Shown here one piece after another: positions 1 through 64,000 of a stretch of 64,000 nt of DNA. The stretch lies in UHGV virus genome UHGV-1440165, one strand, 5' to 3'. The number at the start of each line of letters is the position of its first letter. Positions within the stretch are counted from its first letter, which is position 1. The notes beneath the pieces were generated by a model. That model made no database searches. It saw only the letters and a list, made by a program, of their open reading frames with translations, and was not told the origin of the DNA. A program made the position numbers and the translations under genes. The stretch comes from a virus.

Positions 1-310
1 TCTGTTCAATGGTTACATCCTTCGGCATGGCGTGGATGTAATAGATCGAGCCTTCGAAGTAGACGTCCACCAGTTCATCTGGTATCTCGACGCCACCACT
101 GGCATACTCTTCGATCATCCTGAACAGAGACTCTGGTTGCTCGCTGGCGATCTTATGCGTAACAGTCGCCGAAAGACCGTCGCCCGGTTTAACAGGCCTG
201 GTGTATTCAGTGAGGAATACATTATGGCCGCTGCCGATGATGTGCTCGGCGAATTTGGAGGACGCCTCAGCAGCGTTCTCCGCATGGTAAGAAACGACGA
301 CTGTAAACAT
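1..310 (-). CDS. partial CDS (N-terminal ~103 aa; remainder beyond window start), hypothetical protein
   Basis: Open minus-strand frame from ATG at 310-308 to position 1; start overlaps stop of upstream gene (TAATG); absent from ORF track because no stop inside window. Confidence 0.4.
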   Translation of the reverse strand, partial: MFTVVVSYHAENAAEASSKFAEHIIGSGHNVFLTEYTRPVKPGDGLSATVTHKIASEQPESLFRMIEEYASGGVEIPDELVDVYFEGSIYYIHAMPKDVTIEQ

Positions 311-852
311 TAGAACTCCAGGGTCAGAGGGGTTTCTGCGGACTTGTCGTAATCCGCGCCGCCAGCAGCGCGCAGACGATTGCGATCGTTCTTGCGTTTG
401 TGTGCCAGCATGTACGTCTCAATGTCGATCTCCATATAAGAACACGCAGCGTTCAGGAAGAACATGAGAGTCTCAACGCAAGGATCGTTCATGAACTGCC
501 CAAGGCGGTATGTAACATCGCGATGCCCGGCAACGTATGGTTTGAATCCTTCAATTAGGATTTCAAATTCTTCTTCGATCTCGCCTTTGGTCCGATCCAA
601 TAGCACGAAGCACAGCATGAAGTGAACCACGTCCACCAGTTCATAAACTGCGTTCGCATGATGAAACCCGATGTCATTGCCATAGACCTTCCAGTCACGG
701 GTAGTTTCGTCAAGGAACTCTGCCCACTCACGATAGATGGAGTTGATGACTGCGTTCTGACTCCATACGTTCTTCCACTCTTCCCCAAAGTAGGCCACGT
801 TGGTGGCCTTTTGGAGTTCGAGCAGGCTTTTGATATGCCCTGCTGTGATCAT
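310..852 (-). CDS. dNTP pyrophosphatase, T4 gp56 (dCTPase/dUTPase) family
   Basis: Segment YELVDVVHFMLCFVL resembles T4 gp56 FELVDIFHFVLNMFV; acidic all-alpha NTP-PPase-like composition; sits next to dNMP kinase as gene 56 does in T4. Confidence 0.55.
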   Translation of the reverse strand: MITAGHIKSLLELQKATNVAYFGEEWKNVWSQNAVINSIYREWAEFLDETTRDWKVYGNDIGFHHANAVYELVDVVHFMLCFVLLDRTKGEIEEEFEILIEGFKPYVAGHRDVTYRLGQFMNDPCVETLMFFLNAACSYMEIDIETYMLAHKRKNDRNRLRAAGGADYDKSAETPLTLEF

Positions 853-1418
853 TTACGTTCTCCGTAGAATTTAACGAACGGTGCCCAACCATCAAATGGA
901 TTGAGGAATTCGTAGTCCACTTTCATCTGGTCAATGAAAGCCTCTATATCGTCCTCTATGATACCAGCGCGGTCGGCCTTTGAAATGCGGGTGATAGGGC
1001 ATTTCGTACTCAGCGCCCATTCATATTCCTGAGGGGTGCGCAGATCGCTCACGATATAATGGACGTCAGGGTTCTGCTCTACCAGAGGAAGCTGGAAGCG
1101 CTTGAAGAATGCCAGGAACAGATCAGGCTGTACGTAACGCAAGCCCGTATCGCTGCCTAGATGAAGCCAGATCTGCCGTGGGGTTAAGCCCTTGGGGTTA
1201 TCAGGGTGGACGTAAGGAACGTCCTTCACGGCATCCTCCACCTCCGCTGGAAGCCATGGATAGATGAAGTTGGCAACCCGGCGCAGTTCGTCTGAGAACG
1301 AAAGGCGCTGGATATCCATATCGCCCTGTAGATGGTGATAGCTGATGAGGGACTCCAAACAGAAGTCCTTACCGGAGCGCTTGCGCCCCGTAAAGAATTC
1401 AAGGTTAGGATACATCAT
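849..1418 (-). CDS. deoxynucleoside monophosphate kinase (T4 gp1-like)
   Basis: N-terminal P-loop FFTGRKRSGKDF comparable to T4 gp1 FLSGVKRSGKDT; size 189 aa. Confidence 0.7.
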   Translation of the reverse strand: MMYPNLEFFTGRKRSGKDFCLESLISYHHLQGDMDIQRLSFSDELRRVANFIYPWLPAEVEDAVKDVPYVHPDNPKGLTPRQIWLHLGSDTGLRYVQPDLFLAFFKRFQLPLVEQNPDVHYIVSDLRTPQEYEWALSTKCPITRISKADRAGIIEDDIEAFIDQMKVDYEFLNPFDGWAPFVKFYGERK

Positions 1419-2464
1419 TCTTTATCACCCAGGAACTTAGGATCAACAATCTTGCGGTCAACCGGGGAATGGGTGAGCGCGACGTTCAGGGACTGGTCAC
1501 TGACGTTATCCAGATTGATGAGCTTACCACTCAGCTTGCACCACAGGCAGTATGCCATATCCAGAATTAACCCGGCATCGGCTCCGTGTTCGTGTAGAGT
1601 TTTCATAACGTCTAACCATGATGAACCTTTGGAAATCACTTCAACGATATCGGCGAACATGACTCGGATACGTGTTTGATTCCCAGGGACACCAAACAAA
1701 ATAGGGGAGAAGTAAGAACCCGTGTGGAATACACTGGTGGCAGGAGTAATTTTACCCAGCTGCTTCTGGCTGACTTCATTGTTGTAATAATGAAGGTTGT
1801 TAGAGAAGAGGCGGTACAGCCCAACTTCCACATTCAGCACCCTAGCGACGATCTCTTGGAGGATGGAGAATTCAATGAAATTGATTGAACTCATGCCCCA
1901 CAGAACATCCTGAGATCGGTTGATGACTGTTAGGTTCAGGCGACCATCCACGATAGAGAACAAAAGGGCTAGGTTACACACCATATCCTTGGTCTTTGGT
2001 TCCCCGCTTTCGTTGGACCAGATCAGACCAGAGTCCGAGTCAAGAGCAGGGTCATAGATGGTGAGGTATGCTTGGCGACTGTTTGGATTTTCTTTCAAGC
2101 GGCGAATCACACTGTCAATCTGACCATAGGCGTACAGGCGCGGTCCATAAGCAGCTCGCCATGTAGTGCCGTTATCAGAGAAGTTGACAGCGCGAGGTAA
2201 TACACGGGAAAGGAACTCAACGTCATTGCGCCCAGCAAGCACCCAGAAAGTCTCACCAATGGCAGCAACAGCAGAAGAGTTGCGCCCTTCCACGGATAAC
2301 CAACGGTCGCGTGGGTTCTGCACGGTGATCGTCACACCGTCAAGGAAGCGGGTGCCGTCAGTGTTGATCTCCGCGTTACCAGGATCAGATTCAATCCCGT
2401 GCTCACGGATAGCCAAGACAGCCTGTTTCAGCATGTCATTGTTGTTTATTGCTTTGATTTCCAT
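1415..2464 (-). CDS. thymidylate synthase-family enzyme, possibly a pyrimidine (dUMP) hydroxymethylase
   Basis: ThyA-like motifs (NPNSRQAYLTIYDP; nucleophile Cys in DMVCNLAL; RSQDVLWG); 349 aa is longer than canonical ThyA; RBS GGGAG upstream; TAATG coupling to neighbouring kinase. Confidence 0.6.
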   Translation of the reverse strand: MEIKAINNNDMLKQAVLAIREHGIESDPGNAEINTDGTRFLDGVTITVQNPRDRWLSVEGRNSSAVAAIGETFWVLAGRNDVEFLSRVLPRAVNFSDNGTTWRAAYGPRLYAYGQIDSVIRRLKENPNSRQAYLTIYDPALDSDSGLIWSNESGEPKTKDMVCNLALLFSIVDGRLNLTVINRSQDVLWGMSSINFIEFSILQEIVARVLNVEVGLYRLFSNNLHYYNNEVSQKQLGKITPATSVFHTGSYFSPILFGVPGNQTRIRVMFADIVEVISKGSSWLDVMKTLHEHGADAGLILDMAYCLWCKLSGKLINLDNVSDQSLNVALTHSPVDRKIVDPKFLGDKE

Positions 2465-3126
2465 TAATCGATACTCCCAAAATCACGACAGAGGAATGCC
2501 ATCACAGCCTGGTCTACTGTTAGACCGTGAGACTTCATCATACCTGCAGCCACCGTAGGGAACAAGCCCTTATGGCGCTGGCGGTGGTCTTGAACGCGCT
2601 CCCACTTCTCGACCACCAGGCTTTCATTGAAGTCCGCGCCGCCGTTGCGTGATTTAACACGGGCGATGCAGGTTTCAAGAGGCGTGTCCATGAAGAGCAC
2701 AACCAGTTCGCGCGGTGGGCGCGTCAGGCGAGGGATCCAGGAACTCAGCAGAGTTGAAGGAATGATGCCTTCGAAGATCACATCGTATCCCAGATACTCT
2801 GGCTGATCAGCGATGCTCAGGGCGAAGAGCATTTGTTCAGTATCCTTCAGGGAATCAACTCCCTTGGACTTCGACTTGTCATATTTGCCGATGCAGACCA
2901 CATTGAAAGAAGGGCAGACGGTCAGCATAATCTTTCCGTTGTGGGTCACGACATATGCCTGAGGATCCCTCTCCGCCAGCTGGGAAGGCACGGTAGATTT
3001 ACCGCTACCATTCGAGCCTTTGACGTAATAGAGTTGCCCTCGTGCTGGGTATATGCCCTTGACGACAGGCGGCTTAAAGAATGTGTGGACGGGGCGCTTC
3101 AACAGCCCCTTCAGGGAATAGGACAT
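2464..3126 (-). CDS. P-loop kinase (Walker A GSNGSGKST), candidate nucleotide/DNA 5-hydroxymethyl kinase
   Basis: Walker A motif; ORF-track start is TTG, ATG with GGAG RBS at 3126 preferred; translationally coupled to TS-family gene. Confidence 0.5.
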   Translation of the reverse strand: MSYSLKGLLKRPVHTFFKPPVVKGIYPARGQLYYVKGSNGSGKSTVPSQLAERDPQAYVVTHNGKIMLTVCPSFNVVCIGKYDKSKSKGVDSLKDTEQMLFALSIADQPEYLGYDVIFEGIIPSTLLSSWIPRLTRPPRELVVLFMDTPLETCIARVKSRNGGADFNESLVVEKWERVQDHRQRHKGLFPTVAAGMMKSHGLTVDQAVMAFLCRDFGSID

Positions 3127-3201
3127 AGACTGCTCCAATAAACAAAAGGAGCTGCTATTATAGCAGCCCCTTCATCTATTGAACAGCTTCTGAACTTAAA
3201 T

Positions 3202-4116
3202 TTAAGCAGCAGCTTTCGCTTCGGCCAGCGCCTGTGGCAGCCATTCATTGATCGCCTTAACCAGAGACTCAGCATCGGTCTCTTTGATTTTCTGGCGCTT
3301 GGTGAAGGACTTGCCGTTCACGTACAGGCTGAAGCCCCAGCCGCCGGAAACGATAGGCGCGACATCAACGTATGTGTTGGTGCGGGCATGCAGGTTATCC
3401 GGGTTGGCCAGTTCGGTGACCGGGAACTGGAACCAGCGCATGTCTGGGTTCACGTAGCTCAGGAAGACGCCTGGGACAACGCCTGCTTCAATAGCAGCCA
3501 GAATCGGACCGTGGGTAGATGCGCGAGCCGCTTCAACCATTTCTTCACGTTTGGTGTGGCGACGTTTACGCTCTTCAAGAGCGGCCTGCGGAGTGAGGGT
3601 CTTACCCTTCGCCGCTTCTTTCAGCATTGAGGAAGCCAGGGAACCCACTTTGGCGTCGGACGGTTGATCACCTTCAGCCAGAGCAGCATTCACCGCATCT
3701 TTGACGGCATCGGTTGGTTCCGCCGGATCAGCTGGCTCCTGTGCCGCGCCGTCAACGGTTTCAGCCGCTTCTTCACCACCTTCACTACCTGCCACGCCGC
3801 CAGCGTCGGCATTGGTGTTGTCGGCAGATACCGGGACGTCTTTGGTCACGTCTTCGGCGTCTTTCAGGGCTTGCTCGGAATCAGCCTGCTCTTTAGCACG
3901 AGCCAGCGCTTCGGCTTGCTCTTCCTGCTCTTCTTCGCTCAGGCTGGCGATAACTTCGAAGCCGTTGGCGGACTGAAGAACACCTTCCACCATACGGCGC
4001 AGGGTGACGTTGCCGATGATCAGGCCAGCTTCTTTGATTTCAGCCTGGATGGCAGAGACGTCTTTACCTTCAAGATCAAATTTAGAACCAGATTCTACAT
4101 GAAGAATATATGACAT
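3202..4116 (-). CDS. hypothetical protein with acidic low-complexity central region
   Basis: Internal ATG (MSYILHV) at 4116 preferred over ORF-track start; D/E/A-rich centre. Confidence 0.5.
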   Translation of the reverse strand: MSYILHVESGSKFDLEGKDVSAIQAEIKEAGLIIGNVTLRRMVEGVLQSANGFEVIASLSEEEQEEQAEALARAKEQADSEQALKDAEDVTKDVPVSADNTNADAGGVAGSEGGEEAAETVDGAAQEPADPAEPTDAVKDAVNAALAEGDQPSDAKVGSLASSMLKEAAKGKTLTPQAALEERKRRHTKREEMVEAARASTHGPILAAIEAGVVPGVFLSYVNPDMRWFQFPVTELANPDNLHARTNTYVDVAPIVSGGWGFSLYVNGKSFTKRQKIKETDAESLVKAINEWLPQALAEAKAAA

Positions 4117-4254
4117 AATAAAAACCCTTTCGTTATTAAGACCGTCTTCGCGGCATATTGCTGTTCTGACTGTGTAGTGAGAACATAATATACTGCATTT
4201 TTCATAGATGTAAACCACTTTTTATTGAAAAGAAGTTAACACCATCGTGTTAAA

Positions 4255-4280
4255 CAGCGCCCAGCCAAGCGGGGCGCGAA
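4255..4280 (-). terminator. GC-rich hairpin (GCGCCC...GGGCGC) downstream of 4323..5075
   Basis: Inverted repeat in intergenic region. Confidence 0.3.
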
Positions 4281-4322
4281 CTTGCGTGAATAATAACTTT
4301 CAACGTCGATATTGAAAACAAA

Positions 4323-5075
4323 TTATTCTTTGGTCAGATAGAAGTTCGGAACTTCAGGACATGCCTCTGGGAGATAGTACCCCACGACACCCTGCTTCAC
4401 TTTCTTCTCAATGTCATCACGGATTTTGCGAACAACTTCTTCCTTCTGCTCGTTGGCCATAACTTCCTCCATGGCACTGTACAGAGAATCAACGATGACG
4501 CTGACATAGTTGTGGATGGCGCGACAAGTGTTCTGGTCATAAACCATATCCGGATCGATCTTGAGATCAACCTGATCGCGTCCGACCAGCAAATGCCCGC
4601 CAGACACGTTAACAGTGTGTTTGAACACATCACTAGATTTCATGACCACGCCATCGGCCTGTGCCAGGTAGAACTCAGTTTTAGAGAAATTCTCCAGAAC
4701 TTCGGCCGGGAAATCGATTTGGATGTCACTACGGTGGCGGCCAAGGTAGTACAGGCAATGTGATAACTTGGAACACGCTTCTTGCGCCATCTTCATGTGC
4801 GCTTTGGCATGTTCATAACCAGCCAGGACGTCGCGGACAAAGTCTGCAACTTCTTGGTTTCCGTATTTGACTTCGTCTTCGAAGTCCATAGCAGTAGGAC
4901 TGTCCGGCTCAATACCCAGCATGTCGAACAGGTTGCGTTCGCGAACAGATTTACCCTGGCGGTCGAAGCCGAGTTTACAACCGACTTCAAACCCGGTTGG
5001 TTCGAAGGTGGTCAGTTTCACATCAAGGCGAGCTGGTGTAAAGTCCAGCCCGAACAGACGATATAGTTGTGACAT
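4323..5075 (-). CDS. hypothetical protein (250 aa)
   Basis: Long ORF in operon context. Confidence 0.55.
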   Translation of the reverse strand: MSQLYRLFGLDFTPARLDVKLTTFEPTGFEVGCKLGFDRQGKSVRERNLFDMLGIEPDSPTAMDFEDEVKYGNQEVADFVRDVLAGYEHAKAHMKMAQEACSKLSHCLYYLGRHRSDIQIDFPAEVLENFSKTEFYLAQADGVVMKSSDVFKHTVNVSGGHLLVGRDQVDLKIDPDMVYDQNTCRAIHNYVSVIVDSLYSAMEEVMANEQKEEVVRKIRDDIEKKVKQGVVGYYLPEACPEVPNFYLTKE

Positions 5076-5139
5076 GTTATAGCCTCATGGTTGAAGGAAT
5101 TACCCGTTCGCGAATTATCACTCGGAACGGGTTATAGAA

Positions 5140-5841
5140 CTATTTCTTGTGTACTCGGCGGGCATCTTTCCAGACAGACATCTGGCTCTGTTTCTGGAAG
5201 CGAGCGGTGCGCATGAAGAGCACGATTTCCCAGTATTGTGGCTCAATCTCATAAAGCTGAGAGCGGAACTGATCGGCGCGGTACAGCTTCACACAGTGAT
5301 TGTACAGCGGGTGGTTGGCGAAGCGCTTCAGGGCATCCCAGGTGAGTTTCAGACGCGTCTTTGAGCGGTATGCCCGTTCGTTGCGCAACTTGATCAGATC
5401 CTCGAACACCAACAGCCTGAGCTTCGGTGGCAGGTAGTGCATGTTGAGTCCCCAGAGATAGGTCACACCCCTCTCCCCGAAGTTAATGCCGTCGCCCTTC
5501 GCAAAGTTGAAGAAGAACACCAGTGGATACATGTCCCAGTACGGCAGTTCATTCTTCGTCAGCGCATCGTATTTGAAATAGAACATACGCCCGATCATGT
5601 ACCGCACACCCTGTACCGGGCGCTTGTGATCAGCGAACGCCTGCTTCATGTGGTTTGGCGACAGGTTTGCATCCTTGGACACACGTTCCATGAACCACAC
5701 GTGCGAACGGCGGATGTTGCGCTTCGCCTCTGGACCGAAGTGTTGACGGTACTTGCGGATGTAACGCTTCACCAACTCGGGGGCGTCCATCTCGGCCGGG
5801 AACAGCAACGGATCTTCTTCGCCAGCTGTGTTCTTTGCCAT
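5140..5841 (-). CDS. hypothetical protein (233 aa), aromatic-rich
   Basis: ORF with GGAG RBS directly upstream of ATG. Confidence 0.55.
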   Translation of the reverse strand: MAKNTAGEEDPLLFPAEMDAPELVKRYIRKYRQHFGPEAKRNIRRSHVWFMERVSKDANLSPNHMKQAFADHKRPVQGVRYMIGRMFYFKYDALTKNELPYWDMYPLVFFFNFAKGDGINFGERGVTYLWGLNMHYLPPKLRLLVFEDLIKLRNERAYRSKTRLKLTWDALKRFANHPLYNHCVKLYRADQFRSQLYEIEPQYWEIVLFMRTARFQKQSQMSVWKDARRVHKK

Positions 5842-5852
5842 TTGTCAACTCC

Positions 5853-5860
5853 TATAAATA
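5853..5860 (+). promoter_or_regulatory. T4-type late promoter box TATAAATA
   Basis: Exact TATAAATA ~35 nt upstream of the GTG start at 5895; gp55 late sigma homologue encoded in window. Confidence 0.5.
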
Positions 5861-5894
5861 ACAACAGTTATCATATTTAAGTGGAGTCCTCATC

Positions 5895-6842
5895 GTGGAA
5901 GACTATCGCAATTTCATCACCCAATTGTTGCAGCGCGGGATATCGCGGAAGAACCGTTTCCGCGTCACCATCCCCCTGCCACCGGGCGTGTTCGATTCAA
6001 ACGCCACCCTGAGCAATGACGGGGATGCTTACAAATCAAGTTCATCATCGTTTGGCGACTTGTTTAAGGAGTCAGCCCGTATTGTAAACGCTTTCTTTGG
6101 AGGGACAAACCAGACGGCGCGTTCCCTTCAGATGATGTGTATGGTCGCAGGTCTGCCGGGGGTCGGCGTCGACACCACCCCAATGAACAACAACGGCAAC
6201 CACATCAAGATGCCAAACAACAAGTCCAACGTCGATCTGGATCTAACATTCCTCATTGCCAACGACTACTATGAGAAGTCGGTCATGGACAAATGGAAGA
6301 ATCTGATCTTTGATCCGTACACAACTAAGATGGGTTATTACGAAGACTTCGTGACTGACATCTGTATCGAGCAGATGGATACAGAAGACCAGGTTGTGCA
6401 CCGGGTGTACATCGTGGAGGCGCATCCGATCAACTTCAGCACGATTGACCTTGACAAGGGTGCAACAGATCAGTTCAACCAATACAACATCACATTCTCT
6501 TACAACAAAGTGTTATCGGAGACTGAGTATGAAACACGCAGCCTTGCCAGCGATTTTCTTCCTCTTGGGATTACTGACGCTCTTGCCAGTGGAGATTGGG
6601 AAACTGCGGCCTCAAAAGCCGGGCAACTTTATCGCAAGGTGAAGGAAGGCAACTTCACAGGGGAAGCGCTCCTGGCGTACAAGCAGCTGGATCAACTGGT
6701 AAACAATCTGGCTGGCATCAGCCTGCAGGACTTCGAGCGCATCTCTATCGGCATCTCTCGTGACATCATGGGGAATGATAACCTGACTGCAGCTGAAAAG
6801 ACCAGCCTGCTGGGTATCCTCCAGGACGTCATGGGCAAATAA
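5895..6842 (+). CDS. baseplate tail-tube family protein (gp48/gp54-like)
   Basis: N-terminal NRFRVTIP resembles gp19/gp54 family NLFQVEIS; GTG start with AAGTGGAG RBS; late promoter upstream; terminator downstream. Confidence 0.45.
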   Translation: MEDYRNFITQLLQRGISRKNRFRVTIPLPPGVFDSNATLSNDGDAYKSSSSSFGDLFKESARIVNAFFGGTNQTARSLQMMCMVAGLPGVGVDTTPMNNNGNHIKMPNNKSNVDLDLTFLIANDYYEKSVMDKWKNLIFDPYTTKMGYYEDFVTDICIEQMDTEDQVVHRVYIVEAHPINFSTIDLDKGATDQFNQYNITFSYNKVLSETEYETRSLASDFLPLGITDALASGDWETAASKAGQLYRKVKEGNFTGEALLAYKQLDQLVNNLAGISLQDFERISIGISRDIMGNDNLTAAEKTSLLGILQDVMGK

Positions 6843-6864
6843 AAAGCCCCTCACGGGGCTTTGT
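6841..6864. terminator. bidirectional rho-independent terminator (AGCCCCTCACGGGGCT)
   Basis: Perfect stem flanked by A-run and T-run; stop codon of the minus-strand membrane gene lies inside the loop. Confidence 0.65.
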
Positions 6865-7255
6865 CTTCTGAATACTTCTTGTATTCTTGTCTAGTTCCGT
6901 ACTCCACTATGCGATACAACAGAATCACAACAGCATGGGACACCGCCAAGAAGGTGTAACCTGCCCAAGCAAGCAGAATGAAAATGATGATCGCCTTCAC
7001 AGTTCTTGCAACCCATTTGTACGGCTTCCCCAACTCTGTCATCTTCAACAACGCGCTCGGGTCGGTCTTGGCATGGGAAGAAACGCAGAGATAGAGAAAA
7101 GACAGAACTATCAGCAGAATAATATTCAGACAAGTAACTGCTACTGCGACTGTCGGGAAAGGCGTTATTCCCAATGGTGCGATAGCGGATAGAAGAGATG
7201 AGACCAACAATAAGAAGATCAGTTGTCGAAGAACAGACAAGAACAAAGTTTTCAT
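6851..7255 (-). CDS. integral membrane protein (about 4 TM segments)
   Basis: Hydrophobic segments throughout 134 aa. Confidence 0.55.
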   Translation of the reverse strand: MKTLFLSVLRQLIFLLLVSSLLSAIAPLGITPFPTVAVAVTCLNIILLIVLSFLYLCVSSHAKTDPSALLKMTELGKPYKWVARTVKAIIIFILLAWAGYTFLAVSHAVVILLYRIVEYGTRQEYKKYSEDKAP

Positions 7256-7269
7256 GGTATAGATGCCTC

Positions 7270-7296
7270 AGAGAAAGCCCTCCGAAGAGGGCTTTG
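7270..7296 (-). terminator. rho-independent terminator (AAAGCCCTCTTCGGAGGGCTTT) after SSB gene
   Basis: Stem-loop immediately downstream of 7301. Confidence 0.6.
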
Positions 7297-7300
7297 TGGT

Positions 7301-8344
7301 TTAGTTGTTTTTCAGGAACTGCTCGAATTCTTCAATTGAACCAGTTTCTTTCGGGTTCGGTTGAGCACCCGGATTGTTCACAGCGGCCTGGGACGGCTGA
7401 GCCTGCTGTTGGTTCAGGCTGTCTTGAGCAGTTGGCTGCTGATTGACAGACTGTTGAGCCGGAGCCTGGTTGGTAGGGGCATGGGCCATAGTGGCCGCAC
7501 CACCTTCAACCAGAGGCTGGCCGTCAGGGATTGCCAGCACTTTGCGCAGACGTTTTTCCAGATCTTCGTAGCTCTTGAAGTTCGCCGGATTGAAGAACTC
7601 AAACAGGCTGTGTTCACGAGACCAAACGTCTTCCATGTAGGCTTCGTCTTCGCTCAGTGGAGCCGGAGCAGCCCAGCTGACGTTGGAGAAGTTGGCCACC
7701 AGACCTTCCCAGTTCCCGAACTTCTTCTGCTCGCCGAAGAGCTTGAGGTTCAGGTTCGCACCTTCCCACAGATCGAACGGGTCGAATTTAGGGTCGGTTG
7801 GGAACTTAGGATTCTGCGCCTGGTCCAGGATTTTCTTGATGGCGTTACCAAACTCCAGCAGGAAGACCTTGCCGTTGTTTTCCGGTACGTTGACATCTTC
7901 GATCACCAGGATGTTGGCGTAGTATTTGGTGTCCGGCAGACGTTTCTTCAGCACGTCCTTCAGCTTTTCGTCGTTCGTTTCTTTCTGTTGCGCCCACAGC
8001 GGACGGTCATGGTCACGCACCGGATCGTCGTTGCCGAACGTCTGAGGTGAGTTCTCAATGTACCAACCACCAGCGCCCTGGAACTGGTGCTTCATGATCA
8101 TGGCGCAAGGGGTCAGGATCTGATCTTTATCGATCGTACCTTCTTCCTGTGCCTTGAGGTCTACCAGCGGAACTGGCAGGAAGCGGATGGTGTTCTGAGA
8201 GATACCATCTTTGTTCCACGTCCATTTCCAGATGCGAGGATCCTTCTGGAAACCAGACTTCTGACCTTGCTGAGCCAGACGCGCTTGCATCGCGTCGGTC
8301 TGCTGGCCACGGGACTGTTTCAGACGATCGAATAAATTACCCAT
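7301..8344 (-). CDS. single-stranded DNA-binding protein (T4 gp32-like)
   Basis: NTIRFLPVP matches gp32 AVIRFLP region; size 347 aa; acidic/Q-rich C-terminal tail. Confidence 0.75.
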   Translation of the reverse strand: MGNLFDRLKQSRGQQTDAMQARLAQQGQKSGFQKDPRIWKWTWNKDGISQNTIRFLPVPLVDLKAQEEGTIDKDQILTPCAMIMKHQFQGAGGWYIENSPQTFGNDDPVRDHDRPLWAQQKETNDEKLKDVLKKRLPDTKYYANILVIEDVNVPENNGKVFLLEFGNAIKKILDQAQNPKFPTDPKFDPFDLWEGANLNLKLFGEQKKFGNWEGLVANFSNVSWAAPAPLSEDEAYMEDVWSREHSLFEFFNPANFKSYEDLEKRLRKVLAIPDGQPLVEGGAATMAHAPTNQAPAQQSVNQQPTAQDSLNQQQAQPSQAAVNNPGAQPNPKETGSIEEFEQFLKNN

Positions 8345-8441
8345 TTCTTAATTCCTCTGTTTCCGCCCCTCGGGGCTATTCTGTTGCATGTATTTTCAGT
8401 TTGTTTCAAGCGGGGTAATTATACCCCGATACTACATTGAA

Positions 8442-8681
8442 TTAACCCTTAAGCACTTGATTCGCTGGGTCAATTTCAATAATGTCATACACGTCTGAGA
8501 ACGTCTTTTTGCCCTCATCGTGCGTATGGTACTCAACCACATATGAGCGACCATCAGGGGTGACATAACGAATACGATCCGTGTTGTCGGCGTTTTCGTT
8601 CAGACTACCCACGCGCCAGCGCATTGAGCCTGGCAGGAACTCTTGGACTTTCATTGCACTGTAAATTGATTCTTTGCTCAT
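8442..8681 (-). CDS. hypothetical protein (79 aa)
   Basis: ORF. Confidence 0.45.
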   Translation of the reverse strand: MSKESIYSAMKVQEFLPGSMRWRVGSLNENADNTDRIRYVTPDGRSYVVEYHTHDEGKKTFSDVYDIIEIDPANQVLKG

Positions 8682-8688
8682 AATATGC

Positions 8689-8934
8689 CTACACTAATTT
8701 CTTCGATTTCAGCACATCTTTTATCAGACGTGCATCGGAGCACTCAGCTGTCAGTCGGGACAGAAGAGGTGCTGTGATCATTTTTCTGACCTTCGTTTCG
8801 TCTATGTCGTTTTCTTCACAGACGGCGACGAGGGTCTCAAGGATTGTTTCCCTGGTACGGGCGGCGCGGAGCAGAACGGCTTCTGAGAAGGAGTCTGCGG
8901 TCAGCACCTGGGCGGGTGATTTATCGTCAGACAT
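8689..8934 (-). CDS. hypothetical protein
   Basis: Internal start MSDDK preferred (track start overlaps neighbour). Confidence 0.4.
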   Translation of the reverse strand: MSDDKSPAQVLTADSFSEAVLLRAARTRETILETLVAVCEENDIDETKVRKMITAPLLSRLTAECSDARLIKDVLKSKKLV

Positions 8935-9172
8935 CGATCGTGTTCTCCTTGCCAGAACCCTTCTTGATCGTGCGCAGAACGTCCTTGAAACCGTCCGGCG
9001 CAGACTGTGGTCCCTTAACCCCAGACACGATCTTAGGAGCACCCACCACCATTTTAATCTCCCCTCCACACTCAGTGCAAGGGTTGGATTCAGGCTTGTG
9101 GCGATCAGCGATAGATTTACGCAATGTCATCTCGTTGCCACAGCCTTTGCATTGATAATCATACAGCGGCAT
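8927..9172 (-). CDS. zinc-ribbon protein (FmdB-like CxxC...CxxC)
   Basis: YDYQCKGCG...CTECGG. Confidence 0.5.
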   Translation of the reverse strand: MPLYDYQCKGCGNEMTLRKSIADRHKPESNPCTECGGEIKMVVGAPKIVSGVKGPQSAPDGFKDVLRTIKKGSGKENTIDV

Positions 9173-9473
9173 GGAACACCCCCACAGTTGTCAGCACAAA
9201 ACGAACCATAATGATAACCAGCAGCGCCACTGTAGAAAACACGATGCGTTTGATCATTTTGTCACGGATCTGAATGAACTGATAGGAGAGGATGGCCTCT
9301 GCCTGTTGATCAGCACGCACGTTCGTGTCACGATGAGGCGACAACGTGTAGAAGTTGATCTGGTACACATATGCGTGAACCAGAGTGAAGAATGTCTTCA
9401 CCCAGACCAACACAACCACCAACAACAAGGCGAACGTCAAAAAGTTCGCCAACAACCAGTAATCGACCATCAT
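9159..9473 (-). CDS. small membrane protein
   Basis: Two hydrophobic helices. Confidence 0.45.
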   Translation of the reverse strand: MMVDYWLLANFLTFALLLVVVLVWVKTFFTLVHAYVYQINFYTLSPHRDTNVRADQQAEAILSYQFIQIRDKMIKRIVFSTVALLVIIMVRFVLTTVGVFHAAV

Positions 9474-10060
9474 ACACCTCTGTTGAAGTCTGGATTATTC
9501 TCAATGAAGTAAGAGCCGCAAGACATGATTGCAAACGAATCCACGAGGTCATCGATTGGCTTGGGATCCTTAACTTCCAACATGTCCATTATACCGCGCA
9601 TATTAACATTGAACAGCGACTCGAAGTGGGAGATCATGGCGAGTTTATCCGCGTTGCCCTTGTCCGTGAACATCTTTTTCACATGTGTCGGCGTGACGAT
9701 CTGGAAGTCGAAATTGTTCCGGCGCAGGGCTTGCTTCAAAAGAGAAGTGTTCTCTGCGGTCTGACAGATATTGTTGGAGTTCTTTGAGTTCCCCATGGCA
9801 TACCCTTCGAGGGTAATGACATCAGGCTTCTCAGTCAGCAGTACAGCCTCAGCCCATTTGCAAATGTTGTAGAAGCGCTCTTCTGGCGTCTCCCACTTCG
9901 GTTGCTTGAGGATCAGGATGTTCTGGCGAATTTGGCTGCAGTACTTCTCCACGGTGTAATACGCGTAGAAGTTCAGGTGGTCAAAATCAAGAGGGTCTTT
10001 GTCGTCCCAGATACAGATGGACGGGCAACCGTATGAGTAGTCAATTCCGCAATATTTCAT
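9470..10060 (-). CDS. RuvC-like Holliday junction resolvase
   Basis: N-terminal CGIDYSYG and C-terminal DDLVDSFAI resemble RuvC catalytic motifs. Confidence 0.5.
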   Translation of the reverse strand: MKYCGIDYSYGCPSICIWDDKDPLDFDHLNFYAYYTVEKYCSQIRQNILILKQPKWETPEERFYNICKWAEAVLLTEKPDVITLEGYAMGNSKNSNNICQTAENTSLLKQALRRNNFDFQIVTPTHVKKMFTDKGNADKLAMISHFESLFNVNMRGIMDMLEVKDPKPIDDLVDSFAIMSCGSYFIENNPDFNRGV

Positions 10061-10111
10061 GTAAATAGCCCATAACGAAGTTTCATTGGTGTATGGGCTA
10101 TTTACGCCGGA

Positions 10112-10621
10112 TTAACGGGTGATGATTTTACCTTCAGGCAGGATCAGGCCTGGATGGTCCAGGTTCTTCTGCATCTGCTGGATGCTCTGGAGGATCACGG
10201 TGGTGTCAATATGGCGTTTCACTTTACGCGCTTCCTCGCCATAAGAAATCTGCCCCTGGGGGTCGATGTAATGAGCTGACACAACCCGCAGATCATAGCC
10301 ACATTTCAACATATACTTGGCAATGTTGCTAACTTCCAGCGACAGTGATTCACCATCCACGCCGATGTTAGCCGAATAGATGACCGCGCCGTTTTCTGCC
10401 GCCTCTGGATCGAACATCACCATACCAGCGATCGTCTGGATCAAAGGAACTCCCTCGGTATCGAAAGCTACCTGATCGAACGCGCCGATGAACTCATCCG
10501 GCACTTTACCTTCGGCGTCAGAAACTGTATGTTTCATCAGGTCCAGAACGTGTTGCTGTACTTCCTCAATCGGAGCACGTTCAACGGGTTTTTCGTTTTG
10601 CATTACTTTTCTCCAGTTCAT
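10112..10621 (-). CDS. hypothetical protein
   Basis: Start at MNWRK with GGAG RBS preferred. Confidence 0.45.
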   Translation of the reverse strand: MNWRKVMQNEKPVERAPIEEVQQHVLDLMKHTVSDAEGKVPDEFIGAFDQVAFDTEGVPLIQTIAGMVMFDPEAAENGAVIYSANIGVDGESLSLEVSNIAKYMLKCGYDLRVVSAHYIDPQGQISYGEEARKVKRHIDTTVILQSIQQMQKNLDHPGLILPEGKIITR

Positions 10622-11111
10622 AATCGCGCTCCACAACATATTGGTAGACACGCATCTTAATATAGTCGGCACCGCCTGCTGAAGACAGCACCCTCCATCC
10701 ACTACTGAGGGCATTCATCTTATATTGACCAACACCCTCTTGAAAATAACTTTTAATCTGTTCCAGCTTTCGCCCACGATGATAATAAGAGATGAGTTCG
10801 CCGATGACAATACATTCTGGATAATGTTTGTCCAATGTATTGATGTTGCGGTGGACATACACGGGCAAAACTTCCTCATCATCGATAGGGCTGTACAATG
10901 GGTCGACGATGATTACATTCAGACCATAACGCAGCAGATCTTTGACGCCCAGTCGACAGAACTTATAATCTTCGTGCTTCATCGCCACATATTCGATATT
11001 CTCTTTCTGAGCATAATCCGTCAAGAAAATAAAGAAGTCTGTGTTGGGATCTGGATATTGTATCGACAATTCCTTGCCGATTTCACTAAAACAAAATCCG
11101 CGCATTTTCAT
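10581..11111 (-). CDS. hypothetical protein (176 aa)
   Basis: ORF. Confidence 0.5.
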   Translation of the reverse strand: MKMRGFCFSEIGKELSIQYPDPNTDFFIFLTDYAQKENIEYVAMKHEDYKFCRLGVKDLLRYGLNVIIVDPLYSPIDDEEVLPVYVHRNINTLDKHYPECIVIGELISYYHRGRKLEQIKSYFQEGVGQYKMNALSSGWRVLSSAGGADYIKMRVYQYVVERDYELEKSNAKRKTR

Positions 11112-11118
11112 TCCTCGT

Positions 11119-11126
11119 TATAAATA
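11119..11126 (+). promoter_or_regulatory. T4-type late promoter box TATAAATA
   Basis: Exact TATAAATA ~30 nt upstream of ATG at 11156. Confidence 0.5.
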
Positions 11127-11155
11127 TCTGTACAACTATACTGTGGAGACATATT

Positions 11156-11962
11156 ATGAAATTGCCTTCATTGCCCAGAACGGAAAAGACGTTCAAAAGT
11201 GATTTTTGGCCGAGTGTTATCAAATACCGCGCTTTCACTGCCGGGCAACAAACCCTCATGCTGCAGGTGGCAGATCCAAACACTCCGGTAGCCGAACGCG
11301 CCGAGATCATGGAGAGCCTGTTTGCAGATTGTGTTGAAGCTGGAGCACCGTTCAACAAATTACCCATCGGTGTGGTTGAAGAAGTGTTCATCCGCATGCG
11401 CAGTATCGCTATTGGCGAGCTGATGAAGATTCGTTACAAGTGCAATAACCCTATCGAAGAAACAACCGACCTCGGTGATGGCGAATCCAGAAAAGAAATG
11501 GTTCCGTGTGGGCAAGAACTGACTCTGCCGATCCCCCTCTTGAACGTGAAATGCGTGGCAAAGGAAGGGTTCAAAGAGGTCTTCGACCTGCCTGGTGGTT
11601 ATCACCTGAAGATGCGCCAGCCGTCCTTCGCTGATGCCACCGCGCTGTCCGAATCGGCAAGTGTTGAGCAAATGCTGGCCACCTTTATCGACTGCTTGTA
11701 CGATGACGACGGCCAGGTGTGGAGTGTTGAGAACCCTGATGAACCGGGTATCAAGCCGGAAGATGCTATCGAGCGCCGTCGTGTCAAAGAAGCGTTTATC
11801 GAATGGGTGAAAGATAACCTCGAATCAGATGTCATCGAGGATATCACCAAGAACTTCTTCCATAAGATTCCTCGCATCCACTACAAGAACAAGATCAAGT
11901 GTCCAAAATGTGGTAAAGAACACCCGATCGAGTTCAACAGCATTAATGAAATTTTCATCTAA
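11156..11962 (+). CDS. putative baseplate protein with C-terminal CxxC (late gene)
   Basis: Late promoter; located upstream of gp5-like and gp25-like genes; C-terminal KCPKCGKEH. Confidence 0.35.
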   Translation: MKLPSLPRTEKTFKSDFWPSVIKYRAFTAGQQTLMLQVADPNTPVAERAEIMESLFADCVEAGAPFNKLPIGVVEEVFIRMRSIAIGELMKIRYKCNNPIEETTDLGDGESRKEMVPCGQELTLPIPLLNVKCVAKEGFKEVFDLPGGYHLKMRQPSFADATALSESASVEQMLATFIDCLYDDDGQVWSVENPDEPGIKPEDAIERRRVKEAFIEWVKDNLESDVIEDITKNFFHKIPRIHYKNKIKCPKCGKEHPIEFNSINEIFI

Positions 11963-12105
11963 TGTTTGAAACTGATTTGCTATCCTACTTCGTGATGTGT
12001 GATGAATTGAAGTTACACGGCTATAACATATTCGAAATCAACGAGTCGATGCCATGGCACCTTGACTTGTTAACCGAAGCCCTCCGGGTCAGGTTATCTA
12101 AGAAG

Positions 12106-12128
12106 AACCCCGCATAAGCGGGGTTTTT
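12106..12128 (+). terminator. rho-independent terminator (AACCCCGCATAAGCGGGGTT + TTTT)
   Basis: Stem-loop plus T-run after 11156..11962. Confidence 0.7.
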
Positions 12129-12468
12129 ATTGGCTTAACTGTAAAACAGGTTAATGCCGCTCCTCTTTACCCGAAATTGTTATAATAGGCGTGTTCCTGA
12201 GTTAACAATTGGCGGTCTCTGGTTTTGAATCAGATTGTCAATTAAAAACCATTTTTCAAGGGATGTTCTGAGGTGTACAGTTATTGCCTCGCTCTTATGC
12301 CTCCATGGCATTGGAATGGTGCTGCCTGCATAAGGCGGTCTGATGAGCGAAGCGAATAGGATCGAATAAGACAATAACGGAACGGAAGCAGAGCTTCCTA
12401 TAGTATATAAGGCAAAATCCGTTGCGCATAAATACCTTCAAATCCTTGTTTGACAACTGGAACACAAC

Positions 12469-14079
12469 ATGTTAGACAAAATGAAATGGTTTTATGGCAC
12501 GGTTGAAGACGTCAACGATCCGGACCAAAACGGGCGCGTGGCCGTCCGCATCTATGGCGTACACACAGACGATCCAGTCCTCCTGCCTACCGATAAACTC
12601 CCATGGGCGAAGGTGTTAATGCCTGCATCGAATGCCTCCTCGGCTGGTTTAGGCTGGTCACCGACTGGTATTATCGTTGGCACTGAGGTCATGGGGTTCG
12701 CCCTGGACGATGCGTATCAGAATCTGCGTATCACTTGGACATGGCCGGGGGCTTCTCCTACCGATGGGGCAGACACAAACCCGCTGGCTCTGGGGCAGGT
12801 TGTGCAATCTGTCGAACGTCAGGCGTACAATGCTGTGACGGACGTGCCTGTGAAGGAAGAAGACACACCGCCACCGGACCCCCAGCCTCCTGTTGGTGGA
12901 TATGATCCTGAAAAATGGATGACTATCGCTCGTGGTGAATTGGGTGTCAAAGAGTACGCTGGCAAGTTCAATAACAACCCACGAATCGTTGAGTACCACA
13001 AGACCACCTCCCTCGGCGCATCTGAAGATGAGGTGTCATGGTGTGCGGCGTTCGTCGGTTGGGTTATGCTCAAGGCCGGATTTACGTCTACGCGCTCTGC
13101 TCTTGCCCGATCATACCTGACATGGGGTAGTCCACTGTCAGGACCACAATATGGCGCTATCGTAGTGTTCCGGCGCGGGAACAACCCTACGTTCGGTCAC
13201 GTGGCGTTTGTACAGAAGTTCGATGCCAACTATGTGTGGTGTCTTGGTGGCAACCAGTCTGACTCCGTGAAGGTGAGCCGTTTCAGCCGATCTTCAGTTC
13301 TGGGCTACCGCTGGCCGGGTCCGACTAACACTACCGCAGCAGCCCCAGCACAACAGAACGGGAAGTGGTCTGAACCTATCCCAGACCGTACTCCAAAAGA
13401 GCAGACGACTCCGCCTCCTTCCGGGCGTGTGCAGGATATTGACAACACTGGCGAGACTATGGTTCCGGCAGCGGGTGGTTCCAAATATCCGTACAACAAT
13501 GTCATGGCTTCACGTGCGGGGCACATCATGGAAGTGGACGACACTCCTGGTGGTGAACGTCTCCACTGGATGCACATGTCAGGCTCGTACAAGCAGATGC
13601 TGCCGGACGGGGATGTTGTCAACAAGTCGGTCAAAGACCACTATGACCTGACTATGTTCAACAAACGCTATTATGTTGGCGGCGATCACAACCTGACTAT
13701 CAAAGGGACTGAGGTGCAGCGCAAGAACGGTGAAGTCTATCACCTGCACTCCAGCAATTACTCAAATGTGGTTGCAGGCACGGCGCTATTAAAGTTCAGC
13801 GATCTGGTCGAAATGCAGGCACAGAAGATCTTGCGTATCATCTGTGAGACTCTTGAAGTTGGCGGTGTTCTGAAAGTTCCTAAGCTGCTGGTCACAGAGA
13901 TCATCGCCGATAAACTGACGGTGGCACAGACAATCAACGGCAACATCATATATGCTGAAGGTGCTGGTCGTGCTTCTTCTCTGTCGGGTGCAACCCCGGC
14001 CAGCCCTACGGGTCCGGGTGAGATAGATATCAAGGCAGAGCTAAAAGACAATGGTGGTAATTTCTCCTCAGGGGAATAA
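12469..14079 (+). CDS. baseplate central spike / tail-associated peptidoglycan hydrolase (T4 gp5-like)
   Basis: N-terminus WFYGTVEDVNDP...RVAVRIYGVHT matches gp5 OB domain (WFVGVVEDVMDP...RVKVRVYGLHT); central CHAP/TIGR02594-like peptidase segment (EVSWCAAFVGWV...GHVAFV); C-terminal repeat region. Confidence 0.8.
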   Translation: MLDKMKWFYGTVEDVNDPDQNGRVAVRIYGVHTDDPVLLPTDKLPWAKVLMPASNASSAGLGWSPTGIIVGTEVMGFALDDAYQNLRITWTWPGASPTDGADTNPLALGQVVQSVERQAYNAVTDVPVKEEDTPPPDPQPPVGGYDPEKWMTIARGELGVKEYAGKFNNNPRIVEYHKTTSLGASEDEVSWCAAFVGWVMLKAGFTSTRSALARSYLTWGSPLSGPQYGAIVVFRRGNNPTFGHVAFVQKFDANYVWCLGGNQSDSVKVSRFSRSSVLGYRWPGPTNTTAAAPAQQNGKWSEPIPDRTPKEQTTPPPSGRVQDIDNTGETMVPAAGGSKYPYNNVMASRAGHIMEVDDTPGGERLHWMHMSGSYKQMLPDGDVVNKSVKDHYDLTMFNKRYYVGGDHNLTIKGTEVQRKNGEVYHLHSSNYSNVVAGTALLKFSDLVEMQAQKILRIICETLEVGGVLKVPKLLVTEIIADKLTVAQTINGNIIYAEGAGRASSLSGATPASPTGPGEIDIKAELKDNGGNFSSGE

Positions 14080-14151
14080 CCTGGTATAGTTTAGCGGCAG
14101 AGAGGCAGCACGTCTCTCTGCTCCTTCTAGGCATCCTCAGGGGGTGTGTAA

Positions 14152-14532
14152 ATGAAAGAGTACAAAGATGTCGATCTGAAGTTTGGGATGCACCCGGTCA
14201 CCAAGGACGTCACCATGAAGTCTGGGGTGTATGCTGTGCTTCAATCCGTGAGGAATATCACGATGTCCGCTGTTGGTGACTGGCCGACATATCCTGGTAT
14301 CGGTGCAGGGCTTTACGGTCTTCTGGGTGAGAACACGAACCCGACGATTCAGGTGGACGTGGCGAAGAAAGTAGAGGACGCCATTGCCCTGTATGAGCCT
14401 CGAGCAGAGGTGGATGATGTGAGCGTGTCCCTGTCAGATGATTATCATTCTCTGGGCGTGACCATCAGATTCTATGTGGTCAACAACCCAGAGCCGATAA
14501 CAGACACAGTCTGGTTGAAGCGGACGAACTGA
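14152..14532 (+). CDS. baseplate wedge protein (T4 gp25-like)
   Basis: VEDAIALYEPRAEVDD...IRFYVVNNPEP matches gp25 VRNYEPRIDK...IRFSVIDNPDD. Confidence 0.75.
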   Translation: MKEYKDVDLKFGMHPVTKDVTMKSGVYAVLQSVRNITMSAVGDWPTYPGIGAGLYGLLGENTNPTIQVDVAKKVEDAIALYEPRAEVDDVSVSLSDDYHSLGVTIRFYVVNNPEPITDTVWLKRTN

Positions 14533-14922
14533 TTAACTGGCGTTGGGTGGTGTGAACATAGGCTTCAGGACGATAGTCATTTTGAAACCCACCAACAACG
14601 CAAATCTGTACTTCACGCCATCCTCCCGGAATTCGTGTGCGACTGGTTCTAAGAACAGGTCATATTTCTGAAGATCGACTGGCTTGTCAATCATGAACCT
14701 CATCATCATTGACGATTCTCTTGGCTTGAAATTCTCCGTGCGATTGAAATCAAATGCCCAGTATTCACTGTCATCAATCGCACATGAGACTCCCTTCCCA
14801 ACTTTCTTCCCACCCTCGTACACTGGGATTGTTTCCCCGGCGGCCAAGAGTTGGTGCAGAACACGGAAAGTGTTCAATTCTGATCTTGGAAGAATAAACT
14901 TCGCGTCAAGAGGATAGTTCAT
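14533..14922 (-). CDS. hypothetical protein
   Basis: Internal start MNYPLD preferred. Confidence 0.4.
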   Translation of the reverse strand: MNYPLDAKFILPRSELNTFRVLHQLLAAGETIPVYEGGKKVGKGVSCAIDDSEYWAFDFNRTENFKPRESSMMMRFMIDKPVDLQKYDLFLEPVAHEFREDGVKYRFALLVGFKMTIVLKPMFTPPNAS

Positions 14923-14927
14923 GATGG

Positions 14928-15389
14928 TTACTCCGCGAGGGTGATCACAACCATATTTAAGACAGTGTCGACAGCGCGGCCTGTTTCCTCTTCGTGGAGG
15001 GTTTCGGCGCGGAGGTGAACGTCGGTGATGAAATTGTCTATGTGCATTGACGTCAGGTACGGGCGGTGCTGACATACAGGTCGATTAATCAGAACGTATT
15101 CGCGCAGAATGCCAAAATCTTTCTGCGAGCACCCGGTGGTATCGATGCGCAGGAAGCGCTCATTGTGACTCGTCTTTAGTTCAGTCACTTTGCCGAGGTA
15201 GACCAGAGGTCCATTGAGACCGATACGGAACATGACATCAACCACAGACTTGAAGATTTCGCGTTCAATCAGTGCGGTGGGTGACCAGCAGATCTCTTCT
15301 TTGTCGTCGGCGTACAGGGTGTCGATCACCAGAGGGAGCTGAATGTAACCGAAGTTGTGCAGTGGGTTGGTGAGTACTTTGTTTGTCAT
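14928..15389 (-). CDS. hypothetical protein (153 aa)
   Basis: ORF. Confidence 0.5.
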   Translation of the reverse strand: MTNKVLTNPLHNFGYIQLPLVIDTLYADDKEEICWSPTALIEREIFKSVVDVMFRIGLNGPLVYLGKVTELKTSHNERFLRIDTTGCSQKDFGILREYVLINRPVCQHRPYLTSMHIDNFITDVHLRAETLHEEETGRAVDTVLNMVVITLAE

Positions 15390-15400
15390 GATATAGTTCC

Positions 15401-15634
15401 TTATTTCACATATTCAAGGGCTTTGGACAGGCCAAAGCGAAGACGTTCACGAGCAACCTTCAATTCCTCTCGGTCTTCCCCTTTGTTGTCGTGGTTCATG
15501 ATAATTTGGTAGTTAACCGCCGCACGAAGGGCACGGAGTTCCCCCACCCAGTAGGCTTTGTCGGCAGCACAGCCTTTCTTGGCAACTTTGGCGTGATAAG
15601 TCATTGAGGCATTGTAGACTTCGGAGTCTGTCAT
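15401..15634 (-). CDS. hypothetical protein
   Basis: Start MTDSEV with AGGAA RBS; promoter upstream. Confidence 0.45.
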   Translation of the reverse strand: MTDSEVYNASMTYHAKVAKKGCAADKAYWVGELRALRAAVNYQIIMNHDNKGEDREELKVARERLRFGLSKALEYVK

Positions 15635-15685
15635 GGTGTAGTTCCTGCTGTTCAATTTGTGGCGAATGCCAATGAATTACTGGGA

Positions 15686-15714
15686 AGTATAGGGGAGGGT
15701 GTTTCAAAAGTAAA
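15686..15714 (-). promoter_or_regulatory. sigma70-like early promoter TTTACT-N17-TATACT
   Basis: Hexamers with 17-nt spacer immediately after terminator hairpin. Confidence 0.5.
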
Positions 15715-15737
15715 GCCCCTCATTGAGGGGCTTTGGC
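15714..15737 (-). terminator. rho-independent terminator (AAAGCCCCTCATTGAGGGGCTTT)
   Basis: Stem-loop after glutaredoxin gene. Confidence 0.6.
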
Positions 15738-15740
15738 AGA

Positions 15741-15965
15741 TCAGCGTTTGAGGCTGGCGGCGAGTCCACTAACGTCGGTCACGGTCTGGTCAGCGAGGAC
15801 GATAACAGGCATCGACATGCGCTGCTTACCCGTCAACTTCTGAAGTTCTTCCAGCTGATAATCCTTGTCCAGCTTCAGAATCTTGTGGTCCAGCCCTTTC
15901 ATCTTGCACAGATTTTCAGCTGTAACACACTGCGCGCAACCTTGTTTAGAGTAGATCGTAATCAT
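15741..15965 (-). CDS. glutaredoxin/NrdH-like redoxin
   Basis: CAQC active-site motif, 74 aa, directly upstream of nrdB/nrdA. Confidence 0.65.
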   Translation of the reverse strand: MITIYSKQGCAQCVTAENLCKMKGLDHKILKLDKDYQLEELQKLTGKQRMSMPVIVLADQTVTDVSGLAASLKR

Positions 15966-15974
15966 TTCTCACCT

Positions 15975-17078
15975 TTAAGCGAATTTGAGACCGTCGGATA
16001 CTGAACCAGTCAGTACACCCATCAGATAATCAGGAGCTTCCGCTTCCTGCAACGCGTACTGCATTGTCTTATTATTTAGCCACTCGTTGATCCATGGCAC
16101 TGGGCATTCCTTACGTGGTTCCCCAGGATATGGGTGTCCGATAGCGCCCATGCGGTGGGTGAGCAACCAGTCTACCATATGGTGTAGGATCTTCGCGTTC
16201 AGGCCAAGCATGGAGCCGTCCTGGAACAGATAGTCAGCCCATTGCTTCTCCTGATTACCCACGTCCAAGAACATCTGGGTCATCTCACCACGCAGTTCCT
16301 CACGGATGATTTCGAAGTCAGGGTCCATACCAGGCAGGCGGTTCAGCAGAGTCTGGGTAAGGATCAAGTGGTCTTGCTCATCACGGGCGATCTGGCGGAT
16401 GATTTTAGCGTTGCCTTCCATCTTCTTCTGGAACTGCGTGAACGCCCAAGAGCATGCAAAGGACACGTAGAAGCGGATGCCTTCCAGTGTGTTGGCAGCA
16501 AACAGAGCACGCCAGAATGCGCGTTTGGCATTCATAATGTCTTCACGAGTAAAGGCGCGACCAGCCATACGCATACCACTGTAACGAACCATATCGTCAT
16601 AGTGAGTACTAATCTGATGAGCGCAGTCCACGATCTCTGCAACGTCTAACACGTGGTCAAACACGATACCAGGATCGTTCACAGTGTTTCGCAGGATGTG
16701 GGTGTACGACAGGGAGTGAATGGCTTCTTGACGTGTCCACTCAAGGACGGCGAACTGCATTTCAGGGGTAGACGCCCATGGACCAAACGCCTCGAACGGA
16801 GCCGCGCCCTGGATAGAATCCAGCATGGTCTGGCGCTTCAGGTTGCTTTCATAGATGCGCTTTTCAGCAGGTGTGAGTGTTGCATAGTCGGCCTTGTCCT
16901 TAGTGATGTCTACTTCTTCCGGACGCCAGAACTGGCTGAGGCCTTTCTCATACCACTTCTGTACGAATGGCCAAGCTACGATGTCATAGCGCTGAATGCT
17001 CACCGGATCGCCGAAGAACGGCAGGCCAGTGTTGTCAGAGCTTGGGTCGAATACGGAGAATTGTTTCTGTTCGCTCAT
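15975..17078 (-). CDS. nrdB: ribonucleotide reductase class Ia beta subunit
   Basis: Ferritin-like di-iron R2 motifs, 367 aa, adjacent to nrdA. Confidence 0.9.
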   Translation of the reverse strand: MSEQKQFSVFDPSSDNTGLPFFGDPVSIQRYDIVAWPFVQKWYEKGLSQFWRPEEVDITKDKADYATLTPAEKRIYESNLKRQTMLDSIQGAAPFEAFGPWASTPEMQFAVLEWTRQEAIHSLSYTHILRNTVNDPGIVFDHVLDVAEIVDCAHQISTHYDDMVRYSGMRMAGRAFTREDIMNAKRAFWRALFAANTLEGIRFYVSFACSWAFTQFQKKMEGNAKIIRQIARDEQDHLILTQTLLNRLPGMDPDFEIIREELRGEMTQMFLDVGNQEKQWADYLFQDGSMLGLNAKILHHMVDWLLTHRMGAIGHPYPGEPRKECPVPWINEWLNNKTMQYALQEAEAPDYLMGVLTGSVSDGLKFA

Positions 17079-17148
17079 GTTTCTTTCCTGATGAATAAGG
17101 GGTGATCTCTCACCCCTGATGATATAACGGTAGCAGGTTTAGACCAAC

Positions 17149-19428
17149 TCAGACAACACAGGTGTCACAAACTTCTTCAGCCTGTTTCAGCTCTTCGTCT
17201 TCCTTGGCGTCCTTGTTCGTGTTGTAATACAGAGTCTTGCCGCCCCACATATAGAAGGACAGGATATCCTGCATCATCTTGGCACGAGGAATTTTGCCAC
17301 CCGGGAACTTCTCTGGGTCATACCAGGTGTTGGTGCTGATGGCCTGGTCAACCCAGCGCTGAATAACAGCAGCGGTCTTCAGGTACTCGATGCATTCCAG
17401 GTCCCACTTCAGGTCATACAGCGGTCCAAGGGTCTCTACATCCGGAACAACCTGCTTGTAAGTGCCGTCCTTGCTACCCTTAATGCTTACCAAGCCCTTC
17501 GGCGGCTCAATGCCGTTCGTTGCGTTGAGGACTTGTGAGGAGCTTTCGGTAGGGGCTACTGCCAGCAGGGTGGCGTTGCGGATACCATAGGTCTTCAGAT
17601 CATCCTTCAGTTCTTCCCAATCCAGACCGTATGCCATGCCTTCCGGCTTCTTACCATTCGGCAGGATATCAAGTGGAAGCGGCTGAAGATCGGCAGTCAC
17701 CTGACCCATACCATGAATGGTCGCACGTTTGCATGCACCGAACTTCATCGCCAGACGGTTGGATGCCTTGACCAGATAGTAGTGTAGGTGCGCCATCCAC
17801 GCATCCAACATCTCGAGACCAGCTGGTGAGCCGTACCCCGTGAAGTTCTTGGCCAGGAAGTGAGCCACGTTCACGATACCAACACCCAGAGGGCGATAGT
17901 CTTCAACAGCTTTACGAGCCTGGATTGCCGGATAGTCTTGATATTCCAACAGCATGTCCAGCGCAGACACCAACACGAACGCCACGTCTTCCATCTCAGT
18001 CGGGTCTTCGAACGCCGTCAGGTTAAAGGAAGCCAGGGTACACAGAGCCACGCGCCCGTTTTCATCGTTGTACTGCTCAAACTCACGGGTCGGCAGGGCG
18101 ATTTCAAGACACAGGTTGGAGCTGTAGATGGTGTCGAGGTTGAATGGGCTGTATTCATTCATGTGATCGACAAATGCGATATAGATGCGGCCTGTGTCTG
18201 AACGCTGGTCTAACAGCATCTGGAACACTTCTTCAGCCTGCAGCTTCTTAGAACGCACCAGACCAGCATCGGCGGCCTTGATCATGTTCTCATACAGAGT
18301 ACGGAACTTGTCAACGTCGGCGAAGTATGCTTCGTACATTTCGCGGTTGTCTTTCGGGTCGAACAGATACAGAGGCTGCTTGGCAACCAGGCGCTCAAAC
18401 ATTACACGATTGATCTGAATACCGTAGTCGATACGACGTTCGCGGTTCTCTTCAGTACCACGGTTGTTCTTCAGAACAACGACGTCATCGAACTGGTAAT
18501 GCCACAGAGGGATATAAGCTGTTGCTGCACCACCACGAATGCCGCCCTGAGAGCACGACTTCAGCGCCCCAGTGAGGTACTTGATGAACGGGATCAGGCC
18601 TGTGTGAACCATCTCTCCGCCGCGAATAGGACTGCCAATCCCACGGATAGCCCCGATGTCGAAGCCGATACCCGCACGTTTGGACACATAGTCAACGATG
18701 GTCTTGGCTGTTGCGTTGATAGAATCCAGGGTGTCACCAGTTTTGATCAACACACAGGAACTGAACTGACGGGTTGGCGTACGAACGCCTGCCATGATCG
18801 GGGTTGGAAGACTGAACTTGCCTGTGCTGGCATATTCATAGAACTTCTTCACCATATCCAGGCGGCTGTCTTTGTCCCAGTTGGAGAACAACGCCATGGC
18901 GATGCCCATGTACATGACCTGTGGGGTTTCATAGAAGATCTTGCTGTCCTTCTTGGAACGGTCACGCAGCAGATACTTCTCTGTCAGCTGGCCCATGGCC
19001 GCCCAGGTGAAGTTCTTGTCACGTTTGTGGTTGATAACATCGTTCAGCTCGTTGAACTCTTCGGTAGTGTAGAGATCAAGGAACTCACGATCATACACGC
19101 GCTGTTTGATGTTCTTGGCGAAGATATCCAGCAGGTGAGGCGGCTTGTACTGGCCATAGGCGCTCTTACGCAGATCATATGACTTCAGACGAGCAGCCAC
19201 ATACTGGTAATTGGGTTTGTCTACGGAGATCAGTGAAGCCGCAGCCTGGATGAGGATATCCTGAATGCGATCTGTTCTCATGTTATCGGTGAACTGGATC
19301 TTCGATGCAGCAATCACCTCTGACATTGATACCCCAGGCAGACCATCACACGCACGGTCTACGACAGTGTGGAGTCTTTCAATATCAAAGGGGACAGAAG
19401 ATCCGTCCCGCTTAATGACGTTAATCAT
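17149..19428 (-). CDS. nrdA: ribonucleotide reductase class Ia alpha subunit
   Basis: N-terminal ATP-cone (VIKRDGSSVPFDIERL), 759 aa, C-terminal CxxC tail. Confidence 0.9.
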   Translation of the reverse strand: MINVIKRDGSSVPFDIERLHTVVDRACDGLPGVSMSEVIAASKIQFTDNMRTDRIQDILIQAAASLISVDKPNYQYVAARLKSYDLRKSAYGQYKPPHLLDIFAKNIKQRVYDREFLDLYTTEEFNELNDVINHKRDKNFTWAAMGQLTEKYLLRDRSKKDSKIFYETPQVMYMGIAMALFSNWDKDSRLDMVKKFYEYASTGKFSLPTPIMAGVRTPTRQFSSCVLIKTGDTLDSINATAKTIVDYVSKRAGIGFDIGAIRGIGSPIRGGEMVHTGLIPFIKYLTGALKSCSQGGIRGGAATAYIPLWHYQFDDVVVLKNNRGTEENRERRIDYGIQINRVMFERLVAKQPLYLFDPKDNREMYEAYFADVDKFRTLYENMIKAADAGLVRSKKLQAEEVFQMLLDQRSDTGRIYIAFVDHMNEYSPFNLDTIYSSNLCLEIALPTREFEQYNDENGRVALCTLASFNLTAFEDPTEMEDVAFVLVSALDMLLEYQDYPAIQARKAVEDYRPLGVGIVNVAHFLAKNFTGYGSPAGLEMLDAWMAHLHYYLVKASNRLAMKFGACKRATIHGMGQVTADLQPLPLDILPNGKKPEGMAYGLDWEELKDDLKTYGIRNATLLAVAPTESSSQVLNATNGIEPPKGLVSIKGSKDGTYKQVVPDVETLGPLYDLKWDLECIEYLKTAAVIQRWVDQAISTNTWYDPEKFPGGKIPRAKMMQDILSFYMWGGKTLYYNTNKDAKEDEELKQAEEVCDTCVV

Positions 19429-19513
19429 AGCGATCCTCGGTTTGTGTTATAAGCAGGTTTTATTATACGCCGCCCTCGTAGATTGAAGGCGGCGGGGAGT
19501 GTTGATGAGTTAC

Positions 19514-20356
19514 TTAAATGTCGTACAGATCGTTGACTTCCAGCATCAGGCGGGTGAAGTCGCCGCGCCCGTTGCGATCAGACTTGTCGAACTCGATGAT
19601 GCTGAACGGCTGAACCCATTCAGGATATTCATCACCGACGCCAACACCATCGATCTTCAGGGTTCCGGCCTCCAGCTTGGTGTTGAAGTCACGGAAGGAC
19701 TGAACGTACTTCTCAAGAGCACTGTCACGCAGGCGCTTGTTGGGCTGTTTGATGTCACCGTTGACAAAGATGTAAGTCGAATCGGAAGCACGGGTCAGCA
19801 GGTTCTTCAGCTGCTCCATATCGCATTCCTGGGCTTCTTCAATGATCAGGAAGGTGTCATCAAAGGTCATACCCTTGATGGTCTCCAGATCCTGGATCTC
19901 AATGATCCGCTTCTCCCACAGATAGTTGAAGAACCCGTCGCTGCCCGTATCTGTCTTCAGCACCTTCTTCAGAGTCTGAATCAGGGGCATCAGATATGGC
20001 ATCAGCTTTTCGTATGTATCACCGGGGCGGAAGCCTGCAGTCTGGCCTGTTGGCAGCGGAGAGCGCGTGATGACGATCTTGCTGACGACTTTATCGATCA
20101 GGAGCTTGGCGGCGGCTGAGGCACCACAGTATGATTTACCTGTACCAGCAGGACCGATTGCGATGGTGAGGTTTTCTTCAAGAGCAGATTGATAAGCGAG
20201 GTTCTGATTCTCTGAGAGGCCATTGAACGGAGCGATTCTGAAGTCACCTTTGGAGAACTTCATCCAGTCATCTTCTTTCTGGACAGTTTCTTTCCGACGT
20301 GCTGACTTGGTTTTGCCCGCTGGCTTCATACTTACAACTTTGGTGGCAGATTGCAT
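19514..20356 (-). CDS. phoH: PhoH-like ATPase
   Basis: Walker A GPAGTGKS and PhoH-like downstream motifs; start at MQSATK with AGGAAGG RBS. Confidence 0.75.
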   Translation of the reverse strand: MQSATKVVSMKPAGKTKSARRKETVQKEDDWMKFSKGDFRIAPFNGLSENQNLAYQSALEENLTIAIGPAGTGKSYCGASAAAKLLIDKVVSKIVITRSPLPTGQTAGFRPGDTYEKLMPYLMPLIQTLKKVLKTDTGSDGFFNYLWEKRIIEIQDLETIKGMTFDDTFLIIEEAQECDMEQLKNLLTRASDSTYIFVNGDIKQPNKRLRDSALEKYVQSFRDFNTKLEAGTLKIDGVGVGDEYPEWVQPFSIIEFDKSDRNGRGDFTRLMLEVNDLYDI

Positions 20357-20434
20357 GGGAACCTTCCTATATCTAAGGGGTGTCATCACCTTTAATTAAG
20401 GCGACACACCCAGCATACCCGAGGCTTGGATAAA

Positions 20435-20457
20435 GAAAAAGGCCGTTTCCGGCCTTT
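20435..20457 (-). terminator. rho-independent terminator (AAGGCCGTTTCCGGCCTT)
   Basis: Stem-loop after endolysin gene. Confidence 0.6.
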
Positions 20458-20460
20458 GAG

Positions 20461-21255
20461 TTAACTGAAGCTTTTGTATGCCGCTGCGAGCTTCGTGTCG
20501 TACTGGTTCTTGGCGTATGCTGGGCCATTGTAGCGCCGCGCAAACTCCGCCCAGTTCTTGTCTTTCAGAGCCTGCCAGAGCTTGGCATCGGCCTTGATGA
20601 ACTTCACGAATGCCAACAGATGAGCGCGTTCGCCTGTCAGGAAGTCATTGAACATCTCCTTGGCGTTGGCATACCCACAGACCTGGCAGTTGAAGCCCAT
20701 GATCTGGAAGAGGCCGTAAGAGGCGCTCTCGTACGCACAATCCTCATCGATGTTGATGGCCGCATGGAGTCGATCCAGTTCTGCGTCGCCGCCCGTGTAC
20801 CCGCCCGCAGCCGGACTGACCAATGTTGGATACATCTGACCCATGGCATTCGCCCGAGCCTGACCGAACTTCGCCATCAGTTTTTTGTACATGATGTGAC
20901 GTTCGAACAACGTTTTTATCTTGCCTGACTTGGTGAAGCCCGTGCCACGGGATTCGACCTGGTTGACCGCCTTCACAGAAGCGAGGTCGACACCCAGCTG
21001 ATTGGCCGCCTCGATAAGGTCGGCCTCAGTCAGGTGATCCTGATGCGCTTCCCCGGCGTTGCGAATGGCATAGGAGGTCTTTGGACCCACGATACCATCA
21101 ATGACAAGCCCCGCACCCGCCTGAACAGTCTTCACAGCGTTCTCTGTTGCCTTACCAAAGATGCCGTCAGCGACGAGAGTGAAGCCGATTTTGTTGAGGC
21201 TATCCTGAAGTGCCTTCACTTCAGTGCCACGGTTGCCAAGTTTTAGAATGGCCAT
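20461..21255 (-). CDS. modular endolysin: N-terminal peptidoglycan-binding domain plus C-terminal muramidase/transglycosylase-like domain
   Basis: PG_binding_1-like repeats (GxxVxxLQ...DGxFGxxT); catalytic-domain-like SYGLFQIMG; GGAGG RBS before ATG at 21255. Confidence 0.65.
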   Translation of the reverse strand: MAILKLGNRGTEVKALQDSLNKIGFTLVADGIFGKATENAVKTVQAGAGLVIDGIVGPKTSYAIRNAGEAHQDHLTEADLIEAANQLGVDLASVKAVNQVESRGTGFTKSGKIKTLFERHIMYKKLMAKFGQARANAMGQMYPTLVSPAAGGYTGGDAELDRLHAAINIDEDCAYESASYGLFQIMGFNCQVCGYANAKEMFNDFLTGERAHLLAFVKFIKADAKLWQALKDKNWAEFARRYNGPAYAKNQYDTKLAAAYKSFS

Positions 21256-21314
21256 AAGAAAATACCTCCGCAATGAATGCGAAGGTATTTAAAGTGAAAG
21301 TGAACTACTTGAGA

Positions 21315-21593
21315 TTACATTCCAGATAAGAAGTGCGATATTTTCTCGACCATATGGCGAAGTCGGATATATGCTTCTGCTGCCGAAGGTTCGGATCTCA
21401 ACTCTAGAGGGATCCCGACGATATGAGCCGACCAGCGTTTGGTGGTTTGATGGTATGTTAACAGAACCCCAGAACGCCCCATCTTGATGTCTCGCCCTTC
21501 GACATTCATCAATACAAGCCAGTCATCGTGTCCTAACGATACTTTCAAATCCCATTTAGCCTGCCTGATCAATTCAATGTTAGCCATTTTCAT
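21315..21593 (-). CDS. hypothetical protein
   Basis: ORF. Confidence 0.4.
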   Translation of the reverse strand: MKMANIELIRQAKWDLKVSLGHDDWLVLMNVEGRDIKMGRSGVLLTYHQTTKRWSAHIVGIPLELRSEPSAAEAYIRLRHMVEKISHFLSGM

Positions 21594-21778
21594 CTTGCTA
21601 CCACCACAGGCATGACTTCGTTGAAGGACGTACGAACTTCAGTGTCGTACCCGTATTTTTCCAGGACTGCTAACATCGCCTGCTCGAGTTCCTCTTGGAA
21701 CTGAGGGAAGACTTTGTTCGGAATGCGGTCGGCAACCCAGAGAGCGCCTGAAGAGGCTTGAATGACCACACGGCTCAT
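21590..21778 (-). CDS. hypothetical protein
   Basis: ORF, ATGA overlap with neighbours. Confidence 0.4.
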   Translation of the reverse strand: MSRVVIQASSGALWVADRIPNKVFPQFQEELEQAMLAVLEKYGYDTEVRTSFNEVMPVVVAR

Positions 21779-21975
21779 GCTACTTCCTCCCTCTGGAGTT
21801 TAGCGACAGCAGAGGCGATGTCCATCACTACTTCCTGGGCGTCCTTACAGAAGCCTACTGCCAGCCCGAGGGAGAAATCGAACGCGCTCGGGGAGCTTGA
21901 GTTCACCATGTTCGGGTTCCGGTTGAACAAAGTGAACGCGATATTGTTGATGCACATTTCGTATGCGGTCATCAT
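21775..21975 (-). CDS. hypothetical protein
   Basis: ORF. Confidence 0.4.
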   Translation of the reverse strand: MMTAYEMCINNIAFTLFNRNPNMVNSSSPSAFDFSLGLAVGFCKDAQEVVMDIASAVAKLQREEVA

Positions 21976-22000
21976 GACCTCCTACCAAAAATCTGAATAA

Positions 22001-22020
22001 GGAGGGGAGTTTCCTCCCCT
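22001..22020 (-). terminator. rho-independent terminator (GGAGGGGAGTTTCCTCCCCT)
   Basis: Perfect stem, U-run on minus strand; same core recurs at 47551. Confidence 0.65.
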
Positions 22021-22025
22021 TTCGA

Positions 22026-22514
22026 TTAAGCCAGTTTGCTTACCAGGGTCTGAACGTCTTTGGCGGTCAGTTTACCCATTTTGACGTACTGAGCTTTTGC
22101 TTCGCCACCAGCAGCTTTCACGATGTCGGTGTTGTCGTAGCCCTTCTTAGGGAAGACCATCACAGAGAAGGAACCGTTGTTCAGCGGGTTCAGCTGGATG
22201 CGACCTTTGCCGACTACGATGGTGCCGTAAGTTTCGGTGTTCGCTTCGACAACGTGGATGTCGTGGCCCAGGTCTTTCAGCATGCCAACTTTGTCGGCAG
22301 TCTTAGAAACCACAGCTTTGTCAACCACAACCTGCTCTACCAGGGTGAAGCCGTTAGTCGCTTTCACTTTACCGTTCAGCAGGTTCATGAAGGAAGTCTT
22401 GCCACCAGTGAAGCCAGCTGCCTGAGCGATGCGGAACATTTCAACTTTAGCAACTTCGGTGTTCAGTTCGAAAGAGATGGTGCCGTTGGTGATCAGAGTT
22501 TTGGTAGTAGCCAT
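22026..22514 (-). CDS. hypothetical protein (162 aa), probably abundantly expressed early protein
   Basis: Start MATTK with GAGGAA RBS; own strong promoter and terminator. Confidence 0.55.
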   Translation of the reverse strand: MATTKTLITNGTISFELNTEVAKVEMFRIAQAAGFTGGKTSFMNLLNGKVKATNGFTLVEQVVVDKAVVSKTADKVGMLKDLGHDIHVVEANTETYGTIVVGKGRIQLNPLNNGSFSVMVFPKKGYDNTDIVKAAGGEAKAQYVKMGKLTAKDVQTLVSKLA

Positions 22515-22587
22515 GATGTAATTCCTCATAATGTAGTTGGTTCGTTTCACTTTTCATTCGGCGGTGTGTTGCCGCCCTATGTGAACT

Positions 22588-22616
22588 ATAATAGGGCACC
22601 ATTATTGAAGAGTAAA
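22588..22616 (-). promoter_or_regulatory. sigma70-like early promoter TTTACT-N17-TATTAT with AT-rich upstream region
   Basis: Hexamers and spacing read directly; GC hairpin (GGCGGCAACACACCGCC) lies just downstream at predicted transcript 5' end. Confidence 0.55.
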
Positions 22617-22660
22617 GTCTTTTTCAATAATTTTTTAAAATATTTTTGAAGTATTTTAAA

Positions 22661-22681
22661 AGGCCTCATTCGACGAGGCCT
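22661..22681 (-). terminator. rho-independent terminator (AGGCCTCGTCGAATGAGGCCT)
   Basis: Stem-loop plus T-run on minus strand. Confidence 0.6.
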
Positions 22682-22710
22682 GGAGGGAAGGTGATGTGAA
22701 GTAAAAAGTT

Positions 22711-22917
22711 TTAGCTCGGACGAAATCTTACAAACTCGCGAGCCAATTCGGCCTGCTCAGCACTGATGGGAACCCCATGAAAGTCTACCTGACCATTCTT
22801 CCAGCCGTGGATGAAACTCGGGGATTCATCGCCAGACAGGGCATACCCCTTGCGGGACATCTCATACCCGCGCTGGATCTCACTGTCGTCCAGCTTGTTC
22901 AGTTCTTCTAGAGTCAT
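22711..22917 (-). CDS. hypothetical protein (68 aa)
   Basis: ORF. Confidence 0.4.
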   Translation of the reverse strand: MTLEELNKLDDSEIQRGYEMSRKGYALSGDESPSFIHGWKNGQVDFHGVPISAEQAELAREFVRFRPS

Positions 22918-23975
22918 CGTACTTTCCTCAGTTCGGCAAATTGTAATGATGCGGCCATACCCTGGTAGACGTTCTGAGCAATCAGCTTCAGGAGGTCTCG
23001 TATGGCCATGTTACCCTTCGAAGGCATAACCATATCGTTGATGTCCTTCCACGGAATGTTCGGTGGGAAGAGGACGACCTTGACACCTTTATCTATCATC
23101 TTCTGAATACCGTCGCACACTTGAGGGTTTCGGTACTGGTTGTCAGGGATATAGATGTCTCCCTTCACGCTCAGCAAATCCGCATCAGCTGATGCAAGAC
23201 AGTTGGGTAGGAACAGACTGTCAATCGGACCTTCCACGACCAGCTTGGTCTTGTGAATGTTCACCCGGTCTTCACCATACACCTTCGTGTCTTCATCGCG
23301 GGGCTTGACAGTAGAATACCGGAGCACACCATCACGCACTTCAAATGCACGCCCCTGAACGACCTTCATGCGACCATCCTGAGTCCAGAATGGGATTACC
23401 AGGCGCTCGTCATCGGGGATTTTCAGCTGCTTCTCAGGGTTCGTTTCGAACTGGAGTAGATCCTGGCGGAAGTGCTGGGTGTAATACAGGAGGGGCAACG
23501 TGCTCTCCGGCATTCCCCTGCCCTGTACGTACTGTCGAGCCTTATGGTCAGGCGGTAGCAGATCAAGTCTGAGCATATTGCCGAGGAGGCTCTCGTCGCG
23601 TTTAGCCTCCATTGAACCGATACGGGCTGTCTGTGTCAGCTTTGGCAAAGGCTTCAGCGCCGGGAGCGGCTTGGAAGATGAATCACCCAGCAGACGGAAC
23701 TTCTCCATGTTGTACTCGGTGGACAAGCGTTCATCAAACTTCTTCAGCCAGAACTCAAACGCCCAGCCGTTCATCTGGTTGCAGTTGTGGCACTTGAACC
23801 GGAAGCAGTCATGGTCCCGGTCGAAAAAGAAGTACCCACGACGCTTGTTGGCAGACTTCGTGGAGTCACCACACAGGGGGCAGCGGAAGTTCGCAACCGA
23901 TCCCACGCGCTCCCACTTGAACTTGTCAAGGCGCGGTGACACGTTGTTGATAAATTGCTCGTCAAGAAATTTCAT
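22914..23975 (-). CDS. DNA primase (T4 gp61-like, zinc finger + TOPRIM)
   Basis: CPLCGDS...CHNC zinc finger near N-terminus, TOPRIM-like VVEGPIDSLF; start at MKFLDE overlapping upstream stop (TAATG). Confidence 0.65.
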   Translation of the reverse strand: MKFLDEQFINNVSPRLDKFKWERVGSVANFRCPLCGDSTKSANKRRGYFFFDRDHDCFRFKCHNCNQMNGWAFEFWLKKFDERLSTEYNMEKFRLLGDSSSKPLPALKPLPKLTQTARIGSMEAKRDESLLGNMLRLDLLPPDHKARQYVQGRGMPESTLPLLYYTQHFRQDLLQFETNPEKQLKIPDDERLVIPFWTQDGRMKVVQGRAFEVRDGVLRYSTVKPRDEDTKVYGEDRVNIHKTKLVVEGPIDSLFLPNCLASADADLLSVKGDIYIPDNQYRNPQVCDGIQKMIDKGVKVVLFPPNIPWKDINDMVMPSKGNMAIRDLLKLIAQNVYQGMAASLQFAELRKVR

Positions 23976-24586
23976 TAGATCTTCGGCCTCTGGAACACTT
24001 CGGTCACAGTATAGTCTACACCACGACTTTGAGCTATACACAGTTGTCGCCAAGCCCCATACAGGATATTCTGCTCCCCGGCAGTGTTGCGCTCAAAGTG
24101 GGCGAAGCCGTCAAGGAGTTCCATGTAGCTGCGCATATGCCGGGTAACGGTTCTTCCTCTCTTGATCTGTTCATCAAGATACTTCTGATAATGCTCTGGT
24201 GATGACAATGAAGAGTACTGCATGTCTGGCACATGAACTGGCATCAGGGACTTGCGGGGTGTGAAGTAGAACAACCCCCACTTTGGTGGCAGGTCTTCAA
24301 CCCTGATCACGTCCTGAGGGCAGACATAAAAGCGGTATGCGCCCATTCCTGTTGTGGGGTCCATCCGATGGGGCTTCTTCTTGTCAGTGAGGAAGTCGGC
24401 GCGGGACACCTTCACTTCCATCAGGACAGAGCACCCACCTGAACGAAACCCGATGGCATCAGGTGATTCTTTGTTGTCAAACGAATTTGGCTCGATGAAG
24501 ACAGCGCCGCAGTTCATGCGACCGCGCAGGTAGTTGGCCGCGATCTCACATCCTTCACGATGTGTCGGGGTAAAGATTTTGCTCAT
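23975..24586 (-). CDS. PD-(D/E)xK nuclease-fold protein
   Basis: SPDAIGF...VLMEVKV motif; GAAAGGAAAGG RBS. Confidence 0.4.
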   Translation of the reverse strand: MSKIFTPTHREGCEIAANYLRGRMNCGAVFIEPNSFDNKESPDAIGFRSGGCSVLMEVKVSRADFLTDKKKPHRMDPTTGMGAYRFYVCPQDVIRVEDLPPKWGLFYFTPRKSLMPVHVPDMQYSSLSSPEHYQKYLDEQIKRGRTVTRHMRSYMELLDGFAHFERNTAGEQNILYGAWRQLCIAQSRGVDYTVTEVFQRPKI

Positions 24587-24643
24587 TGTCCTTTCCTTTC
24601 GGTGAATAATGAGCAAAATTATATGCCTTTATTTTGTATTGAC

Positions 24644-24997
24644 TTACGACAGCTGCTTCAGTTTGTAGATCGTCTGATAACACAGCGTCTTGATTTCATC
24701 AAGCGTGTTCTGAAGGTGGGAGTCACACTGCCTGTAGATGCCATCGACGTCTATCACCACGCTGTTGACATAGGAGATAGGGTCTGGGTTATAGAGCTTG
24801 ATGTTCTCAAACGACGGAACGTACTGGCCACCCGCACCGATGTATGCTTCGGTAAACGTGTCCAGCAAGTCCTCCAGTTCCCCGTAGAACTCCCCGAGAG
24901 CTTTGTGCTTGGCGTAGGACGTTGTAACGAAGTGCAGGGCATGAGAGTGGGCTATAGCAAGCAGTCCACGGTTGATGAAAATACTCGCGTTAACCAT
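24644..24997 (-). CDS. hypothetical protein (117 aa)
   Basis: ORF. Confidence 0.45.
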   Translation of the reverse strand: MVNASIFINRGLLAIAHSHALHFVTTSYAKHKALGEFYGELEDLLDTFTEAYIGAGGQYVPSFENIKLYNPDPISYVNSVVIDVDGIYRQCDSHLQNTLDEIKTLCYQTIYKLKQLS

Positions 24998-25086
24998 GAT
25001 TTGTTTCCTGTATTGTGAACCATCTAGTATTTAGTGTTAATGGGTCCATGAGGTACTATATAGAATAATATAACTGGAGAACGAAA

Positions 25087-25692
25087 ATGAAAACTTTTCA
25101 AGACTTTCTGACCGAAGCCGCGCCGCCGATGTTTGTTCATATCAAGGCAGACAAGATCGGCAAATCCACCGAAGACAATATCGGTACTTTCTTGCGAGTT
25201 AGTGTTAGTGGCGACAAAGCCACCTTTGAAACCCCTGACGGTCGCAAGATAATCCTGACGGGTGCTAAAGACATCATCTCGGCATCTGGCCTGAAAGATG
25301 GGCAGTTTGCCAGTGCCCAGATGATTGACAAGGTTGATACTGACACCGCTGTCAAGTACAACAAATCAGGCAAATATATTGACTTGTTGGATGTCAAATC
25401 AGGTATGGGTAATTCCTTTATCTCCATTGACGGTAACAAGCAATGGAAAGAAATGACCGAAGGTGGTTGGTATGCGTATAAAGGCGGTCGCCCCGGCTTG
25501 GCTCGTTATAAGATCGCTATGGTTATGGGACCTCATGCGGGTATGCCATCTCCTGGGGAAGATATTGAATACGAGTTACCGAATGGCGGCAAAGAACGCG
25601 GAACCGTCATGAAACTGAATGGTGCATCCAAGCTGATGGATGTCAAAAACGAAAAAGGTAAGAAAGTACAAGTCAGTATGTATGTGAAATAA
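25087..25692 (+). CDS. putative internal head protein with T4 IP-like capsid-targeting N-terminus
   Basis: N-terminus MKTFQDFLTEA resembles T4 internal-protein CTS (MKTYQEFIAEA) with LxE protease-site-like motif; K/G-rich; terminator downstream. Confidence 0.45.
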   Translation: MKTFQDFLTEAAPPMFVHIKADKIGKSTEDNIGTFLRVSVSGDKATFETPDGRKIILTGAKDIISASGLKDGQFASAQMIDKVDTDTAVKYNKSGKYIDLLDVKSGMGNSFISIDGNKQWKEMTEGGWYAYKGGRPGLARYKIAMVMGPHAGMPSPGEDIEYELPNGGKERGTVMKLNGASKLMDVKNEKGKKVQVSMYVK

Positions 25693-25694
25693 CA

Positions 25695-25722
25695 AAACCC
25701 CGCGAAAAGCGGGGTTTATTTT
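25695..25722 (+). terminator. rho-independent terminator (AAACCCCGCGAAAAGCGGGGTTT + ATTTT)
   Basis: Stem-loop plus T-run. Confidence 0.7.
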
Positions 25723-25752
25723 ACGACTCACCCGGTTGCAAAGTTCACCCTT

Positions 25753-26322
25753 CTACACAGGCTTGACGCCGAGGAACTTGGCGATATCAGCAGCCAGGTT
25801 TTTACCCTTGCTGATGTCGTGTTCTTTACCGCCGACAGTAACGATTACATATGGATCGTCTTCACCGCCGAAGTTCACAGACACAGCCTTACCATGGCCA
25901 GGGATGCCAGAGTATTCGAACTCAGTACGACCACTCTTGCGAGACTTGCCAACACCCAGTGCTTTACCGATCATCTTGTCCATGTTCGCCAGTTCCTGAG
26001 CATAGGCTTCAGTCACCTGGCCTTTGTCAGCAGACTTGCCAAAGAAGAATTCGAAACCGTCATGGACAGCAACGACTTCCTGACCTTGGGAGATACCGTG
26101 AGTCTGGTCTGGGGTCAGTTTCACCTTGATGGTGTTGCCGTTGGTTAACTCCAGGTTGTAGACATCCGCCTGATTGTCAGGAGTGATCTGGGTCACGGTA
26201 GCACCGGAGCACCACTGAGTGCCATCGGCCTGTTTGGTGATGGATACGCTTTTGCCTTGGACACCAGCATGGGTCTGAGGCTGTGCAGCTTGCTCTTTAA
26301 AATATTCGATAAAAGGTTTCAT
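25753..26322 (-). CDS. putative internal head protein (CTS-like N-terminus MKPFIEYFKEQ)
   Basis: Start with GGAGAGA RBS; N-terminal motif shared with neighbours. Confidence 0.4.
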   Translation of the reverse strand: MKPFIEYFKEQAAQPQTHAGVQGKSVSITKQADGTQWCSGATVTQITPDNQADVYNLELTNGNTIKVKLTPDQTHGISQGQEVVAVHDGFEFFFGKSADKGQVTEAYAQELANMDKMIGKALGVGKSRKSGRTEFEYSGIPGHGKAVSVNFGGEDDPYVIVTVGGKEHDISKGKNLAADIAKFLGVKPV

Positions 26323-26353
26323 TGGATCTCTCCTCGGGGATTTAGATGTAATT

Positions 26354-26369
26354 AGCCCCCGGAGGGGCT
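26354..26369. terminator. hairpin AGCCCCCGGAGGGGCT between convergent genes
   Basis: Inverted repeat. Confidence 0.4.
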
Positions 26370-26394
26370 TTATTCTGTTCAAGACCAGCTAGTT

Positions 26395-28398
26395 TCACCA
26401 AACATTCAGAAATAGTGCATGACCCATACCGCCGTTTGACTGAAGAGACCATTTTCCTGTTTCTCTTCCCAGGCGTTCTATGTTGTTGAGTTGGTTTATC
26501 GACAATTCAGAAGAGTCGAATAATACCACATCACGTTTTTTGGGTTCTCTCAAATAAGGTCCGAGATCAATATCAATCATCCGGTTTATAAATTCTACTA
26601 CTTCGGCTTGTTTCTTTGGTAATGTGATATCCGGCCTGTTTGTCACTTTCTCCAAGCGTCTATTTTCTGCGCTTATCATGGACAGCATAATTTGTGTAAC
26701 TTTGCCGTCAGACAAGTTGTAATCGTTCCAAATCACTTCACCTTTATCCGTGATGGTTATATCATTCAAGAAAACCTGGTTTGGGTTGTATGTCTGACTT
26801 TTCAACTGTTGGAGGTTTCTGGAAAGATATTCCATTTTTGATGAGATTTCATCGATCATGGATTGAACAATATCTTTCTTCAAAGTAAGTTCATAGGTCT
26901 TCGGATTGTTCAGGGTACGCCCTTTCTGGGAGACAATTGGGGTGAATGCAACTTTGCCTTTGTCATGATAATAGGTTACGTTGGTTATCATAGAAGTACC
27001 GGCATATTTTCCGGTTTCAGGGAAATTGATTCCAGACCAAGTGATGGACATGCCGTTCTCTGTTTCCCCGAACACTGATGCGTTTTTCGGGATTCGCAGA
27101 TCTTTAGAACTGATTGCATTTGGATTCGGTTCTGCTGCTTTCGCCTGAGGAGCCAACTGATCGATAGCACCCTGTACCACTCCAGTCAATTTGGATGGTT
27201 TGGTGATGTCGATGTCACGGATTACGATAGGCTGGCCGATGGTTTGCCCACCAGGTCCCAATTCTGTAACTGCCTTGACTGTCAAGACAATCGGATCACT
27301 CCCTTTGATGATGCCACGGTTGATTGTGGCCACCACTGCAGATTTACCGCCGAATGTCAAGCTACCAGAGGCCATTGTCATAGAGGATACGCCGCGAAGA
27401 TCATTCACTTTGTAGAATGCGTTCACCAGAGCACGCCAGCGGTCTGTTGTGAGTTCGGCTGCCGTGGTTTGAGCAGGAGCCACAGCCCCAACGCCAAATT
27501 CAACATAAGCCACAATCTTACCACCAGACTTCAGTTCCCAACCCATGCCCTGGCGGTCAGAAGCCGCCATGATTTTGCGATCCACTTCCCCACGACCAAC
27601 ATACTCTTTGTCGAACACAGTTACCTGGGCGATGGTTTGGGTGCGGGCAATCTTCGCCATTGCGCCATCTTTGACCATGATGGCCAGGTCGTTGGAACTC
27701 AGAGTCACATCGTTGGCACCGACCACCTTCACAACAGAACTGAAGATGCCGTTGGATTTTGCCATGACGGAAATGTTCCAGTCTGGATTGTTGGGCGAAG
27801 CCCCCACATCCGGAGTATTGTTCTGAACCGGAACGTCGCCGACCTTGTCTGGATCATCCCAGGTGATGCCCTGCATCTTCGGACCGTCGAATACCTGAGC
27901 CGGATCTTTGCCCTTGCGGACCAGCCACACATAACCACGGTCAGGGACAGGCGCGTAAGTCAGGTCCATGACGTTCAGTTTCTGTTTCAAACCAGACTGA
28001 CGGATGATCTTTGGAATCAGGGTCATACCGCGATCCAGGGCTTTCTTGGAGAAGTTCACAGCATAGCCATCGATAGTCTTGCCAAGAGGAGTCGCCATGA
28101 ATTGTTTGGTCGCTTCGATCATGGAGGCGATGACGCGCATTGGGTTCTTGAAGCGAGCAATAGCGTCAGGGTAGACGGAGCCGCGCTTCTGGCCTATGAA
28201 GACCTGGCGGACATTCTTGCCCAACCCCTGTGGGGTATAGAACTGGATGCGGTATTCTTTTTCATCTTCGTCGATGAAGGTGAAGAACACATCGCCTGCG
28301 TTCTTCTTGCCCATGGTCAGCTCATACGGAGCGGAGTTGAACGCTTCGTCCAACTGATCTCTTTCCTGCATGAACTGGAGGAAACTTGGCTTTGACAT
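26395..28398 (-). CDS. large hypothetical protein (667 aa) with CTS-like N-terminus; candidate capsid-packaged, injected protein
   Basis: N-terminus MSKPSFLQFMQE...LDEAF; size similar to T4 Alt (no catalytic motifs confirmed). Confidence 0.4.
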   Translation of the reverse strand: MSKPSFLQFMQERDQLDEAFNSAPYELTMGKKNAGDVFFTFIDEDEKEYRIQFYTPQGLGKNVRQVFIGQKRGSVYPDAIARFKNPMRVIASMIEATKQFMATPLGKTIDGYAVNFSKKALDRGMTLIPKIIRQSGLKQKLNVMDLTYAPVPDRGYVWLVRKGKDPAQVFDGPKMQGITWDDPDKVGDVPVQNNTPDVGASPNNPDWNISVMAKSNGIFSSVVKVVGANDVTLSSNDLAIMVKDGAMAKIARTQTIAQVTVFDKEYVGRGEVDRKIMAASDRQGMGWELKSGGKIVAYVEFGVGAVAPAQTTAAELTTDRWRALVNAFYKVNDLRGVSSMTMASGSLTFGGKSAVVATINRGIIKGSDPIVLTVKAVTELGPGGQTIGQPIVIRDIDITKPSKLTGVVQGAIDQLAPQAKAAEPNPNAISSKDLRIPKNASVFGETENGMSITWSGINFPETGKYAGTSMITNVTYYHDKGKVAFTPIVSQKGRTLNNPKTYELTLKKDIVQSMIDEISSKMEYLSRNLQQLKSQTYNPNQVFLNDITITDKGEVIWNDYNLSDGKVTQIMLSMISAENRRLEKVTNRPDITLPKKQAEVVEFINRMIDIDLGPYLREPKKRDVVLFDSSELSINQLNNIERLGRETGKWSLQSNGGMGHALFLNVW

Positions 28399-28443
28399 TT
28401 TATATCTCCTGATGGGAATATGGCGGTTTCCCTTAATTAGCGA

Positions 28444-28671
28444 TCAGCCGCGCAATTGATACTGCATGATTCGTGAAAAGCTATCGCTTGTCAGGACGCA
28501 TCCTTCAACGATTTCCACAGAAAGATCCTGATCCACCCGATAACGCTTGCCATTCAAATCAAAGTAAACATAGAAATAACCGCGACGTTCCACCATATCC
28601 AGATTACTGATGCTTGAAACTTCTGGCAATTTGGTGATGATCGACTGAACGATATAAGACAACACATTCAT
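28444..28671 (-). CDS. hypothetical protein
   Basis: Start MNVLSY with AAGGAA RBS. Confidence 0.4.
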   Translation of the reverse strand: MNVLSYIVQSIITKLPEVSSISNLDMVERRGYFYVYFDLNGKRYRVDQDLSVEIVEGCVLTSDSFSRIMQYQLRG

Positions 28672-28693
28672 GATATAGTTCCTTCGGTTCAAA

Positions 28694-28927
28694 TTAAAGA
28701 GAGGCTTCAGATTTCACAACAGCTACCAGGGCGGCAATTTTCTTGCTGCTGGTAATCTTTTTACGGCTACCCTGGTTGCCCGCTTTCGGGGTGTTCAGCT
28801 GTACTACTGGGGTGTCAGTCTCGGCACCGTAAACGTGGTAAAAACCTTCACCTTCAACAGTAAATGTAGCGTGGGAAGCAAAGCGGCTAACTGCTGGTAC
28901 AAAGTAAAAACCGGTTACTGTAGTCAT
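28694..28927 (-). CDS. hypothetical protein (78 aa)
   Basis: Start MTTVTG with AAGGAA RBS; own promoter. Confidence 0.45.
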   Translation of the reverse strand: MTTVTGFYFVPAVSRFASHATFTVEGEGFYHVYGAETDTPVVQLNTPKAGNQGSRKKITSSKKIAALVAVVKSEASL

Positions 28928-28975
28928 GGTGTAGTTCCTTCGTTTCAAGTTGGTGTCGTACTGCTTATGTATTGA

Positions 28976-29004
28976 AGTATAGGGAAGGTTATTGAAGAAG
29001 TAAA
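28976..29004 (-). promoter_or_regulatory. sigma70-like early promoter TTTACT-N17-TATACT
   Basis: Directly follows terminator hairpin GGGGCTTTTGCCCC. Confidence 0.55.
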
Positions 29005-29022
29005 GGGGCAAAAGCCCCTTTT
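29005..29022 (-). terminator. rho-independent terminator (GGGGCTTTTGCCCC)
   Basis: Stem-loop after 29035..29673. Confidence 0.55.
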
Positions 29023-29034
29023 ATTGAATTATTT

Positions 29035-29673
29035 TTACGGTGTTGGGTTCACAACAGGAATATGGAATCTGATTCCAGCGATGATGTCCTTCAGCTGAGG
29101 TTTCCAGCCAGCCACCAAGCGAGGGAGAGCGACAGAACCGGGCTGAACTAAAATGATGTCGCTGCCTGTGATGTTGTGCTGAGGGAATTGGGCAAGATAT
29201 TGCTCCATTGTGACGCCCGGATCAATCAGAACAGGACCAACATCAGATGATGCATAAGTCGCACCCAGACCGTCAACACCCCATGCCAAGATACCCCAGT
29301 CAGGGATGTTGGCTTCAGATGTGATGGTGAACCCAAACACGGTGTTCAGCGAGGTGAAGGAGTAGACGTCGTGAGTGATGTCATACACCAGATACCCCTT
29401 GGCCAGCATATCGGCAAAGATCGCGTCTGTGTCTCCCGCCGCTGGAGTCGGTACGGTAAACAACAGCTCACCAGCCGGAGGAACAGGATACGTGCCGAGG
29501 GCATAGAGGCACCATGCGTCAATGCACTTCTTAATGAATGTCTCTGACGCCACATAATCGGCAAGGCGAACCGTGCCTGAGTACTCGGATACGATGATGC
29601 CTTCCTTCGCGCCCTGTAGAGCAATGAAGACCAAGATATGTTCATATCCGGTCTGGGATGGAGTGATGTTCAT
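29035..29673 (-). CDS. hypothetical protein (212 aa)
   Basis: ORF. Confidence 0.5.
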   Translation of the reverse strand: MNITPSQTGYEHILVFIALQGAKEGIIVSEYSGTVRLADYVASETFIKKCIDAWCLYALGTYPVPPAGELLFTVPTPAAGDTDAIFADMLAKGYLVYDITHDVYSFTSLNTVFGFTITSEANIPDWGILAWGVDGLGATYASSDVGPVLIDPGVTMEQYLAQFPQHNITGSDIILVQPGSVALPRLVAGWKPQLKDIIAGIRFHIPVVNPTP

Positions 29674-30287
29674 TATCTTGTCCTCTTCAGTTTCTCTATT
29701 GTGCGCTTGTTCATGGCGATCACCTGAGGGTCCACCTCAGAGATTGAGCGCCCTTTGAAGGACACACATTTCTGAAGATATTTAGCTTTCTTCACGACGT
29801 CAGCAGCATATGCATTGGACGCAGAATTACGGGCGAAGCCAGCATTGTACGAGGAGAGGGATTTGCGGACATTCTGTTTGTGATAGGTCAACCAGAACTG
29901 CATCTCATCGAGGGCGGCCTGAGCAGCATATTCCTGATCAGTCAGCAGCTTGACAGCAACATTGGCATAACACTTGCGATTCTTACAACCTTCGCGATCA
30001 CCAACAGTCTTCACCTTATTCTGAAAGGCTCCCATGTTGGCCGCCTTGAGGCCGTATCGCATTGACACTACATCTTCACCAGCGCGGCTCTCTCGCCAGG
30101 ATATGGCAGCCAGGGTGTAACCAAGATCTTGTGTCTTGCCTATGTGATAGGCAGTTGCCAGCGTATTAAGTTGTTGCTCAGAGAAATCATAAACACATTG
30201 ACTTGTATTTTGGGAAGCGTGCACATTCCCGCTGGCAATGGTAAAGGTCACGGATAAGGCCATGGCCTTCAACGTTGTCATCGTCAT
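29673..30287 (-). CDS. secreted protein with signal peptide; possible transglycosylase-like fold
   Basis: N-terminal signal peptide (cleavage near VHA-S); WRES motif; function uncertain. Confidence 0.4.
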   Translation of the reverse strand: MTMTTLKAMALSVTFTIASGNVHASQNTSQCVYDFSEQQLNTLATAYHIGKTQDLGYTLAAISWRESRAGEDVVSMRYGLKAANMGAFQNKVKTVGDREGCKNRKCYANVAVKLLTDQEYAAQAALDEMQFWLTYHKQNVRKSLSSYNAGFARNSASNAYAADVVKKAKYLQKCVSFKGRSISEVDPQVIAMNKRTIEKLKRTR

Positions 30288-30386
30288 GATGGCGTTCCTT
30301 ATGTGGTTTGTCGACTTGCAGCTCGATTGAGCCTCCTGACAGGGGTTAAAAGATAAAGGGCACGTGATATTTAGTGCCCTTCAGCC

Positions 30387-30671
30387 TCATTCGTAGATGA
30401 GGTGGTAGGATTCCTCGATACACTCCAGCCAGCCATAGACGAACTCCATCGGGTCATCCCAGGCCGTATTGGTCGCGACGGTGAAGTTGCCGTCCAGGAT
30501 CTGCATATCGTGGTACTTGTTGAAAGCGAGCACAGCGTCAACCACAATCAGGCCGCCTTGCTCAAGATAACGATTCGGATTGACCGTCACCTGATAATGC
30601 GGGTTCCGGCGGTTCCATATCTCCACAGCAATGTCACAGGATTCCTGAATTTCATCTTTGTTTTCTGACAT
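30387..30671 (-). CDS. hypothetical protein (94 aa)
   Basis: ORF. Confidence 0.45.
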   Translation of the reverse strand: MSENKDEIQESCDIAVEIWNRRNPHYQVTVNPNRYLEQGGLIVVDAVLAFNKYHDMQILDGNFTVATNTAWDDPMEFVYGWLECIEESYHLIYE

Positions 30672-30981
30672 ATGTTTGTCTCAGGTGTTCAGTAAAGGAT
30701 TTACCCAGCTTGCGGAATAGTTTAATACGCCCGATGACTTTGACGTAAACATCTCCGTGACAGGGGTGCGGCTTACACCAGCACCCCAGGATCTTCCCAT
30801 CAAGCTCAAGGAGTTCATCCTCGGTGATATCCCCTTCAATCAGGCGCACATACAGATCGTCCTCAAACAACTCTATGCAGTTGCCCCGCCCGTGGTCTTT
30901 GACCTCGAATGGGTTCCCCCATTTACCGGGACGACCGATGTAGATGTCGTATGGCTCCTTCTTGAAGTGGACGACTTTCAT
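30652..30981 (-). CDS. DUF4326-family protein
   Basis: Characteristic pattern VHFKKEPYDIYIGRPGKWGNPF ... GCWCKPHPCHGDV. Confidence 0.6.
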   Translation of the reverse strand: MKVVHFKKEPYDIYIGRPGKWGNPFEVKDHGRGNCIELFEDDLYVRLIEGDITEDELLELDGKILGCWCKPHPCHGDVYVKVIGRIKLFRKLGKSFTEHLRQTYVRKQR

Positions 30982-31146
30982 TTCAGGATTTGACCTGCAA
31001 GTAGATAACAGAACCAGACAGAGAACCCGAGATACCCCAGTGCTTTCAGGTAGTTTTTCCTTTCGGTTTCACGAGAAAATGCAATGATGTCAATGATGCA
31101 TGCAAAGATCAGAATAGCCAGTTTAATTTGTTCGTAGTTCATGATC
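30982..31146 (-). CDS. small membrane protein (~54 aa), not in ORF track; coordinates approximate
   Basis: Hand translation MNYEQIKLAILIFACIIDIIAF...; ATG overlaps stop of gp46-like gene (ATGA). Confidence 0.3.
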
Positions 31147-33481
31147 AATCCTTCTTGATAACTTCGGTCAGGCCGTTGCGCAGGCCATAGCGAATATTGT
31201 GTTGGAAGTATTCCTGGAACTCCTGCTCACGCTGGCTGATGACAAACAGGTTGTTTCCGCCGAACTTATGCTTCAGCATCTCAACCGATTCCTGCACCCC
31301 GCGCTCACTCATGTTCTCAAGGATTTCGTCCAGGACAAACAGATTACATTGCACCGATGCCTTGAGGTTAGCCACGTCACGCAGAGCTAGTGTCACCGCC
31401 AGGTTCAGGCGGCTCCGCTGGCCAGTAGACAGGGAGAAGATGCTCTGCCCCTTGCGGCCTGCTGCACTCATGGTGATCTCAAAGGTATCGTCAACAACGA
31501 TGTCCAGGAACATATTGAGGGCTTCAAGATACTCGTTGATCTTGCTATTGAGGAATGGCAAGTACAGGGCGATGATGCGCGCCTTGGTCTGATCATCCTT
31601 CAGGAAGAACAACAGGTGCTGTAAGTCCTGGAGTTCCTGGTCAGCATCCTCGCCGCGCTGGTATAGATCTTCCAGTTCACCCTCAATCGAGGAGATGGCA
31701 TTCTCCAGGTCGGCGGTAGGCGTCGGCTGTACGGCCAGTTTACGCTCCAGGTCGGCAATGGACGCCACGAGAGGAGCACGACGGGCTTTCATCTCGGCGA
31801 TCTTATCATCGACGGCTTTAATCCCGCTGACGGCATTCTCTCGCGTTTGTTGTAGTGACGCAGTGATATCATCGAAGCGCACATTCAGTGCCTTGCGGAT
31901 ATCAAGGATCTTCTGCTGGCATTCACGATTCAGAGAGTTGCACTCAATCGTGGCTGCATCATGGAATCCCTGAATGTCACGGCGCAGTTGCTTGATGTTA
32001 TCAACGATCTCATCAGCCTGTTTGCGCATGGCGTCCAGTTCAGCATCCAACACAGCAATGTCCGCAACCAGCTTGTCGTCCTGAGCCTTATGGTCATCAA
32101 TCAGGGCAGTGACTTCGGCGGTGACTTTATCCAACTGGTTTAACTTCGATTGCAGTTCCTGGATCTGAGGATTGTACTCGCTCTCAATGCGCGCTTTGGT
32201 ATCGTCGGACACCAGCTGGGTACACGTCGGGCAAGTCCCCATGTCGTGGAAGCGCTTGATGGCTGACTGATGGCCGTCCATTTCTGTTTGGAAACGGATG
32301 CGGAAGTTCTCACCCTGTTGGCGGCGCTGGATAGCAGCGTTCAGGGCGTCCAGGTTTGTGTTGCGCTCGGTGAGCAGAGTGTTTTTGCTTTCGGCTACTG
32401 TAAAGGCGCGGTCACGCAGGACCTGAAGATCATGCTCAGCAGCAGAAACCTCGATGCGTTCATAATCGTCGGCCTTTTCCTGGGCGACATCCTTCACCGC
32501 CTGGATCTTGGCATCAAAGTCTTTCTTGACAGCCTCGATCTCCACCATGGATTCATCATGCAGGCGGCTTTCTACCGTCTTCATTTCCTGGGTGGCTTCA
32601 AACTCAACCGCAGTGAGGCGGGTGCGCTCCTCATTCTGTGCGGCGATGTCAGCGTCCAAGGACTTCAGGGCTTCCTGTTGCTGTAAAAGGATATCAGCCG
32701 ACTGCTGCTGGATCAGGGCGTTGGATTGCTCAATCTGCTGCAGCTGCGTTTTCTTGTTCGTGTGGTCAACAACCTTCAGGGCGCACTCATTGGCGATCGT
32801 GTCCAGCTTTTCGTTCGCTTTCTTGATGGACGCCTTGACATCTTCATTCATCAGGCTGAAGAAGCCCAAGTCCCAGATAGTCTCCACCATGGCGCGGCGG
32901 TCGGCGGTGTACATCTCGGTGAACGGAATGAACTTCTCTTTACCCAGCACCAGAGAGTTCTCAAACATCTTCTGGTCCACTCCGATGAGGTTCACGATGT
33001 ACTTGTTCATGTCGGCTTTGGCTGCTTCGTTATCGATCTGCATCCATTTGCCGTCCACCATCTGATGGACTTCAACAAAGTCAGGCTTGATGCCACGACG
33101 AACCTTCCATTCGCTGCCACGGCAGGCAAACTCCACCTCACCCACACATTCCTTGCGGCTCTGTGAGTTCACCAGGCCTGCCTTCTTCTCCTTCTTGCTG
33201 TACGTGTCGTTGTACAGTACGAAGAACAACAGCCATACCAGCATCGTGGATTTACCCGCGCCGTTATCGTCAGACGTGACGAGGGTGGCCGGGTTGCGCT
33301 GGTAATCGATCTCCATGAACTGATTGCCGATGGAGCGGAAGTTCTTGGCGCGGCCTTTGCGGAAGGTCAGTTTGTGCGTAATGTTGTCACACACTTCAAA
33401 TGGGACTTCGACCTCAACCGGAGTGTCGGCTACCTTCAAAAGATTGCCAAATTTGGCCAGGATATCTGTGCTCTGAGTCAT
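31145..33481 (-). CDS. Rad50/SbcC-like recombination ATPase (T4 gp46-like)
   Basis: Walker A DDNGAGKST, long coiled coil with zinc-hook CPTC, signature LSTGQRSR, Walker B LFVLDE. Confidence 0.85.
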   Translation of the reverse strand: MTQSTDILAKFGNLLKVADTPVEVEVPFEVCDNITHKLTFRKGRAKNFRSIGNQFMEIDYQRNPATLVTSDDNGAGKSTMLVWLLFFVLYNDTYSKKEKKAGLVNSQSRKECVGEVEFACRGSEWKVRRGIKPDFVEVHQMVDGKWMQIDNEAAKADMNKYIVNLIGVDQKMFENSLVLGKEKFIPFTEMYTADRRAMVETIWDLGFFSLMNEDVKASIKKANEKLDTIANECALKVVDHTNKKTQLQQIEQSNALIQQQSADILLQQQEALKSLDADIAAQNEERTRLTAVEFEATQEMKTVESRLHDESMVEIEAVKKDFDAKIQAVKDVAQEKADDYERIEVSAAEHDLQVLRDRAFTVAESKNTLLTERNTNLDALNAAIQRRQQGENFRIRFQTEMDGHQSAIKRFHDMGTCPTCTQLVSDDTKARIESEYNPQIQELQSKLNQLDKVTAEVTALIDDHKAQDDKLVADIAVLDAELDAMRKQADEIVDNIKQLRRDIQGFHDAATIECNSLNRECQQKILDIRKALNVRFDDITASLQQTRENAVSGIKAVDDKIAEMKARRAPLVASIADLERKLAVQPTPTADLENAISSIEGELEDLYQRGEDADQELQDLQHLLFFLKDDQTKARIIALYLPFLNSKINEYLEALNMFLDIVVDDTFEITMSAAGRKGQSIFSLSTGQRSRLNLAVTLALRDVANLKASVQCNLFVLDEILENMSERGVQESVEMLKHKFGGNNLFVISQREQEFQEYFQHNIRYGLRNGLTEVIKKD

Positions 33482-33482
33482 G

Positions 33483-34598
33483 TTATGCGTCCAATTTGTT
33501 CAGGCGTTGTTGGGCAGCATTGTAGAAATGCTCTGCCAGTTTACAGACGTTGTCAGGGCGCTGGATGTTGTTCCCGGCGCGGATATCCTTCTTCAGGACT
33601 TCCACCGCATCGGTCGCCACCATCTCTTCGGTGACCTCAACCTTCTCAGCCGCCACTGTAATCGTCCGGTCTATGAAGTTGTAGTCAATGCACTTGCAGC
33701 GCTTCATTGCATCACAGAACTTTTCATAATGCTTGGCGTTGTCACGGTTCTGTACGATAACCTTAACGATTTGCCCTTCAATACCCAAGCCTGTGTTCAG
33801 CCATTCCGGGTCGATCCAGTTGCCTTCTTCATCGGAGGACAACTTGGTGTAGTCATACTCCACGAACCGGAAGAGCGTCTGGTGCTCGGCGTTCGGGATA
33901 AAGATCTCGCCACCGCGCATGTCGTCTACATAGAAGCCCCGGTTGGTGCCGTCTTTGTAGTCTTCCCAGTTCAGGTGATACGGAGTCCCAATATACTGAA
34001 TGTTACCTTCCATCGAACGGGTATGGAAATGCCCTGTGTCGACCCGGTCAAACTTGGAAAGCAATGCAACGTCGATCTGACCGTGATCACAAGTAGAGGA
34101 CTGGTACATTTTGAACCCTGCCAGCTCCAGATGCGCAAAACAGTACTTGGCGTCTGTATCTTGTATCGCCTTAATAGACGCATCATAGTTCTCCTTGTTG
34201 ATCCACGGTAGGAGCAGGGTCTTAACGCCCTCGATCATTACTTCAGTCGGTTCACTGTAATAGTGATAGACATCTGGGTCGAGTTCGTTCAGGTAGGACG
34301 GCCAGTTGATGCGGTTGGACTCTTCCAGGGTGATGTCATGGTTGCCCACGATGCCATTCCACTTGATACCAGCAGCTTTCAGCGCAGGAGTGAGTTCGTC
34401 CTTCAGCCAGTCTTTGTCGCGCCCGTACATGAATTTGCGGACATCAAAGGTGTCACCAAACTGCCAGATCTCTTTGATGTCAGAGTCAACAAGCTCAGGG
34501 ATGAAGTAATTGATGAGATAGTTCTTTATGAAGTCGCGAACGTAACGGGAACCATTACGGCTCCCGATATGCAGATCGCCGATTTTAGCAATCGCCAT
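33483..34598 (-). CDS. Mre11/SbcD-like nuclease (T4 gp47-like)
   Basis: Calcineurin-like phosphoesterase motifs GDLHIG, GDTFD, GNHD. Confidence 0.85.
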   Translation of the reverse strand: MAIAKIGDLHIGSRNGSRYVRDFIKNYLINYFIPELVDSDIKEIWQFGDTFDVRKFMYGRDKDWLKDELTPALKAAGIKWNGIVGNHDITLEESNRINWPSYLNELDPDVYHYYSEPTEVMIEGVKTLLLPWINKENYDASIKAIQDTDAKYCFAHLELAGFKMYQSSTCDHGQIDVALLSKFDRVDTGHFHTRSMEGNIQYIGTPYHLNWEDYKDGTNRGFYVDDMRGGEIFIPNAEHQTLFRFVEYDYTKLSSDEEGNWIDPEWLNTGLGIEGQIVKVIVQNRDNAKHYEKFCDAMKRCKCIDYNFIDRTITVAAEKVEVTEEMVATDAVEVLKKDIRAGNNIQRPDNVCKLAEHFYNAAQQRLNKLDA

Positions 34599-35326
34599 TA
34601 TTCTGTTTCTCCTTCGTTTTCGTCCAGATCGAATTGGGTGTTGCCGAAGTCTTGATCTGAATTGTCTTCGGCCTGCGCTGTTACCGTATTCTTACCTTGT
34701 GACATGTATTGAAGTATGCCTTTCGCGATCTTTTTGTTCGATTCGGCGGCTCGGGCGTTCTCTACCTTCTCCCGCTCCTTCTGTCTTTGGGCATCCTTCT
34801 TGTTTTCGAAGTTTCCGATGCGCTCGCGGAAGTCCATGCCAATCCCAGTGGCATCAACAAAGATCTCTTGTTGGAAGTCAGGATCATCGGCCAGGCCTGC
34901 AAATCCACCTGCCTCTTCAAAGGAACGCAGCTTGATGTATGTGTGCTCTTCTTCTATGTTCAGCTTGCGGGCAAATGAGCGGTCAGCGCACATGGTCACC
35001 CAGGAGAAGAAGTTGATCTTGCCTTTGCGCCCGACGTGACCAACATCGAAGGTGTGGAGATAGCGAAGGATGTTGACTACAGCTTCAGACACCATGTCAT
35101 CGCGGTACGGATAATCGCGGTAATTGTAGCGGGTGCTCATCTTGCTGATGATGCGCTGGACCTGGACTGCAACGTAGTTGGGGATCTTGGGGAGCGGTGT
35201 GCCTTCAGTTAATGCCTTCTTGCGAGCGGGGATCCAATCACGAAGGATACTGATGACACGCTCGTTATCTTCGTCCGTAAAATATTTGACGACATTCTCG
35301 CCACGATCAACATAATTCATACCCAT
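34598..35326 (-). CDS. late-transcription sigma factor (T4 gp55-like)
   Basis: Region similar to gp55 core; gene order 55-47-46 as in T4; TATAAATA boxes present in window. Confidence 0.55.
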   Translation of the reverse strand: MGMNYVDRGENVVKYFTDEDNERVISILRDWIPARKKALTEGTPLPKIPNYVAVQVQRIISKMSTRYNYRDYPYRDDMVSEAVVNILRYLHTFDVGHVGRKGKINFFSWVTMCADRSFARKLNIEEEHTYIKLRSFEEAGGFAGLADDPDFQQEIFVDATGIGMDFRERIGNFENKKDAQRQKEREKVENARAAESNKKIAKGILQYMSQGKNTVTAQAEDNSDQDFGNTQFDLDENEGETE

Positions 35327-35337
35327 TGTGGGAACCC

Positions 35338-35865
35338 TCAGATACCGATAAATTCATCAAAAGATCCAACAACCTTCTTCACAGAGATCTTGTCGTTCTC
35401 AATCAGGAAGTTGCTGTCGTTCTTGGCTGCGGTAGCCCATGTGTCCGCGAGTTCATTGCCTTCAACACCCGCATGACCTTTGACCCATTTTAGTTCAACT
35501 TCACAAATTGAACTAACGAGATCATATATTCTGAACAGATCTTTTATGAGTTCAACATTCTTTTCCGGGAACCCCTGATACTCCCACTTGGCTCGCCATT
35601 CGGTGACGCTCTTGATGGTGTATTGACTGTCAGACCAAATTGTTGCCTTTGGTATCCTGCGCTCACCCTTTCCCGAGAATGCCCACAGTAGCTTCAATGC
35701 GTTGGTCACACCCAACAACTCGGCGATGTTGTTGGTGGACGGAGGAGGTAGGTGGCCGAAGAACACCTTCCATTGCATACCCGATATCGGCCTGATGGCA
35801 AAAGCCCACCCTGCAGCCTGATTTGTCCGAGGGTTAGAACCCCCGTCAGAAAAGATTTCAATCAT
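35338..35865 (-). CDS. rnhA: ribonuclease H (RNase HI type)
   Basis: SDGGS, TNNIAELLG, SDSQY, KGHAGVEGNELAD catalytic motifs; start at MIEIF. Confidence 0.75.
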   Translation of the reverse strand: MIEIFSDGGSNPRTNQAAGWAFAIRPISGMQWKVFFGHLPPPSTNNIAELLGVTNALKLLWAFSGKGERRIPKATIWSDSQYTIKSVTEWRAKWEYQGFPEKNVELIKDLFRIYDLVSSICEVELKWVKGHAGVEGNELADTWATAAKNDSNFLIENDKISVKKVVGSFDEFIGI

Positions 35866-35867
35866 GA

Positions 35868-35875
35868 TATAAATA
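35868..35875 (+). promoter_or_regulatory. T4-type late promoter box TATAAATA
   Basis: Exact box ~36 nt upstream of ATG at 35911. Confidence 0.5.
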
Positions 35876-35910
35876 TCCCAAACTGGTTTTATAGAAAGAG
35901 GAATGAAACT

Positions 35911-36678
35911 ATGGCACCCCGCGCATATCGTTTCAGTCTCACCGCCCCGCAGATTGAGCAATTGCTCCTTTCTATCAATGATGCTATCAAGTCAGAAGAT
36001 ATCATCTATGATTATGCTACAGGTGGGACTGTTGGGCAAGTCGCAGCAGCGTCTGCCGTCAAGAACATGTGGCTCAAGCTCAATGAGATGGTGACAGGCC
36101 AAGGCCTCAAAGACGCCATCAACAGTGCTGGCGACAGCAACGTGTTCACCGACTATTATAAGTCTCTTCTGGATCGCGAAGGCTGGAAATTTATTGGCTC
36201 CCCAGCAGATATCCTGGCTCGAGACGATATCGACACCACGAACTTCACGGGCGGCGAAGTCATTCTACTTCAGAAGAACGCCTCAGGCAACCCTGAGTTC
36301 CAATACTGGAAGCGAACTCCCGTCGCGGGTGGTGACCCTACCTTCGCCTGGGCTTCGGTCTATGAAGGGAACTCCAACGACTCAACAATCGAAATCCCGG
36401 TGATCGGCACGAGCGTCCTCAAAGACATTCCCAAGGCTCTCTTCCATATGGTGGAGTTCCGAGTTCATGTCTATGACGAAACGCTGGGGCACTGGCAGGA
36501 TACAGACGGCAAGGTCGGTTATCGTGGTGAGGATCTGTTCTACAGCACGTACAATCATGTGCAGACCAAACCGCTCGCCACCATTGACTTCAGCCAAGAC
36601 ACAGACAGCATGAAGATCTCCGTGACTTCCCTGGAGCCGAATGTCAAATGCCATCTGTCGTTTATCGCTGGTTACTAA
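35911..36678 (+). CDS. hypothetical late protein (probable virion component)
   Basis: AAGAGGAA RBS; late promoter; plus-strand like other structural genes. Confidence 0.45.
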   Translation: MAPRAYRFSLTAPQIEQLLLSINDAIKSEDIIYDYATGGTVGQVAAASAVKNMWLKLNEMVTGQGLKDAINSAGDSNVFTDYYKSLLDREGWKFIGSPADILARDDIDTTNFTGGEVILLQKNASGNPEFQYWKRTPVAGGDPTFAWASVYEGNSNDSTIEIPVIGTSVLKDIPKALFHMVEFRVHVYDETLGHWQDTDGKVGYRGEDLFYSTYNHVQTKPLATIDFSQDTDSMKISVTSLEPNVKCHLSFIAGY

Positions 36679-38393
36679 ACCTCAAACACGGCATCGGTAA
36701 ACCAGGCGGGGAAGAACTCTGGGTTGCGCATCATCAATGATTCAAAAGACGAATCAAGGATGTATGTCGCAGCCCAGTCATTCACACCCCTGACCGAACG
36801 CCCGCACATCTGAACGATACGCAGCACCGCCATCCTGAAGTACGCCGAAGGGTCTACACTGTTGACATGAGCTACAAGCGGGTCACCCAGGTAGTCATAA
36901 GGCACTTTGATCAGGATTTGGAAGCGGCTGTAATCGCCTTTGAAGTCATACCCCTCTTCCATAGCCGGACTGGCAATCACACAAGGCTGCTTGGTCCGGA
37001 ACGCATGTTCCATGATATCCATCAGGGCTTTGCGAGTACGAGGCACATGAATGATGTTCCGGTACTTGCTGAACTTCTGTAGAGCCAGGGCACGGTCATA
37101 GCTAACGGTGTGGATGATACCGGACTGGCCGGGATGAAATGCGATGATCTCGTCCACGTACTCAGCCAGCTTCTTCATCTCGTAGTCGCCCATGTTCGCC
37201 GTCATCTTCATGACGGGCATGTAGTTGACCTTGCGATTCTCAATCGGGATAGGGTTGCCGATCTGAATCTTGTGGTACTCGCCATCACGGATGCCCAGTG
37301 ACCGGGCGTACGAGTCGATCCCGCAGATGGTCGCCGACATATGAACATGGTAATCGCCCTTGCGAAACAGGCCGAACTGGGACACATCAGACGCGATGAC
37401 AGGCTTGAACTGAATCATGCCCTTGTCCTTCTCCTGAACGATGAAGGTGCTGGCGTTGGTCTGTCCCATGATGCCGCAGTAGTCGCTGAGGTTGTGAAGG
37501 GTGTCTATGATGTCCGACAGCTTCATCACCTGGGCTTCCGTCAGGCGCTCGTCCTCGACCAGTTCCTCAAGAGTTTCCAGCAGGGCTTCAACCTTATCAT
37601 GCAGGTCGTCAAAGATTGCATGCATCTCACCTGTCAGCGAGTACAGCTTGCCCAACTCATAGTTCTCTGTGCGGATTACGATATCTTTGATGATCTCCAC
37701 GATAGGCACTCCCTCGGGGATCGTAAGCAACCCTTCCACAGCCTTTATGCTGTATTCCATGATCGTGTGCTCTAGGAGCGTAGAGGGCATCTTATGGCAC
37801 TCGTCAAGGATCAACATATCGGCACGGTTTTCTGGCTTCATACAGATCGTCGTACACATCTCCACCATCATGGCGGCGTTGGTGCAGCGCAGGGAGGAGA
37901 CGTCTGTCCACTGACGTCGCGCCTGAACATATGGGCAACGATTCTTGCTGCAGTGGCCATCCCGGCATGCCATACGGCACTGGATGGCGTTGTAGTACAG
38001 GTCAGGGCTGATATGGCAACGATAGTTCTTCTTGCCTTTCAGGATGTCTATCACCACTGCCCTTTCAGCCGCATACTGATCTTGCAGCCCTTTGGTCGGT
38101 GTCGTAATAGACGTGCGGAACTGACCATATGGGTTGCGCTCAAGAACCAGGTGGCGAAGCACATTATGAATAGTAGTACCGATCAGGGATTTACCCACAC
38201 CAGTTGGAGCCTCAATGATCACGTGTTTGACCTTCTTGTTCACGAGGGCATCAACGGCTTCAACGATGCATTCCATCTGGCCGGGGTTGGCGGTGTCGTA
38301 TGGGAAGAACTCAGTAGCAAGAGACTTGATGCGGTCTATGCTGACTGGTCCGACGCCATCGAGCGCCTTGGTGTATTGGTTGAATGCTGTCAC
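36675..38393 (-). CDS. DinG/Rad3(XPD)-family ATP-dependent helicase with Fe-S cluster domain
   Basis: Walker A EAPTGVGKS, DEAH-like LILDECH, four-Cys cluster CRMACRDGHCSKNRCPY. Confidence 0.65.
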   Translation of the reverse strand: MTAFNQYTKALDGVGPVSIDRIKSLATEFFPYDTANPGQMECIVEAVDALVNKKVKHVIIEAPTGVGKSLIGTTIHNVLRHLVLERNPYGQFRTSITTPTKGLQDQYAAERAVVIDILKGKKNYRCHISPDLYYNAIQCRMACRDGHCSKNRCPYVQARRQWTDVSSLRCTNAAMMVEMCTTICMKPENRADMLILDECHKMPSTLLEHTIMEYSIKAVEGLLTIPEGVPIVEIIKDIVIRTENYELGKLYSLTGEMHAIFDDLHDKVEALLETLEELVEDERLTEAQVMKLSDIIDTLHNLSDYCGIMGQTNASTFIVQEKDKGMIQFKPVIASDVSQFGLFRKGDYHVHMSATICGIDSYARSLGIRDGEYHKIQIGNPIPIENRKVNYMPVMKMTANMGDYEMKKLAEYVDEIIAFHPGQSGIIHTVSYDRALALQKFSKYRNIIHVPRTRKALMDIMEHAFRTKQPCVIASPAMEEGYDFKGDYSRFQILIKVPYDYLGDPLVAHVNSVDPSAYFRMAVLRIVQMCGRSVRGVNDWAATYILDSSFESLMMRNPEFFPAWFTDAVFEV

Positions 38394-38439
38394 TTGCTTC
38401 CTCCTATGGGATTCGCCTTTAGTTTAACCGATTCCCAAG

Positions 38440-38470
38440 AACGAAAAAGCCGGAGCGTTTGCCCCGGCTT
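38440..38470 (-). terminator. rho-independent terminator (AGCCGGGGCAAACGCTCCGGCT + TTTT)
   Basis: Stem-loop plus T-run after HU gene. Confidence 0.6.
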
Positions 38471-38521
38471 TCTCTTTTGCCATGCCCTGCGTTGCAGAGC
38501 CAGGCCGCGCGTCAGATAGAA

Positions 38522-38800
38522 TTACTTGCCGTTGGCAGCGTTCTTCAGACCTTCGCCCACTTTGAATTTCACAACGTTTTTCGCCGCGATCTGAATGGTC
38601 TGGCCGTTCAGAGGATTGCGACCTTCACGAGCTTCTTGTGCTTTAACTTCGAACGCGCCGAAGCCGACCAGCTGTACAGACGCGCCTGCAGCAACTGCAG
38701 TTTTAACGCCGTCGATAAAGGATGCCACTACTTTCTCCGCTTCGCCTTTGGTGATGTTCTGGGTCGAAGCAATGTGGGCAACAAATTCAGTACGATTCAT
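38522..38800 (-). CDS. HU/IHF-like DNA-binding protein
   Basis: MNRTEFV...GFGAFEVKAQEAREGRNP...; GGAGAAA RBS. Confidence 0.75.
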   Translation of the reverse strand: MNRTEFVAHIASTQNITKGEAEKVVASFIDGVKTAVAAGASVQLVGFGAFEVKAQEAREGRNPLNGQTIQIAAKNVVKFKVGEGLKNAANGK

Positions 38801-38894
38801 CTGGATTTCTCCGTTTGGGTTAATGTTTACTTTCATGTTCACTACAAGAGGACTACAGCTTACCTAACAAAACATATTGAATAAAGCGAAATTA

Positions 38895-39143
38895 TTAGTT
38901 TTCCGCCATGACTTCATTCGTCATCGTTCCCCTGCACCTACAGTGTTCACAGACCACGGCAACGCAAGGCTTAAACTTCTGAACACTGGCGACGGGGACA
39001 TTCACCGCATTTGGAAAAACTGGAATCTCTCTGGCTTCAATCCGTTGCTCAGAGAGACGGTCTTCATCCAAGAAGGTGACTGTCTTGTGCGGACAACGCA
39101 TTGACGCTTCACCTTCCCAGGTGATTACTGTGTTTGAGGTCAT
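38895..39143 (-). CDS. small Cys-rich protein (putative zinc-binding)
   Basis: CPH...CVAVVCEHCRC. Confidence 0.4.
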   Translation of the reverse strand: MTSNTVITWEGEASMRCPHKTVTFLDEDRLSEQRIEAREIPVFPNAVNVPVASVQKFKPCVAVVCEHCRCRGTMTNEVMAEN

Positions 39144-39427
39144 GATTCTACCTCCGATTTGGAGATGAATGATTCCATGTCTGACCGGGAAATAATCGTT
39201 TCTACACGATCTTCATCGATCAACATTTCGTTCAGAAGGTCATAGCCCAGCACTTGCACACCACGAACACCCCAAGACCTTTTCTTCAGCTCTGCCTCAA
39301 TACTCAGAACTCTCTGAACCGTTAGACCGCCGGAAGAGAATGGAACCGGATAGAAGGTGGAGCACATTTGCGCGCTGCCATTTAATCTATAGCGAACCAG
39401 CAGAACATCACACCATACACCAGCCAT
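39140..39427 (-). CDS. hypothetical protein (95 aa)
   Basis: ORF. Confidence 0.4.
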   Translation of the reverse strand: MAGVWCDVLLVRYRLNGSAQMCSTFYPVPFSSGGLTVQRVLSIEAELKKRSWGVRGVQVLGYDLLNEMLIDEDRVETIISRSDMESFISKSEVES

Positions 39428-39428
39428 G

Positions 39429-40091
39429 TTACACCTCCACCGCGTGGGACTTCAGGAGTTCGTCAATCGCTTTCTGTCCCATGTAGGAGAACGGGGTGCG
39501 CTGGTAGAACGCCCACAGTACCAGCTGAACAACGGCACGGGAACGGGTTTCAGCCGTCATCACCAGGTCACTGAAATGAGGAGACTCGGCTGTCCATTGG
39601 ATCACTTCGCCGAAGTCCTGATTGCAAGTCACAGAGATGCGGAACTTGTTGCACAGATCGTCGACTTCTTTGTAGGCATCGGTGGACACTCGGAGTTGTT
39701 CCGCATGCATCCAAGGGGTTGTGACGATCCTTTCACCCAATGTCTTGTCCGAAATGAACCATTCGACCGTTTTGTCAGATTTGGAGAATCCGTTGATGCG
39801 GTAGATACCGCCTTGTGACTCCATACTGCGCATGGCGTGATAGCGAGCATCGATTTCGTTGTTATGCATGGCATTGAAGTCAATGAACACGCGCCGCGCC
39901 AACACATCGTCCTCCGGCTGAAGAGCCAGGAAATCGTTCAGGCGGCTATAATGGAGGACATTGGAACCGTCGTGGCCATGTGTGCAATATGCGTAATAGC
40001 TGCCGATACGGGCGTGGGCAACATAAGACAACGGGGCGAAGAATAATCCGTCAGGATCAGGTCCGACGATGATAGAATAAAGTTTTTCCAT
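39429..40091 (-). CDS. hypothetical protein (220 aa)
   Basis: Start MEKLYS. Confidence 0.5.
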   Translation of the reverse strand: MEKLYSIIVGPDPDGLFFAPLSYVAHARIGSYYAYCTHGHDGSNVLHYSRLNDFLALQPEDDVLARRVFIDFNAMHNNEIDARYHAMRSMESQGGIYRINGFSKSDKTVEWFISDKTLGERIVTTPWMHAEQLRVSTDAYKEVDDLCNKFRISVTCNQDFGEVIQWTAESPHFSDLVMTAETRSRAVVQLVLWAFYQRTPFSYMGQKAIDELLKSHAVEV

Positions 40092-40146
40092 GATATAGTC
40101 TCTCAAATGAAAGGCGGCCTTATGATAAGCCGCCCGAGATTATTGA

Positions 40147-41064
40147 TTATTGGAAATCGCCAACATACATGTTCAGCTTGTCATCCCACTCCACGACGAC
40201 GCGGATCGTTCCGGAATCTTCAGGGAAGGTCAGCTTAGAGCACATGGCGCGGTTGACATAAGTCCCGCTCTGGTTGACGTTGTAGTCCTTCCCAGCACAG
40301 ACACCGAAACGTTTGAAGTCACGGGTCACCATCATGTTCAGAGTTGTCCAAGGGAGTGCATCGCGCAGGGCTTTACACAGGATGATCTTTCCATCCGGTC
40401 TGAAGGAGACAAACATCTCATTGGCAACCCGGCGGCGAGCAGGCGGTTCAAGTTCGCGCAGGGAGATGAATTCAGAGGGATCATCCAAGGCACCCAAGGC
40501 ACCCAGGGCGACCATGTCTTCGCGAACTTTACTGACAACTTCAGTTACTGCGGACACGACTTCAACAGCCGGATTCGCCTTAAATGGTTCAACAGTCTTG
40601 GACATCTTGGATACAGACATCCCATCACCCTTGCGCTTCTCCGCATATTGCTCGACGGACTTGTCGCTCACCGGAGGCAGTTTGGTGGCAGGGGTTATAA
40701 CCGGGCTTGCATCTGGTTTCGACTTCGGGGTGCTACGAGCCAGGCGAAGATTTTCTTGGGCTTGCAGAATACGCTCTTGTCGTGTCTGTGGAGCCTTTGG
40801 TGAGATCTTCGTACTGAAGTCAGAAACACCGACCCAGTCACCCTGGTCATTGCGCTTGGCAACCAATGTCAGTTTGTGGATGATGCCCTGCAGCTTGCTT
40901 TCACGCAAATTGTCGGCATACCAGAACCTGGCGCCCATCTCGAACTTCTCGGCGAAGATGACACGAGCGTCTTCATGTACGAGCATCACTCGAGCCGCGT
41001 TGGGAGCGAACGTTTTGTTCTTTTCAATGATCGCCGCAGCGATAGTTTTCGTCAGGAGCATCAC
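40147..41064 (-). CDS. hypothetical protein (305 aa)
   Basis: ORF. Confidence 0.5.
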   Translation of the reverse strand: MMLLTKTIAAAIIEKNKTFAPNAARVMLVHEDARVIFAEKFEMGARFWYADNLRESKLQGIIHKLTLVAKRNDQGDWVGVSDFSTKISPKAPQTRQERILQAQENLRLARSTPKSKPDASPVITPATKLPPVSDKSVEQYAEKRKGDGMSVSKMSKTVEPFKANPAVEVVSAVTEVVSKVREDMVALGALGALDDPSEFISLRELEPPARRRVANEMFVSFRPDGKIILCKALRDALPWTTLNMMVTRDFKRFGVCAGKDYNVNQSGTYVNRAMCSKLTFPEDSGTIRVVVEWDDKLNMYVGDFQ

Positions 41065-41111
41065 GATGTATTCCTATCGGTTCAATTGGAGGTTAAATTT
41101 TACCCTGAAAT

Positions 41112-41444
41112 CTATTTTGAAACGCCGACAAAGTCCTGGGCAATTCCCCGACAATACATCAGGTCGGTCTTCGTTTGTGGGCTGTTTTCTGCCGCCGACA
41201 TCATCATTGGCAGGTCCAGCGCATTCTCTATCTGGTCAACGCTGAACAGGTCAAGGCGCTTCAGCTCTCCCTCGAAGTCGGACAGGAGAATAGACGTGTC
41301 TTTGTCGTCCGGATGGAATTGCTGATACGTCTCCATCCAGGCAGCGCATGTATTCAGTTTGGACGGCGGGGCGGCATGTACCCCGCCGATATAGGCAACC
41401 ACGACAGCCAGGATTAACAAGAGGATGATTTTACGAGTCATCAT
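41112..41444 (-). CDS. small secreted/membrane-anchored protein
   Basis: N-terminal hydrophobic signal IILLLILAVVVAYIGGVHA. Confidence 0.5.
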   Translation of the reverse strand: MMTRKIILLLILAVVVAYIGGVHAAPPSKLNTCAAWMETYQQFHPDDKDTSILLSDFEGELKRLDLFSVDQIENALDLPMMMSAAENSPQTKTDLMYCRGIAQDFVGVSK

Positions 41445-42127
41445 TCGTTCTCCTTCATCATGTTATCACAGTCGACACGAGTCTGTTGCAGCTCACGCGA
41501 CATACGAGGATCGTCGAGGTTCACACTCAGATTCGTGGCCAGATCTTTCAGGCCGTTCTGAACACGATCCTCATAATAGTGGTCGTTCTCAACCAGCCAG
41601 GCTCTGAGGCCAAGAGCGCGGGTACGCCATTGTTTCTTCAGAACACGGTCGGTTGTTTGTTCGGCACTGTACTCAAAGACCTTGATGCACTGGTTGCCAT
41701 CGTCGATAAGGTTCAGGTGACGGCGGCCAATCTGCACACCCTTCTGTAATGCCGGAGAAGGGAGCGAACGGCACTGTCTGACGGTCATGCGTCCTTGGGT
41801 GCCCATACGCCCAGTCATGATCAGATCGCTGGCCTCCATGCCTCCACGGTTAAATTCGTCGTCATTGAGGTAGCCCTTGAGGTTATAGGCTCCCTGTTTG
41901 TATCGGTTGAACTCAATCCCGGCATTGACAACAGCGGTGGAGACGTTGCCTGTGTTCCAGAGTTCAGCAAAGTTCTCTATGGATCCAGACTTATCGATTG
42001 CGACTGCCTGGGAGAACCCAGCGCAGTAGGAAAGATCAGACCACAGTTTGTCACCTGTGGTGTTCAGCTTGGCAGCGGCAGGGAGTGCCAGACCTGCAAG
42101 CACAACCCCAAGGATTAAACGTTTCAT
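41441..42127 (-). CDS. secreted (periplasmic) protein
   Basis: Signal peptide MKRLILGVVLAGLALPAAA; AAGGAGAA RBS. Confidence 0.55.
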   Translation of the reverse strand: MKRLILGVVLAGLALPAAAKLNTTGDKLWSDLSYCAGFSQAVAIDKSGSIENFAELWNTGNVSTAVVNAGIEFNRYKQGAYNLKGYLNDDEFNRGGMEASDLIMTGRMGTQGRMTVRQCRSLPSPALQKGVQIGRRHLNLIDDGNQCIKVFEYSAEQTTDRVLKKQWRTRALGLRAWLVENDHYYEDRVQNGLKDLATNLSVNLDDPRMSRELQQTRVDCDNMMKENE

Positions 42128-42211
42128 GGTGATTCTCCTTATTTCATTGGATGAAATGATAGGCGGCTCACCATGCTGAGTAAAGGGTTTCAATAAACTA
42201 TCGTATTCAGA

Positions 42212-42670
42212 TTAGTACCGACTATCACTGACCGTCCGGTACTTCACACCCTTGAACTGCTTGGCAACCTTGACGAACTCCATCGCAGGCATGTCCACTT
42301 TGTAGACCTTGATGCGCTGACGGTCATCCATGTTCAGAGCAGCCACATAGCGGTGGGAGCCGTCGACCACATAGTTATCAGAAGACACCCAAACCCGACC
42401 CATGGGCTTCTTGTTTCTGATGTTCTTCATGATCTTCCAGACCTTCATCTTGTTGATTTCGTTCTGGGTGAGACGGAGCGATTTGATAGGAACCTGGCCA
42501 GCATCGATAGTGATGCCGAGTTCCTCCAGGTAGTCATGGAAGGCATCCTGTTTGTCATCGTCGATTTGTGGCATAGAAGAACGCGAAAGCCCGAGGTTTC
42601 CAACAGGAATCCTCAGGCCGTTGATAATGTTCAACCAGTCTATGAAGGAAGACATGAACATGAGATTCAC
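42212..42670 (-). CDS. ParB/Srx-like nuclease domain protein
   Basis: VVDGSHRYVAA resembles ParB/sulfiredoxin-fold DGxHR motif. Confidence 0.4.
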   Translation of the reverse strand: MNLMFMSSFIDWLNIINGLRIPVGNLGLSRSSMPQIDDDKQDAFHDYLEELGITIDAGQVPIKSLRLTQNEINKMKVWKIMKNIRNKKPMGRVWVSSDNYVVDGSHRYVAALNMDDRQRIKVYKVDMPAMEFVKVAKQFKGVKYRTVSDSRY

Positions 42671-42685
42671 CTCGGGATATGAATT

Positions 42686-42802
42686 ATCCCTTAGTTAGTC
42701 GTGAAATGTCTTGGCGAGAAACCTCCCGACATATTCACAAAAGGCAATGATCACTAAACCCAATCCGCAACCAATAAGCCAACCCCAAAATTCAATGTCC
42801 AC
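42686..42802 (-). CDS. small hydrophobic protein (~38 aa), not in ORF track; coordinates approximate
   Basis: Hand translation MVDIEFWGWLIGCGLGLVIIAFCEYVGRFLAKTFHD; ATG overlaps upstream stop (TGATG). Confidence 0.3.
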
Positions 42803-42804
42803 CA

Positions 42805-43092
42805 TCACACCTCGTCTTCTTCAGGTCCACCGTCAATCAGGATACGAGCGGTGTCGAAAGTTTCCCCGCCCGTGTTCAGCAGCTTGGTCAGATCGTCAAG
42901 ATATCGGACCGTGCCAAGATCAGATGACCGCGTTATAAATTCCAGCATACCATACAGGGCTGATTTGAATCGGCTGTTGTCGATATCGTTCTTGATTTCC
43001 ATCAGGCGCAAGATGTTCTCTGACTGAGTATGGCCAACACACGCCTTGTCTCTGATCATCTCCTTGATAGAACTTCTCTCTGTTGGTGTCAT
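42805..43092 (-). CDS. hypothetical protein (95 aa)
   Basis: ORF. Confidence 0.4.
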   Translation of the reverse strand: MTPTERSSIKEMIRDKACVGHTQSENILRLMEIKNDIDNSRFKSALYGMLEFITRSSDLGTVRYLDDLTKLLNTGGETFDTARILIDGGPEEDEV

Positions 43093-43466
43093 AACGAACC
43101 ACCCCCGACAGAGATCAAGAACTCTTCTTCAATGGTCGTGACCGGGCGGCGGTTGCGGGTTTCGATCATGAAGCCCCAGCCGCCGTCGGCGACGTTGCCA
43201 AAGGTCTTGACGCCAAAGGTCTTCTTCCCGTTGGAGCAGGCATAGAAGTCCAGGATGAACGGGCTACCCTGATTGTCGATCCCACGGTTTACGCCGTCCG
43301 CTACACAGCGCTCAATCATCTTCCCGTTCTTATACAGAACGAGGTCTTGGCCATACGCCTTGAAAGCATAAACGCCGTTGGTAGACACTCCGGTGATGAC
43401 AGGAGGAGCGGAAACAGCAGAGAAGGAAGCGCCCAGCAGGGCAACGGCGAGGATTAACTTTTTCAT
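43089..43466 (-). CDS. secreted protein
   Basis: Signal peptide MKKLILAVALLGASFSAVSA. Confidence 0.55.
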   Translation of the reverse strand: MKKLILAVALLGASFSAVSAPPVITGVSTNGVYAFKAYGQDLVLYKNGKMIERCVADGVNRGIDNQGSPFILDFYACSNGKKTFGVKTFGNVADGGWGFMIETRNRRPVTTIEEEFLISVGGGSL

Positions 43467-43518
43467 GATATAGTCTCTTGGTTTCAAATGGGCGGGGTAT
43501 GATTACCCCGCCGTGGGT

Positions 43519-44025
43519 TTATAGGGTAACAAGTGATACGGTAAAAACCATCGTCCCGTCAGTTGCCATTTTTCTTGAAACTGGTATGACGCGAGGCTGG
43601 CAGAATATCCATTCTTTCTCCATGGACGCCAAGTCCAGCATATCCATTTCTGATTCATCGCCTTTGTTCACAAATTTTTCTAGAGAACCATAGACATTAA
43701 GCCCCTCCGGGAGTCCGTTTCGATGTTTGTAACATATGCGGGCGACAGCTCTGGTTCCATACGATTTAGAAAATTGTTTGGCCACATGCTTCAGTTCACT
43801 GAAGCTAAGACAAGAATCCCATGTCTGAAACATGTCTCCTCGTTCAAACATCATCTCCAAACGCGCAACGTCCTCTTTAGGCAACCCGCGATAAAGTGTG
43901 GTCATCTGCGGTTCGCGTAATTCTCGCACCAGACCACGGATGGCAGGGGAAACAGTGCCAGGGCGCATGATGTGGGACTTATCATGGACGAGGTAAAATA
44001 AATCTTGAATTTGTTGATCGGTCAT
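43519..44025 (-). CDS. mono-ADP-ribosyltransferase, T4 ModA/ModB-like
   Basis: R motif TLYRGLPKE (T4 ModA PLWRGVPAE), S-x-S region DSCLSFSE, ExE-like SMEKEWIF, in ModA order and spacing. Confidence 0.55.
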   Translation of the reverse strand: MTDQQIQDLFYLVHDKSHIMRPGTVSPAIRGLVRELREPQMTTLYRGLPKEDVARLEMMFERGDMFQTWDSCLSFSELKHVAKQFSKSYGTRAVARICYKHRNGLPEGLNVYGSLEKFVNKGDESEMDMLDLASMEKEWIFCQPRVIPVSRKMATDGTMVFTVSLVTL

Positions 44026-44084
44026 GATGTATTTCCTTCATTTCAAATAGGCGGGGTAATCATACCCCACCCTAAGTTATAGAA

Positions 44085-44324
44085 TTAACTGATGTGCTTC
44101 AGAAGAGCGAAGAGGATCGCGGCCTTGGCTTTCACCTTTCCGACGACGCCTGTTTCGACATCGACTTCTTCGGCAACCCAATCTTTTCCCTTCTTGCTGA
44201 TGATAACATCGCGGCGCTGGGCATATACTTCTTTGGTCGCATACACACGGCGGAACCCTTTAGCGCGGAGCAAGCCCCAATTGCGATCAATCTCTACTGA
44301 AGTTTCGACCATTTTGTTCTTCAT
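44085..44324 (-). CDS. hypothetical protein (79 aa), basic
   Basis: ORF with own promoter. Confidence 0.45.
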   Translation of the reverse strand: MKNKMVETSVEIDRNWGLLRAKGFRRVYATKEVYAQRRDVIISKKGKDWVAEEVDVETGVVGKVKAKAAILFALLKHIS

Positions 44325-44375
44325 GATATAATCTTACCTTTCAACCTGGTGAACCCATCGTTCGCCAGTTATTGA

Positions 44376-44404
44376 ATAATAGGACATTCTTTAGAGGAAG
44401 TAAA
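44376..44404 (-). promoter_or_regulatory. sigma70-like early promoter TTTACT-N17-TATTAT
   Basis: Hexamers read directly; follows terminator hairpin. Confidence 0.6.
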
Positions 44405-44421
44405 CCCCTAAAAGTAAAAAT

Positions 44422-44439
44422 CCCCAACAAACGTTGGGG
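44422..44439 (-). terminator. rho-independent terminator (CCCCAACAAACGTTGGGG) followed by U-run on minus strand
   Basis: Perfect 7-bp stem. Confidence 0.6.
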
Positions 44440-44457
44440 ATTTAATAAAAGTTATGC

Positions 44458-44682
44458 CTATTTAATTTCTCGGCTTGAATTTTCCAGTTCTAATTTTCTT
44501 ATAGCGGAAATTCTACCTTCATCAGTTGCGGGAAACTCCCAAACAGCACGACGTCCGTTGTGAGTATCACAACTTGCCAGCCAGAAGAAATTAGAGGGAT
44601 CTTTAAACAAGACCAATTTAGGGTTAGCAATATTGTTCAGGCAAAATGGGGCGAGGTCAACAACGCGTGATACAGCAGACAT
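44458..44682 (-). CDS. hypothetical protein (74 aa)
   Basis: ORF flanked by duplicated terminator-promoter cassettes. Confidence 0.45.
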   Translation of the reverse strand: MSAVSRVVDLAPFCLNNIANPKLVLFKDPSNFFWLASCDTHNGRRAVWEFPATDEGRISAIRKLELENSSREIK

Positions 44683-44731
44683 AATATATACCTTCTTTCA
44701 ACGGACGGGAACGCCCCGCCCTATGAATTCA

Positions 44732-44760
44732 ATAATACGTATTTGCCTTATAGAAGTAAA
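44732..44760 (-). promoter_or_regulatory. sigma70-like early promoter TTTACT-N17-TATTAT
   Basis: Same architecture as 44376..44404. Confidence 0.6.
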
Positions 44761-44777
44761 CCCCTAAAAGTAAAAAT

Positions 44778-44795
44778 CCCCAACGTTTGTTGGGG
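44778..44795 (-). terminator. rho-independent terminator (CCCCAACGTTTGTTGGGG)
   Basis: Same stem as 44422 with reverse-complemented loop. Confidence 0.6.
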
Positions 44796-44802
44796 ACTTC
44801 TG

Positions 44803-45126
44803 TTATTTGCGCAGGGCAACCACGAATTCAGCGAGTTCACCCATGGTCGGGTCATCGCCTTTACTGCCCAGCCAGCCGTCGTCTATTTCGACCTGAAACT
44901 CTTCTTCTAGTTCCATTACGATTTCGATAGCATCCAGTTCATCGCCGCCGAGGTCTTTCTTGGTGCGGAGGCCAGCCAGTTTGTCCAGGGCGTCTTCGTT
45001 TTGAGATGCCACGTCGTCCAGCAGTTTGCGCTTGTCATCGTCGCGCCACAGATCCATATTCAGATTCTCTGTAGCGTACTGAGCCAGGTGTCGCATCACC
45101 TCAACATATGTCGGTTTACTGCTCAT
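44803..45126 (-). CDS. acyl carrier protein homologue lacking the phosphopantetheine-attachment serine
   Basis: DLGGDELDAIEIVMELEEEFQVEIDD versus E. coli ACP [26 protein letters not shown]; the DSL serine is Glu here. Confidence 0.65.
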   Translation of the reverse strand: MSSKPTYVEVMRHLAQYATENLNMDLWRDDDKRKLLDDVASQNEDALDKLAGLRTKKDLGGDELDAIEIVMELEEEFQVEIDDGWLGSKGDDPTMGELAEFVVALRK

Positions 45127-45168
45127 GTCACTTCTCCCAAAGAAGGGCGGGTTGCCCCGCCCGTTGGA

Positions 45169-47397
45169 TTAGATTTTGATCTCTTTCTCTGCCAGTTCGG
45201 CAGTGACCTTGTACTTCACGCCATCCACTTCAACTTCCATGGTTGACTCTTCCAGGTCGAGGTCGGTGAACCAGCCATGGCCAGCAACGATACCATACAC
45301 CACTTTAGACAGCGTCTTGTTCAGGGCGCGGACTTCAGTGATGGCCGCCTTGGCAGCAGCGTCGATCCAGTTTTCGATCAGCTGTTTCTGTACGGCTTCA
45401 GGCACAGCAGTAATAGCCGGGGACTTCACGAATGCGTCGTATTCTTTCAGTGCATTGGCGATGAACATATCACCCGCATTGAGAGCCTTTTTATCAGCAA
45501 TCTTCTTCTGTACCGCAGCGATGGACGGCAGAGAAGACGCCCCGGCGATCTTAACGTTCAGCTCACGGCTCATGTAGACGTCCGTGGAGTCCTTCAGCTC
45601 GGTCTTCGGTGAGAAGCCATAATCGCGGATACCAACACTAGACAGGTATTCTGCGGCCGCAGCGCCGTACTGAATAGCCAGACCTTTGGCATTACCCTTA
45701 CCAACCAGGGCGTCGCGATAGAACTTCAGTACCTTCTGCTTGCCTTTCAGGGCTTCCAGGCGAACGTTGTCGGCAAAGAACTGTGCAGCACTGATGTTCT
45801 TGACCATCGCACGGTTGACCAGCGGTACGCTTTCCAGGTTCAGAATGAACACTTCCGGACCAACGAACACGTGGACGCCCATTTCGATCAACTTCTGCAC
45901 AACTTCGATATCAGCCTTGAACGGCAGGGTCTTCACATTGATGATGCCGTCTTTGACGATGGTGTAGTTGCGCCACTGGAATGTGTCCAATTCTTCGGGT
46001 AGACCGAACTTCTTCTGAGCGAATTCGGGCACCGCCACAGTTCCATGCTGGATTGTACGCACACTGATGTTCGGGCGCTCAGAGTTATAGACCAGGTCGC
46101 TGATTGAGATCACGCCCAGATCGTTAGCAGGTTCAAACGACGGTGTCCACTCTTCGTGCTCAGCCAGCTTGAGAGCGAGGGCTTTACGCTCTTCTTTGGA
46201 CTTGGCGTTCGCGATTTCTTCCGCCAGCTTGTCTTCGGTATCATCGGCTTTCTGCACAGTACCGCGACCAATGCTCTTGTAGGAGAACATCGGGTGCTTG
46301 GTGGCAACAGACACGCCAGCTTCGGCCAGGTACGTCAGCACATCAACGACAGTGGTCGCATCTTCAGCCGGAACCATATTGTAGTCGATACCGTCCACGC
46401 CGCGCAGCTGATCATCAACGATGGCCTGGGTCAGATCAACTTTGATGTTGGAGTAGTCCTGCTTGGTGAAGCAGTTGCTGTACTGTTTGATGAAGCGGAC
46501 GTCGCCCGTTTTCTTCAGCGCAGCCCACACCAGGTCGGCGTCCATGATGTGTACGCCGTAGAACGCCAGCACGTATGCTGCCTGGATGTCCGTCAGCGCA
46601 TCAAGCTGGTCGATCATGTTAGGGTTGACGACCCACAGCTTCGTGACGCTCTCAGGGATGCTCACGTGGCCGATAGGATGGTCTTCATCCGGCTGTACCG
46701 CCAGCACGGTTGCTACGCCGTTTTCAACGTAGATGGCGTGAGTGTACACCACAGGAACGTCAACACGAACCTTCGGCACCGAGGACTTCAACACGTTTTC
46801 CAGCTCAGTCTGATATTCAGTCTGTCCTTCGGCGAACACGTGAGTCGCGCCGGAACGCTCGGACATCTGGGCCAGGAGTTCGCGGTTACAGTACCAGCCG
46901 TATTCGATAAAGGTGATGTTATCGAAAACAAATGGCAAGGTTTCGGCGACGGCCAGGATTTCATTGGAGCGCCAGCAGTTGTCATAACCATCGGTCATGA
47001 ACGCCAGGTTGTTGACGTAGCCGGGTTTCTTCAGGCTACGCGCAGTATCTACCGCGAGACCCAGGGGTTCGACGAAGCCAGTGCAACCGGATGGTTGCAG
47101 GAAGCGGTCGATCAGTTTGTTCAGCTCGCTCAGGTCAGACGCAGCACTGACCTGGCGGCCAGCGAACACAGTACCAAAGTCGCCACGGGATGAGAAGTAC
47201 AGGAGGCTCACTGTGTCTTCCGGTTTCACCAGGGAAGGCAGGTTCTCCTTCAGGTGCTTACGGACTTCAGGGAGCGCCCGGTACATGGAACCGGAAATGT
47301 CCACAACGATTACATGGTTGGACGGGGCAGCAGTCGCAACCGCATTCTTAAACTCCAGGGATTCAATCATCGTTATTGCCTTCTTCAGGGTTGTCAT
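45169..47397 (-). CDS. large von Willebrand factor A (vWA) domain protein
   Basis: N-terminal MIDAS motif VVDISGSM; ~740 aa; start at MTTLKK with GGAAGGTGAGG RBS. Confidence 0.55.
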   Translation of the reverse strand: MTTLKKAITMIESLEFKNAVATAAPSNHVIVVDISGSMYRALPEVRKHLKENLPSLVKPEDTVSLLYFSSRGDFGTVFAGRQVSAASDLSELNKLIDRFLQPSGCTGFVEPLGLAVDTARSLKKPGYVNNLAFMTDGYDNCWRSNEILAVAETLPFVFDNITFIEYGWYCNRELLAQMSERSGATHVFAEGQTEYQTELENVLKSSVPKVRVDVPVVYTHAIYVENGVATVLAVQPDEDHPIGHVSIPESVTKLWVVNPNMIDQLDALTDIQAAYVLAFYGVHIMDADLVWAALKKTGDVRFIKQYSNCFTKQDYSNIKVDLTQAIVDDQLRGVDGIDYNMVPAEDATTVVDVLTYLAEAGVSVATKHPMFSYKSIGRGTVQKADDTEDKLAEEIANAKSKEERKALALKLAEHEEWTPSFEPANDLGVISISDLVYNSERPNISVRTIQHGTVAVPEFAQKKFGLPEELDTFQWRNYTIVKDGIINVKTLPFKADIEVVQKLIEMGVHVFVGPEVFILNLESVPLVNRAMVKNISAAQFFADNVRLEALKGKQKVLKFYRDALVGKGNAKGLAIQYGAAAAEYLSSVGIRDYGFSPKTELKDSTDVYMSRELNVKIAGASSLPSIAAVQKKIADKKALNAGDMFIANALKEYDAFVKSPAITAVPEAVQKQLIENWIDAAAKAAITEVRALNKTLSKVVYGIVAGHGWFTDLDLEESTMEVEVDGVKYKVTAELAEKEIKI

Positions 47398-47550
47398 CGG
47401 CCTCACCTTCCGGATTGACCAGCATGTGTTCAACGAATTCGCGATTCAGCTCAATCTGGCTCATCAGCGCATCCGTCGGAGTAAAGCGGCGGTCGAGGTT
47501 ATCGACACCCGCACGTTTAAATGGTTTGGACATTCCTCGACCTCAAAACA

Positions 47551-47568
47551 GGGGAGTTTCCTCCCCTT
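47551..47568 (-). terminator. rho-independent terminator (AGGGGAGTTTCCTCCCCT)
   Basis: Same hairpin core as 22001..22020. Confidence 0.6.
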
Positions 47569-47574
47569 CAGTTA

Positions 47575-49239
47575 TTAGATTTGTGAGGCCAGTTCTGCCA
47601 CCAGAGGAGCAGCACGAACACGCGCATCTTCCAGAGTCTGAGTGTTGAAGAACTTGCCATCACGGTACACCAGTTGGTGTTGGTTGTCGGCGTCTTGCAC
47701 CTGATCAAAGGTGATGCCGTCAACCAACACTAGTTTACCCTGAGAGTCTTTAATGACTTTAAGGAAACCACGCGCAGACTTTTTAGTCCCGCCTTTGTCG
47801 GTCTTCGGCTCTTTGAAGATCTCGCGGAATTCACCGTTCACCTTACCAGCCGTCGCTTTCACTGCCGTTCCAGTACTGTCACGGGTGTTCATCTGGTAGG
47901 TGTAGGAACCAATACCGAAGACCACGTTAATGGAAGCGAAGTTCCGGCCAGCCAGACGACCAAAGATCTGGTCTTCACGTGCCAATGTGATAGAGTCACC
48001 GTAGATCAGACCGATGTGATCGTCCAACAGGAAGTGGCCAGTCTCAGTTTGAGTACCGCCAAAGATCTCCCACAGGCGCTGAATAGAGCCGACTGCTTCA
48101 GAACGGCTGATGATATTACTGTCGTCTGCCATCAGAGAGTTGATCGTACCTTCGCCTGTGATCAGGTGATAGGTGTTCGTCTCTTCGATGTGGATGACTT
48201 CGGTGCTGCTGGACACGCCGCTGATGTTCAGCATAGCGCGGTCTTTGAACCCCTCGATGCGGTAGCCGCCGACGATGTGAACTGGGTCGCCAGAGTCAGG
48301 GCGGATCACGACTTTGCCGTTGCGTGCCATGATAATGTCTTTCAGGCGAGGGAGATAGTCGTCGATGACCTGCCAATAGTCCCACGCATCCGACACAATG
48401 CTGACGATGCCATCAGGATACACGTCCTGCACCAGGCGACGGAAGGTTTCGAATTCTCCATTCTTCGTACCCATGCACATCACGGCGTGTTCGGTGGCTG
48501 CAACGGAGCCAGCAACGACATAGTCTTCATCGATATCCGCGCCGTAATACTCTTCAACGAAGTCCAGGGCAGGGTTGGTGTCAGTGCCTTTGAAGAACAC
48601 CAGATGGCCAGAACCGGAAGACGCCGCGTCATGCCATCCGCTCATACCACGGAAGGAGAAGTCGTGGCCTTGGTAATCGATGAACCAATGGTCCGGTGAC
48701 ACGCCTGTGGCGATAGCGGCTTTCACCATCAGTGCCTTGTAATGCAGGGCGATGGTGGCGTTCGTCATGGGCTTCCAGATCTCAGAGCTGAACACAGTCT
48801 CCAGATAGTTGGTCAGCCAGTAGAACTCCGGCAAGGTGTTGAACATCACATACACCGGAACGCCATACGGGCACATGGTGCCTTCGGGTAGAGCACGGAC
48901 TTCGATAGGCAGATAACCGAGGTCATGCAGGGCTTCGATATGCTCTGTGCCAACACGACCTGGACCCAGTACTTTGTTCATGCGACGGGCATACTTCTTC
49001 AACACCTTGGCCTTCGGGCGCTGGAAGAACGCTTCGTCAAACAGTTCGTGGAACCAGGTCATGAAACCCTGGATGCCCCAGACCACCACGCCGTTCTTCG
49101 GCAGGTGAGAGTTGAATAATTTGTTGGAACGCGGAGTCCCGTTGGAGAACACCAGCTCACTACCTTCAGGGAACTGATAGATGTGCCCTGATTTGTAGAA
49201 GTCGATTGCATGAATTGGGTCTAAGTGGCGCATGCTCAT
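47575..49239 (-). CDS. nicotinamide phosphoribosyltransferase-family enzyme (NadV/NAMPT-like; candidate NARP1 Namat)
   Basis: Full-length NAMPT-like sequence (554 aa) read from the translation; no single motif checked. Confidence 0.75.
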   Translation of the reverse strand: MSMRHLDPIHAIDFYKSGHIYQFPEGSELVFSNGTPRSNKLFNSHLPKNGVVVWGIQGFMTWFHELFDEAFFQRPKAKVLKKYARRMNKVLGPGRVGTEHIEALHDLGYLPIEVRALPEGTMCPYGVPVYVMFNTLPEFYWLTNYLETVFSSEIWKPMTNATIALHYKALMVKAAIATGVSPDHWFIDYQGHDFSFRGMSGWHDAASSGSGHLVFFKGTDTNPALDFVEEYYGADIDEDYVVAGSVAATEHAVMCMGTKNGEFETFRRLVQDVYPDGIVSIVSDAWDYWQVIDDYLPRLKDIIMARNGKVVIRPDSGDPVHIVGGYRIEGFKDRAMLNISGVSSSTEVIHIEETNTYHLITGEGTINSLMADDSNIISRSEAVGSIQRLWEIFGGTQTETGHFLLDDHIGLIYGDSITLAREDQIFGRLAGRNFASINVVFGIGSYTYQMNTRDSTGTAVKATAGKVNGEFREIFKEPKTDKGGTKKSARGFLKVIKDSQGKLVLVDGITFDQVQDADNQHQLVYRDGKFFNTQTLEDARVRAAPLVAELASQI

Positions 49240-50090
49240 TTTACACGTCCTGTATTTTCAGTTTTGAAAGGAAGACCGTCGGCGGTGATGTTCTCCCACC
49301 AGACAGTGTCGGCATACACAGCATCGTAGATCCCGTCGAAAACAGAGAGACCTTTGCTGAAGATGCCATGGGTAACGAAGAGCGTCATGTGCTTAGGCTT
49401 GTGCTTCTGAAGCTCTTTACCCAGCTCAACAAACGTGCGCCCACCGTCGCAGATATCATCAACCACAACCAGATAGCGGTCTTTGATCAGTTCAGGGTTT
49501 GTAATACTCACCCCAATGATTTCACCAGTCTTGGTGTCACGGTTCTTGTGTCCGTAGACAACAGGAACGCCATCCAATGACAGGCTGAGGGTTTCGGTCT
49601 TCTTCGCCGCGCCGCCGTCAGGGGCTACCAGCACAGCATTGTTCCCACGGATGAACCAGCCCAGATACTGGCGCACGATGTGATCTTGTGGGACCACATG
49701 GACGTTGTTGATCAGGGAAGACACAACATGGCTGTGAGGGTCTTTGATCGCCACGCGGTCAAAGTTCATGTTGTTGATGAACTCAGCCGCCCACTTCACG
49801 GACAGAGGCTCGCCGAAGTCGCAATGGCGGTCCTGGCGAGCATACGGGAAGTAAGGGATATACGCATGGAAGGTAGTCAGACGGTCCACGTTACCCAGGC
49901 CGCGCACGGCGTTTACCAGAAGCGCCAGCTCAATGAAGTCGGCTGATGATTTGATGTGAGCATCAATCACCACGTTCTGGACGTGACCGACAGGGATGCC
50001 AGCCTTTTGGATCTTGATATGTTCCTCACCACCTGGGAAGGTGAAGTGCTTGTAGAACACATCTTGGTCGTTCAATTTCAAACGAAACAT
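49236..50090 (-). CDS. ribose-phosphate pyrophosphokinase-family enzyme (Prs-like; candidate NARP1 Adps)
   Basis: PRPP-binding motif VVVDDICDGGRT; 284 aa; ATGA-coupled to NAMPT-like gene. Confidence 0.75.
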   Translation of the reverse strand: MFRLKLNDQDVFYKHFTFPGGEEHIKIQKAGIPVGHVQNVVIDAHIKSSADFIELALLVNAVRGLGNVDRLTTFHAYIPYFPYARQDRHCDFGEPLSVKWAAEFINNMNFDRVAIKDPHSHVVSSLINNVHVVPQDHIVRQYLGWFIRGNNAVLVAPDGGAAKKTETLSLSLDGVPVVYGHKNRDTKTGEIIGVSITNPELIKDRYLVVVDDICDGGRTFVELGKELQKHKPKHMTLFVTHGIFSKGLSVFDGIYDAVYADTVWWENITADGLPFKTENTGRVK

Positions 50091-50200
50091 AATGTAGCCT
50101 CATGGTGTATTGTACAGCCGTATTATACTGTGATGCACAAATTGAAACGCCCAGCAAATATACCGGGCGTTATTGTTATTGAAGGAGTTTGCTGATTCAG

Positions 50201-50995
50201 TTATTTGTAGGAATCGACGATGGCCTTGAACAGCGCGTCCTTCTGATCAGTTGGGATATAATTCGCCGGAGCCAGCAAGAGTCGCCTTATGTGTTCACAG
50301 CAGTCTTTCTGTTCTTCAGCGCTCATCTTATCCCAGGTGACAGCATTGAAGTAGATCCCGCCCTTGTAAGCCGCCATGCACGTCTTGGCCAGGCGAACAA
50401 CGAGTTCGGAATACAGCTCATCGGGATGCATGTATGAACGCAAATATGCTTCCACTCCAGCTTGGGCTGTGCTGTTGTGTAGATCGTTGTATCGTTCATT
50501 GTCGGTGCGAACCAAGCCAGCAACGAACCCTCGACTCGGATCTCGTGGATGTCGGAACACGAAAGACTGGCCGTGGCCTTGTAGGAATTCCGCCCCAGCC
50601 ATCTGATTTATCGTCCCTCTTTCGGAGACATACTGGAAGATGTCTATCTTCGCATCGGCGGTAGCCACCTCCAGCATCTGCTTCTCTACGACGGCGCGGT
50701 AGGCTTCCAGTTCCCACAGCTGGGAAAAGGTCTTGTCATAGGCCAGCTTCTTACCCAACTCTTCATCAAAGTTGGCGGGGTCGATAGAGGTGGAGCTATT
50801 CTTACCCCAAACGACAAAGCCGTTGTCCATCTTGAAGTGGCAGGTTATAACGCGATGGCCGCCGACTTCACGGTCTTCATAGATGACTTCGGCAATGTGG
50901 GACTTCAGAAGATCTGGGGACAGCCTCAGACCTTCTCGAACAGATTTACCCTTCAGTTCCACACCTTTGGGTTCATTACGATTGATGGTTGCCAT
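50201..50995 (-). CDS. hypothetical protein (264 aa)
   Basis: ORF. Confidence 0.5.
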   Translation of the reverse strand: MATINRNEPKGVELKGKSVREGLRLSPDLLKSHIAEVIYEDREVGGHRVITCHFKMDNGFVVWGKNSSTSIDPANFDEELGKKLAYDKTFSQLWELEAYRAVVEKQMLEVATADAKIDIFQYVSERGTINQMAGAEFLQGHGQSFVFRHPRDPSRGFVAGLVRTDNERYNDLHNSTAQAGVEAYLRSYMHPDELYSELVVRLAKTCMAAYKGGIYFNAVTWDKMSAEEQKDCCEHIRRLLLAPANYIPTDQKDALFKAIVDSYK

Positions 50996-51017
50996 AATAG
51001 TTTCCTCAGATAAAAGA

Positions 51018-51039
51018 AACCCCGCACAAGGCGGGGTTA
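51018..51039 (-). terminator. rho-independent terminator (AACCCCGCCTTGTGCGGGGTT)
   Basis: Stem-loop plus U-run on minus strand. Confidence 0.6.
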
Positions 51040-51059
51040 CTCAGGCCGGAGCCGACAGA

Positions 51060-51431
51060 TTATTTCAGCAGCGCTTCCAGTTCTTCAACAGATTTGCCTT
51101 CCAACTCCTGCTGTTTCTTACGCTGGATCAGCTCCAGGATAACCTGGTTGTTCGCCTTACGCTCTGCCGCGTCTTTGCTGTCATCACGCTCTTTCAGCTT
51201 GACGCCGATGATGTGCTTGACAACGTCGAAGCGCAGCTGCAGTTCGGAGTCAACGTTGCTTTTGGTGCCGATGAAATCTTCTTCATCGGTTTCCGCTGCC
51301 TTCACCTGACGGCTCAGGCTTTTCGCCATTTCGTTCAGGGCAGTCAGGCTCAGGTCCCAAACCTGCTCAACAGACAGCAGACCTTTGTTAGACTCGAAGC
51401 GCAGTTTCAGACGGGTTACTTTATCAAACAT
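51060..51431 (-). CDS. hypothetical coiled-coil protein (123 aa)
   Basis: ORF. Confidence 0.45.
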   Translation of the reverse strand: MFDKVTRLKLRFESNKGLLSVEQVWDLSLTALNEMAKSLSRQVKAAETDEEDFIGTKSNVDSELQLRFDVVKHIIGVKLKERDDSKDAAERKANNQVILELIQRKKQQELEGKSVEELEALLK

Positions 51432-51477
51432 TTTACTATCCTCAATGATGAATGGGTTACAGTTTCAAATCAGGGTT

Positions 51478-53496
51478 TTAGAACACAACTTTCACAGTAC
51501 GGTTGAACGAGCCGCTCACCTTCACGAACACGTGGTTGCGTTGGGTGGTAGAGAAGCCCAGTCCGGACAGCTGCTCAGTGCTTGGCTGTACCTTAATCTT
51601 ACTACCTAACATTTCAAAAACCTTACGGTGTTTATCCAGTTCCGGCTTCAGATATTCGTTGTAGAAGCCACGGGTGCCGACCGGGTTGGCACAACCTTCC
51701 AGGATGAAGAACACGTGCTTGTTGCCCGTCTGCTCGCCGTCCCAATGGTTTGGTGAGTTCAGAACCAGTTGCACCTTCTGGAAGACTGAGGTCTTGATAC
51801 CCCAGATTTCCTGGGAGCGAGCGTCGTCTTTCAGGGTCGAACTGATGCCTGTCAATTGTCCAGCGCGGACGTGGAGCACAACAGCCAGGGTGCGGTCTTT
51901 ATGCTTCAGACCGGGATGTGAGAAGCGCTTGGTCTGCCCTTTGTATTCGACTTCAATTTCAAAGCCCATATCGCAGGTTTCACGCTGGCTGAAGTTGGTG
52001 ACATAGAACTCATAGTCGCCATCGCGCAGCTTGCGCTCATCGCTGAAGAAGATGTTCTCGACCGGGCGACGATTTGGATCAATACCGTCCATGCCGTTCA
52101 TGTCGATGTCCAGGGTTGCGCCAGTTGCTGAACGACGGTTGTGGTAATACACATGGTTGTGCAGCGGATCGTTCATGCTCAGGTCCAGGTCATCGTTGTT
52201 GTGCCAAGCCAGGGACACCCGGAGGAAGCTGTCAACGTTGCCACCAGCGGTCTTCACGCGCTCTTTGATGGAGTCAGCCACTTCACCGTTGTATGACCAG
52301 CTGAAGCCGTTGTTCCACTTGAACAGGTTAGGAGCGCCAGCGGTAGCCGGAGCAATCAGAGACATCAGGTTGCCAGTGTGGGAGTTCTCAACCAGCACTT
52401 CCAGGGAATGCGCCTTTGGCAGCACGTTCGTCAGGAAGTCATCGATAGTGATCTCTTCAACCTTATCCAGGGACTTGGTTGGAGTCTTCACTTCAGACGC
52501 CAGCTGAGCAAACGGGTCCATCTTCTTCTGAGCCGCCAGGTCGGCGAACAGAACGTTGTTGATGGTCAGATCGTCATACACGGCATAACGGCGACCCAGT
52601 GAATCGGTCAGACCCAGCGCTTCAACTTCTTTCTGCGCGTTTTCGATCATCGACTTGGTCACCAGCGCAGTTGGGCGCTTGTAGTTCGTCGGAGCTACTT
52701 TGGCTTCGAAAGACTTGACGGCGGTTTCCAGGTCGCGGCCTTCGTTGAGGTCTACCAACAGAGAGCCAATCACGGTATTACGAATGCCGTGAGGGGTATG
52801 ACCGTTCGCACGATAGCCAGTGCGCCAAGCCCACAGAGCGCGTTTCTCTTCTGCAGTCTGTTCGTACAGGGTCTTGTTCACCACGAACGCCTGCACTGCC
52901 GCCTTGTGCTCTTCACCGCGATACAGAGAATTCTGATCAATCAGTTCCAGGACGATTTCGGCCGATTCCAGAGACAGCTCACGCAGACCGCGCTCAAACA
53001 CTTCGATCGCCTGGCGGATTTCACCCTTCTTAGAAGCGATGCCATCAGCGCGCAGAACATAGCTGCCCAGCAGATCGGCATGGAAGTGGTTATAAGTGCG
53101 CACGTTGCCGTCTTTCATTTCGTGATTCGACTCAACGCCGACTTTCTTGGTGTCGTTGAAGTATACGTCGACGATTGCGTGCTGTTTAACATACGCCGAC
53201 AGCGCCGCCGCAACAACATCGTATTCGTTACCCAGCTGAATGCCGTCCCAGATAGTAATCATTTCGTAATCAGGGGTGATGGTGACCACGCCGCCGATGT
53301 TACGGATGAATTGTTTGCAGCAGGTGCAGTCGTGCTCGGTGCGCTCACGGTAAAGCGGGTTAGTGCCCGCAGGGAAAGAAGACAGATACAGATCCCACAG
53401 AGCATCTTTATCGGTGTTGGTCATGAACAGACCAGTTGCTGACATGGCCAGCACGTTGTTGTTTACGGCTACTGCGAAGGGCTTGAATTGTGACAT
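51478..53496 (-). CDS. large hypothetical protein (672 aa)
   Basis: AGGAAG RBS; N-terminal HDCTCC cysteine cluster; no family recognised. Confidence 0.55.
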   Translation of the reverse strand: MSQFKPFAVAVNNNVLAMSATGLFMTNTDKDALWDLYLSSFPAGTNPLYRERTEHDCTCCKQFIRNIGGVVTITPDYEMITIWDGIQLGNEYDVVAAALSAYVKQHAIVDVYFNDTKKVGVESNHEMKDGNVRTYNHFHADLLGSYVLRADGIASKKGEIRQAIEVFERGLRELSLESAEIVLELIDQNSLYRGEEHKAAVQAFVVNKTLYEQTAEEKRALWAWRTGYRANGHTPHGIRNTVIGSLLVDLNEGRDLETAVKSFEAKVAPTNYKRPTALVTKSMIENAQKEVEALGLTDSLGRRYAVYDDLTINNVLFADLAAQKKMDPFAQLASEVKTPTKSLDKVEEITIDDFLTNVLPKAHSLEVLVENSHTGNLMSLIAPATAGAPNLFKWNNGFSWSYNGEVADSIKERVKTAGGNVDSFLRVSLAWHNNDDLDLSMNDPLHNHVYYHNRRSATGATLDIDMNGMDGIDPNRRPVENIFFSDERKLRDGDYEFYVTNFSQRETCDMGFEIEVEYKGQTKRFSHPGLKHKDRTLAVVLHVRAGQLTGISSTLKDDARSQEIWGIKTSVFQKVQLVLNSPNHWDGEQTGNKHVFFILEGCANPVGTRGFYNEYLKPELDKHRKVFEMLGSKIKVQPSTEQLSGLGFSTTQRNHVFVKVSGSFNRTVKVVF

Positions 53497-53611
53497 GATG
53501 TAGTCTTCCTGTTTCAGTTCAAATGTGCGCCCCGTTTGCCAGGGCGCTTCGTTTAAGTGAGGTCAATAATACGTTGAAAAGAGTTATTGAAGAATGAAGT
53601 AAAGGGAATCT

Positions 53612-54832
53612 TTATTCAGGTTTCTTCAAACGATCAAGGAGATTGACAGAGCTGCGACCGAGCACAACTTCATCACAGCGCTTCTTGTAAGCACCACTTC
53701 CGTCATAACCGACCTTACCCCGAGGCTTATCTCCCCGTTGAACGGCTTCTACGCAGCGGGTGTACTTGCTCAGTTCACAGAACATGTTCTCCAGCTGCAT
53801 GACGTTCATACACTGATCTTCCGGGGCTTCAGCCGACCAGAACTGCTCCCGGACATAACCATAGTCCCCGTAAATCGAATCCTGGTGGTCACGCAGCCAG
53901 AAGATACATTCTTCATGCGTCATGCCGTCCTTGTTCAGGAACAACAGGTCGATCCCAGCGCGGCAACCCGGTCCAGCGATAGTGAAATGGTTCTCACTGA
54001 ACGGATACTCAGGAATGTACGTGAAGTCCACCCAGATCTGATAGGCCAGGAATGGACCCAAGCCTTCGATTTCGTCGTACATGGCCTGGTAGACTTCATC
54101 CGGAGATTCGCATTCCAGCAGCCGCTCGAAGTAATCAGGGTGCTTGTTGACGAATGCCCTCAGAGAACGGATGACGCGCATCGGCATGTACGGTTCCCAA
54201 CCCTCAATGGTGTAGAAGTCCGGCTCTGCTTCAGCAATTGCCTTCGCTTCTTTATAATCCATATTCTGGGTTGAACCGTCTTTGCAGATCAGATTCACCA
54301 TCATCCCACCGAAGCGCTGCTCCTTGTGGTTGACAACCAGCTCAGGGAAAGCCAGGCATTGCTTCAGGCCGCCCGTGTTGAAAGCATTGGTGAAGACTTT
54401 GCCGCCGTTGGCCTCGAACTTCTGTAAACGTTCGCGGGTCGCGTCAAGGTTGATCTTGGCGAAGTCGGAGATCGTCATCGCGCCGCCGATAGCCTGGATC
54501 GGATCCCAGAGGTTAAACATGCGGAACAACACGCAGTTGAACATCTTATCCGGCATAGACAGCGCATCGTTGTTAACGATGTTGTTGATTAGGTTGAGAG
54601 ACTGCCTGTCGTGCTCTCTCCGGACGTTGCAGAACTTGACCTGCCGTAGTATGGCATTATCCGTCCAAGGAGCAGGAAGACGCTGGACGTCCTTCTTAAC
54701 GTGGATCTTGTATCGCTCGCTCATCCATTCGTAAGAAAGACGACGATGAAACGGACTGAGCACGGGCTTGGCGGACTTGATTTTATCTTCGCGGACACCA
54801 CAATAAGGGATGTCACGGGCTTTATCTTTCAT
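53612..54832 (-). CDS. hypothetical protein (406 aa), candidate DNA-modification enzyme
   Basis: Start MKDKAR with GAGGA RBS; family not confirmed. Confidence 0.5.
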   Translation of the reverse strand: MKDKARDIPYCGVREDKIKSAKPVLSPFHRRLSYEWMSERYKIHVKKDVQRLPAPWTDNAILRQVKFCNVRREHDRQSLNLINNIVNNDALSMPDKMFNCVLFRMFNLWDPIQAIGGAMTISDFAKINLDATRERLQKFEANGGKVFTNAFNTGGLKQCLAFPELVVNHKEQRFGGMMVNLICKDGSTQNMDYKEAKAIAEAEPDFYTIEGWEPYMPMRVIRSLRAFVNKHPDYFERLLECESPDEVYQAMYDEIEGLGPFLAYQIWVDFTYIPEYPFSENHFTIAGPGCRAGIDLLFLNKDGMTHEECIFWLRDHQDSIYGDYGYVREQFWSAEAPEDQCMNVMQLENMFCELSKYTRCVEAVQRGDKPRGKVGYDGSGAYKKRCDEVVLGRSSVNLLDRLKKPE

Positions 54833-54901
54833 GGTATCCTCACAGAATACGAAAACAGAGGCCATTATAAGCCTCTGCTGTTTAGTGAATAACTGGTTGT
54901 C

Positions 54902-55774
54902 TTAATCGATACGGGTCAGCTGGGTGATCGATGGAGTGATCGGAGTAGCGACGAACACGCGGACGTTAGCTTTCCATTTACCCCAGATCAGTGGCACGTC
55001 TGGCATGTTCTCTTTGTCAAACACAAACACCGGAACATAGCTTTCCATCGCTGTATCAGCATGCGCCTGGAAGCCAGGTTCCATGTACTGCATGATAGAA
55101 CGGACGAAGTCGAATGGGGCGAACCCGACACCAGCTTGTTCGTTGAAGCCGATCTGACCAGAATCGGCAGTGGCGGTCAGGATGATCTCAGTGATCTGAT
55201 GCTTAGGGGTAGCCGTCAGCATATCGGAGAAGTCAGGCTCTTTGAAGGTGGCCATGTTCTTCAGGAACTTCCCAGCCGGGTACTCTTTACCGTCGACGGT
55301 GATGGTGTCAACCACCTTGATGCAAGCCTGAGGGAATTCGCCTTCGATGCGCAGACTTTCACGTGGGAAGCCTTTATCGTAATAGTAGTCCAGCGCTGGC
55401 ACAACTTCATCCATGCTGCGGACGAACTTGCTCATGTTAGAGGCATACACGCGCTGTAAGCATTCATCGCCGTCGAAACCAGCAATGTGCGCCACGCCGT
55501 CGTTGACAGTTGTGATGTCGCCCTGGGCATCCATGATCTGGCGCATGATGTCTTTGGTGTCTACGATGGCAGGGGCGTCGCTCGGCTTAGGATTGACCGT
55601 CAGAGTCAAAGTCACATCGTGGTCAAAGAACGCCGCTTCCAGCAGTTCACGAGTTTCTTCCAGCACCAGTTTGGCCTGGTTGCGGATCTTTGCGAAGTTG
55701 GGCGACGTCACATCGCCCTTTGCATTACCGAAAGCCAGATTCAGTTTCACGTTCTTGTCAAATGTAGTTGTCAT
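54902..55774 (-). CDS. hypothetical protein (290 aa)
   Basis: Start MTTTFDK. Confidence 0.45.
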   Translation of the reverse strand: MTTTFDKNVKLNLAFGNAKGDVTSPNFAKIRNQAKLVLEETRELLEAAFFDHDVTLTLTVNPKPSDAPAIVDTKDIMRQIMDAQGDITTVNDGVAHIAGFDGDECLQRVYASNMSKFVRSMDEVVPALDYYYDKGFPRESLRIEGEFPQACIKVVDTITVDGKEYPAGKFLKNMATFKEPDFSDMLTATPKHQITEIILTATADSGQIGFNEQAGVGFAPFDFVRSIMQYMEPGFQAHADTAMESYVPVFVFDKENMPDVPLIWGKWKANVRVFVATPITPSITQLTRID

Positions 55775-55790
55775 AATATAGCGACTCCAG

Positions 55791-56255
55791 TTATTCGCTT
55801 TTGGCCTTCGTAGGCCGGATGATGTATTTTGGAACCAGCTTCCATTCAGGAACCTGATCATGTTTGACCACTTTGATGCGAGACATATCGGCGGCCTCAG
55901 TGATCTGCTCAGGGTTCAGAACCTTCAACATGTTCCACTGCTCCAGCAGCTTGATGATGCGGTTCATTCGCAGGATGTCCTCACGGTTGAAGCCGTTGTA
56001 GTGGCCATCCAGCATGAACAGATGCTTGAAGTGAACGATATAATACTTGCCATACTTATGAAGAATATGACAAGTCTGGTACAGAGTATTCGGCTCTTGG
56101 CGCGTGTTTACCCCAATTCGGCTCAGTGTTTCCTTGATCCCCAGGAAGATCCCTGGCCGATCTTGGTTCAATTGAACTTCAACCATACAATCAACGATGC
56201 TGGCCTCATCGTTGACGGCTGAAATGTTCAATATGTCTAGCGTATTGCGCGCCAT
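55791..56255 (-). CDS. regA: translational repressor RegA
   Basis: TLYQTCHILHKYGKYYIVHFKHLFMLDG matches T4 RegA VLYQSCHILQKKGLYYIVHFKEMLRMDG; C-terminal EWKLVPKYIIR matches. Confidence 0.8.
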   Translation of the reverse strand: MARNTLDILNISAVNDEASIVDCMVEVQLNQDRPGIFLGIKETLSRIGVNTRQEPNTLYQTCHILHKYGKYYIVHFKHLFMLDGHYNGFNREDILRMNRIIKLLEQWNMLKVLNPEQITEAADMSRIKVVKHDQVPEWKLVPKYIIRPTKAKSE

Positions 56256-56284
56256 GACTTATTCCCCTTTTACAATAGTTTGAA

Positions 56285-56707
56285 CTACTTAGCCTTGCGC
56301 GGTTTCGCTTTGGCGTTCAACTCAGTACGTCCCATCTTCTCGCGTATCTCGGCCAGGACTTCCTGCGGCAAGAAACGGACGTACTCGGATGCCTTCTCCA
56401 TACTGATGTAGAAGTATTCGGACAGCATCTTCACATCAGGGTCTACAGCGCCCTTCTTAGACCATTTGTCATAACGTTTACGCGCCGGAATGGAATGAAA
56501 GGCGTATGACCATTGCATCCATGGAGTGATAGCATGCAGCTTATTCATCTGCTGTGCAAACACCAGAGTATCTTTGCTCTGGGCGAGACCACGCCGCGTC
56601 ATGAACGGGTCGAACCCCTTCTGCACTTCCGGATCATCGGTTTGCAGAAGGTTCTCTTTGCTGCTGTTCAGGGCAGACAGATAATCGAACAATCCAGGTG
56701 CGGCCAT
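56285..56707 (-). CDS. clamp loader small subunit (T4 gp62-like)
   Basis: Position between regA and gp44; ARKRYDKWSKK resembles gp62 RGKRYGKWAKL. Confidence 0.5.
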   Translation of the reverse strand: MAAPGLFDYLSALNSSKENLLQTDDPEVQKGFDPFMTRRGLAQSKDTLVFAQQMNKLHAITPWMQWSYAFHSIPARKRYDKWSKKGAVDPDVKMLSEYFYISMEKASEYVRFLPQEVLAEIREKMGRTELNAKAKPRKAK

Positions 56708-56711
56708 AGTA

Positions 56712-57701
56712 TCACTTCCACTTGATGTTGAGCATGATGTTGGTCAGGAAGTACACGGCATGCAGCCATACGTCCCCAACCTGACGGTGCTCAATTTGAG
56801 ACTGACCGCAGACACAGACAAGGTCAGGGATAGACTCAGTCTGTACAGACATCGGCTTCTCTTTGTCCTGTGGTACACAGAACTGGAAGAAGCGGGAATA
56901 GAAGTCTTCGGTGATGTAGTTCTGATTGTCAGTCACCCACTGCTTCATGCCAGCCCAGTCATTGGCTTTCAGCATGCCGACCAGAGTGCCGAGGTCAGCC
57001 GCTTTCAACACAGCCAGGGCGCGTTCGTCAATCTTACCGAACGTGGTGACGTTGTCCTGCAGCGTACCCATGATGCGGCGGTTGTCGGGGAAATGGCGCT
57101 TAACGATAGCAGCCAGAACCTGTGGAACGAATTCAACGTTTTCGGCTCTGAGGATTTCAACGCAGCGCAGACAGAATTTACCCTGAACTTCCAGCGCTTC
57201 CTGCTCGTTCCAGATGAAGTCGATCTCACGGCAACGCGAGCGCAGAGGTTCGTTGACACGCTGCTTGGCGTTCGTGGTCAGGATAAAGGAGCAGTTCTTT
57301 GAGACCTTCTCTACGATACCCTTCAGGGATTCCTGCGCCGACATAGACAGGCGCTCAACTTCGTCGAGGATAACGACTTTGCGGCCGCCGAAGACGCTCA
57401 CGCCCGTAGAATACTGAATGACGCGATCACGGATAACATCGATGCTGTTGTCCAGGGATGCGTTGATAAACAGAGGTTGCTTACAACCGATCTCATTACA
57501 CACGGCCAGAGCAGTAGTGGTCTTGCCCGTACCCGGCTGAGGGGAGTAGAACAGCATGGACGGGATGTTGCCGCTGCCGCTGGTAATGTACCCATGGATT
57601 TTAGCGCGGACGTCCTGAGGGATGATGATCTCATCGAGGTTGTCAGGTCTGTACTTGTTCTCCCACGCATATTGGTCGGACACGATAGTGATATTGGACA
57701 T
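56712..57701 (-). CDS. clamp loader large subunit, AAA+ ATPase (T4 gp44-like)
   Basis: Walker A PQPGTGKTT; Walker B VVILDEVE; RFC-like. Confidence 0.8.
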   Translation of the reverse strand: MSNITIVSDQYAWENKYRPDNLDEIIIPQDVRAKIHGYITSGSGNIPSMLFYSPQPGTGKTTTALAVCNEIGCKQPLFINASLDNSIDVIRDRVIQYSTGVSVFGGRKVVILDEVERLSMSAQESLKGIVEKVSKNCSFILTTNAKQRVNEPLRSRCREIDFIWNEQEALEVQGKFCLRCVEILRAENVEFVPQVLAAIVKRHFPDNRRIMGTLQDNVTTFGKIDERALAVLKAADLGTLVGMLKANDWAGMKQWVTDNQNYITEDFYSRFFQFCVPQDKEKPMSVQTESIPDLVCVCGQSQIEHRQVGDVWLHAVYFLTNIMLNIKWK

Positions 57702-58357
57702 TATGAATTCCCATGATATAGTTTACAGAATAGAACCCAAGCACTGTCATTATATGGGTTCCAACCTTCTTTGAATTTGTTTATCATACTCATTGCAGTG
57801 TTCTCTTTTATTGAGAACAAACGAGCAATTTTACGACAACCATCTCCGGTTTTCAACCAATGTAAGTAAACATCGCCCGATTTCAACCACATTGGTCTAG
57901 TGTTATGCAACAACGCAGCCCCTGTGTCCCAAGGGTTTATACCGAACACCGGATGAGAAGAACCTTTCCTACCGTTCATCGGATGTTCTTTCCCTTTCTT
58001 TCCTTTTAGCCAACCAGGCTTTCCCCTTCTGTGATGGTTTGGTCCTGCTGCTCTTCCGTTAGCCACAGAACACCCTTCCGGTTGAAACATCAAGTTTAAA
58101 CAGAGAGGATTTTGTGAATGTTCTGAAATGAGTTTCTGTTCTTTCCAATATGCATCTTCTGGAGAGTCGAACAATTCTACAAATATCACATCAAAGAAAT
58201 CAGAACCTTTCTTAGATATGATTTCCTTGACCGTTTGTGAAGAAGTGAAATACGAAGTGAACAATTGTAAAGGATGCGCACCCAATTTCGTTCTAGAACC
58301 AAAATAGAAAGAACCATCCTTTCCTAACAAATGATATACAAACGGTTGGTTCCTCAT
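57701..58357 (-). mobile_element. free-standing GIY-YIG homing endonuclease gene (Seg-like)
   Basis: N-terminal VYHLLGKDGSFYFGS (GIY-X10-YIG spacing); inserted between clamp-loader and clamp genes. Confidence 0.5.
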
Positions 58358-58436
58358 TTCAGCCTCTTGTAGAAGAATCATTTCAAATGGGCGGGAAAGC
58401 CCCGCCCACACATTATAGCATCAGGCTGGAGATTGA

Positions 58437-59105
58437 TTACTCAATCTGCGCGCCGACGAAGTAATTGATCGTCGCGTCGGAGGACTGGAAGTTAACCATC
58501 TGCAGTTCAGCACAGGCACGGAGCGTGTAGTTGCCTTCGATCATCTTCAGGTTGGCAACGTCCAGAGGCATAACAAAGTCGCTCATGGCGGTTTCGCCCA
58601 GCTCTACGGTGTAGTTGTTGGAGTTGTCCAGGCCAGTAGTAGTCGCCACCATGCGGGTTTTGCCACCCTGAGCAACCAGGCGAACTGTTTTGTGGCCGAG
58701 GGTAGAACACGCACGAGTCAGTTCTTTCATCTTCTCTGGAGTGATGATCGCTTCAAAGTCGACGGAAGGCAGTTCGATGGTGTCAGCCGGGACCACAGTC
58801 AGTTCTTTGGCGGAACGCCAGAACTGCAGTTGAGAGCTTTCGCCTTTCAGCAGGATGTAGTCCTGATGGAATTCGGCTTTCGCGCCTTTAAAGGAAGGCA
58901 GACGCTGAATGGCCAGCAGCTTGGTCAGGTCCAGAATAGGGAATTCAAACGGGAAGTCTTCTTCGATCTGCGCAACGGCGATCACAGTAGAAGAATCGTT
59001 GATGCTGCGCAGCATTTTACCCGGTGTCAGAACGATAGAAGGGTTGATGGTCTCAAAGTTGGCCAGCAACTGAAGTGTACGTTCGGAGAGAGTGATCTCT
59101 TGCAT
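58437..59105 (-). CDS. sliding clamp (T4 gp45-like)
   Basis: N-terminal LLANFETINPSIVL resembles gp45 LLKNFATINSGIML; 222 aa; gene order 45-44-62-regA. Confidence 0.65.
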   Translation of the reverse strand: MQEITLSERTLQLLANFETINPSIVLTPGKMLRSINDSSTVIAVAQIEEDFPFEFPILDLTKLLAIQRLPSFKGAKAEFHQDYILLKGESSQLQFWRSAKELTVVPADTIELPSVDFEAIITPEKMKELTRACSTLGHKTVRLVAQGGKTRMVATTTGLDNSNNYTVELGETAMSDFVMPLDVANLKMIEGNYTLRACAELQMVNFQSSDATINYFVGAQIE

Positions 59106-59211
59106 TTATGTATCCTCAAAATATAGTGGGGGTTCAAGTCATGTTCGACGCAATCTAGTATCGCTGTGTTGTGCTTATAGAACAAGTGGCAAATTGCGCT
59201 ACGCGTTATAA

Positions 59212-59230
59212 TAAATGCCTTCGGCATTTA
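59212..59230. terminator. hairpin AAATGCC-TTCG-GGCATTT (UUCG tetraloop) in AT-rich intergenic region
   Basis: Inverted repeat read directly. Confidence 0.4.
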
Positions 59231-59383
59231 TGGACTTTATTAAAGATAATAACCTTTATTATTCCTATTCGCTTCGCTCATAAAACAAATACTCGTTGCT
59301 CGTTAACACTCACAACTCGTATAATACCACGCCAGATGTTCAACAAGAAAGCAGTTTTTATTCAACAGCAAAATTAATTTAAT

Positions 59384-59412
59384 TTGGTCTAAACATGTAC
59401 GCGAAATAATAT
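59384..59412 (+). promoter_or_regulatory. sigma70-like promoter TTGGTC-N17-TAATAT for 59448 gene
   Basis: Hexamers and spacing. Confidence 0.4.
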
Positions 59413-59447
59413 GTATGTCAGGTTAACCCAACACACGAGAGTAATAT

Positions 59448-59825
59448 ATGAAACAGTTCGTAGGATTGTACGCAGTGGGATGCAGCAAGCCAGATGCTAT
59501 CCTCACCGCAGGGGAATTTGTTACAGGAACACCAGTGTATCTGTCACAGCTGGCGTCTGATAAGAACTTACCATCGGAACCGCGCTTTGTGCCACTTGGC
59601 CTGATGACAGGCATGAAAGTTGGCTTGTACATTGGTGTCGTTACCTTCAACGATGGTATCGAAGCGAAGGTGCTGCCATTCCAACTCAACAGTGAGCAAA
59701 CACTGAAAGAAACGATTGCTGAGCATCTGAATCCTCAGTGCCTGGCTTCCCTCGATAAATTGTTCGGCGCGGCGGGAGATGAAGGCGAGGCCACCCCCGC
59801 CTATGTGAATCAAGATCAATCGTGA
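59448..59825 (+). CDS. hypothetical protein (125 aa)
   Basis: Plus-strand ORF with own promoter; 3' end overlaps convergent UvsW gene. Confidence 0.45.
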   Translation: MKQFVGLYAVGCSKPDAILTAGEFVTGTPVYLSQLASDKNLPSEPRFVPLGLMTGMKVGLYIGVVTFNDGIEAKVLPFQLNSEQTLKETIAEHLNPQCLASLDKLFGAAGDEGEATPAYVNQDQS

Positions 59826-61324
59826 TTCCCGAGCGCCACCTTCATGAATTCCACGGGGTGACGCTCTGTTAGATAGAATTTGTATCGCTCTTGAGAATGC
59901 CTCACAGCGTGGTTCTGGGATCCTTTGTACGATGCATTGTCGACTAAGTCCCAGATCCATGCAACATCCTTAGAGGAGTGCTGGCGCATCAGACGGCCTA
60001 ATGTCTGTATGACACGGATGTATGACTTGCTCGGGTGAGCCAGTACCAGGTGATGTAGCTTTTTGATAGACACGCCCTGCTGCATTGTGCCATACGATGC
60101 CAACAGCGTGATATCCTCGCCATCTTCCATCGCTTTCTGAATACGCCGACGATCCTCGATCTTCACTTCACCGTTGATGACGAACACGTTGGGTTTCACC
60201 GCGCTCAACATCTCGTACACCACCATCATGTGGGCATCAATACGCTCAAACATGACAGCCACGTTCCCATTGAGGTTCAGTGCCATCTTCGCAATCACTT
60301 CGTTTCGTGACTGATGGGTGATGAGGTATTCAATTTCCTTGCTGTATTCCCCGTCCAGTGTCATTGCGTCGGCGATGGTATGCCTCAGCTCAATCATCTT
60401 GACTTTGATGTCAGTGGCGTAGCCCAGATTAATGAGGTCGCGAGCCGTGATGATCTTGTGATAGGTGCCGAAGTGAGCGACAACCTGCAGCCCAGCAACC
60501 TTCGTGTTCGCAAGCGTACCTGTCACGCCCAGACGCTGGTCGGCATAGATGCAGTTGTTGAGGATGTAGGACAGCTTCTCCGACTTGGAGGTGTGAACTT
60601 CGTCCACCACGATATCACCGAACTGATGGAACCATTCCTTCGGCTGATCTTGTATGCCCTGCCAGGTGCTGATTACAATCGGCTTGGTGATGTTTTTAGT
60701 CGCGCCCTCAAAGATCAGCTGAGTGTTGACAACAGGCTTCCAATCAGTCCCGTGGGAGTATTCTTCGAAGTTGTCATACAGCTGCGTAACCAGGTGGATT
60801 GACGGCACCACGATAAGCGTCCTCAGATTGCTTTCCAGAGCTTCTCTGCGTTGCCTGTAGTACCGCGCCATGACATACAGAACAAAGGACTTCCCGGCAC
60901 TCGTAGCCAGCTCACAGACGCATCTGGTCTGACGCATCGCCTTGGCTATCGTGTCAAACTGGTAATCACGGGTGATCGCATCGATGTACTCATGATTCTC
61001 TGTCCGGACTTTGGCATGCAGGCTGTTGATGAATTCGTGTATCTCTTCATCAGGAATGTTCTGAACGTATTTCAGCGCCGGGTCCAGCTCAATAGTGTAG
61101 CCGTTCTGTTTGCAGAACTTGAACACCTCGAACAACAGGCCGATGTCGATAAGGCCGGAAGATTTGGTGAACAGACGGACAATCCCATCCCATTTAGAGA
61201 ACGGGTTCGGAGTGTAGTTTGGGTCTTCGAATTTGAAGTAATCGTTCAGCTCTTCCCTGATAGAAAGATCTGCGATGCATCGCATGCGGACTTCGTTAAC
61301 CTTAACAATCTGAACGTCTGCCAT
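59816..61324 (-). CDS. uvsW: SF2 DNA helicase UvsW-like
   Basis: DExH box VVDEVH, helicase motifs, ~503 aa, adjacent to uvsY as in T4; start at MADVQ (coordinate +/-1). Confidence 0.65.
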   Translation of the reverse strand: MADVQIVKVNEVRMRCIADLSIREELNDYFKFEDPNYTPNPFSKWDGIVRLFTKSSGLIDIGLLFEVFKFCKQNGYTIELDPALKYVQNIPDEEIHEFINSLHAKVRTENHEYIDAITRDYQFDTIAKAMRQTRCVCELATSAGKSFVLYVMARYYRQRREALESNLRTLIVVPSIHLVTQLYDNFEEYSHGTDWKPVVNTQLIFEGATKNITKPIVISTWQGIQDQPKEWFHQFGDIVVDEVHTSKSEKLSYILNNCIYADQRLGVTGTLANTKVAGLQVVAHFGTYHKIITARDLINLGYATDIKVKMIELRHTIADAMTLDGEYSKEIEYLITHQSRNEVIAKMALNLNGNVAVMFERIDAHMMVVYEMLSAVKPNVFVINGEVKIEDRRRIQKAMEDGEDITLLASYGTMQQGVSIKKLHHLVLAHPSKSYIRVIQTLGRLMRQHSSKDVAWIWDLVDNASYKGSQNHAVRHSQERYKFYLTERHPVEFMKVALGNHD

Positions 61325-61352
61325 ACAAAATCTCCCAAGATATATGGGATAT

Positions 61353-62099
61353 TTAGTGGTTCGGCCATACTCCGTTCTGTTCTTTGTCCATACGATGGTA
61401 CAGGCGGACACGCTCAAACATCTTGCTCAGGATGTCATCACGGTGGAACTCGATGATGGTTGGGTTCAAAGAGGATTCGTTGGCGATGACGTTTATCAAC
61501 CGGGTGATCTTTACGCCAAACATCTGCTGGAACATGACCGAGTACAGGCAAAGCTGAATGCTGTAGTCCTCGATCATTCCGCGAGTCTTGATGGTATTGG
61601 AAGTCTTGAAGTCAATGATGGCTGGTTTACCCTCATACACCCCGATGAGGTCTACGCGCCCAGCGAGGCCAAGGACTTCGCTATATAATGGGATCTCCTG
61701 AGCATAGATCTTGCTCATCTTGTTCAGGTAAGGGAAGAGTTGCTTGAACATGAACATGTATTCGCCAGCCGCCTCAAGCACTTCTTTCATCGGGCGATTC
61801 TTCAAATACAGTTCACAGGCGAGGTGCAACTTCTCACCACGGTCGGCACACCGCATGGTCTCTAAATCGGCGGCCTCGTGTCCTAGCTTGTCCCTCCAGG
61901 CTTCTAGCCATTCATGGTCCCCAGTACGCCCAAGCATCGTCGTGACCGAAGTCAGTTTGACGCCAGTTGGTGAGACGTAGTGGCGACCATTCTCCGTCGT
62001 GACACATTCCAGTTCTTTGTATGGGAGTTCATACTGCTGGAATGTGTGGTGACGATTTTCGAAGTCGTTCAGCTTACGAAGAGCCTGGAGGGATGCCAT
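61353..62099 (-). CDS. RecB-family PD-(D/E)xK nuclease
   Basis: VDLIG...IIDFKTS...QLCLY motifs. Confidence 0.45.
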   Translation of the reverse strand: MASLQALRKLNDFENRHHTFQQYELPYKELECVTTENGRHYVSPTGVKLTSVTTMLGRTGDHEWLEAWRDKLGHEAADLETMRCADRGEKLHLACELYLKNRPMKEVLEAAGEYMFMFKQLFPYLNKMSKIYAQEIPLYSEVLGLAGRVDLIGVYEGKPAIIDFKTSNTIKTRGMIEDYSIQLCLYSVMFQQMFGVKITRLINVIANESSLNPTIIEFHRDDILSKMFERVRLYHRMDKEQNGVWPNH

Positions 62100-62114
62100 T
62101 ATATATGATCCTTG

Positions 62115-62567
62115 TTATGCACCATCAAGATATTTTCTCCATTCAATAGCGTTCTTCACTTCGTAGCCCAGCTTGTTCAGGCGGTCCAAACAGCTTTCGA
62201 TAAATTTCACTTTGGCTTTCTGTTCCTGAAGCAGGATAGACAGTTCGACGTAATCTTCGTCGGCCTTGATCCACACATCGATCTCTGACTTCAGAGGACG
62301 GACTTTCAATGGACGCTCGGCATAGATGTTGGGTGGTAACTCCCCGGCGTAATAGCGACGCAGGTAAAGATCAATCTGTCGGAAGCGCCCATTGAGGAAT
62401 TCCAGATAGCGCCCTTCACGCAGGTAATGGCGCTGCACGACCATCCATGAGCGCCCGACCTTCAGTGAGATCTGATCGAGGTTCATGTCTTCTGGGTTCA
62501 CCGCAACCAGCGGCTCCAGCTCATCCATGATGTCCTCGGTCTTCATTGTTTGTAGTTGCTCTGTCAT
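62115..62567 (-). CDS. uvsY: recombination mediator UvsY-like
   Basis: Size and pattern (LYLRRYYAGE...) comparable to T4 UvsY; next to uvsW. Confidence 0.5.
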   Translation of the reverse strand: MTEQLQTMKTEDIMDELEPLVAVNPEDMNLDQISLKVGRSWMVVQRHYLREGRYLEFLNGRFRQIDLYLRRYYAGELPPNIYAERPLKVRPLKSEIDVWIKADEDYVELSILLQEQKAKVKFIESCLDRLNKLGYEVKNAIEWRKYLDGA

Positions 62568-62609
62568 AACATATCCCAGCTTGTCAATGTCATAAAATTA
62601 TACCGCACA

Positions 62610-63110
62610 TCACGGATTAGAATCTATCTCACGGCCCACAATGGTGGGGACCATCTCCTGGAACTTGAACGTCACAGTTGAAACCAGCTGAGGAACAGCA
62701 GCGTCCACGTCGACCAACACGTTGTCAAGAGCCGTCGGGCGGGAGTCTTGTAACACCAGAGTCAGGCCAATCGGGCGGTTCAGGTTGTCCAGCAGGTCAA
62801 TGGTGATATCCTTGCTCACAGGCAGATCCTTCCCGACGTTGGAGCGAATCCAGTTGTGTAACATCAGCCACGTTTTCCAGTCCTCATCGATTACGAAAGT
62901 AAATACGACGGGGTCATATGTGATACGTTCCGACGGGATGGAAACGAGAACGTCACCAGGTGATGGACCGTCGATGCCCTCGGAATACAAGCCTGGAATG
63001 CTGAAGTCATGGATGTTACGGGATACAAGTACAAGGTCTCCGATAGATAAACGCCACTTATCGGACGCCGCAAAATTAGGGTTTTCGTTTTTGAATTGTA
63101 CATCAGACAT
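62610..63110 (-). CDS. tail-tube family protein (gp19/gp54-like fold)
   Basis: DPVVFTFVIDEDWKTWLMLHNWIRS and C-terminal pattern resemble T4 gp19 (DDWTVTVMNDEAHDARQKFVDWQS); 166 aa. Confidence 0.4.
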   Translation of the reverse strand: MSDVQFKNENPNFAASDKWRLSIGDLVLVSRNIHDFSIPGLYSEGIDGPSPGDVLVSIPSERITYDPVVFTFVIDEDWKTWLMLHNWIRSNVGKDLPVSKDITIDLLDNLNRPIGLTLVLQDSRPTALDNVLVDVDAAVPQLVSTVTFKFQEMVPTIVGREIDSNP

Positions 63111-63121
63111 AATAGCACCTT

Positions 63122-63790
63122 TTGCTGTGGAGATATTTTGTGACCCTGATGCGCGGGATCAGTAGATTGATGTTGGCATGTGCGATGCTCTTACTCACGA
63201 GCTGTCGCATCTTTGTCACGCCGATCATTTCTGTTTCCGAATTGTGGAACCCGGAAGTGCGCACCCTACCAGTCACCATATCGGCTAATGTCCAGACTTG
63301 CAACAAAGGAATCTTGGACGGCATCGTCCAAGAGTTCCAGAACTTCCAGAAGCTCGTGCCCCTGGGTTGCTTCGAGGAGAACACCAACACCCTCAAACCG
63401 TATTGGAAGACAACCATTCCACTTCTGCGCCGGGGCGATGAAGGGAAGATACCTTACCTGTCTGCCAGTATTTATTACTCCCAGAACAACAGCATCATCA
63501 TCACATTCAATCCATCATTCTATAAAAAACTGAAGCAGCACACTGTGGGGCGTGTTGATGTTGGATCAGAAGTGATTGTTACATTCAAGATCGTGAACGA
63601 CACAGGCAAGCCCGTCCGGATCGCAACTCAGGGCGTGTTCGTCAACAATGATGCCGTTGGGAATGAGATGAACATCTTTGAAGTGAAGCCAGAGGGAACG
63701 ATCTGGGTCAGACTGAGCAATGTGGGAGTGAACTCCCTACTGTTGGATGGCATCGAACCAGTGGGAGTTCTTCCGGCGCGGGAGCGCTGA
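63122..63790 (+). CDS. putative lipoprotein
   Basis: N-terminal signal with lipobox-like LLLTSC; start codon uncertain (63149-63170 candidates). Confidence 0.45.
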   Translation: MLWRYFVTLMRGISRLMLACAMLLLTSCRIFVTPIISVSELWNPEVRTLPVTISANVQTCNKGILDGIVQEFQNFQKLVPLGCFEENTNTLKPYWKTTIPLLRRGDEGKIPYLSASIYYSQNNSIIITFNPSFYKKLKQHTVGRVDVGSEVIVTFKIVNDTGKPVRIATQGVFVNNDAVGNEMNIFEVKPEGTIWVRLSNVGVNSLLLDGIEPVGVLPARER

Positions 63791-64000
63791 TTACTTCAGG
63801 GCGCTCTTCAGATTATCGGAACCGATGTTGTTGATGACGCCTCCGGCACACAGATCTTTAGCCCACTCGGACAGAACATTGGCAAACGAGAAGTTCAGAC
63901 ACTTGCTGACCATGTCTTGGATGTGGGCTAACTCTGCAGCAATACCATTGGCGATGTCTTGACCGATTTGTGCCACCTGAGCAATAGCAGTATTGATGTA
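63791..64000 (-). CDS. partial CDS (C-terminal part in window; start beyond window end), hypothetical
   Basis: Minus-strand open frame running to window edge. Confidence 0.35.
   Translation of the reverse strand, partial: YINTAIAQVAQIGQDIANGIAAELAHIQDMVSKCLNFSFANVLSEWAKDLCAGGVINNIGSDNLKSALK

What the first reader, a model, noticed from the sequence alone, without database searches (positions are those of the whole stretch)
44345..44810. Duplicated terminator-promoter cassette flanking a small gene, with a reverse-complemented hairpin loop
Two ~50-bp elements share GAAGTAAACCCCTAAAAGTAAAAATCCCCAAC-loop-GTTGGGGA. On the minus strand each reads as terminator hairpin, U-run, then promoter TTTACT-N17-TATTAT. 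The stems are identical but the 4-nt loops are reverse complements (AAAC at 44422..44439, GTTT at 44778..44795), as expected if one copy arose by inversion of the palindromic hairpin or by recombination between copies. The cassettes bracket the 74-aa ORF 44458..44682, suggesting a cassette-bounded moron-like insertion.
Basis: seen in the sequence. Interest (0 to 1): 0.45.

Follow-up and report, generated by a model that had tools for sequence, protein, structure and literature searches.

The report
Duplicated terminator-promoter cassette bounding a gene
In this Ackermannviridae phage, a small gene of unknown function sits between two copies of a 47-bp terminator-plus-early-promoter element that acts as a recombination joint for gaining or losing the gene, a pattern already described as PeSL cassettes in T4-type phages; the reverse-complemented hairpin loop is a recurrent, apparently neutral flip.

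Summary
Two 47-nt copies lie at 44397-44443 and 44753-44799. They are identical except for a reverse-complemented 4-nt loop and one other base, with 0 matches expected by chance.

The window is an Agtrevirus-like Ackermannviridae phage, 95.5% identical to Salmonella phage pSal-SNUABM-02.

On the minus strand each copy reads as a hairpin, a U-run, then TTTACT-N17-TATTAT. The homologous site in phage LIMEstone1 is annotated as a putative early promoter.

About 32 of 251 related records carry the 74-aa gene, always between the acyl carrier protein gene and the 79-aa gene. The relatives without the gene that I read carry exactly one chimeric cassette. This is the topology published for PeSL cassettes in T4-type phages.

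The gene is under purifying selection and is restricted to Ackermannviridae. Its low GC3 and its near-identity to Kuttervirus alleles suggest lateral arrival within the family.

The loop flip says nothing about how the duplication arose. The closest relative has the same loop in both copies. All four orientation combinations occur, single-copy genomes are polymorphic, and a 5-nt loop variant exists in both orientations.

A second hairpin family flanking the neighbouring 168-aa gene behaves the same way.

Verdict: a new member of a known kind. No transcription data exist.

The parts
44803..45126 (-). Upstream gene: acyl carrier protein (107 aa). Its stop codon lies 2-3 nt before the hairpin of cassette 2.
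   Evidence: ORF list. Pfam PP-binding E=7.9e-6 and phrog_4154 E=3.9e-57. Annotated as ACP in relatives.
44753..44799 (-). Cassette copy 2: the 47-nt repeat unit (ACP side), upstream of the 74-aa gene.
   Evidence: Direct repeat family D1/D2. Exactly two matches, 0 expected.
44773..44800 (-). Terminator-like hairpin of copy 2. The RNA is GAAGUCCCCAAC-AAAC-GUUGGGGAUUUU, followed by a U-run (UUUUUACUUUU). The perfect DNA palindrome is 44777-44796. The loop at 44785-44788 reads GTTT on the plus strand.
   Evidence: Sequence and RNA fold, -24.6 kcal/mol, z=-5.8. The terminator scan lists this hairpin only on the plus strand. Termination itself is inferred.
44732..44760 (-). Putative sigma70-type early promoter of the 74-aa gene: -35 TTTACT (44760..44755), 17-nt spacer, -10 TATTAT (44737..44732).
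   Evidence: Promoter scan, 9 of 12 matches. GTTTAC-N18-TATNAT has 8 matches in the window against 0.5 expected. Activity is inferred.
44703..44721 (-). GC-rich hairpin in the predicted 5' leader of the 74-aa gene (GGGCGGG-GCGTT-CCCGTCC), followed by GTTGAAAGAAGG (SD) and ATG.
   Evidence: Read from the sequence. Part of it repeats at 45154-45170 (D2). Its role is unknown.
44458..44682 (-). The 74-aa gene (phrog_22629, function unknown), the cargo between the two cassettes.
   Evidence: ORF. phrog_22629 E=2.9e-48. dN/dS 0.06-0.17. Only 3 protein clusters in 5.8 billion. Present in 32 of 251 related records. AlphaFold2 pLDDT 80, beta4-alpha fold, no significant fold match apart from the Magnus orthologue.
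44397..44443 (-). Cassette copy 1: the 47-nt repeat unit, downstream of the 74-aa gene and upstream of the 79-aa gene.
44418..44443 (-). Terminator-like hairpin of copy 1. It has a perfect 11-bp stem (AAATCCCCAAC / GTTGGGGATTT). The loop at 44429-44432 reads AAAC on the plus strand, flipped relative to pSal-SNUABM-02. The U-run follows on the minus strand.
   Evidence: Flip relative to pSal-SNUABM-02 shown.
44376..44404 (-). Putative early promoter of the 79-aa gene: TTTACT-N17-TATTAT. The homologous site is annotated as a putative early promoter in phage LIMEstone1.
   Evidence: LIMEstone1 record features. The in-silico basis of that annotation is described in PMC3296691.
44085..44324 (-). 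Downstream gene: 79 aa (phrog_804, function unknown). It lies directly next to the ACP gene in relatives that lack the 74-aa gene.
44050..44071 (-). Second hairpin family (type B), copy upstream of the 168-aa gene: GGTGGGGTA-TGAT-TACCCCGCC, followed by TATTTGAAA, SD and ATG.
   Evidence: (I2).
43519..44025 (-). The 168-aa gene (weak match to RNA polymerase ADP-ribosylase). It is another present/absent gene, bounded by type-B hairpins.
   Evidence: phrog_832 E=1.1e-14. Absent in pertopsoe, CAU_YEP3 and LIMEstone1.
43491..43512 (-). Type-B hairpin copy downstream of the 168-aa gene: GGCGGGGTA-ATCA-TACCCCGCC. Its loop is reverse-complemented relative to the other copy and to pSal-SNUABM-02, AV101 and MK-13.
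28976..29021 (-). Another composite element with the same architecture: hairpin AAAGGGGC-UUUU-GCCCCUUU whose 3' arm runs into TTTACT-N17-TATACT. It lies at a breakpoint of the window/pSal-SNUABM-02 alignment.
15686..15734 (-). Another composite element: a 10-bp hairpin whose 3' arm runs into TTTACT-N17-TATACT. It lies at a breakpoint of the window/pSal-SNUABM-02 alignment.

Best explanation
**Proposal.** The two 47-nt elements are copies of a composite regulatory cassette of the PeSL (promoter-early stem-loop) type.

**Transcription (inferred).** Read on the minus strand, a GC-rich hairpin with a U-run ends the upstream transcript. An AT-rich stretch and a sigma70-type promoter (TTTACT-N17-TATTAT) then restart early transcription. 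This makes the 74-aa gene a self-contained promoter-gene-terminator unit between the ACP gene and the 79-aa gene.

**Gene gain and loss (topology shown, process inferred).** The cassettes are identical direct repeats. Homologous recombination between them deletes the gene and leaves one chimeric cassette. Recombination with a relative, or with an excised circle, that carries the unit inserts it.

**Polarity (inferred from composition and identity).** In the window's Agtrevirus-like lineage the allele most likely arrived laterally from a Kuttervirus-like donor.

**Loop orientation (flips shown, mechanism inferred).** The loop difference is a separate phenomenon. The perfectly palindromic stem allows the loop to be inverted repeatedly. 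The most likely route is replication template switching across the hairpin. The alternative is short-patch conversion between palindromic copies paired in the inverted register. The flip does not change hairpin stability and is probably neutral.
For: **Architecture**
- Hairpin, U-run and promoter are found by scan and fold.
- The homologous site is annotated as a putative early promoter in LIMEstone1.

**Indel topology**
- AV101, LIMEstone1, MK-13, SKML-39 and A221 lack the gene.
- Each has one cassette, made of the left flank of copy 1, the shared 47 nt and the right flank of copy 2.
- 32 of 251 related records carry the gene, always at this locus.
- The same topology is published for RB49 ORF192 versus phi1 (PMC2839356).

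**Exchange at the cassettes**
- SJ3 against the window: vWA 71% and ACP 65%, but the 74-aa gene 97.8%, the 79-aa gene 98.3% and the 168-aa gene 96.6%.
- Promoter-spacer types are swapped between the two copies in SJ3, LHE287, KE31 and Det7.

**Real gene**
- dN/dS is 0.06-0.17.

**Lateral arrival**
- GC3 is 0.35 against 0.59-0.68 in the flanking genes, which is Kuttervirus-like.

**Recurrent flips**
- Orientation states, copy 1 / copy 2: AAAC/GTTT, GTTT/GTTT, GTTT/AAAC and AAAC/AAAC.
- Single-copy genomes carry GTTT, AAAC, AAACC or GGTTT.
- Both orientations are common among about 140 records.
- Across 52-57 kb pairwise alignments, the only hairpin-flanked inversions are at this hairpin and at the type-B hairpin.
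- Loop inversion by template switching is an established mutation class (PMC8794818).

**Same pattern next door**
- The 168-aa gene shows the same architecture.
Against: - No transcription start or end mapping exists for any Ackermannviridae phage in the searched literature. Promoter and terminator activity is therefore predicted only.
- The promoter matches the consensus at 9 of 12 positions.
- The exact cassette is not dispersed. It has two copies at one locus, and never more than two per genome. PeSLs number about 50 per genome.
- Only four hairpin-plus-TTTACT promoter elements were found in the 64 kb window.
- The polarity of the indel (gain or loss) is not proven. The gene is old in the family, so repeated loss is also plausible.
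- The data cannot separate intra-hairpin template switching from inverted-register conversion.
- Some gene-less records could in principle be assembly collapses of the 47-nt repeat.
Confidence: 0.75

Rival explanations
1. A classical moron. The 74-aa gene with its promoter and terminator was captured recently from outside the phage family and inserted by illegitimate recombination. The repeat is a by-product of that insertion.
For: The unit is a self-contained promoter-gene-terminator module. The genes on either side are contiguous in relatives. GC is 41.8% and GC3 0.35, against 50.6% for the window and 0.59-0.68 for the flanking genes.
Against: Homologues exist only in Ackermannviridae: 3 clusters in 5.8 billion proteins, and 32 phage records, all Ackermannviridae. 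Orthologues at the same locus in Taipeivirus and Kuttervirus are 70-86% identical, with saturated dS and dN/dS around 0.1, so the gene is old in the family. The low GC3 matches Kuttervirus composition. The junctions fall exactly within a shared 47-nt repeat, which points to homologous rather than illegitimate recombination.
Confidence: 0.1
2. The loop flips do not arise within a single hairpin. They come from short-patch gene conversion or strand invasion between two palindromic copies paired in the inverted register, either within a genome or between co-infecting genomes. The flips would then be a by-product of unusually frequent recombination initiated at these hairpins.
For: The two copies are also 26-nt inverted repeats of each other, 96% complementary (I1). 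In three 52-57 kb comparisons the only loop inversions are at the two hairpin families that bound indel-prone genes. In the one comparison checked hairpin by hairpin (against pSal-SNUABM-02), 10 other perfect-stem hairpins are unchanged. Mosaic breakpoints and spacer swaps show active conversion at these sites. The phages encode UvsY, gp46/47-like (SbcCD-like) and RuvC-like functions.
Against: Single-copy genomes are polymorphic as well, so a second copy in the same genome is not needed. The sample of comparable hairpins is small: 2 of 4 duplicated against 0 of 10 single, which by my own hand calculation (not a tool result) gives a Fisher exact p of about 0.07. No inverted 74-aa segment was seen in any locus read. 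Crossover between the inverted arms would produce one.
Confidence: 0.25
3. The repeats are the ends or target-site duplication of a small mobile element, such as a site-specific or homing element. Alternatively, the presence/absence pattern and the loop differences are assembly artefacts.
For: The gene is bounded by direct repeats. Several GenBank records start within 14-47 nt of the cassette, which suggests that assemblers break there.
Against: The 356-nt unit encodes no recombinase, nuclease or other mobility gene. The cassette never occurs at a second locus or more than twice in about 140 genomes. The repeat is itself the conserved regulatory region of gene-less genomes. An 8-11 bp inverted repeat is too short to mislead assemblers that use k of 21 or more. 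Both states recur in genomes from many laboratories and in IMG/VR and metagenome contigs.
Confidence: 0.03

Closest known systems
PeSL (promoter-early stem-loop) cassettes of T4-type phages (Arbiol et al. 2010, PMC2839356; Comeau et al. 2014, PMC4122927)
   Same: Both are composite stem-loop terminator plus sigma70-like early promoter elements with an AT-rich stretch. Both lie in intergenic DNA directly upstream of small genes of unknown function, in a variable region. One phage has two cassettes flanking the gene and its relative has a single chimeric cassette. Mosaic breakpoints fall at the cassettes.
   Different: The host family is Ackermannviridae, not Straboviridae. The exact cassette is confined to one locus, with one or two copies, rather than about 50 dispersed copies. 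Only four elements of this architecture were found in 64 kb. Promoter and terminator activity and mini-circles have not been tested here. Recurrent loop inversion is not mentioned in the sections of the PeSL papers that I read.
Morons of lambdoid phages (a gene with its own promoter and terminator, inserted between genes that are adjacent in relatives; from my own knowledge of Juhala/Hendrix 2000)
   Same: Both are self-contained promoter-gene-terminator units lying between genes that are contiguous in relatives. Both differ in base composition from the flanking genes.
   Different: This is a virulent phage, so there is no expression from a prophage. The gene is family-restricted and old within the family. 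The junctions lie in a homologous repeat rather than at illegitimate joints.
Hairpin loop inversions: template-switch mutations (Monttinen and Loytynoja 2022, PMC8794818) and small inversions in plastid genomes (e.g. PMC6824564, PMC12371153)
   Same: A short loop is exactly reverse-complemented between perfect inverted-repeat arms. Loop length is kept and the event recurs (is homoplasious) among related genomes.
   Different: Here it occurs in phage terminator hairpins with stems of only 8-11 bp. In this window it is concentrated at the hairpins that bound indel-prone genes. No rate or mechanism was measured.

Membership tests
PeSL cassette | Contains a sigma70-like early promoter (-35 and -10 boxes) | tested here: met
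   TTTACT-N17-TATTAT at 44760..44732 and 44404..44376, 9 of 12 consensus matches. The motif is enriched, 8 matches against 0.5 expected. It is annotated as a putative early promoter in LIMEstone1. This is sequence evidence only.
PeSL cassette | Contains a stable stem-loop next to or overlapping the promoter that can terminate upstream transcription | tested here: met
   Stems of 11 and 12 bp, followed by UUUUUACUUUU. Free energies are -20.3 and -24.6 kcal/mol, z = -3.5 and -5.8. The consensus scan calls the minus-strand terminator for copy 1 only. Termination was not measured.
PeSL cassette | [quoted passage not shown] | tested here: met
   ATTTTTACTTTTA lies between the hairpin and the -35 box.
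PeSL cassette | Lies directly upstream of genes of unknown function in a hyperplastic (variable) region | tested here: met
   The 74-aa and 79-aa genes have no known function. The region is mosaic and rich in indels.
PeSL cassette | Indels between related phages: two flanking cassettes in one phage, a single chimeric cassette in the other | tested here: met
   Window, pSal-SNUABM-02, pertopsoe and others carry two cassettes. AV101, LIMEstone1, MK-13, SKML-39 and A221 carry one.
PeSL cassette | Many dispersed copies per genome (about 50) that share the motif | tested here: inconclusive
   The exact cassette has only 2 copies at one locus. The looser architecture (hairpin running into TTTACT-N17-TATNNT) occurs 4 times in 64 kb.
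PeSL cassette | Demonstrated promoter and terminator activity and excised mini-circles | not testable with these tools
   This needs reporter assays, end mapping and outward-facing PCR.
PeSL cassette | Host phage is a T4-type myovirus (the group in which the family was defined) | tested here: not met
   The window is Ackermannviridae, Agtrevirus-like. LIMEstone1 is described as T4-related in organisation but belongs to a separate family.
Moron | Gene with its own promoter and terminator, lying between genes that are adjacent in relatives | tested here: met
Moron | Foreign origin, meaning homologues in unrelated genomes | tested here: not met
   Only 3 clusters were found, all Ackermannviridae-like. 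The 32 phage records are all Ackermannviridae. The fold search gave only the Magnus orthologue. The composition does differ from the flanking genes, but it matches Kuttervirus.
Hairpin loop inversion (template-switch class) | Loop exactly reverse-complemented, length kept, flanked by perfect inverted arms | tested here: met
   AAAC/GTTT with arms of 8-11 bp, AAACC/GGTTT, and TGAT/ATCA with 9-bp arms.
Hairpin loop inversion (template-switch class) | Arises during replication by strand switching | not testable with these tools
   This needs mutation-accumulation experiments or deep sequencing of lysates.

The most novel reading that the evidence does not exclude
The perfectly palindromic hairpins of these cassettes are more than passive homology patches. 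They would be preferred initiation sites for recombination in Ackermannviridae. One route would be cruciform or hairpin cleavage by the phage's SbcCD-like (gp46/47) or RuvC-like nucleases, followed by recombination-dependent replication. A single process would then produce three things: the loop flips, the conversion of promoter spacers between copies, and the gain, loss or exchange of the flanked genes across genera. On this reading the loop flip is a visible scar of each initiation event.
Probability: 0.15. Interest if true: 0.55.

Novelty: new member of a known kind. Interest (0 to 1): 0.3.

Why it matters
- It extends the PeSL model of modular gene shuffling from T4-type phages to Ackermannviridae. 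This is a family widely used for biocontrol and diagnostics.
- The family's transcription signals are essentially unstudied. A 2024 review of the family does not mention promoters or terminators.
- It identifies natural, tolerated insertion and deletion joints that could be used to engineer these phages.
- It gives a clean natural example of recurrent loop inversion in short terminator hairpins. This matters for phylogenetics, because a flip counts as four substitutions. It also matters for judging whether such hairpins are recombination hotspots.
- It does not reveal a new kind of system.

Tried and rejected
- **Rfam.** An E-value-mode scan of 43000-45500 found no RNA family.
- **Metagenome and IMG/VR pattern scans.** They gave few Ackermannviridae contigs. 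Most metagenome hits to the 20-mer were unrelated sequences. They were used only to sample loop states.
- **Function of the 74-aa protein.** There is no Pfam hit. It matches only a PHROG of unknown function. The big protein database holds 3 clusters. The AlphaFold2 model is confident (pLDDT 80), but Foldseek found nothing significant in PDB or BFVD apart from the Magnus orthologue. Weak PUR-alpha/Whirly-like beta4-alpha matches at E of about 0.4 are not evidence.
- **Literature.** No transcriptome or transcript-end mapping of any Ackermannviridae phage was found. No paper combines PeSL with Ackermannviridae. No paper on loop inversion in bacterial terminators was found with the terms used.
- **Megablast tally of loop orientation.** The counts are only approximate, because some alignments extend through the flipped loop at 90.9% identity.
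- **Rejected explanations.** These were a mobile element with target-site duplication, an assembly artefact, four independent point mutations, and a functional invertible switch. The last is rejected because both orientations fold equally well.
Full report
**1. The observation**

The sequence is as described.
- Copy 1 lies at 44397-44443 and copy 2 at 44753-44799, 356 nt apart.
- They share GAAGTAAACCCCTAAAAGTAAAAATCCCCAAC-loop-GTTGGGGA.
- They differ only in the loop (AAAC against GTTT, exact reverse complements) and in one base after the stem.
- The hairpin pattern and the 24-nt left part each occur exactly twice in the 64 kb window. Dinucleotide-preserving shuffles give none, and a window-wide repeat search finds no third copy.
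- All genes here are on the minus strand. The order is vWA-domain protein (45169-47433), acyl carrier protein (44803-45126), copy 2, the 74-aa ORF (44458-44682), copy 1, a 79-aa ORF (44085-44324) and a 168-aa ORF (43519-44025).

**2. Anatomy on the coding strand**

After the stop codon of the upstream gene, each copy reads as follows.
- A hairpin comes first. Copy 1 has 11 perfect base pairs. Copy 2 has 12 at the RNA level, including two G-U pairs.
- A U-run follows: UUUUUACUUUU.
- Then comes AGGGG and a promoter-like site, TTTACT-N17-TATTAT.
- A leader of about 50 nt follows, with a second GC-rich hairpin, GTTGAAAG, a Shine-Dalgarno sequence and ATG.

The consensus scan calls both promoters. 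It calls the minus-strand terminator for copy 1, and lists the copy 2 hairpin only on the plus strand. The RNA folds are well below shuffled controls: -20.3 and -24.6 kcal/mol, z = -3.5 and -5.8. No Rfam family matches.

**3. What the window is**

- The region is 95.5% identical to Salmonella phage pSal-SNUABM-02 (Ackermannviridae, Agtrevirus).
- It matches 251 phage records from Salmonella, Escherichia, Klebsiella, Dickeya and Shigella phages.
- In Dickeya phage LIMEstone1 the homologous intergenic site is annotated as a putative early promoter, with -35 GTTTAC and -10 TATTAT.
- The LIMEstone paper predicted only five early promoters in that genome, all in silico (PMC3296691).
- I found no transcript mapping for any member of the family. 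A 2024 family review never mentions promoters or terminators.
- Terminator and promoter function are therefore inferred.

**4. Presence and absence of the gene**

- The 74-aa gene is found in 32 of the 251 records. In every locus I read it lies between the ACP gene and the 79-aa gene.
- AV101, LIMEstone1, MK-13, SKML-39 and A221 lack it. Each has exactly one cassette.
- The left flank of that single cassette is copy 1's promoter spacer. The right flank is copy 2's ACP-side sequence.
- That is the product expected from recombination within the shared 47 nt. Read in reverse, it is the target for inserting a unit made of promoter spacer, gene and cassette.
- No genome has more than two copies or a copy at another locus.

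**5. Evidence that the cassettes are recombination joints**

Segment identities to the window change abruptly at intergenic cassettes.

| Phage | vWA | ACP | 74-aa gene | 79-aa gene | 168-aa gene |
|---|---|---|---|---|---|
| SJ3 (Kuttervirus) | 71% | 65% | 97.8% | 98.3% | 96.6% |
| Det7 | 72% | 92% | 86% | 83% | 95% |

The two copies also exchange sequence with each other.
- In SJ3, LHE287 and KE31, copy 1 carries the promoter spacer typical of copy 2.
- In Det7, copy 2 carries the spacer typical of copy 1.

**6. The gene itself**

- It is a real coding gene. Against the Det7 and Magnus orthologues and the LHE287 allele, dN/dS is 0.06-0.17. Synonymous sites are saturated between genera.
- It is restricted to the family. 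Only three clusters exist among 5.8 billion proteins, and the only match is a PHROG of unknown function.
- An AlphaFold2 model (pLDDT 80) gives four strands and a C-terminal helix. Nothing significant matches it in PDB or BFVD apart from the Magnus orthologue.
- In Klebsiella phage Magnus (Taipeivirus) the gene directly abuts the 79-aa gene, with no cassette between them.
- The window's allele has GC3 of 0.35, against 0.59-0.68 for its neighbours. That composition matches Kuttervirus alleles.
- The allele is 97-98% identical to alleles in several Kuttervirus genomes, while most Aglimvirinae lack the gene.

My reading is that the gene is old in the family. In the window's lineage it was probably acquired laterally from a Kuttervirus-like relative through the cassettes. 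Loss by repeat recombination has probably occurred elsewhere. This polarity is an inference.

**7. The loop**

The reverse-complement relation is real, but it is not a trace of the duplication.

| Genome | Copy 1 / copy 2 |
|---|---|
| pSal-SNUABM-02, ZQ1, KE31 | GTTT / GTTT |
| window, LHE287 | AAAC / GTTT |
| pertopsoe, CAU_YEP3 | GTTT / AAAC |
| SJ3 | GTTT / AAACC |
| Det7 | AAAC / AAAC |

- Single-cassette genomes carry GTTT, AAAC, AAACC or GGTTT. The 5-nt variant therefore also exists in both orientations.
- Across about 140 records, both orientations are common. Roughly 79 records align full-length to the GTTT query and 53 to the AAAC query. These counts are approximate.
- No intermediate loop sequences were seen.
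- I aligned the window to pSal-SNUABM-02 (57 kb, 95.5%) and to MK-13 (53 kb, 89.5%), and pSal-SNUABM-02 to MK-13.
- The only inversions flanked by inverted repeats are at this hairpin and at a second hairpin family.
- Ten other perfect-stem hairpins in the window are unchanged in pSal-SNUABM-02.
- Loop inversion at perfect hairpins is a known outcome of replication template switching (PMC8794818). It is also well known as small inversions in plastid genomes.
- Both orientations fold equally well, so the flip is probably neutral.

**8. A second example next door**

- The 168-aa gene (43519-44025) gives a weak match to RNA polymerase ADP-ribosylase.
- It is flanked by two copies of another hairpin, GG(C/T)GGGGTA-loop-TACCCCGCC, followed by ATTTGAAA, at 44050-44071 and 43491-43512.
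- pertopsoe and CAU_YEP3 lack this gene and have one such hairpin with chimeric flanks.
- In the window the downstream copy's loop (ATCA) is the reverse complement of the other copy's (TGAT) and of both copies in pSal-SNUABM-02 and AV101.

Elements with the same hairpin-into-TTTACT-N17-TATACT architecture lie at 15686-15734 and 28976-29021, both at breaks in the window/pSal-SNUABM-02 alignment. The NAMPT/RPPK-size module at 47575-50090, absent from pSal-SNUABM-02, is also bounded by hairpins.

**9. Comparison with what is known**

- The closest described system is the PeSL cassette of T4-type phages. A PeSL is a stem-loop terminator plus a sigma70-like early promoter with an AT-rich stretch. 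It lies upstream of ORFans in hyperplastic regions.
- RB49 ORF192 is flanked by two PeSLs, where phage phi1 has one (PMC2839356; PMC4122927).
- Architecture, location and indel topology are all met here.
- Dispersal of many copies is not clearly met. Activity and mini-circles are untested. The host family is different.
- I found no paper that links PeSLs to Ackermannviridae.
- The unit also fits the structural definition of a moron, but not a foreign origin.

**10. Verdict**

The cassette-bounded indel is right. The explanation of the loop is not.
- The finding is a new member of a known kind, of moderate-to-low interest.
- The most novel reading left open is that these palindromic hairpins are active recombination initiation sites and that the flips are their scars. 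I give this about 15%.

Noticed in passing
window 43491-43512 and 44050-44071, flanking 43519-44025: A second hairpin family (GGCGGGGTA-loop-TACCCCGCC followed by ATTTGAAA) bounds the 168-aa ADP-ribosylase-like gene. Relatives that lack the gene have one chimeric hairpin. The window's downstream copy has a reverse-complemented loop (ATCA against TGAT).
   Followed up: yes
window 15686-15734 and 28976-29021 (minus strand): Two more hairpins have a 3' arm that runs directly into TTTACT-N17-TATACT. Both lie at breaks in the alignment with pSal-SNUABM-02, where short segments are replaced.
   Followed up: partly
window 47533-50122: A module of about 2.6 kb with 554-aa and 284-aa ORFs is absent from pSal-SNUABM-02. 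The sizes and position match the nicotinamide phosphoribosyl transferase and ribose-phosphate pyrophosphokinase genes annotated in MK-13. It is bounded by a GC-rich hairpin plus a TATAAT promoter-like site (about 50120-50175) and by the hairpin GGGGAG-GAAA-CTCCCC plus a T-run (about 47548-47567).
   Followed up: partly
window 15630-15659, 28667-28696, 28923-28952, 44021-44050: A 30-nt translation-initiation leader motif recurs upstream of several small early genes. On the minus strand it reads roughly (C/T)A(A/T)TTGAAAC/T..AAGGAA(C/A)TA.A.CATGA.
   Followed up: no
GenBank records SenASZ3, SeTs-2, SenALZ1 and 'selz': Several Kuttervirus records begin 14-47 nt from this cassette or from the 74-aa gene. 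This suggests that assemblies break at, or are opened at, the 47-nt repeat. Some gene-less records might be repeat collapses.
   Followed up: no
OR844942.1 'Enterococcus phage Efm 3-10', positions 405-435: A record labelled as an Enterococcus phage (111 kb) carries the enterobacterial Ackermannviridae cassette near its start. The record is probably mislabelled or mixed.
   Followed up: no
window 44458-44682 (74-aa protein): The AlphaFold2 model has a beta-beta-beta-beta-alpha topology. Its only, non-significant, PDB neighbours include PUR-alpha and Whirly single-stranded nucleic-acid-binding folds (E about 0.4). The strictly conserved motif is WLASCDTHNGRRAVW.
   Followed up: partly

What the first reader, a model, noticed from the sequence alone, without database searches (positions are those of the whole stretch)
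44803..45126. Acyl carrier protein homologue with the phosphopantetheine serine replaced by glutamate
The protein aligns closely with helix II of bacterial ACP (DLGGDELDAIEIVMELEEEF vs [20 protein letters not shown]), but the invariant Ser of the DSL motif is Glu, so it cannot carry a prosthetic group. A phage ACP look-alike locked in an apo-like or acidic mimic state could titrate ACP-binding host proteins, or act as an acidic decoy. It sits between a duplicated terminator-promoter cassette and the vWA gene.
Basis: partly seen in the sequence, partly recalled or inferred. Interest (0 to 1): 0.6.

Follow-up and report, generated by a model that had tools for sequence, protein, structure and literature searches.

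The report
Serine-less acyl carrier protein look-alike
A small phage gene annotated as "acyl carrier protein" encodes a protein that keeps the carrier's acidic docking helix but always has glutamate or aspartate where the cofactor-bearing serine should be, so it cannot carry anything and most likely works only by binding other proteins.

Summary
Window 44803..45126 (-) encodes a 107-aa acyl carrier protein (ACP) homologue: Pfam PP-binding scores above its threshold, and 17 of 27 residues match E. coli AcpP helix II. Glu63 sits where the phosphopantetheine (Ppant) serine should be. The window comes from an Ackermannviridae phage, 95.8% identical to Salmonella phage pertopsoe.

- **Conservation:** among 37 distinct helix-II sequences of the family, reaching Erwinia Bue1- and Serratia 3M-type phages, the position is Glu (30) or Asp (7) and never Ser.
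- **Selection:** dN/dS against close relatives is 0.04-0.10.
- **No modifying enzyme:** no AcpS-type transferase turns up in any Ackermannviridae record.
- **Context:** the gene lies directly after a 733-aa vWA protein with an intact MIDAS metal site. Related vWA genes in T4-like and jumbo phages have no ACP-like neighbour. Glu-type ACP look-alikes also occur in an unrelated phage contig without a vWA gene.

It is a non-carrier "pseudo-ACP". My best guess, about 0.35, is that it competes with host AcpP for AcpP-binding proteins. A partnership with the phage vWA protein is the main rival, about 0.25. Neither was tested. GenBank and PHROGs name it "acyl carrier protein"; the papers I could search did not mention the missing serine. 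I rate it a new variant of a known kind, of moderate interest.

The parts
44803..45126 (-). Coding sequence of the 107-aa ACP-fold protein without the Ppant serine (pseudo-ACP)
   Evidence: ORF. Pfam PP-binding 26.5 bits above the 20.8 cut-off. PHROG 4154 E 3.9e-57. AF2 model pLDDT 76.9; its best Foldseek PDB matches are ACPs but weak, E 0.2 or worse, TM 0.5-0.7. The BFVD ViI 'acyl carrier protein' model matches at TM 0.84. dN/dS 0.04-0.10.
44938..44940 (-). GAA codon for Glu63, at the position of the Ppant-bearing Ser36 of E. coli AcpP
   Evidence: Alignments. Across 37 distinct family helix-II cores the residue is E 30, D 7, S 0.
44896..44958 (-). Residues 57-77, KDLGGDELDAIEIVMELEEEF, the helix II 'recognition helix' region
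   Evidence: 17/27 identical to AcpP. D62, L64, E68, M71, E74 and D83 are invariant in an alignment that spans the whole family and E. coli AcpP.
45131..45138 (-). Shine-Dalgarno-like GGGAGAAG, 4 nt before the ATG
   Evidence: Read from the sequence.
45145..45162 (-). GC-rich hairpin (7 bp, GCAA loop) followed by TTCTTT, between the vWA stop and the ACP-like start; terminator- or attenuator-like
   Evidence: A hairpin is present at this place, with different stem sequences, in all related loci where the ACP-like gene directly follows the vWA gene. A similar hairpin precedes the 56-aa ORF.
45169..47370 (-). 733-aa vWA protein, the upstream neighbour (alternative ATG at 47397; the mechanical ORF runs to 47433)
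47363..47533 (-). 56-aa acidic-tailed ORF that overlaps the vWA start by 8 nt
   Evidence: PHROG 8656. A small ORF is present before the vWA gene in L002-L004 and L006.
44777..44796 (-). Intrinsic-terminator hairpin that ends the unit just after the ACP-like stop; first copy of the duplicated cassette
44732..44760 (-). Promoter-like TTTACT-N17-TATTAT for the next gene; not part of the ACP-like unit
   Evidence: 3 copies in the window against 0.01 expected.

Best explanation
The gene encodes a pseudo-ACP: a protein with the ACP four-helix sequence signature and AcpP's acidic recognition helix II, but with a carboxylate (Glu, sometimes Asp) fixed where the Ppant serine should be. It cannot be loaded with the prosthetic group, so it is not a carrier and must act by protein-protein binding. 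The mechanism I commit to is this. It is a non-modifiable look-alike of host AcpP, probably made with the neighbouring takeover-type genes (expression timing was not measured). It docks through helix II onto the basic ACP-binding site of one or more host AcpP clients that recognise the protein surface rather than the acyl chain. Candidates are AcpS, PlsB, MukB and SpoT. It either occupies or mis-activates them. The carboxylate keeps the N-terminus of helix II capped and supplies the negative charge that the Ppant phosphodiester gives in holo-ACP. Shown here: ACP homology, absence of Ser, family-wide conservation, purifying selection, and absence of a phage AcpS. Inferred: any binding to a host client, and which one. 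My confidence is about 0.85 that it is a non-carrier binding module and about 0.35 that the target is a host AcpP client.
For: - **ACP homology with Glu63 opposite Ser36:**
- **Conservation:** E or D and never S in 37 distinct family cores, including divergent Bue1- and 3M-type phages.
- **Selection:** dN/dS 0.04-0.10.
- **Helix II stays AcpP-like:** D35, L37, D38, E41, M44, E47 and D56 equivalents remain invariant or nearly so in members only 33-48% identical overall. That is easier to explain by a fixed host target than by a freely co-evolving phage partner.
- **Closest family:** the best NCBIfam model is the FAS-type AcpP equivalog, not a peptidyl-carrier or DltC model.
- **Charge:** net charge -14 and pI 4.3, like AcpP.
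- **No carrier machinery:** no AcpS homologue in any Ackermannviridae record and no acyl-loading enzymes nearby.
- **Independent of vWA elsewhere:** Glu-type AcpP look-alikes (P0052, P0055, P0056, P0315) exist outside the family, and the one examined sits in an unrelated phage-like contig without vWA.
- **Neighbourhood:** other takeover-type genes lie close by, namely a Mod-like ADP-ribosyltransferase and NAMPT plus a PRS-like gene.
- **Feasibility:** MukB binds and is activated equally by apo- and holo-AcpP (PMC8602292). Apo-ACP is growth-inhibitory in E. coli through PlsB (my recollection of Keating, Carey and Cronan, 1995; not checked here).
Against: - No host partner is identified; everything about the target is inference.
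- The protein differs from AcpP outside helix II. It has a roughly 27-residue insert after helix I. A conserved Trp/DDPT loop lies where AcpP has helix III. These could prevent binding to AcpP clients.
- An acidic helix II could equally serve a phage-encoded basic partner.
- Glu or Asp at a helix N-terminus is also the structurally conservative way to lose the serine, so the carboxylate need not mimic anything.
- The gene is strictly linked to the vWA gene within the family.
- Host AcpP is very abundant, about 100 uM according to PMC8602292. A competitor would need high expression or higher affinity.
Confidence: 0.35

Rival explanations
1. It is a dedicated partner of the phage's own vWA protein. 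The exposed carboxylate at the tip of helix II completes the metal coordination of the vWA MIDAS site, as Glu or Asp of integrin, anthrax-receptor or Rea1 ligands do. The acidic helix would pack against the surrounding surface.
For: The ACP-like gene lies directly downstream of the vWA gene, on the same strand with 42-43 nt spacing, in the window, CRW-SP2, four divergent metagenomic contigs and Erwinia Bue1. It is one gene away in Serratia 3M-type phages. The flanking genes vary across these loci, with NAMPT/PRS and the small ORF present or absent. The vWA MIDAS motif DxSxS...T...D is intact and conserved. Either Glu or Asp is accepted, and never an uncharged residue.
Against: - vWA homologues at 29-49% identity in T4-like and jumbo phages have no ACP-like gene within 2.5 kb.
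- One contig, L035, has a vWA homologue at 66% identity and also lacks it nearby.
- A Glu-type look-alike occurs without vWA.
- Only 6 positions of the vWA protein separate ACP-plus from ACP-minus phages, and none is on the MIDAS loops.
- The apparently frequent E/D differences among family members are unusual for a fixed metal-ligand geometry (my inference).
- Whole-region collinearity in this family weakens adjacency as evidence.
- A search for the same pairing in 63 bacterial Ser-less ACP loci found none, and there is a single case, L090.
Confidence: 0.25
2. It is a general acidic decoy or chaperone unrelated to ACP biology, for example a DNA or polyanion mimic or a holder of basic phage proteins. 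The ACP fold would merely be a convenient acidic scaffold.
For: Net charge -14 and pI 4.3. Ser-less ACP-fold proteins have arisen repeatedly in other settings, including secreted lipoproteins of Planctomycetota and Verrucomicrobiota and a Vibrio phage domain with Ser replaced by Asn.
Against: Conservation is concentrated on specific positions (helix II, R54/K56, W85, DDPT) rather than on overall charge. AcpP itself is just as acidic. No resemblance to known DNA mimics was found.
Confidence: 0.12
3. It is still a carrier, modified at a non-canonical residue or by a non-canonical enzyme.
For: Only the annotation 'acyl carrier protein'. Thr94 is invariant within the family.
Against: No Ser at the attachment site in any member. 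No AcpS in these phages. No acyl-loading, FAS, PKS or NRPS genes nearby. The score is below the AcpP equivalog cut-off. To my knowledge, known phosphopantetheinyl transferases act on the Ser at the N-terminus of helix II.
Confidence: 0.03
4. It is a decaying remnant of a captured host acpP with no present function.
For: Loss of the catalytic serine is what a pseudogene-like relic would show.
Against: An intact ORF of constant length is found in 271-274 phage records. dN/dS is 0.04-0.10. There are family-specific invariant residues. A peptide was detected in a Sajous1 proteome (PMC10892097).
Confidence: 0.02

Closest known systems
Bacterial FAS-type acyl carrier protein AcpP (PF00550; TIGR00517)
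   Same: Sequence signature of the ACP fold, acidic helix II with D35, L37, D38, E41, M44, E47 and D56 equivalents, similar charge, and AcpP-type rather than peptidyl-carrier type.
   Different: Glu or Asp replaces the Ppant serine. It has a roughly 27-residue insert after helix I in most members. A conserved W-x-G...DDPT loop sits where helix III lies. It scores 34.5 bits against the 70.45 equivalog cut-off. No FAS genes are nearby.
Plasmodium falciparum mitochondrial ACP (mACP), a Ser-less ACP that works without Ppant (PMC8547962)
   Same: An ACP homologue that has lost the serine, is retained under selection, and functions purely by protein binding. In mACP the substituting residue itself contributes to the interface with the partner Isd11.
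   Different: mACP has Phe at the site and binds a LYR-motif protein, Isd11-Nfs1. The phage protein has a carboxylate and no known partner. The authors of that paper found Ser-less ACPs only in Apicomplexa and Vitrella. Phage and bacterial cases are therefore outside what they described.
PHROG 4154 / GenBank 'acyl carrier protein' of ViI-like phages (e.g. ViI E1XTD1, pertopsoe YP_009888992)
   Same: This is the same protein family: E 3.9e-57, and TM 0.84 to the ViI model.
   Different: The name implies a carrier function that the sequence rules out. No paper found in the searchable library comments on the missing serine.
Apo-ACP as an inhibitor, and Ppant-independent AcpP clients (PlsB, AcpS, MukB)
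   Same: A Ser-less AcpP look-alike is permanently 'apo'. MukB binds apo- and holo-AcpP equally (PMC8602292). Apo-ACP overproduction inhibits E. coli growth (from memory, Keating et al. 1995).
   Different: No interaction of the phage protein with any of these was tested. The Glu adds a charge that apo-ACP lacks.
Acidic-residue ligands of vWA/MIDAS domains (integrin I-domain ligands, Rea1-UBL, CbbO-Rubisco)
   Same: An exposed Glu or Asp on a small partner next to a gene for a vWA protein with an intact MIDAS site.
   Different: This is an analogy from general knowledge only. The two genes are not co-distributed outside Ackermannviridae, and there is no MIDAS-face adaptation in ACP-plus phages.

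Membership tests
Acyl carrier protein (functional Ppant carrier, PF00550 / AcpP) | Sequence match to the PP-binding / ACP four-helix domain | tested here: met
   PF00550 26.5 bits against a 20.8 cut-off. PDB ACPs at E 5e-6. The AF2 model's best Foldseek matches are ACPs, though weak, E 0.2 or worse.
Acyl carrier protein (functional Ppant carrier, PF00550 / AcpP) | Conserved serine of the D-S-L motif at the N-terminus of helix II (the Ppant attachment site) | tested here: not met
   Glu63 aligns with Ser36. The family has E 30, D 7, S 0.
Acyl carrier protein (functional Ppant carrier, PF00550 / AcpP) | Score above the NCBIfam AcpP equivalog cut-off (TIGR00517, 70.45 bits) | tested here: not met
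   34.5 bits, matching helix II only.
Acyl carrier protein (functional Ppant carrier, PF00550 / AcpP) | Cognate phosphopantetheinyl transferase or acyl-loading/FAS/PKS/NRPS genes in the genome or neighbourhood | tested here: not met
The neighbours are vWA, NAMPT, a PRS-like gene, an ADP-ribosyltransferase and hypothetical genes. Sfp-type transferases were not searched.
Acyl carrier protein (functional Ppant carrier, PF00550 / AcpP) | Covalent 4'-phosphopantetheine on the protein in vivo | not testable with these tools
   Needs intact-mass spectrometry or an AcpS/Sfp labelling assay.
Ppant-independent pseudo-ACP (type case: Plasmodium mACP) | ACP homologue that lacks the serine yet is kept under purifying selection | tested here: met
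   the precedent is.
Ppant-independent pseudo-ACP (type case: Plasmodium mACP) | Defined protein partner bound through the surface around the substituted residue | not testable with these tools
   No multimer prediction or model coordinates were available, and no interaction data were found in the papers searched.
vWA/MIDAS protein with an acidic-residue ligand pair | Adjacent vWA protein with an intact MIDAS motif | tested here: met
   DxSxS, T97 and D127 are conserved.
vWA/MIDAS protein with an acidic-residue ligand pair | Co-distribution of the two genes across phages | tested here: inconclusive
   They are always linked within Ackermannviridae-type loci. The vWA gene occurs without an ACP-like gene in T4-like and jumbo phages and in L035. 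An ACP-like (Glu) gene occurs without vWA in L088.
vWA/MIDAS protein with an acidic-residue ligand pair | Physical contact of Glu63 with the MIDAS metal | not testable with these tools
   Only single-chain predictions without coordinates were available.

The most novel reading that the evidence does not exclude
Ser-to-Glu/Asp ACP look-alikes are a previously unrecognised class of viral host-takeover proteins. On this reading they are permanently unloadable mimics of the hub protein AcpP that jam a Ppant-independent AcpP client. Examples would be the MukBEF chromosome-organising complex, AcpS or PlsB. Ackermannviridae and at least one unrelated phage lineage appear to have hit on the same design independently.
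Probability: 0.25. Interest if true: 0.75.

Novelty: new variant of a known kind. Interest (0 to 1): 0.5.

Why it matters
AcpP is one of the most connected and abundant proteins in bacteria, and no viral mimic of it has been described in the literature I could search. Here a gene carried by several hundred sequenced Ackermannviridae genomes, many of them Salmonella, E. coli and Klebsiella phages, bears a name that implies a function its sequence excludes. If the protein competes with host AcpP, it would be a natural probe for ACP-client interfaces such as AcpS, PlsB and MukB, which are antibiotic targets, and a new host-takeover mechanism. If it instead pairs with the vWA protein, it would give a first handle on a large vWA family of unknown function in big phages. 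At minimum, the annotation 'acyl carrier protein' (PHROG 4154, RefSeq) should read 'ACP-like protein lacking the Ppant serine'.

Tried and rejected
- **Recurrent pairing of Ser-less ACPs with vWA in bacteria.** One environmental contig, L090, has a lipoprotein-type DEL ACP-like gene near a YfbK-type vWA gene. A genome scan then recovered 63 bacterial loci with D[ED]LD-type ACP-likes. Jackhmmer with both vWA queries found no vWA neighbour in any of them. The idea was dropped.
- **vWA adaptation to an ACP partner.** Comparing vWA proteins of ACP-plus and ACP-minus phages gave only 6 group-specific positions, none on the MIDAS loops. This gives no support.
- **The hairpin before the ACP-like gene as a special regulator.** It is conserved with compensatory changes. 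A similar hairpin precedes the 56-aa ORF, so this looks like a general intercistronic feature of the operon.
- **Literature.** Seven searches found no study of this protein, of phage ACP mimics or of expression timing in Kuttervirus. One search was uninformative.
- **dN/dS for distant pairs** (for example L006). The value is meaningless because the sequences are saturated and not aligned; only close pairs were used.

Full report
**1. What is there**

The minus strand of the window carries an ATG-initiated ORF at 44803..45126 that encodes 107 aa. A GGGAGAAG ribosome-binding site lies 4 nt upstream of the start, at 45131..45138. The protein matches Pfam PP-binding above the curated threshold: 26.5 bits against 20.8, E 7.9e-6. 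It matches PHROG 4154 'acyl carrier protein' at E 3.9e-57. It also matches solved ACP structures, with B. subtilis ACP at E 4.6e-6 and all 60 listed matches being ACPs.

BLASTP against E. coli AcpP aligns residues 57-83 with AcpP 31-57, 17 of 27 identical, and puts Glu63 opposite Ser36. The codon is GAA at 44938..44940.
- **Downstream:** two near-identical terminator-plus-promoter-like cassettes.
- **Upstream:** a vWA gene.

**2. Origin of the window**

The region is 95.8% identical to Salmonella phage pertopsoe (Ackermannviridae, Kuttervirus). It matches 181 Ackermannviridae-type records in all. In these records the gene is annotated either 'acyl carrier protein' or 'hypothetical protein'. 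tblastn finds the protein in 274 phage records from Salmonella, Klebsiella, Escherichia, Dickeya, Shigella, Serratia, Enterobacter and Yersinia phages.

**3. Is the Ser-to-Glu change conserved?**

Yes, completely. All 41 clusters of homologues have Glu at the position, or Asp in a few. A profile search of 1.84 billion representative proteins found seven more distant full-length relatives, P0042-P0047 and P0049, at 33-48% identity. All have DEL or DDL.

Two still more divergent members also have Glu:
- an un-annotated ORF in Erwinia phage Bue1, with 'MDELD';
- a 90-aa version in Serratia 3M-type phages, with 'FDELD'.

In total, 37 distinct helix-II cores give E 30, D 7 and S 0. The scatter of Asp among otherwise Glu-bearing relatives suggests several independent E/D switches. 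What appears to be selected is a carboxylate, not a particular side-chain length.

The gene is under strong purifying selection, with dN/dS of 0.04-0.10 against close relatives. One peptide was reported in a Sajous1 proteome (PMC10892097).

**4. Anatomy of the protein**

The AF2 model (pLDDT 76.9) has these elements:

| Residues | Element |
|---|---|
| 7-21 | helix I |
| 30-40 and 44-51 | two extra short helices |
| 63-77 | helix II |
| 78-94 | long loop |
| 95-105 | C-terminal helix |

An alignment with canonical ACPs shows a roughly 27-residue insert after helix I. The 3M-type protein and P0052/55/56 lack this insert. A conserved W85-x-G87...D91-D92-P93-T94 loop sits where AcpP has helix III.

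Across the whole family and E. coli AcpP, D62, L64, E68, M71, E74 and D83 are invariant. D65 and I81 are nearly so. These are AcpP residues D35, L37, E41, M44, E47, D56, D38 and I54.

The best NCBIfam model is the FAS-type AcpP equivalog TIGR00517, at 34.5 bits against a cut-off of 70.45. The protein is thus AcpP-derived but not an AcpP. Net charge is -14 and pI 4.3, close to AcpP.

Foldseek matches of the model to PDB ACPs are weak: E 0.2 or worse, TM 0.5-0.7. The match to the ViI protein in the viral structure library is strong: TM 0.84, E 3e-8. Fold assignment therefore rests mainly on the sequence statistics.

**5. Not a carrier**

- There is no serine at the attachment site (section 3).
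- The neighbours are not acyl-loading, FAS, PKS or NRPS genes.

**6. Genomic context**

The gene order on the minus strand is:

| Order | Gene or element | Window position |
|---|---|---|
| 1 | PRS-like gene | 49236..50090 |
| 2 | NAMPT | 47575..49239 |
| 3 | 56-aa acidic-tailed ORF | 47363..47533 |
| 4 | 733-aa vWA protein | 45169..47370 |
| 5 | ACP-like gene | 44803..45126 |
| 6 | strong terminator | 44777..44796 |

A Mod/Alt-like ADP-ribosyltransferase follows a few genes further on, at 43519..44025.

A GC-rich hairpin with a U-rich tail sits between the vWA stop and the ACP-like ribosome-binding site, at 45145..45162. A hairpin is present at the same place, with different stem sequences (compensatory changes), in all related loci where the ACP-like gene directly follows the vWA gene. 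A similar hairpin precedes the 56-aa ORF. I read these as general intercistronic terminator- or stabiliser-like elements rather than something specific to this gene.

**7. Linkage to the vWA gene**

In every Ackermannviridae-type locus examined, the ACP-like gene directly follows the vWA gene. This holds for pertopsoe, CRW-SP2, four divergent metagenomic contigs, Bue1 and 19 IMG/VR genomes. In 3M-type phages it lies one gene away. The flanks vary across these loci.

The vWA family is much wider, however. Homologues at 29-49% identity in T4-like phages (Yersinia JC221, Shewanella Thanatos-1 and others) and in jumbo-phage contigs have no ACP-like gene within 2.5 kb. One contig, L035, has a vWA homologue at 66% identity and also lacks it nearby.

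Conversely, Glu-type ACP look-alikes with the same 'DDP' loop motif exist outside the family (P0052, P0055, P0056, P0315). P0056 lies in a phage-like contig with ThyX and an HNH endonuclease. That contig shares only this one gene with the window and has no vWA gene.

Only six positions of the vWA protein separate ACP-plus from ACP-minus phages, and none lies on the MIDAS loops.

**8. Mechanism**

*What is shown.* The protein is a conserved, selected, AcpP-derived fold that cannot take the prosthetic group. It therefore acts through its surface.

*What is inferred.* The identity of the partner. I favour, at about 0.35, a competitor or decoy of host AcpP, for four reasons:
- The AcpP-type recognition residues of helix II are held constant over a depth of divergence at which the rest of the protein has largely changed.
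- The same Ser-to-Glu design appears in an unrelated phage contig.
- The gene lies among takeover-type genes.
- Host clients exist that bind AcpP independently of Ppant. MukB is one (PMC8602292). From memory, apo-ACP also inhibits PlsB and is the substrate of AcpS.

The carboxylate would cap helix II and place a negative charge where holo-ACP has its phosphodiester.

The main rival, at about 0.25, is that the protein serves the adjacent vWA protein, with Glu63 as the acidic MIDAS ligand. This is attractive mechanistically and supported by the tight linkage. It is weakened by the distribution data, by the lack of vWA adaptation and by the apparent E/D toggling.

Lesser rivals are a generic acidic decoy (0.12), a non-canonical carrier (0.03) and a relic (0.02).

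**9. Comparison with what is known**

The closest functional precedent is the Ser-less mitochondrial ACP of Plasmodium. There Phe replaces Ser and itself contacts the partner Isd11. The authors of that paper reported no Ser-less ACPs outside Apicomplexa and Vitrella (PMC8547962).

The phage protein passes the fold test for ACP. It fails the defining serine test, the AcpP equivalog score and the pathway-context test. It should not be filed as an acyl carrier protein.

Seven literature searches found nothing on this protein's missing serine or on viral ACP mimics.

**10. Verdict**

- **Observation:** confirmed.
partly supported. The non-carrier status is solid, but the host-decoy role is plausible and untested.
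- **Novelty:** a new variant of a known kind. It is a viral, carboxylate-substituted pseudo-ACP in a family that databases label as a carrier.
- **Interest:** 0.5. It is a clean, experimentally tractable oddity in a phage family widely represented in sequence collections, but its function is unresolved.

Noticed in passing
L090-L153 (genome contigs); proteins P0090, P0093, P0114, P0116, P0128, P0130, P0154, P0158, P0160: Bacteria, mostly Planctomycetota, Verrucomicrobiota and Acidobacteriota, encode ACP-like proteins with D[ED]LD in place of DSLD. Many have lipoprotein-type signal peptides, so they appear to be exported ACP folds that could never meet CoA or AcpS. They sit in heterogeneous, apparently stand-alone contexts with no recurrent vWA neighbour.
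   Followed up: partly
L154 2980..3513 (Vibrio phage 277E43-1, CAH9013490): A 177-aa hypothetical protein has an N-terminal ACP-like domain in which the serine is Asn ('LGFDNLD'). This is another independent Ser-less ACP fold in a phage. By contrast, the ACP-like ORFs of Xanthomonas phage phiXF1 and of a faecal phage contig keep DSL.
   Followed up: partly
L007 6313..6612 (Erwinia phage vB_EamM-Bue1, MG973030): An un-annotated ORF of about 99 aa directly after the vWA gene encodes a divergent ACP-like protein with 'MDELD'. The record leaves a 440-nt gap there.
   Followed up: yes
window 45145..45162 (-) and about 47553..47568 (-): GC-rich hairpins with tetraloops (GCAA, GAAA) and U-rich tails sit between cistrons, immediately before the ribosome-binding sites of the ACP-like gene and of the 56-aa ORF. 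The first is conserved, with compensatory stem changes, in loci from 20 or more related phages. They may be leaky terminators or mRNA-stabilising elements.
   Followed up: partly
window 45169..47370 (-): The 733-aa vWA protein (PHROG 2426, unknown function) belongs to a large family. The family is also found in T4-like phages of Yersinia, Shewanella, Pectobacterium and Pantoea and on jumbo-phage contigs up to 512 kb. Its N-terminal 290 residues resemble the vWA-plus-beta-sandwich core of Sec23/24, ArnB and ITIH. The C-terminal 440 residues match nothing solved.
   Followed up: partly
window 43519..44025 (-): A 168-aa ORF matches the C-terminal part of the PHROG 832 'RNA polymerase ADP-ribosylase' profile. 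Its homologue in L006 carries PF26816 Mod_ADP_RT. It is a Mod/Alt-like ADP-ribosyltransferase close to the NAD+ salvage genes.
   Followed up: no
window 47575..49239 (-) and 49236..50090 (-): A NAMPT-type nicotinamide phosphoribosyltransferase and a PRS-like phosphoribosyltransferase overlap by 4 nt, forming an NAD+ salvage pair. The pair is present upstream of the vWA gene in some family members and absent in others, such as CRW-SP2 and L004.
   Followed up: no
window 44365..44450 and 44721..44806 (-); also 22588..22616 (-): The two terminator-promoter cassettes are near-identical over about 45 nt, but the hairpin loop is inverted between the copies (GTTT against AAAC). A third exact TTTACT-N17-TATTAT site lies at 22588..22616 without the same hairpin.
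   Followed up: partly
L035 4714..6530 (IMG/VR contig 2974606305): In this phage the vWA homologue is 66% identical, but the gene is followed by a 285-aa ORF and an HNH-like ORF with 'EEFREK' repeats instead of the ACP-like gene. This may be an insertion that displaced or replaced it.
   Followed up: no

Follow-up and report, generated by a model that had tools for sequence, protein, structure and literature searches.

A conserved phage vWA protein with an intact MIDAS, a family-specific C-terminal module and no AAA+ partner gene

The window analysed here, a 64,000-nucleotide stretch of the genome of an Ackermannviridae (Aglimvirinae-like) phage (UHGV-1440165), encodes a large vWA-family protein that lies between a NAMPT/Prs pair and an ACP gene, raising the question of whether this protein acts with its neighbours, with an AAA+ ATPase or on its own. 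An earlier note, made from the sequence alone, had described an N-terminal MIDAS, a C-terminal region of no recognisable family and the lack of an adjacent AAA+ gene, and had speculated about a functional link to NAMPT/Prs and ACP. The plus-strand reading of 45169-47397 yields only stops, and the coding strand is the minus strand.

The protein belongs to a family that is already known and has no assigned function: the profile of PHROG 2426, labelled function unknown, matches it over its full length (1225 bits, positions 2-736 of 736), and PHROG 2426 is thus the protein's own family. Homologues are present in 504 phage records, in 494 of which they cover at least 80% of the query, and the protein is found at 80% identity or more in 217 records; the family comprises 999 clusters at 50% identity. 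Annotated homologues are 83-97% identical to the window protein, and many GenBank records already label them "vWA domain protein" or "vWA domain-containing protein". Carriers include Ackermannviridae, RB43/KP27-like Straboviridae, pf16, PBS1 and Rhizobium phages, with a further homologue on a Paraburkholderia contig and copies in betaproteobacteria. The gene is among the 114-gene core of Vi01-like phages (PMC10892097, Table 5) and, judged by a dN/dS of ~0.09-0.11 (lowest value 0.085), is under strong purifying selection. Literature searches turned up no work on the function of phage vWA proteins of the PHROG 2426 type, and neither the window protein nor its Paraburkholderia homologue matched any PADLOC defence HMM.

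The gene divides into an N-terminal core and a C-terminal module, all read from the minus strand:

45169..47397 (minus): complete coding sequence of the vWA-family protein, 742 aa plus stop, PHROG 2426 (ORF list and translation)
46783..47322 (minus): vWA (Rossmann-like alpha/beta) domain, aa 26-205
47284-47307 (minus): segment VVDISGSM, with MIDAS residues D33, S35 and S37
47080-47082 (minus): MIDAS residue T106
46990-46992 (minus): MIDAS residue D136, within the invariant DGYDN
46624..46782 (minus): beta-sandwich, aa 206-258
46408..46623 (minus): helical bundle, aa 259-330, with the highly conserved motif GDVRxIKxYxNCFTKQDYSN
45172..46407 (minus): family-specific C-terminal module, aa 331-742, without detectable relatives

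The Rossmann-like fold of about 180 residues carries a complete MIDAS, with DxSxS in the beta1 loop, Thr in the alpha3-alpha4 loop and Asp after beta4. All five residues are invariant both in alignment A1 (n=42) and in alignment A3 (n=19, reaching down to 20% identity), bearing out the earlier description of a MIDAS near the N-terminus of a large vWA protein, and this intact MIDAS is the predicted metal site of the domain. The vWA domain is inserted in a beta-sandwich, the strands before and after it forming one sandwich; because an N-terminal strand at aa 11-15 (47353-47367) is probably also part of it, the vWA domain splits the sandwich, as in ArnB and Sec23/24. In the motif of the helical bundle that follows, D299 and F310 are invariant.

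Searches of the PDB with phmmer and with profiles gave matches confined to the vWA part, apart from a chance match to an Sm protein (E 0.81), and structural matches of the vWA region include pilus-tip adhesins, ITIH, TFIIH p44/Ssl1 and INTS14. Among the regulators of the Sulfolobus archaellum, ArnB and ArnE (PDB 8s05, 5a8j) resemble the core, as does a bacterial structural homologue, the Catenulispora vWA protein 4fx5, at identities of 11-16%. However, the ArnB chain stops at the end of its helical bundle, at a length of about 380 aa, while in the phage protein about 410 more residues follow, and the ArnB system includes an ArnA-like ZnF/FHA partner, a kinase and a phosphatase, none of which is encoded near the phage gene. 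The COPII coat subunits Sec23 and Sec24 (PDB 1m2v, 3eh2) have an N-terminal zinc finger that the phage protein lacks: it has only four cysteines (105, 141, 170 and 309), which form no cluster. Nor is their gelsolin-like domain detectable, a structure search with aa 206-742 having returned no Sec23/24 or gelsolin match; the membrane-coat context is likewise absent, and the phage MIDAS is intact. ITIH1 (PDB 6fpy), representing the VIT-vWA and sortase-target proteins, differs in being secreted, in its VIT domain and in its C-terminus, and in contrast to ITIH the phage protein lacks a signal peptide. The protein shows an ArnB/Sec23-24-type module without its usual ATPase or zinc-finger partners, whether these were lost or never present.

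That the C-terminus belongs to no recognisable family was borne out as well, since neither solved structures nor Pfam families matched its ~410 residues. Pfam searches with the query and 42 family members (E<=1) gave scattered single-member noise for this region (e.g., vRNAP_dom at 0.031, and CHASE5), and NCBIfam yielded a single match, to a sortase-target vWA family, far below threshold (TIGR03788, 23.8 bits against a cut-off of 551). The module consists of a beta-rich domain (about 421-535), two long helical segments (537-587 and 626-705), both basic (pI 9.3-9.8), and a beta-hairpin (719-741), and its predicted structure, modelled with confidence, appears to match no known fold. It is conserved to the same degree as the vWA domain, its fusion to that domain is fixed in the clusters examined, and the polar residues R332, Y373, N443, R476 and D483 are invariant down to 20% identity. 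It contains no invariant His or Cys and no recognisable catalytic motif, and has no enzyme match in Pfam or the PDB.

The vWA proteins of MoxR-vWA, CobS/CobT and BchI/BchD pairs share with the phage protein a vWA domain whose MIDAS is presumed to capture peptides or proteins; they differ in domain order, in having an unrelated C-terminal module and in their AAA+ partner, which is absent from the window and from all homologous loci examined. Of ten neighbours of the gene, none encodes an AAA+ protein, and no MoxR/CobS-type gene occurs in the 64-kb window. Among the window's Walker-A ORFs are those for a 5-hmdU kinase, PhoH and a gp49-like protein, and one annotated as a helicase; none is of the MoxR/CobS type. 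The flanks of eleven distant homologues with annotated neighbours also lack a MoxR gene, extending the earlier observation of a missing partner well beyond this locus. The sole weak P-loop matches in those flanks are small AAA_16-like ORFs.

All-against-all comparison of the flanks of 12 loci revealed no conserved partner gene of any other kind. The exceptions accompany betaproteobacterial copies only: one is a gene for an HD-domain protein about 5 kb away, the other a 132-aa ORF. When the flanking ORFs in RB43, pf16, PBS1, Rhizobium phage TM30 and the Paraburkholderia contig were compared with those of the window, the vWA gene alone was shared. Two ZnF genes were considered as candidates for an ArnA-like partner, one in Ackermannviridae at a distance of ~3.6 kb upstream, the other near the TM30 copy and of an unrelated C4 type; both were rejected as coincidental because they are not homologous to each other and are not conserved elsewhere.

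Three further minus-strand features define the immediate surroundings of the gene:

45145..45162 (minus): terminator-like hairpin between the vWA stop codon and the ACP start (consensus scan and RNA fold)
47363..47533 (minus): small upstream ORF of 56 aa with an acidic tail, ...PEGEADDNPEEGNNDD (ORF list)
47550..47567 (minus): hairpin and U-tract directly after the NAMPT-like stop codon (RNA fold)

The downstream hairpin (GGGCGGG-GCAA-CCCGCCC, then UUCUUU) folds at -19.2 kcal/mol (z -2.35). Evidence for the upstream hairpin (-15.4 kcal/mol, z -2.0), which lies between Prs/NAMPT on one side and the small ORF with the vWA gene on the other, is weaker because the consensus scan did not list it. 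The 56-aa ORF shares 35 nt with the start of the vWA gene. ChubbyThor gp159 and the C-terminus of Dickeya HQ81_0083 are homologous to it, but it has no Pfam match and no counterpart in RB43, pf16, PBS1 or TM30. Its conservation is confined to Ackermannviridae, so that it could be a partner specific to this lineage or simply a neighbour.

In the window phage and its Agtrevirus, Kuttervirus and Klebsiella (Menlow-type) relatives, the vWA, NAMPT/Prs and ACP genes sit side by side on one strand, ACP directly following the vWA gene in those Ackermannviridae loci whose annotation was read. Their distributions are nevertheless uncoupled. Both NAMPT/Prs and ACP are absent from the vWA neighbourhood in RB43, pf16, PBS1 and the Rhizobium phages, including TM30. 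NAMPT-like genes occur in 1889 phage records, against 504 for vWA, and mostly in groups without a homologue listed in the vWA search, and NAMPT at 90% identity or more is found in only 86 records, against the 217 with a closely similar vWA protein. The vWA and NAMPT genes of Klebsiella phage phiKp_13 lie more than 90 kb apart, and NAMPT/RPPK are reported to be variably present among Agtrevirus phages (PMC11721090). In Dickeya phage phiDP23.1 the vWA gene is kept at 94% identity, whereas NAMPT is a 333-bp remnant and no Prs is annotated there. NARP1 (Adps and Namat) has been described as a self-sufficient two-gene operon, with the vWA protein unmentioned (bioRxiv 10.1101/2024.02.11.579819). Because the distribution is uncoupled, the Dickeya NAMPT has decayed and a hairpin lies between NAMPT and the vWA unit, a role for the vWA protein as third component of the NARP1 NAD+ reconstitution operon is not supported.

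The vWA protein is also not a major virion protein, as indicated by proteomics of a relative and by the location of its gene. Its Sajous1 homologue (gp185) was represented by 1 spectrum in CsCl-purified virions, compared with 196-311 for two abundant virion proteins (PMC10892097, Table 6), disfavouring the conserved structural virion protein that the earlier note had named as an outcome that would refute it; the neighbouring ACP likewise gave 1 spectrum (PMC10892097), suggesting that the vWA spectrum is carry-over. The gene lies among non-structural genes, outside the structural/late block, on the strand opposite all three late-promoter motifs, and no such motif (TATAAATA) occurs upstream of it. 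We detected neither a signal peptide nor a hydrophobic segment: the N-terminus, MTTLKKAITMIESLEFKN, is not hydrophobic, and the maximum Kyte-Doolittle value over 19 residues is 1.5.

We tentatively propose, at a little under even confidence, that this is a cytoplasmic, non-structural, stand-alone adaptor that binds proteins in a Mg2+-dependent manner, independently of the NAD-reconstitution and ACP genes. Residues 1 to about 330 would form an ArnB/Sec23-24/ITIH-type core that combines the vWA domain with the split beta-sandwich and the helical bundle, and in which the MIDAS would hold a divalent cation whose coordination is completed by an Asp or Glu side chain of the target, possibly a host or a phage protein. 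The sandwich and bundle may serve as a second docking surface, as in ArnB and Sec24, while the fused ~410-aa module would supply a second function, whether as effector, in oligomerisation or in binding a second ligand. Such a protein would need neither a dedicated AAA+ ATPase nor a conserved partner encoded by the phage, and would probably be expressed with the early/middle genes for replication and host takeover. Of this picture, the fold, the intact MIDAS, the constant architecture, the missing partner genes and the independence from NAMPT/Prs rest on the analyses above; ligand capture through the metal, the location in the cytoplasm, the class of expression and the kind of target are inferred. 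A bolder version, in which the C-terminal fold is a previously undescribed one that, together with the MIDAS face, captures and neutralises or re-purposes a conserved bacterial protein, strikes us as rather unlikely. If true, it would establish a new class of vWA effector that works without an AAA+ protein and serves host takeover or counter-defence in large virulent myoviruses, common to Ackermannviridae, RB43/KP27-like T4 relatives, pf16, PBS1, Rhizobium phages and an uncharacterised betaproteobacterial element.

The conservation of the C-terminus at the level of the vWA domain, its invariant polar residues, the fixed fusion and the confident model without a match among known folds would also suit a substrate-recruiting enzyme, in which the C-terminal ~410 residues are a new catalytic domain that might, for example, modify or cleave a host protein or nucleic acid delivered by the vWA/MIDAS; with the usual marks of an enzyme missing from that module, we regard this as unlikely. 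The protein might alternatively serve as co-chaperone of a host MoxR-type AAA+ ATPase (RavA, MoxR) in the assembly of virions or other large complexes, as in the archaeal virus ATV and group 2.2 jumbo phages. A vWA protein whose MIDAS is intact commonly has a MoxR ATPase as its partner; both phages and archaeal viruses carry MoxR-vWA pairs, and those of phages have a proposed role in assembly (PMC7824862). However, there is no MoxR-like gene in the window or the eleven homologue flanks, and the gene sits apart from the structural/late block; moreover, with hosts as diverse as Enterobacteria, Bacillus and Rhizobium, a common host ATPase partner is unlikely, and we consider this explanation quite improbable.

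Adjacency on one strand in this phage and its Agtrevirus, Kuttervirus and Klebsiella relatives is what would favour joint action with NAMPT/Prs in NAD+ reconstitution and/or with ACP, for example as scaffold or pathway regulator. This reading is largely refuted by the phyletic distribution as judged from sequence records, and the flanking hairpin terminators and the two-gene make-up of NARP1 also oppose it, leaving it highly improbable. It is likewise very unlikely that the protein is a virion component at low copy number, is ejected, or is an adhesin whose vWA domain binds a ligand on the host surface or in the periplasm like those of pilus-tip vWA adhesins: the adhesin and ITIH structural matches, the single Sajous1 spectrum and the sub-cut-off sortase-target match would fit, but the spectral counts, the lack of a signal peptide, the non-structural neighbours and the strand opposite the late-promoter-marked genes do not, and in RB43 the gene lies within a run of small same-strand ORFs. 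Ku70/80 combine a vWA domain with a beta-barrel and a helical arm, an arrangement that the layout of the phage protein may resemble. With TFIIH p44/Ssl1 and INTS14 among the vWA matches, basic C-terminal helices and a neighbourhood rich in DNA-metabolism genes, a Ku-like or p44-like factor binding DNA ends or repair/replication complexes is conceivable; we found no support for the Ku-like hypothesis and give the whole idea scant probability.

With the stand-alone adaptor as the preferred reading, the protein is, as it stands, a better-characterised conserved hypothetical protein rather than a new mechanism. Its gene is a core gene of Ackermannviridae, phages used for biocontrol and therapy, and offers a clean experimental target, and these results guard it against mis-annotation through guilt by association. 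Long antisense ORFs within the gene (e.g., 46156-47193 on the plus strand) give "matches" between phages that arise solely from their shadowing of the conserved sense frame, and we discounted them.

On the minus strand, the vWA gene (45169-47397) lies in a single open reading frame (ORF), 45169..47433, with an ATG start at 47397 preceded 6 nt upstream by a GGTGAGG Shine-Dalgarno sequence, and encodes a protein of 742 aa (81.8 kDa, pI 5.2). Residues 31-38 read VVDISGSM, Pfam PF00092 (vWA) matches residues 29-191 just above threshold (24.6 bits vs 23.8), and no Pfam, NCBIfam or PADLOC model matches the rest of the protein, which together confirm the earlier note's description of a large vWA protein with an N-terminal MIDAS motif and a C-terminal region of no recognisable family. 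The domain call is not new, since many GenBank copies are already named "vWA domain-containing protein", and the protein matches PHROG 2426 (function unknown) over its full length (1225 bits). A published comparison puts the gene in the core set of 114 that Vi01-like phages share (PMC10892097, Table 5), and the gene's dN/dS (0.085 against a Dickeya phage, 0.11 against phage ChubbyThor) indicates strong purifying selection. Translation of the same coordinates on the plus strand is interrupted by stops, and we rejected two antisense ORFs within the gene (46156-47193 (+), 345 aa; 47081-47578 (+), 165 aa), which look conserved between phages by phmmer and BLAST because they mirror the sense frame, which is itself conserved.

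We compared a predicted model of the protein with PDB-based fold libraries, which returned the following relatives.

Structural relatives of the predicted model (residues)
Sec24 (1m2v, 3eh2): 301-307
4fx5: 296
ITIH1: 271
ArnB (8s05): 269
ArnE (5a8j): 264

In all of these a vWA domain is inserted in a beta-sandwich, and proteins of the ArnB and Sec24 type possess a helical bundle as well (PMC12852372). The model fits the ArnB/Sec24 architecture in its strand order, with one strand before the vWA domain, five after it, and then helices at residues 259-327; residues 1 to ~330 are thus predicted to be an ArnB/Sec23-24-type core, a model-based classification that we regard as solid. The model folds residues ~331-742 with confidence into a module for which PDB-based and sequence libraries returned no relatives; it is predicted to consist of a beta-rich domain, a pair of long, basic helical segments and a hairpin at the end. 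Among 42 aligned homologues (35-93% identity) the five MIDAS residues (D33, S35, S37, T106, and D136 in DGYDN) are invariant, and they remain so, down to 20% identity, when copies from PBS1, Rhizobium, pf16 and metagenomes are included. The C-terminal module equals the vWA domain in conservation, with R332, Y373, N443, R476 and D483 invariant down to the same 20% identity, and its charged helical insert (~aa 384-415) is dispensable, being missing in pf16, PBS1, TM30 and betaproteobacterial copies. Residues 206-742, used as query in an exhaustive HMMER search against 1.84 billion cluster representatives, retrieved 999 clusters; nearly all of the best 150 are 680-823 aa long, with the module starting at residue ~160-320, and about a dozen among them are shorter (375-611 aa), probably because the predictions are truncated. 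None of these best 150 showed a different N-terminal domain; the vWA region itself is covered by the alignments of the 120 homologues listed in a separate search, which extend across nearly the whole query.

The genes and signals around the vWA gene are arranged as follows.

Neighbourhood of the vWA gene
Upstream, same strand: gp49-like protein, Prs-like gene, NAMPT-like gene
49236-50090 (-): Prs-like gene
47575-49239 (-): NAMPT-like gene
47550-47567: hairpin and U-tract directly after the NAMPT stop
47363-47533 (-): 56-aa ORF, sharing 35 nt with the region of the vWA start codon
45145-45162: hairpin and U-tract directly after the vWA stop
Downstream: ACP, small ORFs, ADP-ribosylase-PHROG-like fragment
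43519-44025 (-): 168-aa ORF, the ADP-ribosylase-PHROG match

The 168-aa ORF covers no more of PHROG 832, an RNA-polymerase ADP-ribosylase, than ~155 C-terminal positions (1270-1425 of 1480; E 1.1e-14), and is either a stand-alone domain or the remnant of a large Alt-like protein. The 56-aa ORF ends in a strongly acidic tail, PEGEADDNPEEGNNDD, the kind of ligand that a MIDAS site would bind; it is conserved as ChubbyThor gp159, is fused to an upstream ORF in Dickeya HQ81_0083, and is absent outside Ackermannviridae. The T4-type late-promoter motif TATAAATA occurs in exact form three times in the window (5853, 11119 and 35868; 0.5 expected by chance), always on the plus strand, and none precedes the vWA unit. 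Two of the three sit just 5' of ORFs on that strand, including a baseplate-like one (5895-6842). This arrangement suggests that late transcription follows a T4-like logic, late genes occupying one strand and replication and accessory genes the other.

In integrin I domains, ITIH and other vWA proteins, an acidic side chain is captured through a metal, and the invariance of the whole MIDAS across the present family argues, by analogy, that such capture is the selected function of the phage protein. The sandwich and helical bundle of Sec24 form a docking platform for cargo (COPII). The vWA domain has been summarised as a "Mg2+-dependent peptide-binding chaperone" (PMC9503650). In ArnB, the sandwich and helical bundle form a docking platform for the zinc finger of ArnA (PMC12852372). 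As to ligand, expression timing and biological role, we infer that the vWA protein could well be a cytoplasmic, non-late, stand-alone adaptor, whose MIDAS face would bind a target and whose fused C-terminal module would serve a second function, a tentative proposal drawn from MIDAS invariance and the docking platforms of the closest structural relatives. The C-terminal module might instead be the catalytic domain of a substrate-recruiting enzyme, which we consider unlikely. The protein might also serve a host MoxR ATPase as co-chaperone, a role that seems to us decidedly improbable. Within the phage itself, the ten neighbouring genes that we scanned include no AAA+ protein, and the Walker-A ORFs of the whole window (the 5-hmdU DNA kinase, PhoH, the gp49-like protein, two ORFs without Pfam match, and a 572-aa ORF with homologues annotated as helicase or type III restriction res subunit; most matches were then Pfam-scanned) include no MoxR- or CobS-like protein. 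The absence of an adjacent AAA+ partner, already remarked from the sequence, therefore holds, and we regard these negative results on partner genes as solid. That the protein is a Ku-like DNA factor we find scarcely credible.

A low-copy virion protein or adhesin is very improbable, and a conserved structural role, which the earlier note had named as the finding that would tell against its reading, was not found: in CsCl-purified virions of the Kuttervirus phage Sajous1 the homologue yielded 1 spectrum, as did the adjacent ACP, versus 196 and 311 for two abundant virion proteins (PMC10892097, Table 6). This single spectrum, the lack of any hydrophobic segment in the vWA protein, and the position of its gene outside the late structural block indicate that it is not a major structural protein. 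Nor did the functional link to the NAMPT/Prs pair and ACP, offered earlier as speculation, survive comparison across phages, and membership in the NARP1 or ACP pathway is hardly to be expected. The Prs-like and NAMPT-like genes overlap by 4 nt, are followed by a hairpin and U-tract, and are both spanned by PHROG 12872; the pair is a candidate for the NAD+-reconstitution counter-defence operon NARP1 and fits it better than classical PRPP/NMN synthesis. As published, NARP1 is a two-gene operon (Adps and Namat) with no mention of a vWA component (bioRxiv 10.1101/2024.02.11.579819). In RB43, pf16, PBS1 and Rhizobium TM30 the vWA homologue lies among unrelated, mostly small hypothetical genes, and phmmer comparison of their flanking ORFs with the window left the vWA gene as the sole common gene. 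In Dickeya phage phiDP23.1 the vWA gene (94% identity) and ACP are intact, but NAMPT is an annotated 333-bp remnant (7118-7450) and no Prs gene is annotated at the locus, which suggests that the NAD+ reconstitution pair was lost recently in this Limestonevirus-type lineage. The distributions are likewise uncoupled: 1889 phage records have a NAMPT-like gene, most of them from groups without a homologue listed in the vWA search, NAMPT at at least 90% identity is found in 86 records vs 217 for the vWA protein at at least 80%, the two genes lie >90 kb apart in phiKp_13, and NAMPT/RPPK vary among Agtrevirus phages (PMC11721090).

The 6.2 kb around the vWA gene are 90-92% identical to Agtrevirus-type phages of Salmonella, Shigella, Escherichia and Enterobacter and ~85% identical to Kuttervirus phages, placing its relatives, by nucleotide identity, in the Ackermannviridae (Aglimvirinae-like). 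By tblastn, 504 phage records hold a homologue (494 full length), a broad but patchy spread over unrelated large myoviruses.

vWA homologues in phages (tblastn identity)
Ackermannviridae: 66-97%
RB43/KP27-type Straboviridae: ~48%
Pseudomonas phage pf16: 35%
Bacillus phage PBS1: 26%
Rhizobium T4-like phages: ~23%

By pattern search, 185,579 species genomes yielded six loci with a homologue, among them two nearly identical contigs from rumen MAGs and one from a deltaproteobacterial MAG, all three with full-length copies. A fourth, a 178-kb contig labelled Flagellimonas marina (NZ_JBHSCL010000010.1), is syntenic with Escherichia phage RB43, with most proteins about 50-98% identical (vWA homologue, 90%), and looks like an RB43-like phage genome that entered a bacterial assembly through contamination or co-culture. 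The other two, in Novimethylophilus and Achromobacter, group with a Paraburkholderia contig and a metagenome contig, the four copies being 60-70% identical to one another; all four betaproteobacterial loci carry an HD-domain (HD_4) gene ~5 kb downstream, three of the four share a 132-aa ORF, and Q_salvage, PolyA_pol/CCA-adding and Metallophos genes are further common to the Paraburkholderia and metagenome contigs. None of these loci has a MoxR partner, and the ten proteins scanned in the flanks of the Novimethylophilus and Achromobacter copies gave no PHROG match; the loci represent an uncharacterised element, possibly jumbo-phage-like or integrated.

Because both gene and vWA annotation are already in databases, there is nothing unusual in the find as such. 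What stands out more is that, in virulent phages, an ArnB/Sec23-24-type core lacking any ATPase or zinc-finger partner is combined with a large C-terminal module that is conserved yet without relatives in the libraries searched, and with a broad, patchy myovirus distribution.

Elsewhere in the window, a 672-aa protein (51478-53496 (-)) matches PHROG 1735 (function unknown) over its full length and has no Pfam match; some GenBank records call it a 'putative DNA-directed RNA polymerase', an annotation that looks unsupported, and Sajous1 gp179, annotated likewise, yielded 3 spectra in virions. Two thymidine-hypermodification genes, of a kind described for Ackermannviridae, encode a 5-hmdU DNA kinase (2464-3138 (-); PF18748, E 1.8e-108) and a protein with the helical domain of 5-hmdU DNA kinases (53612-54865 (-); PF18723).
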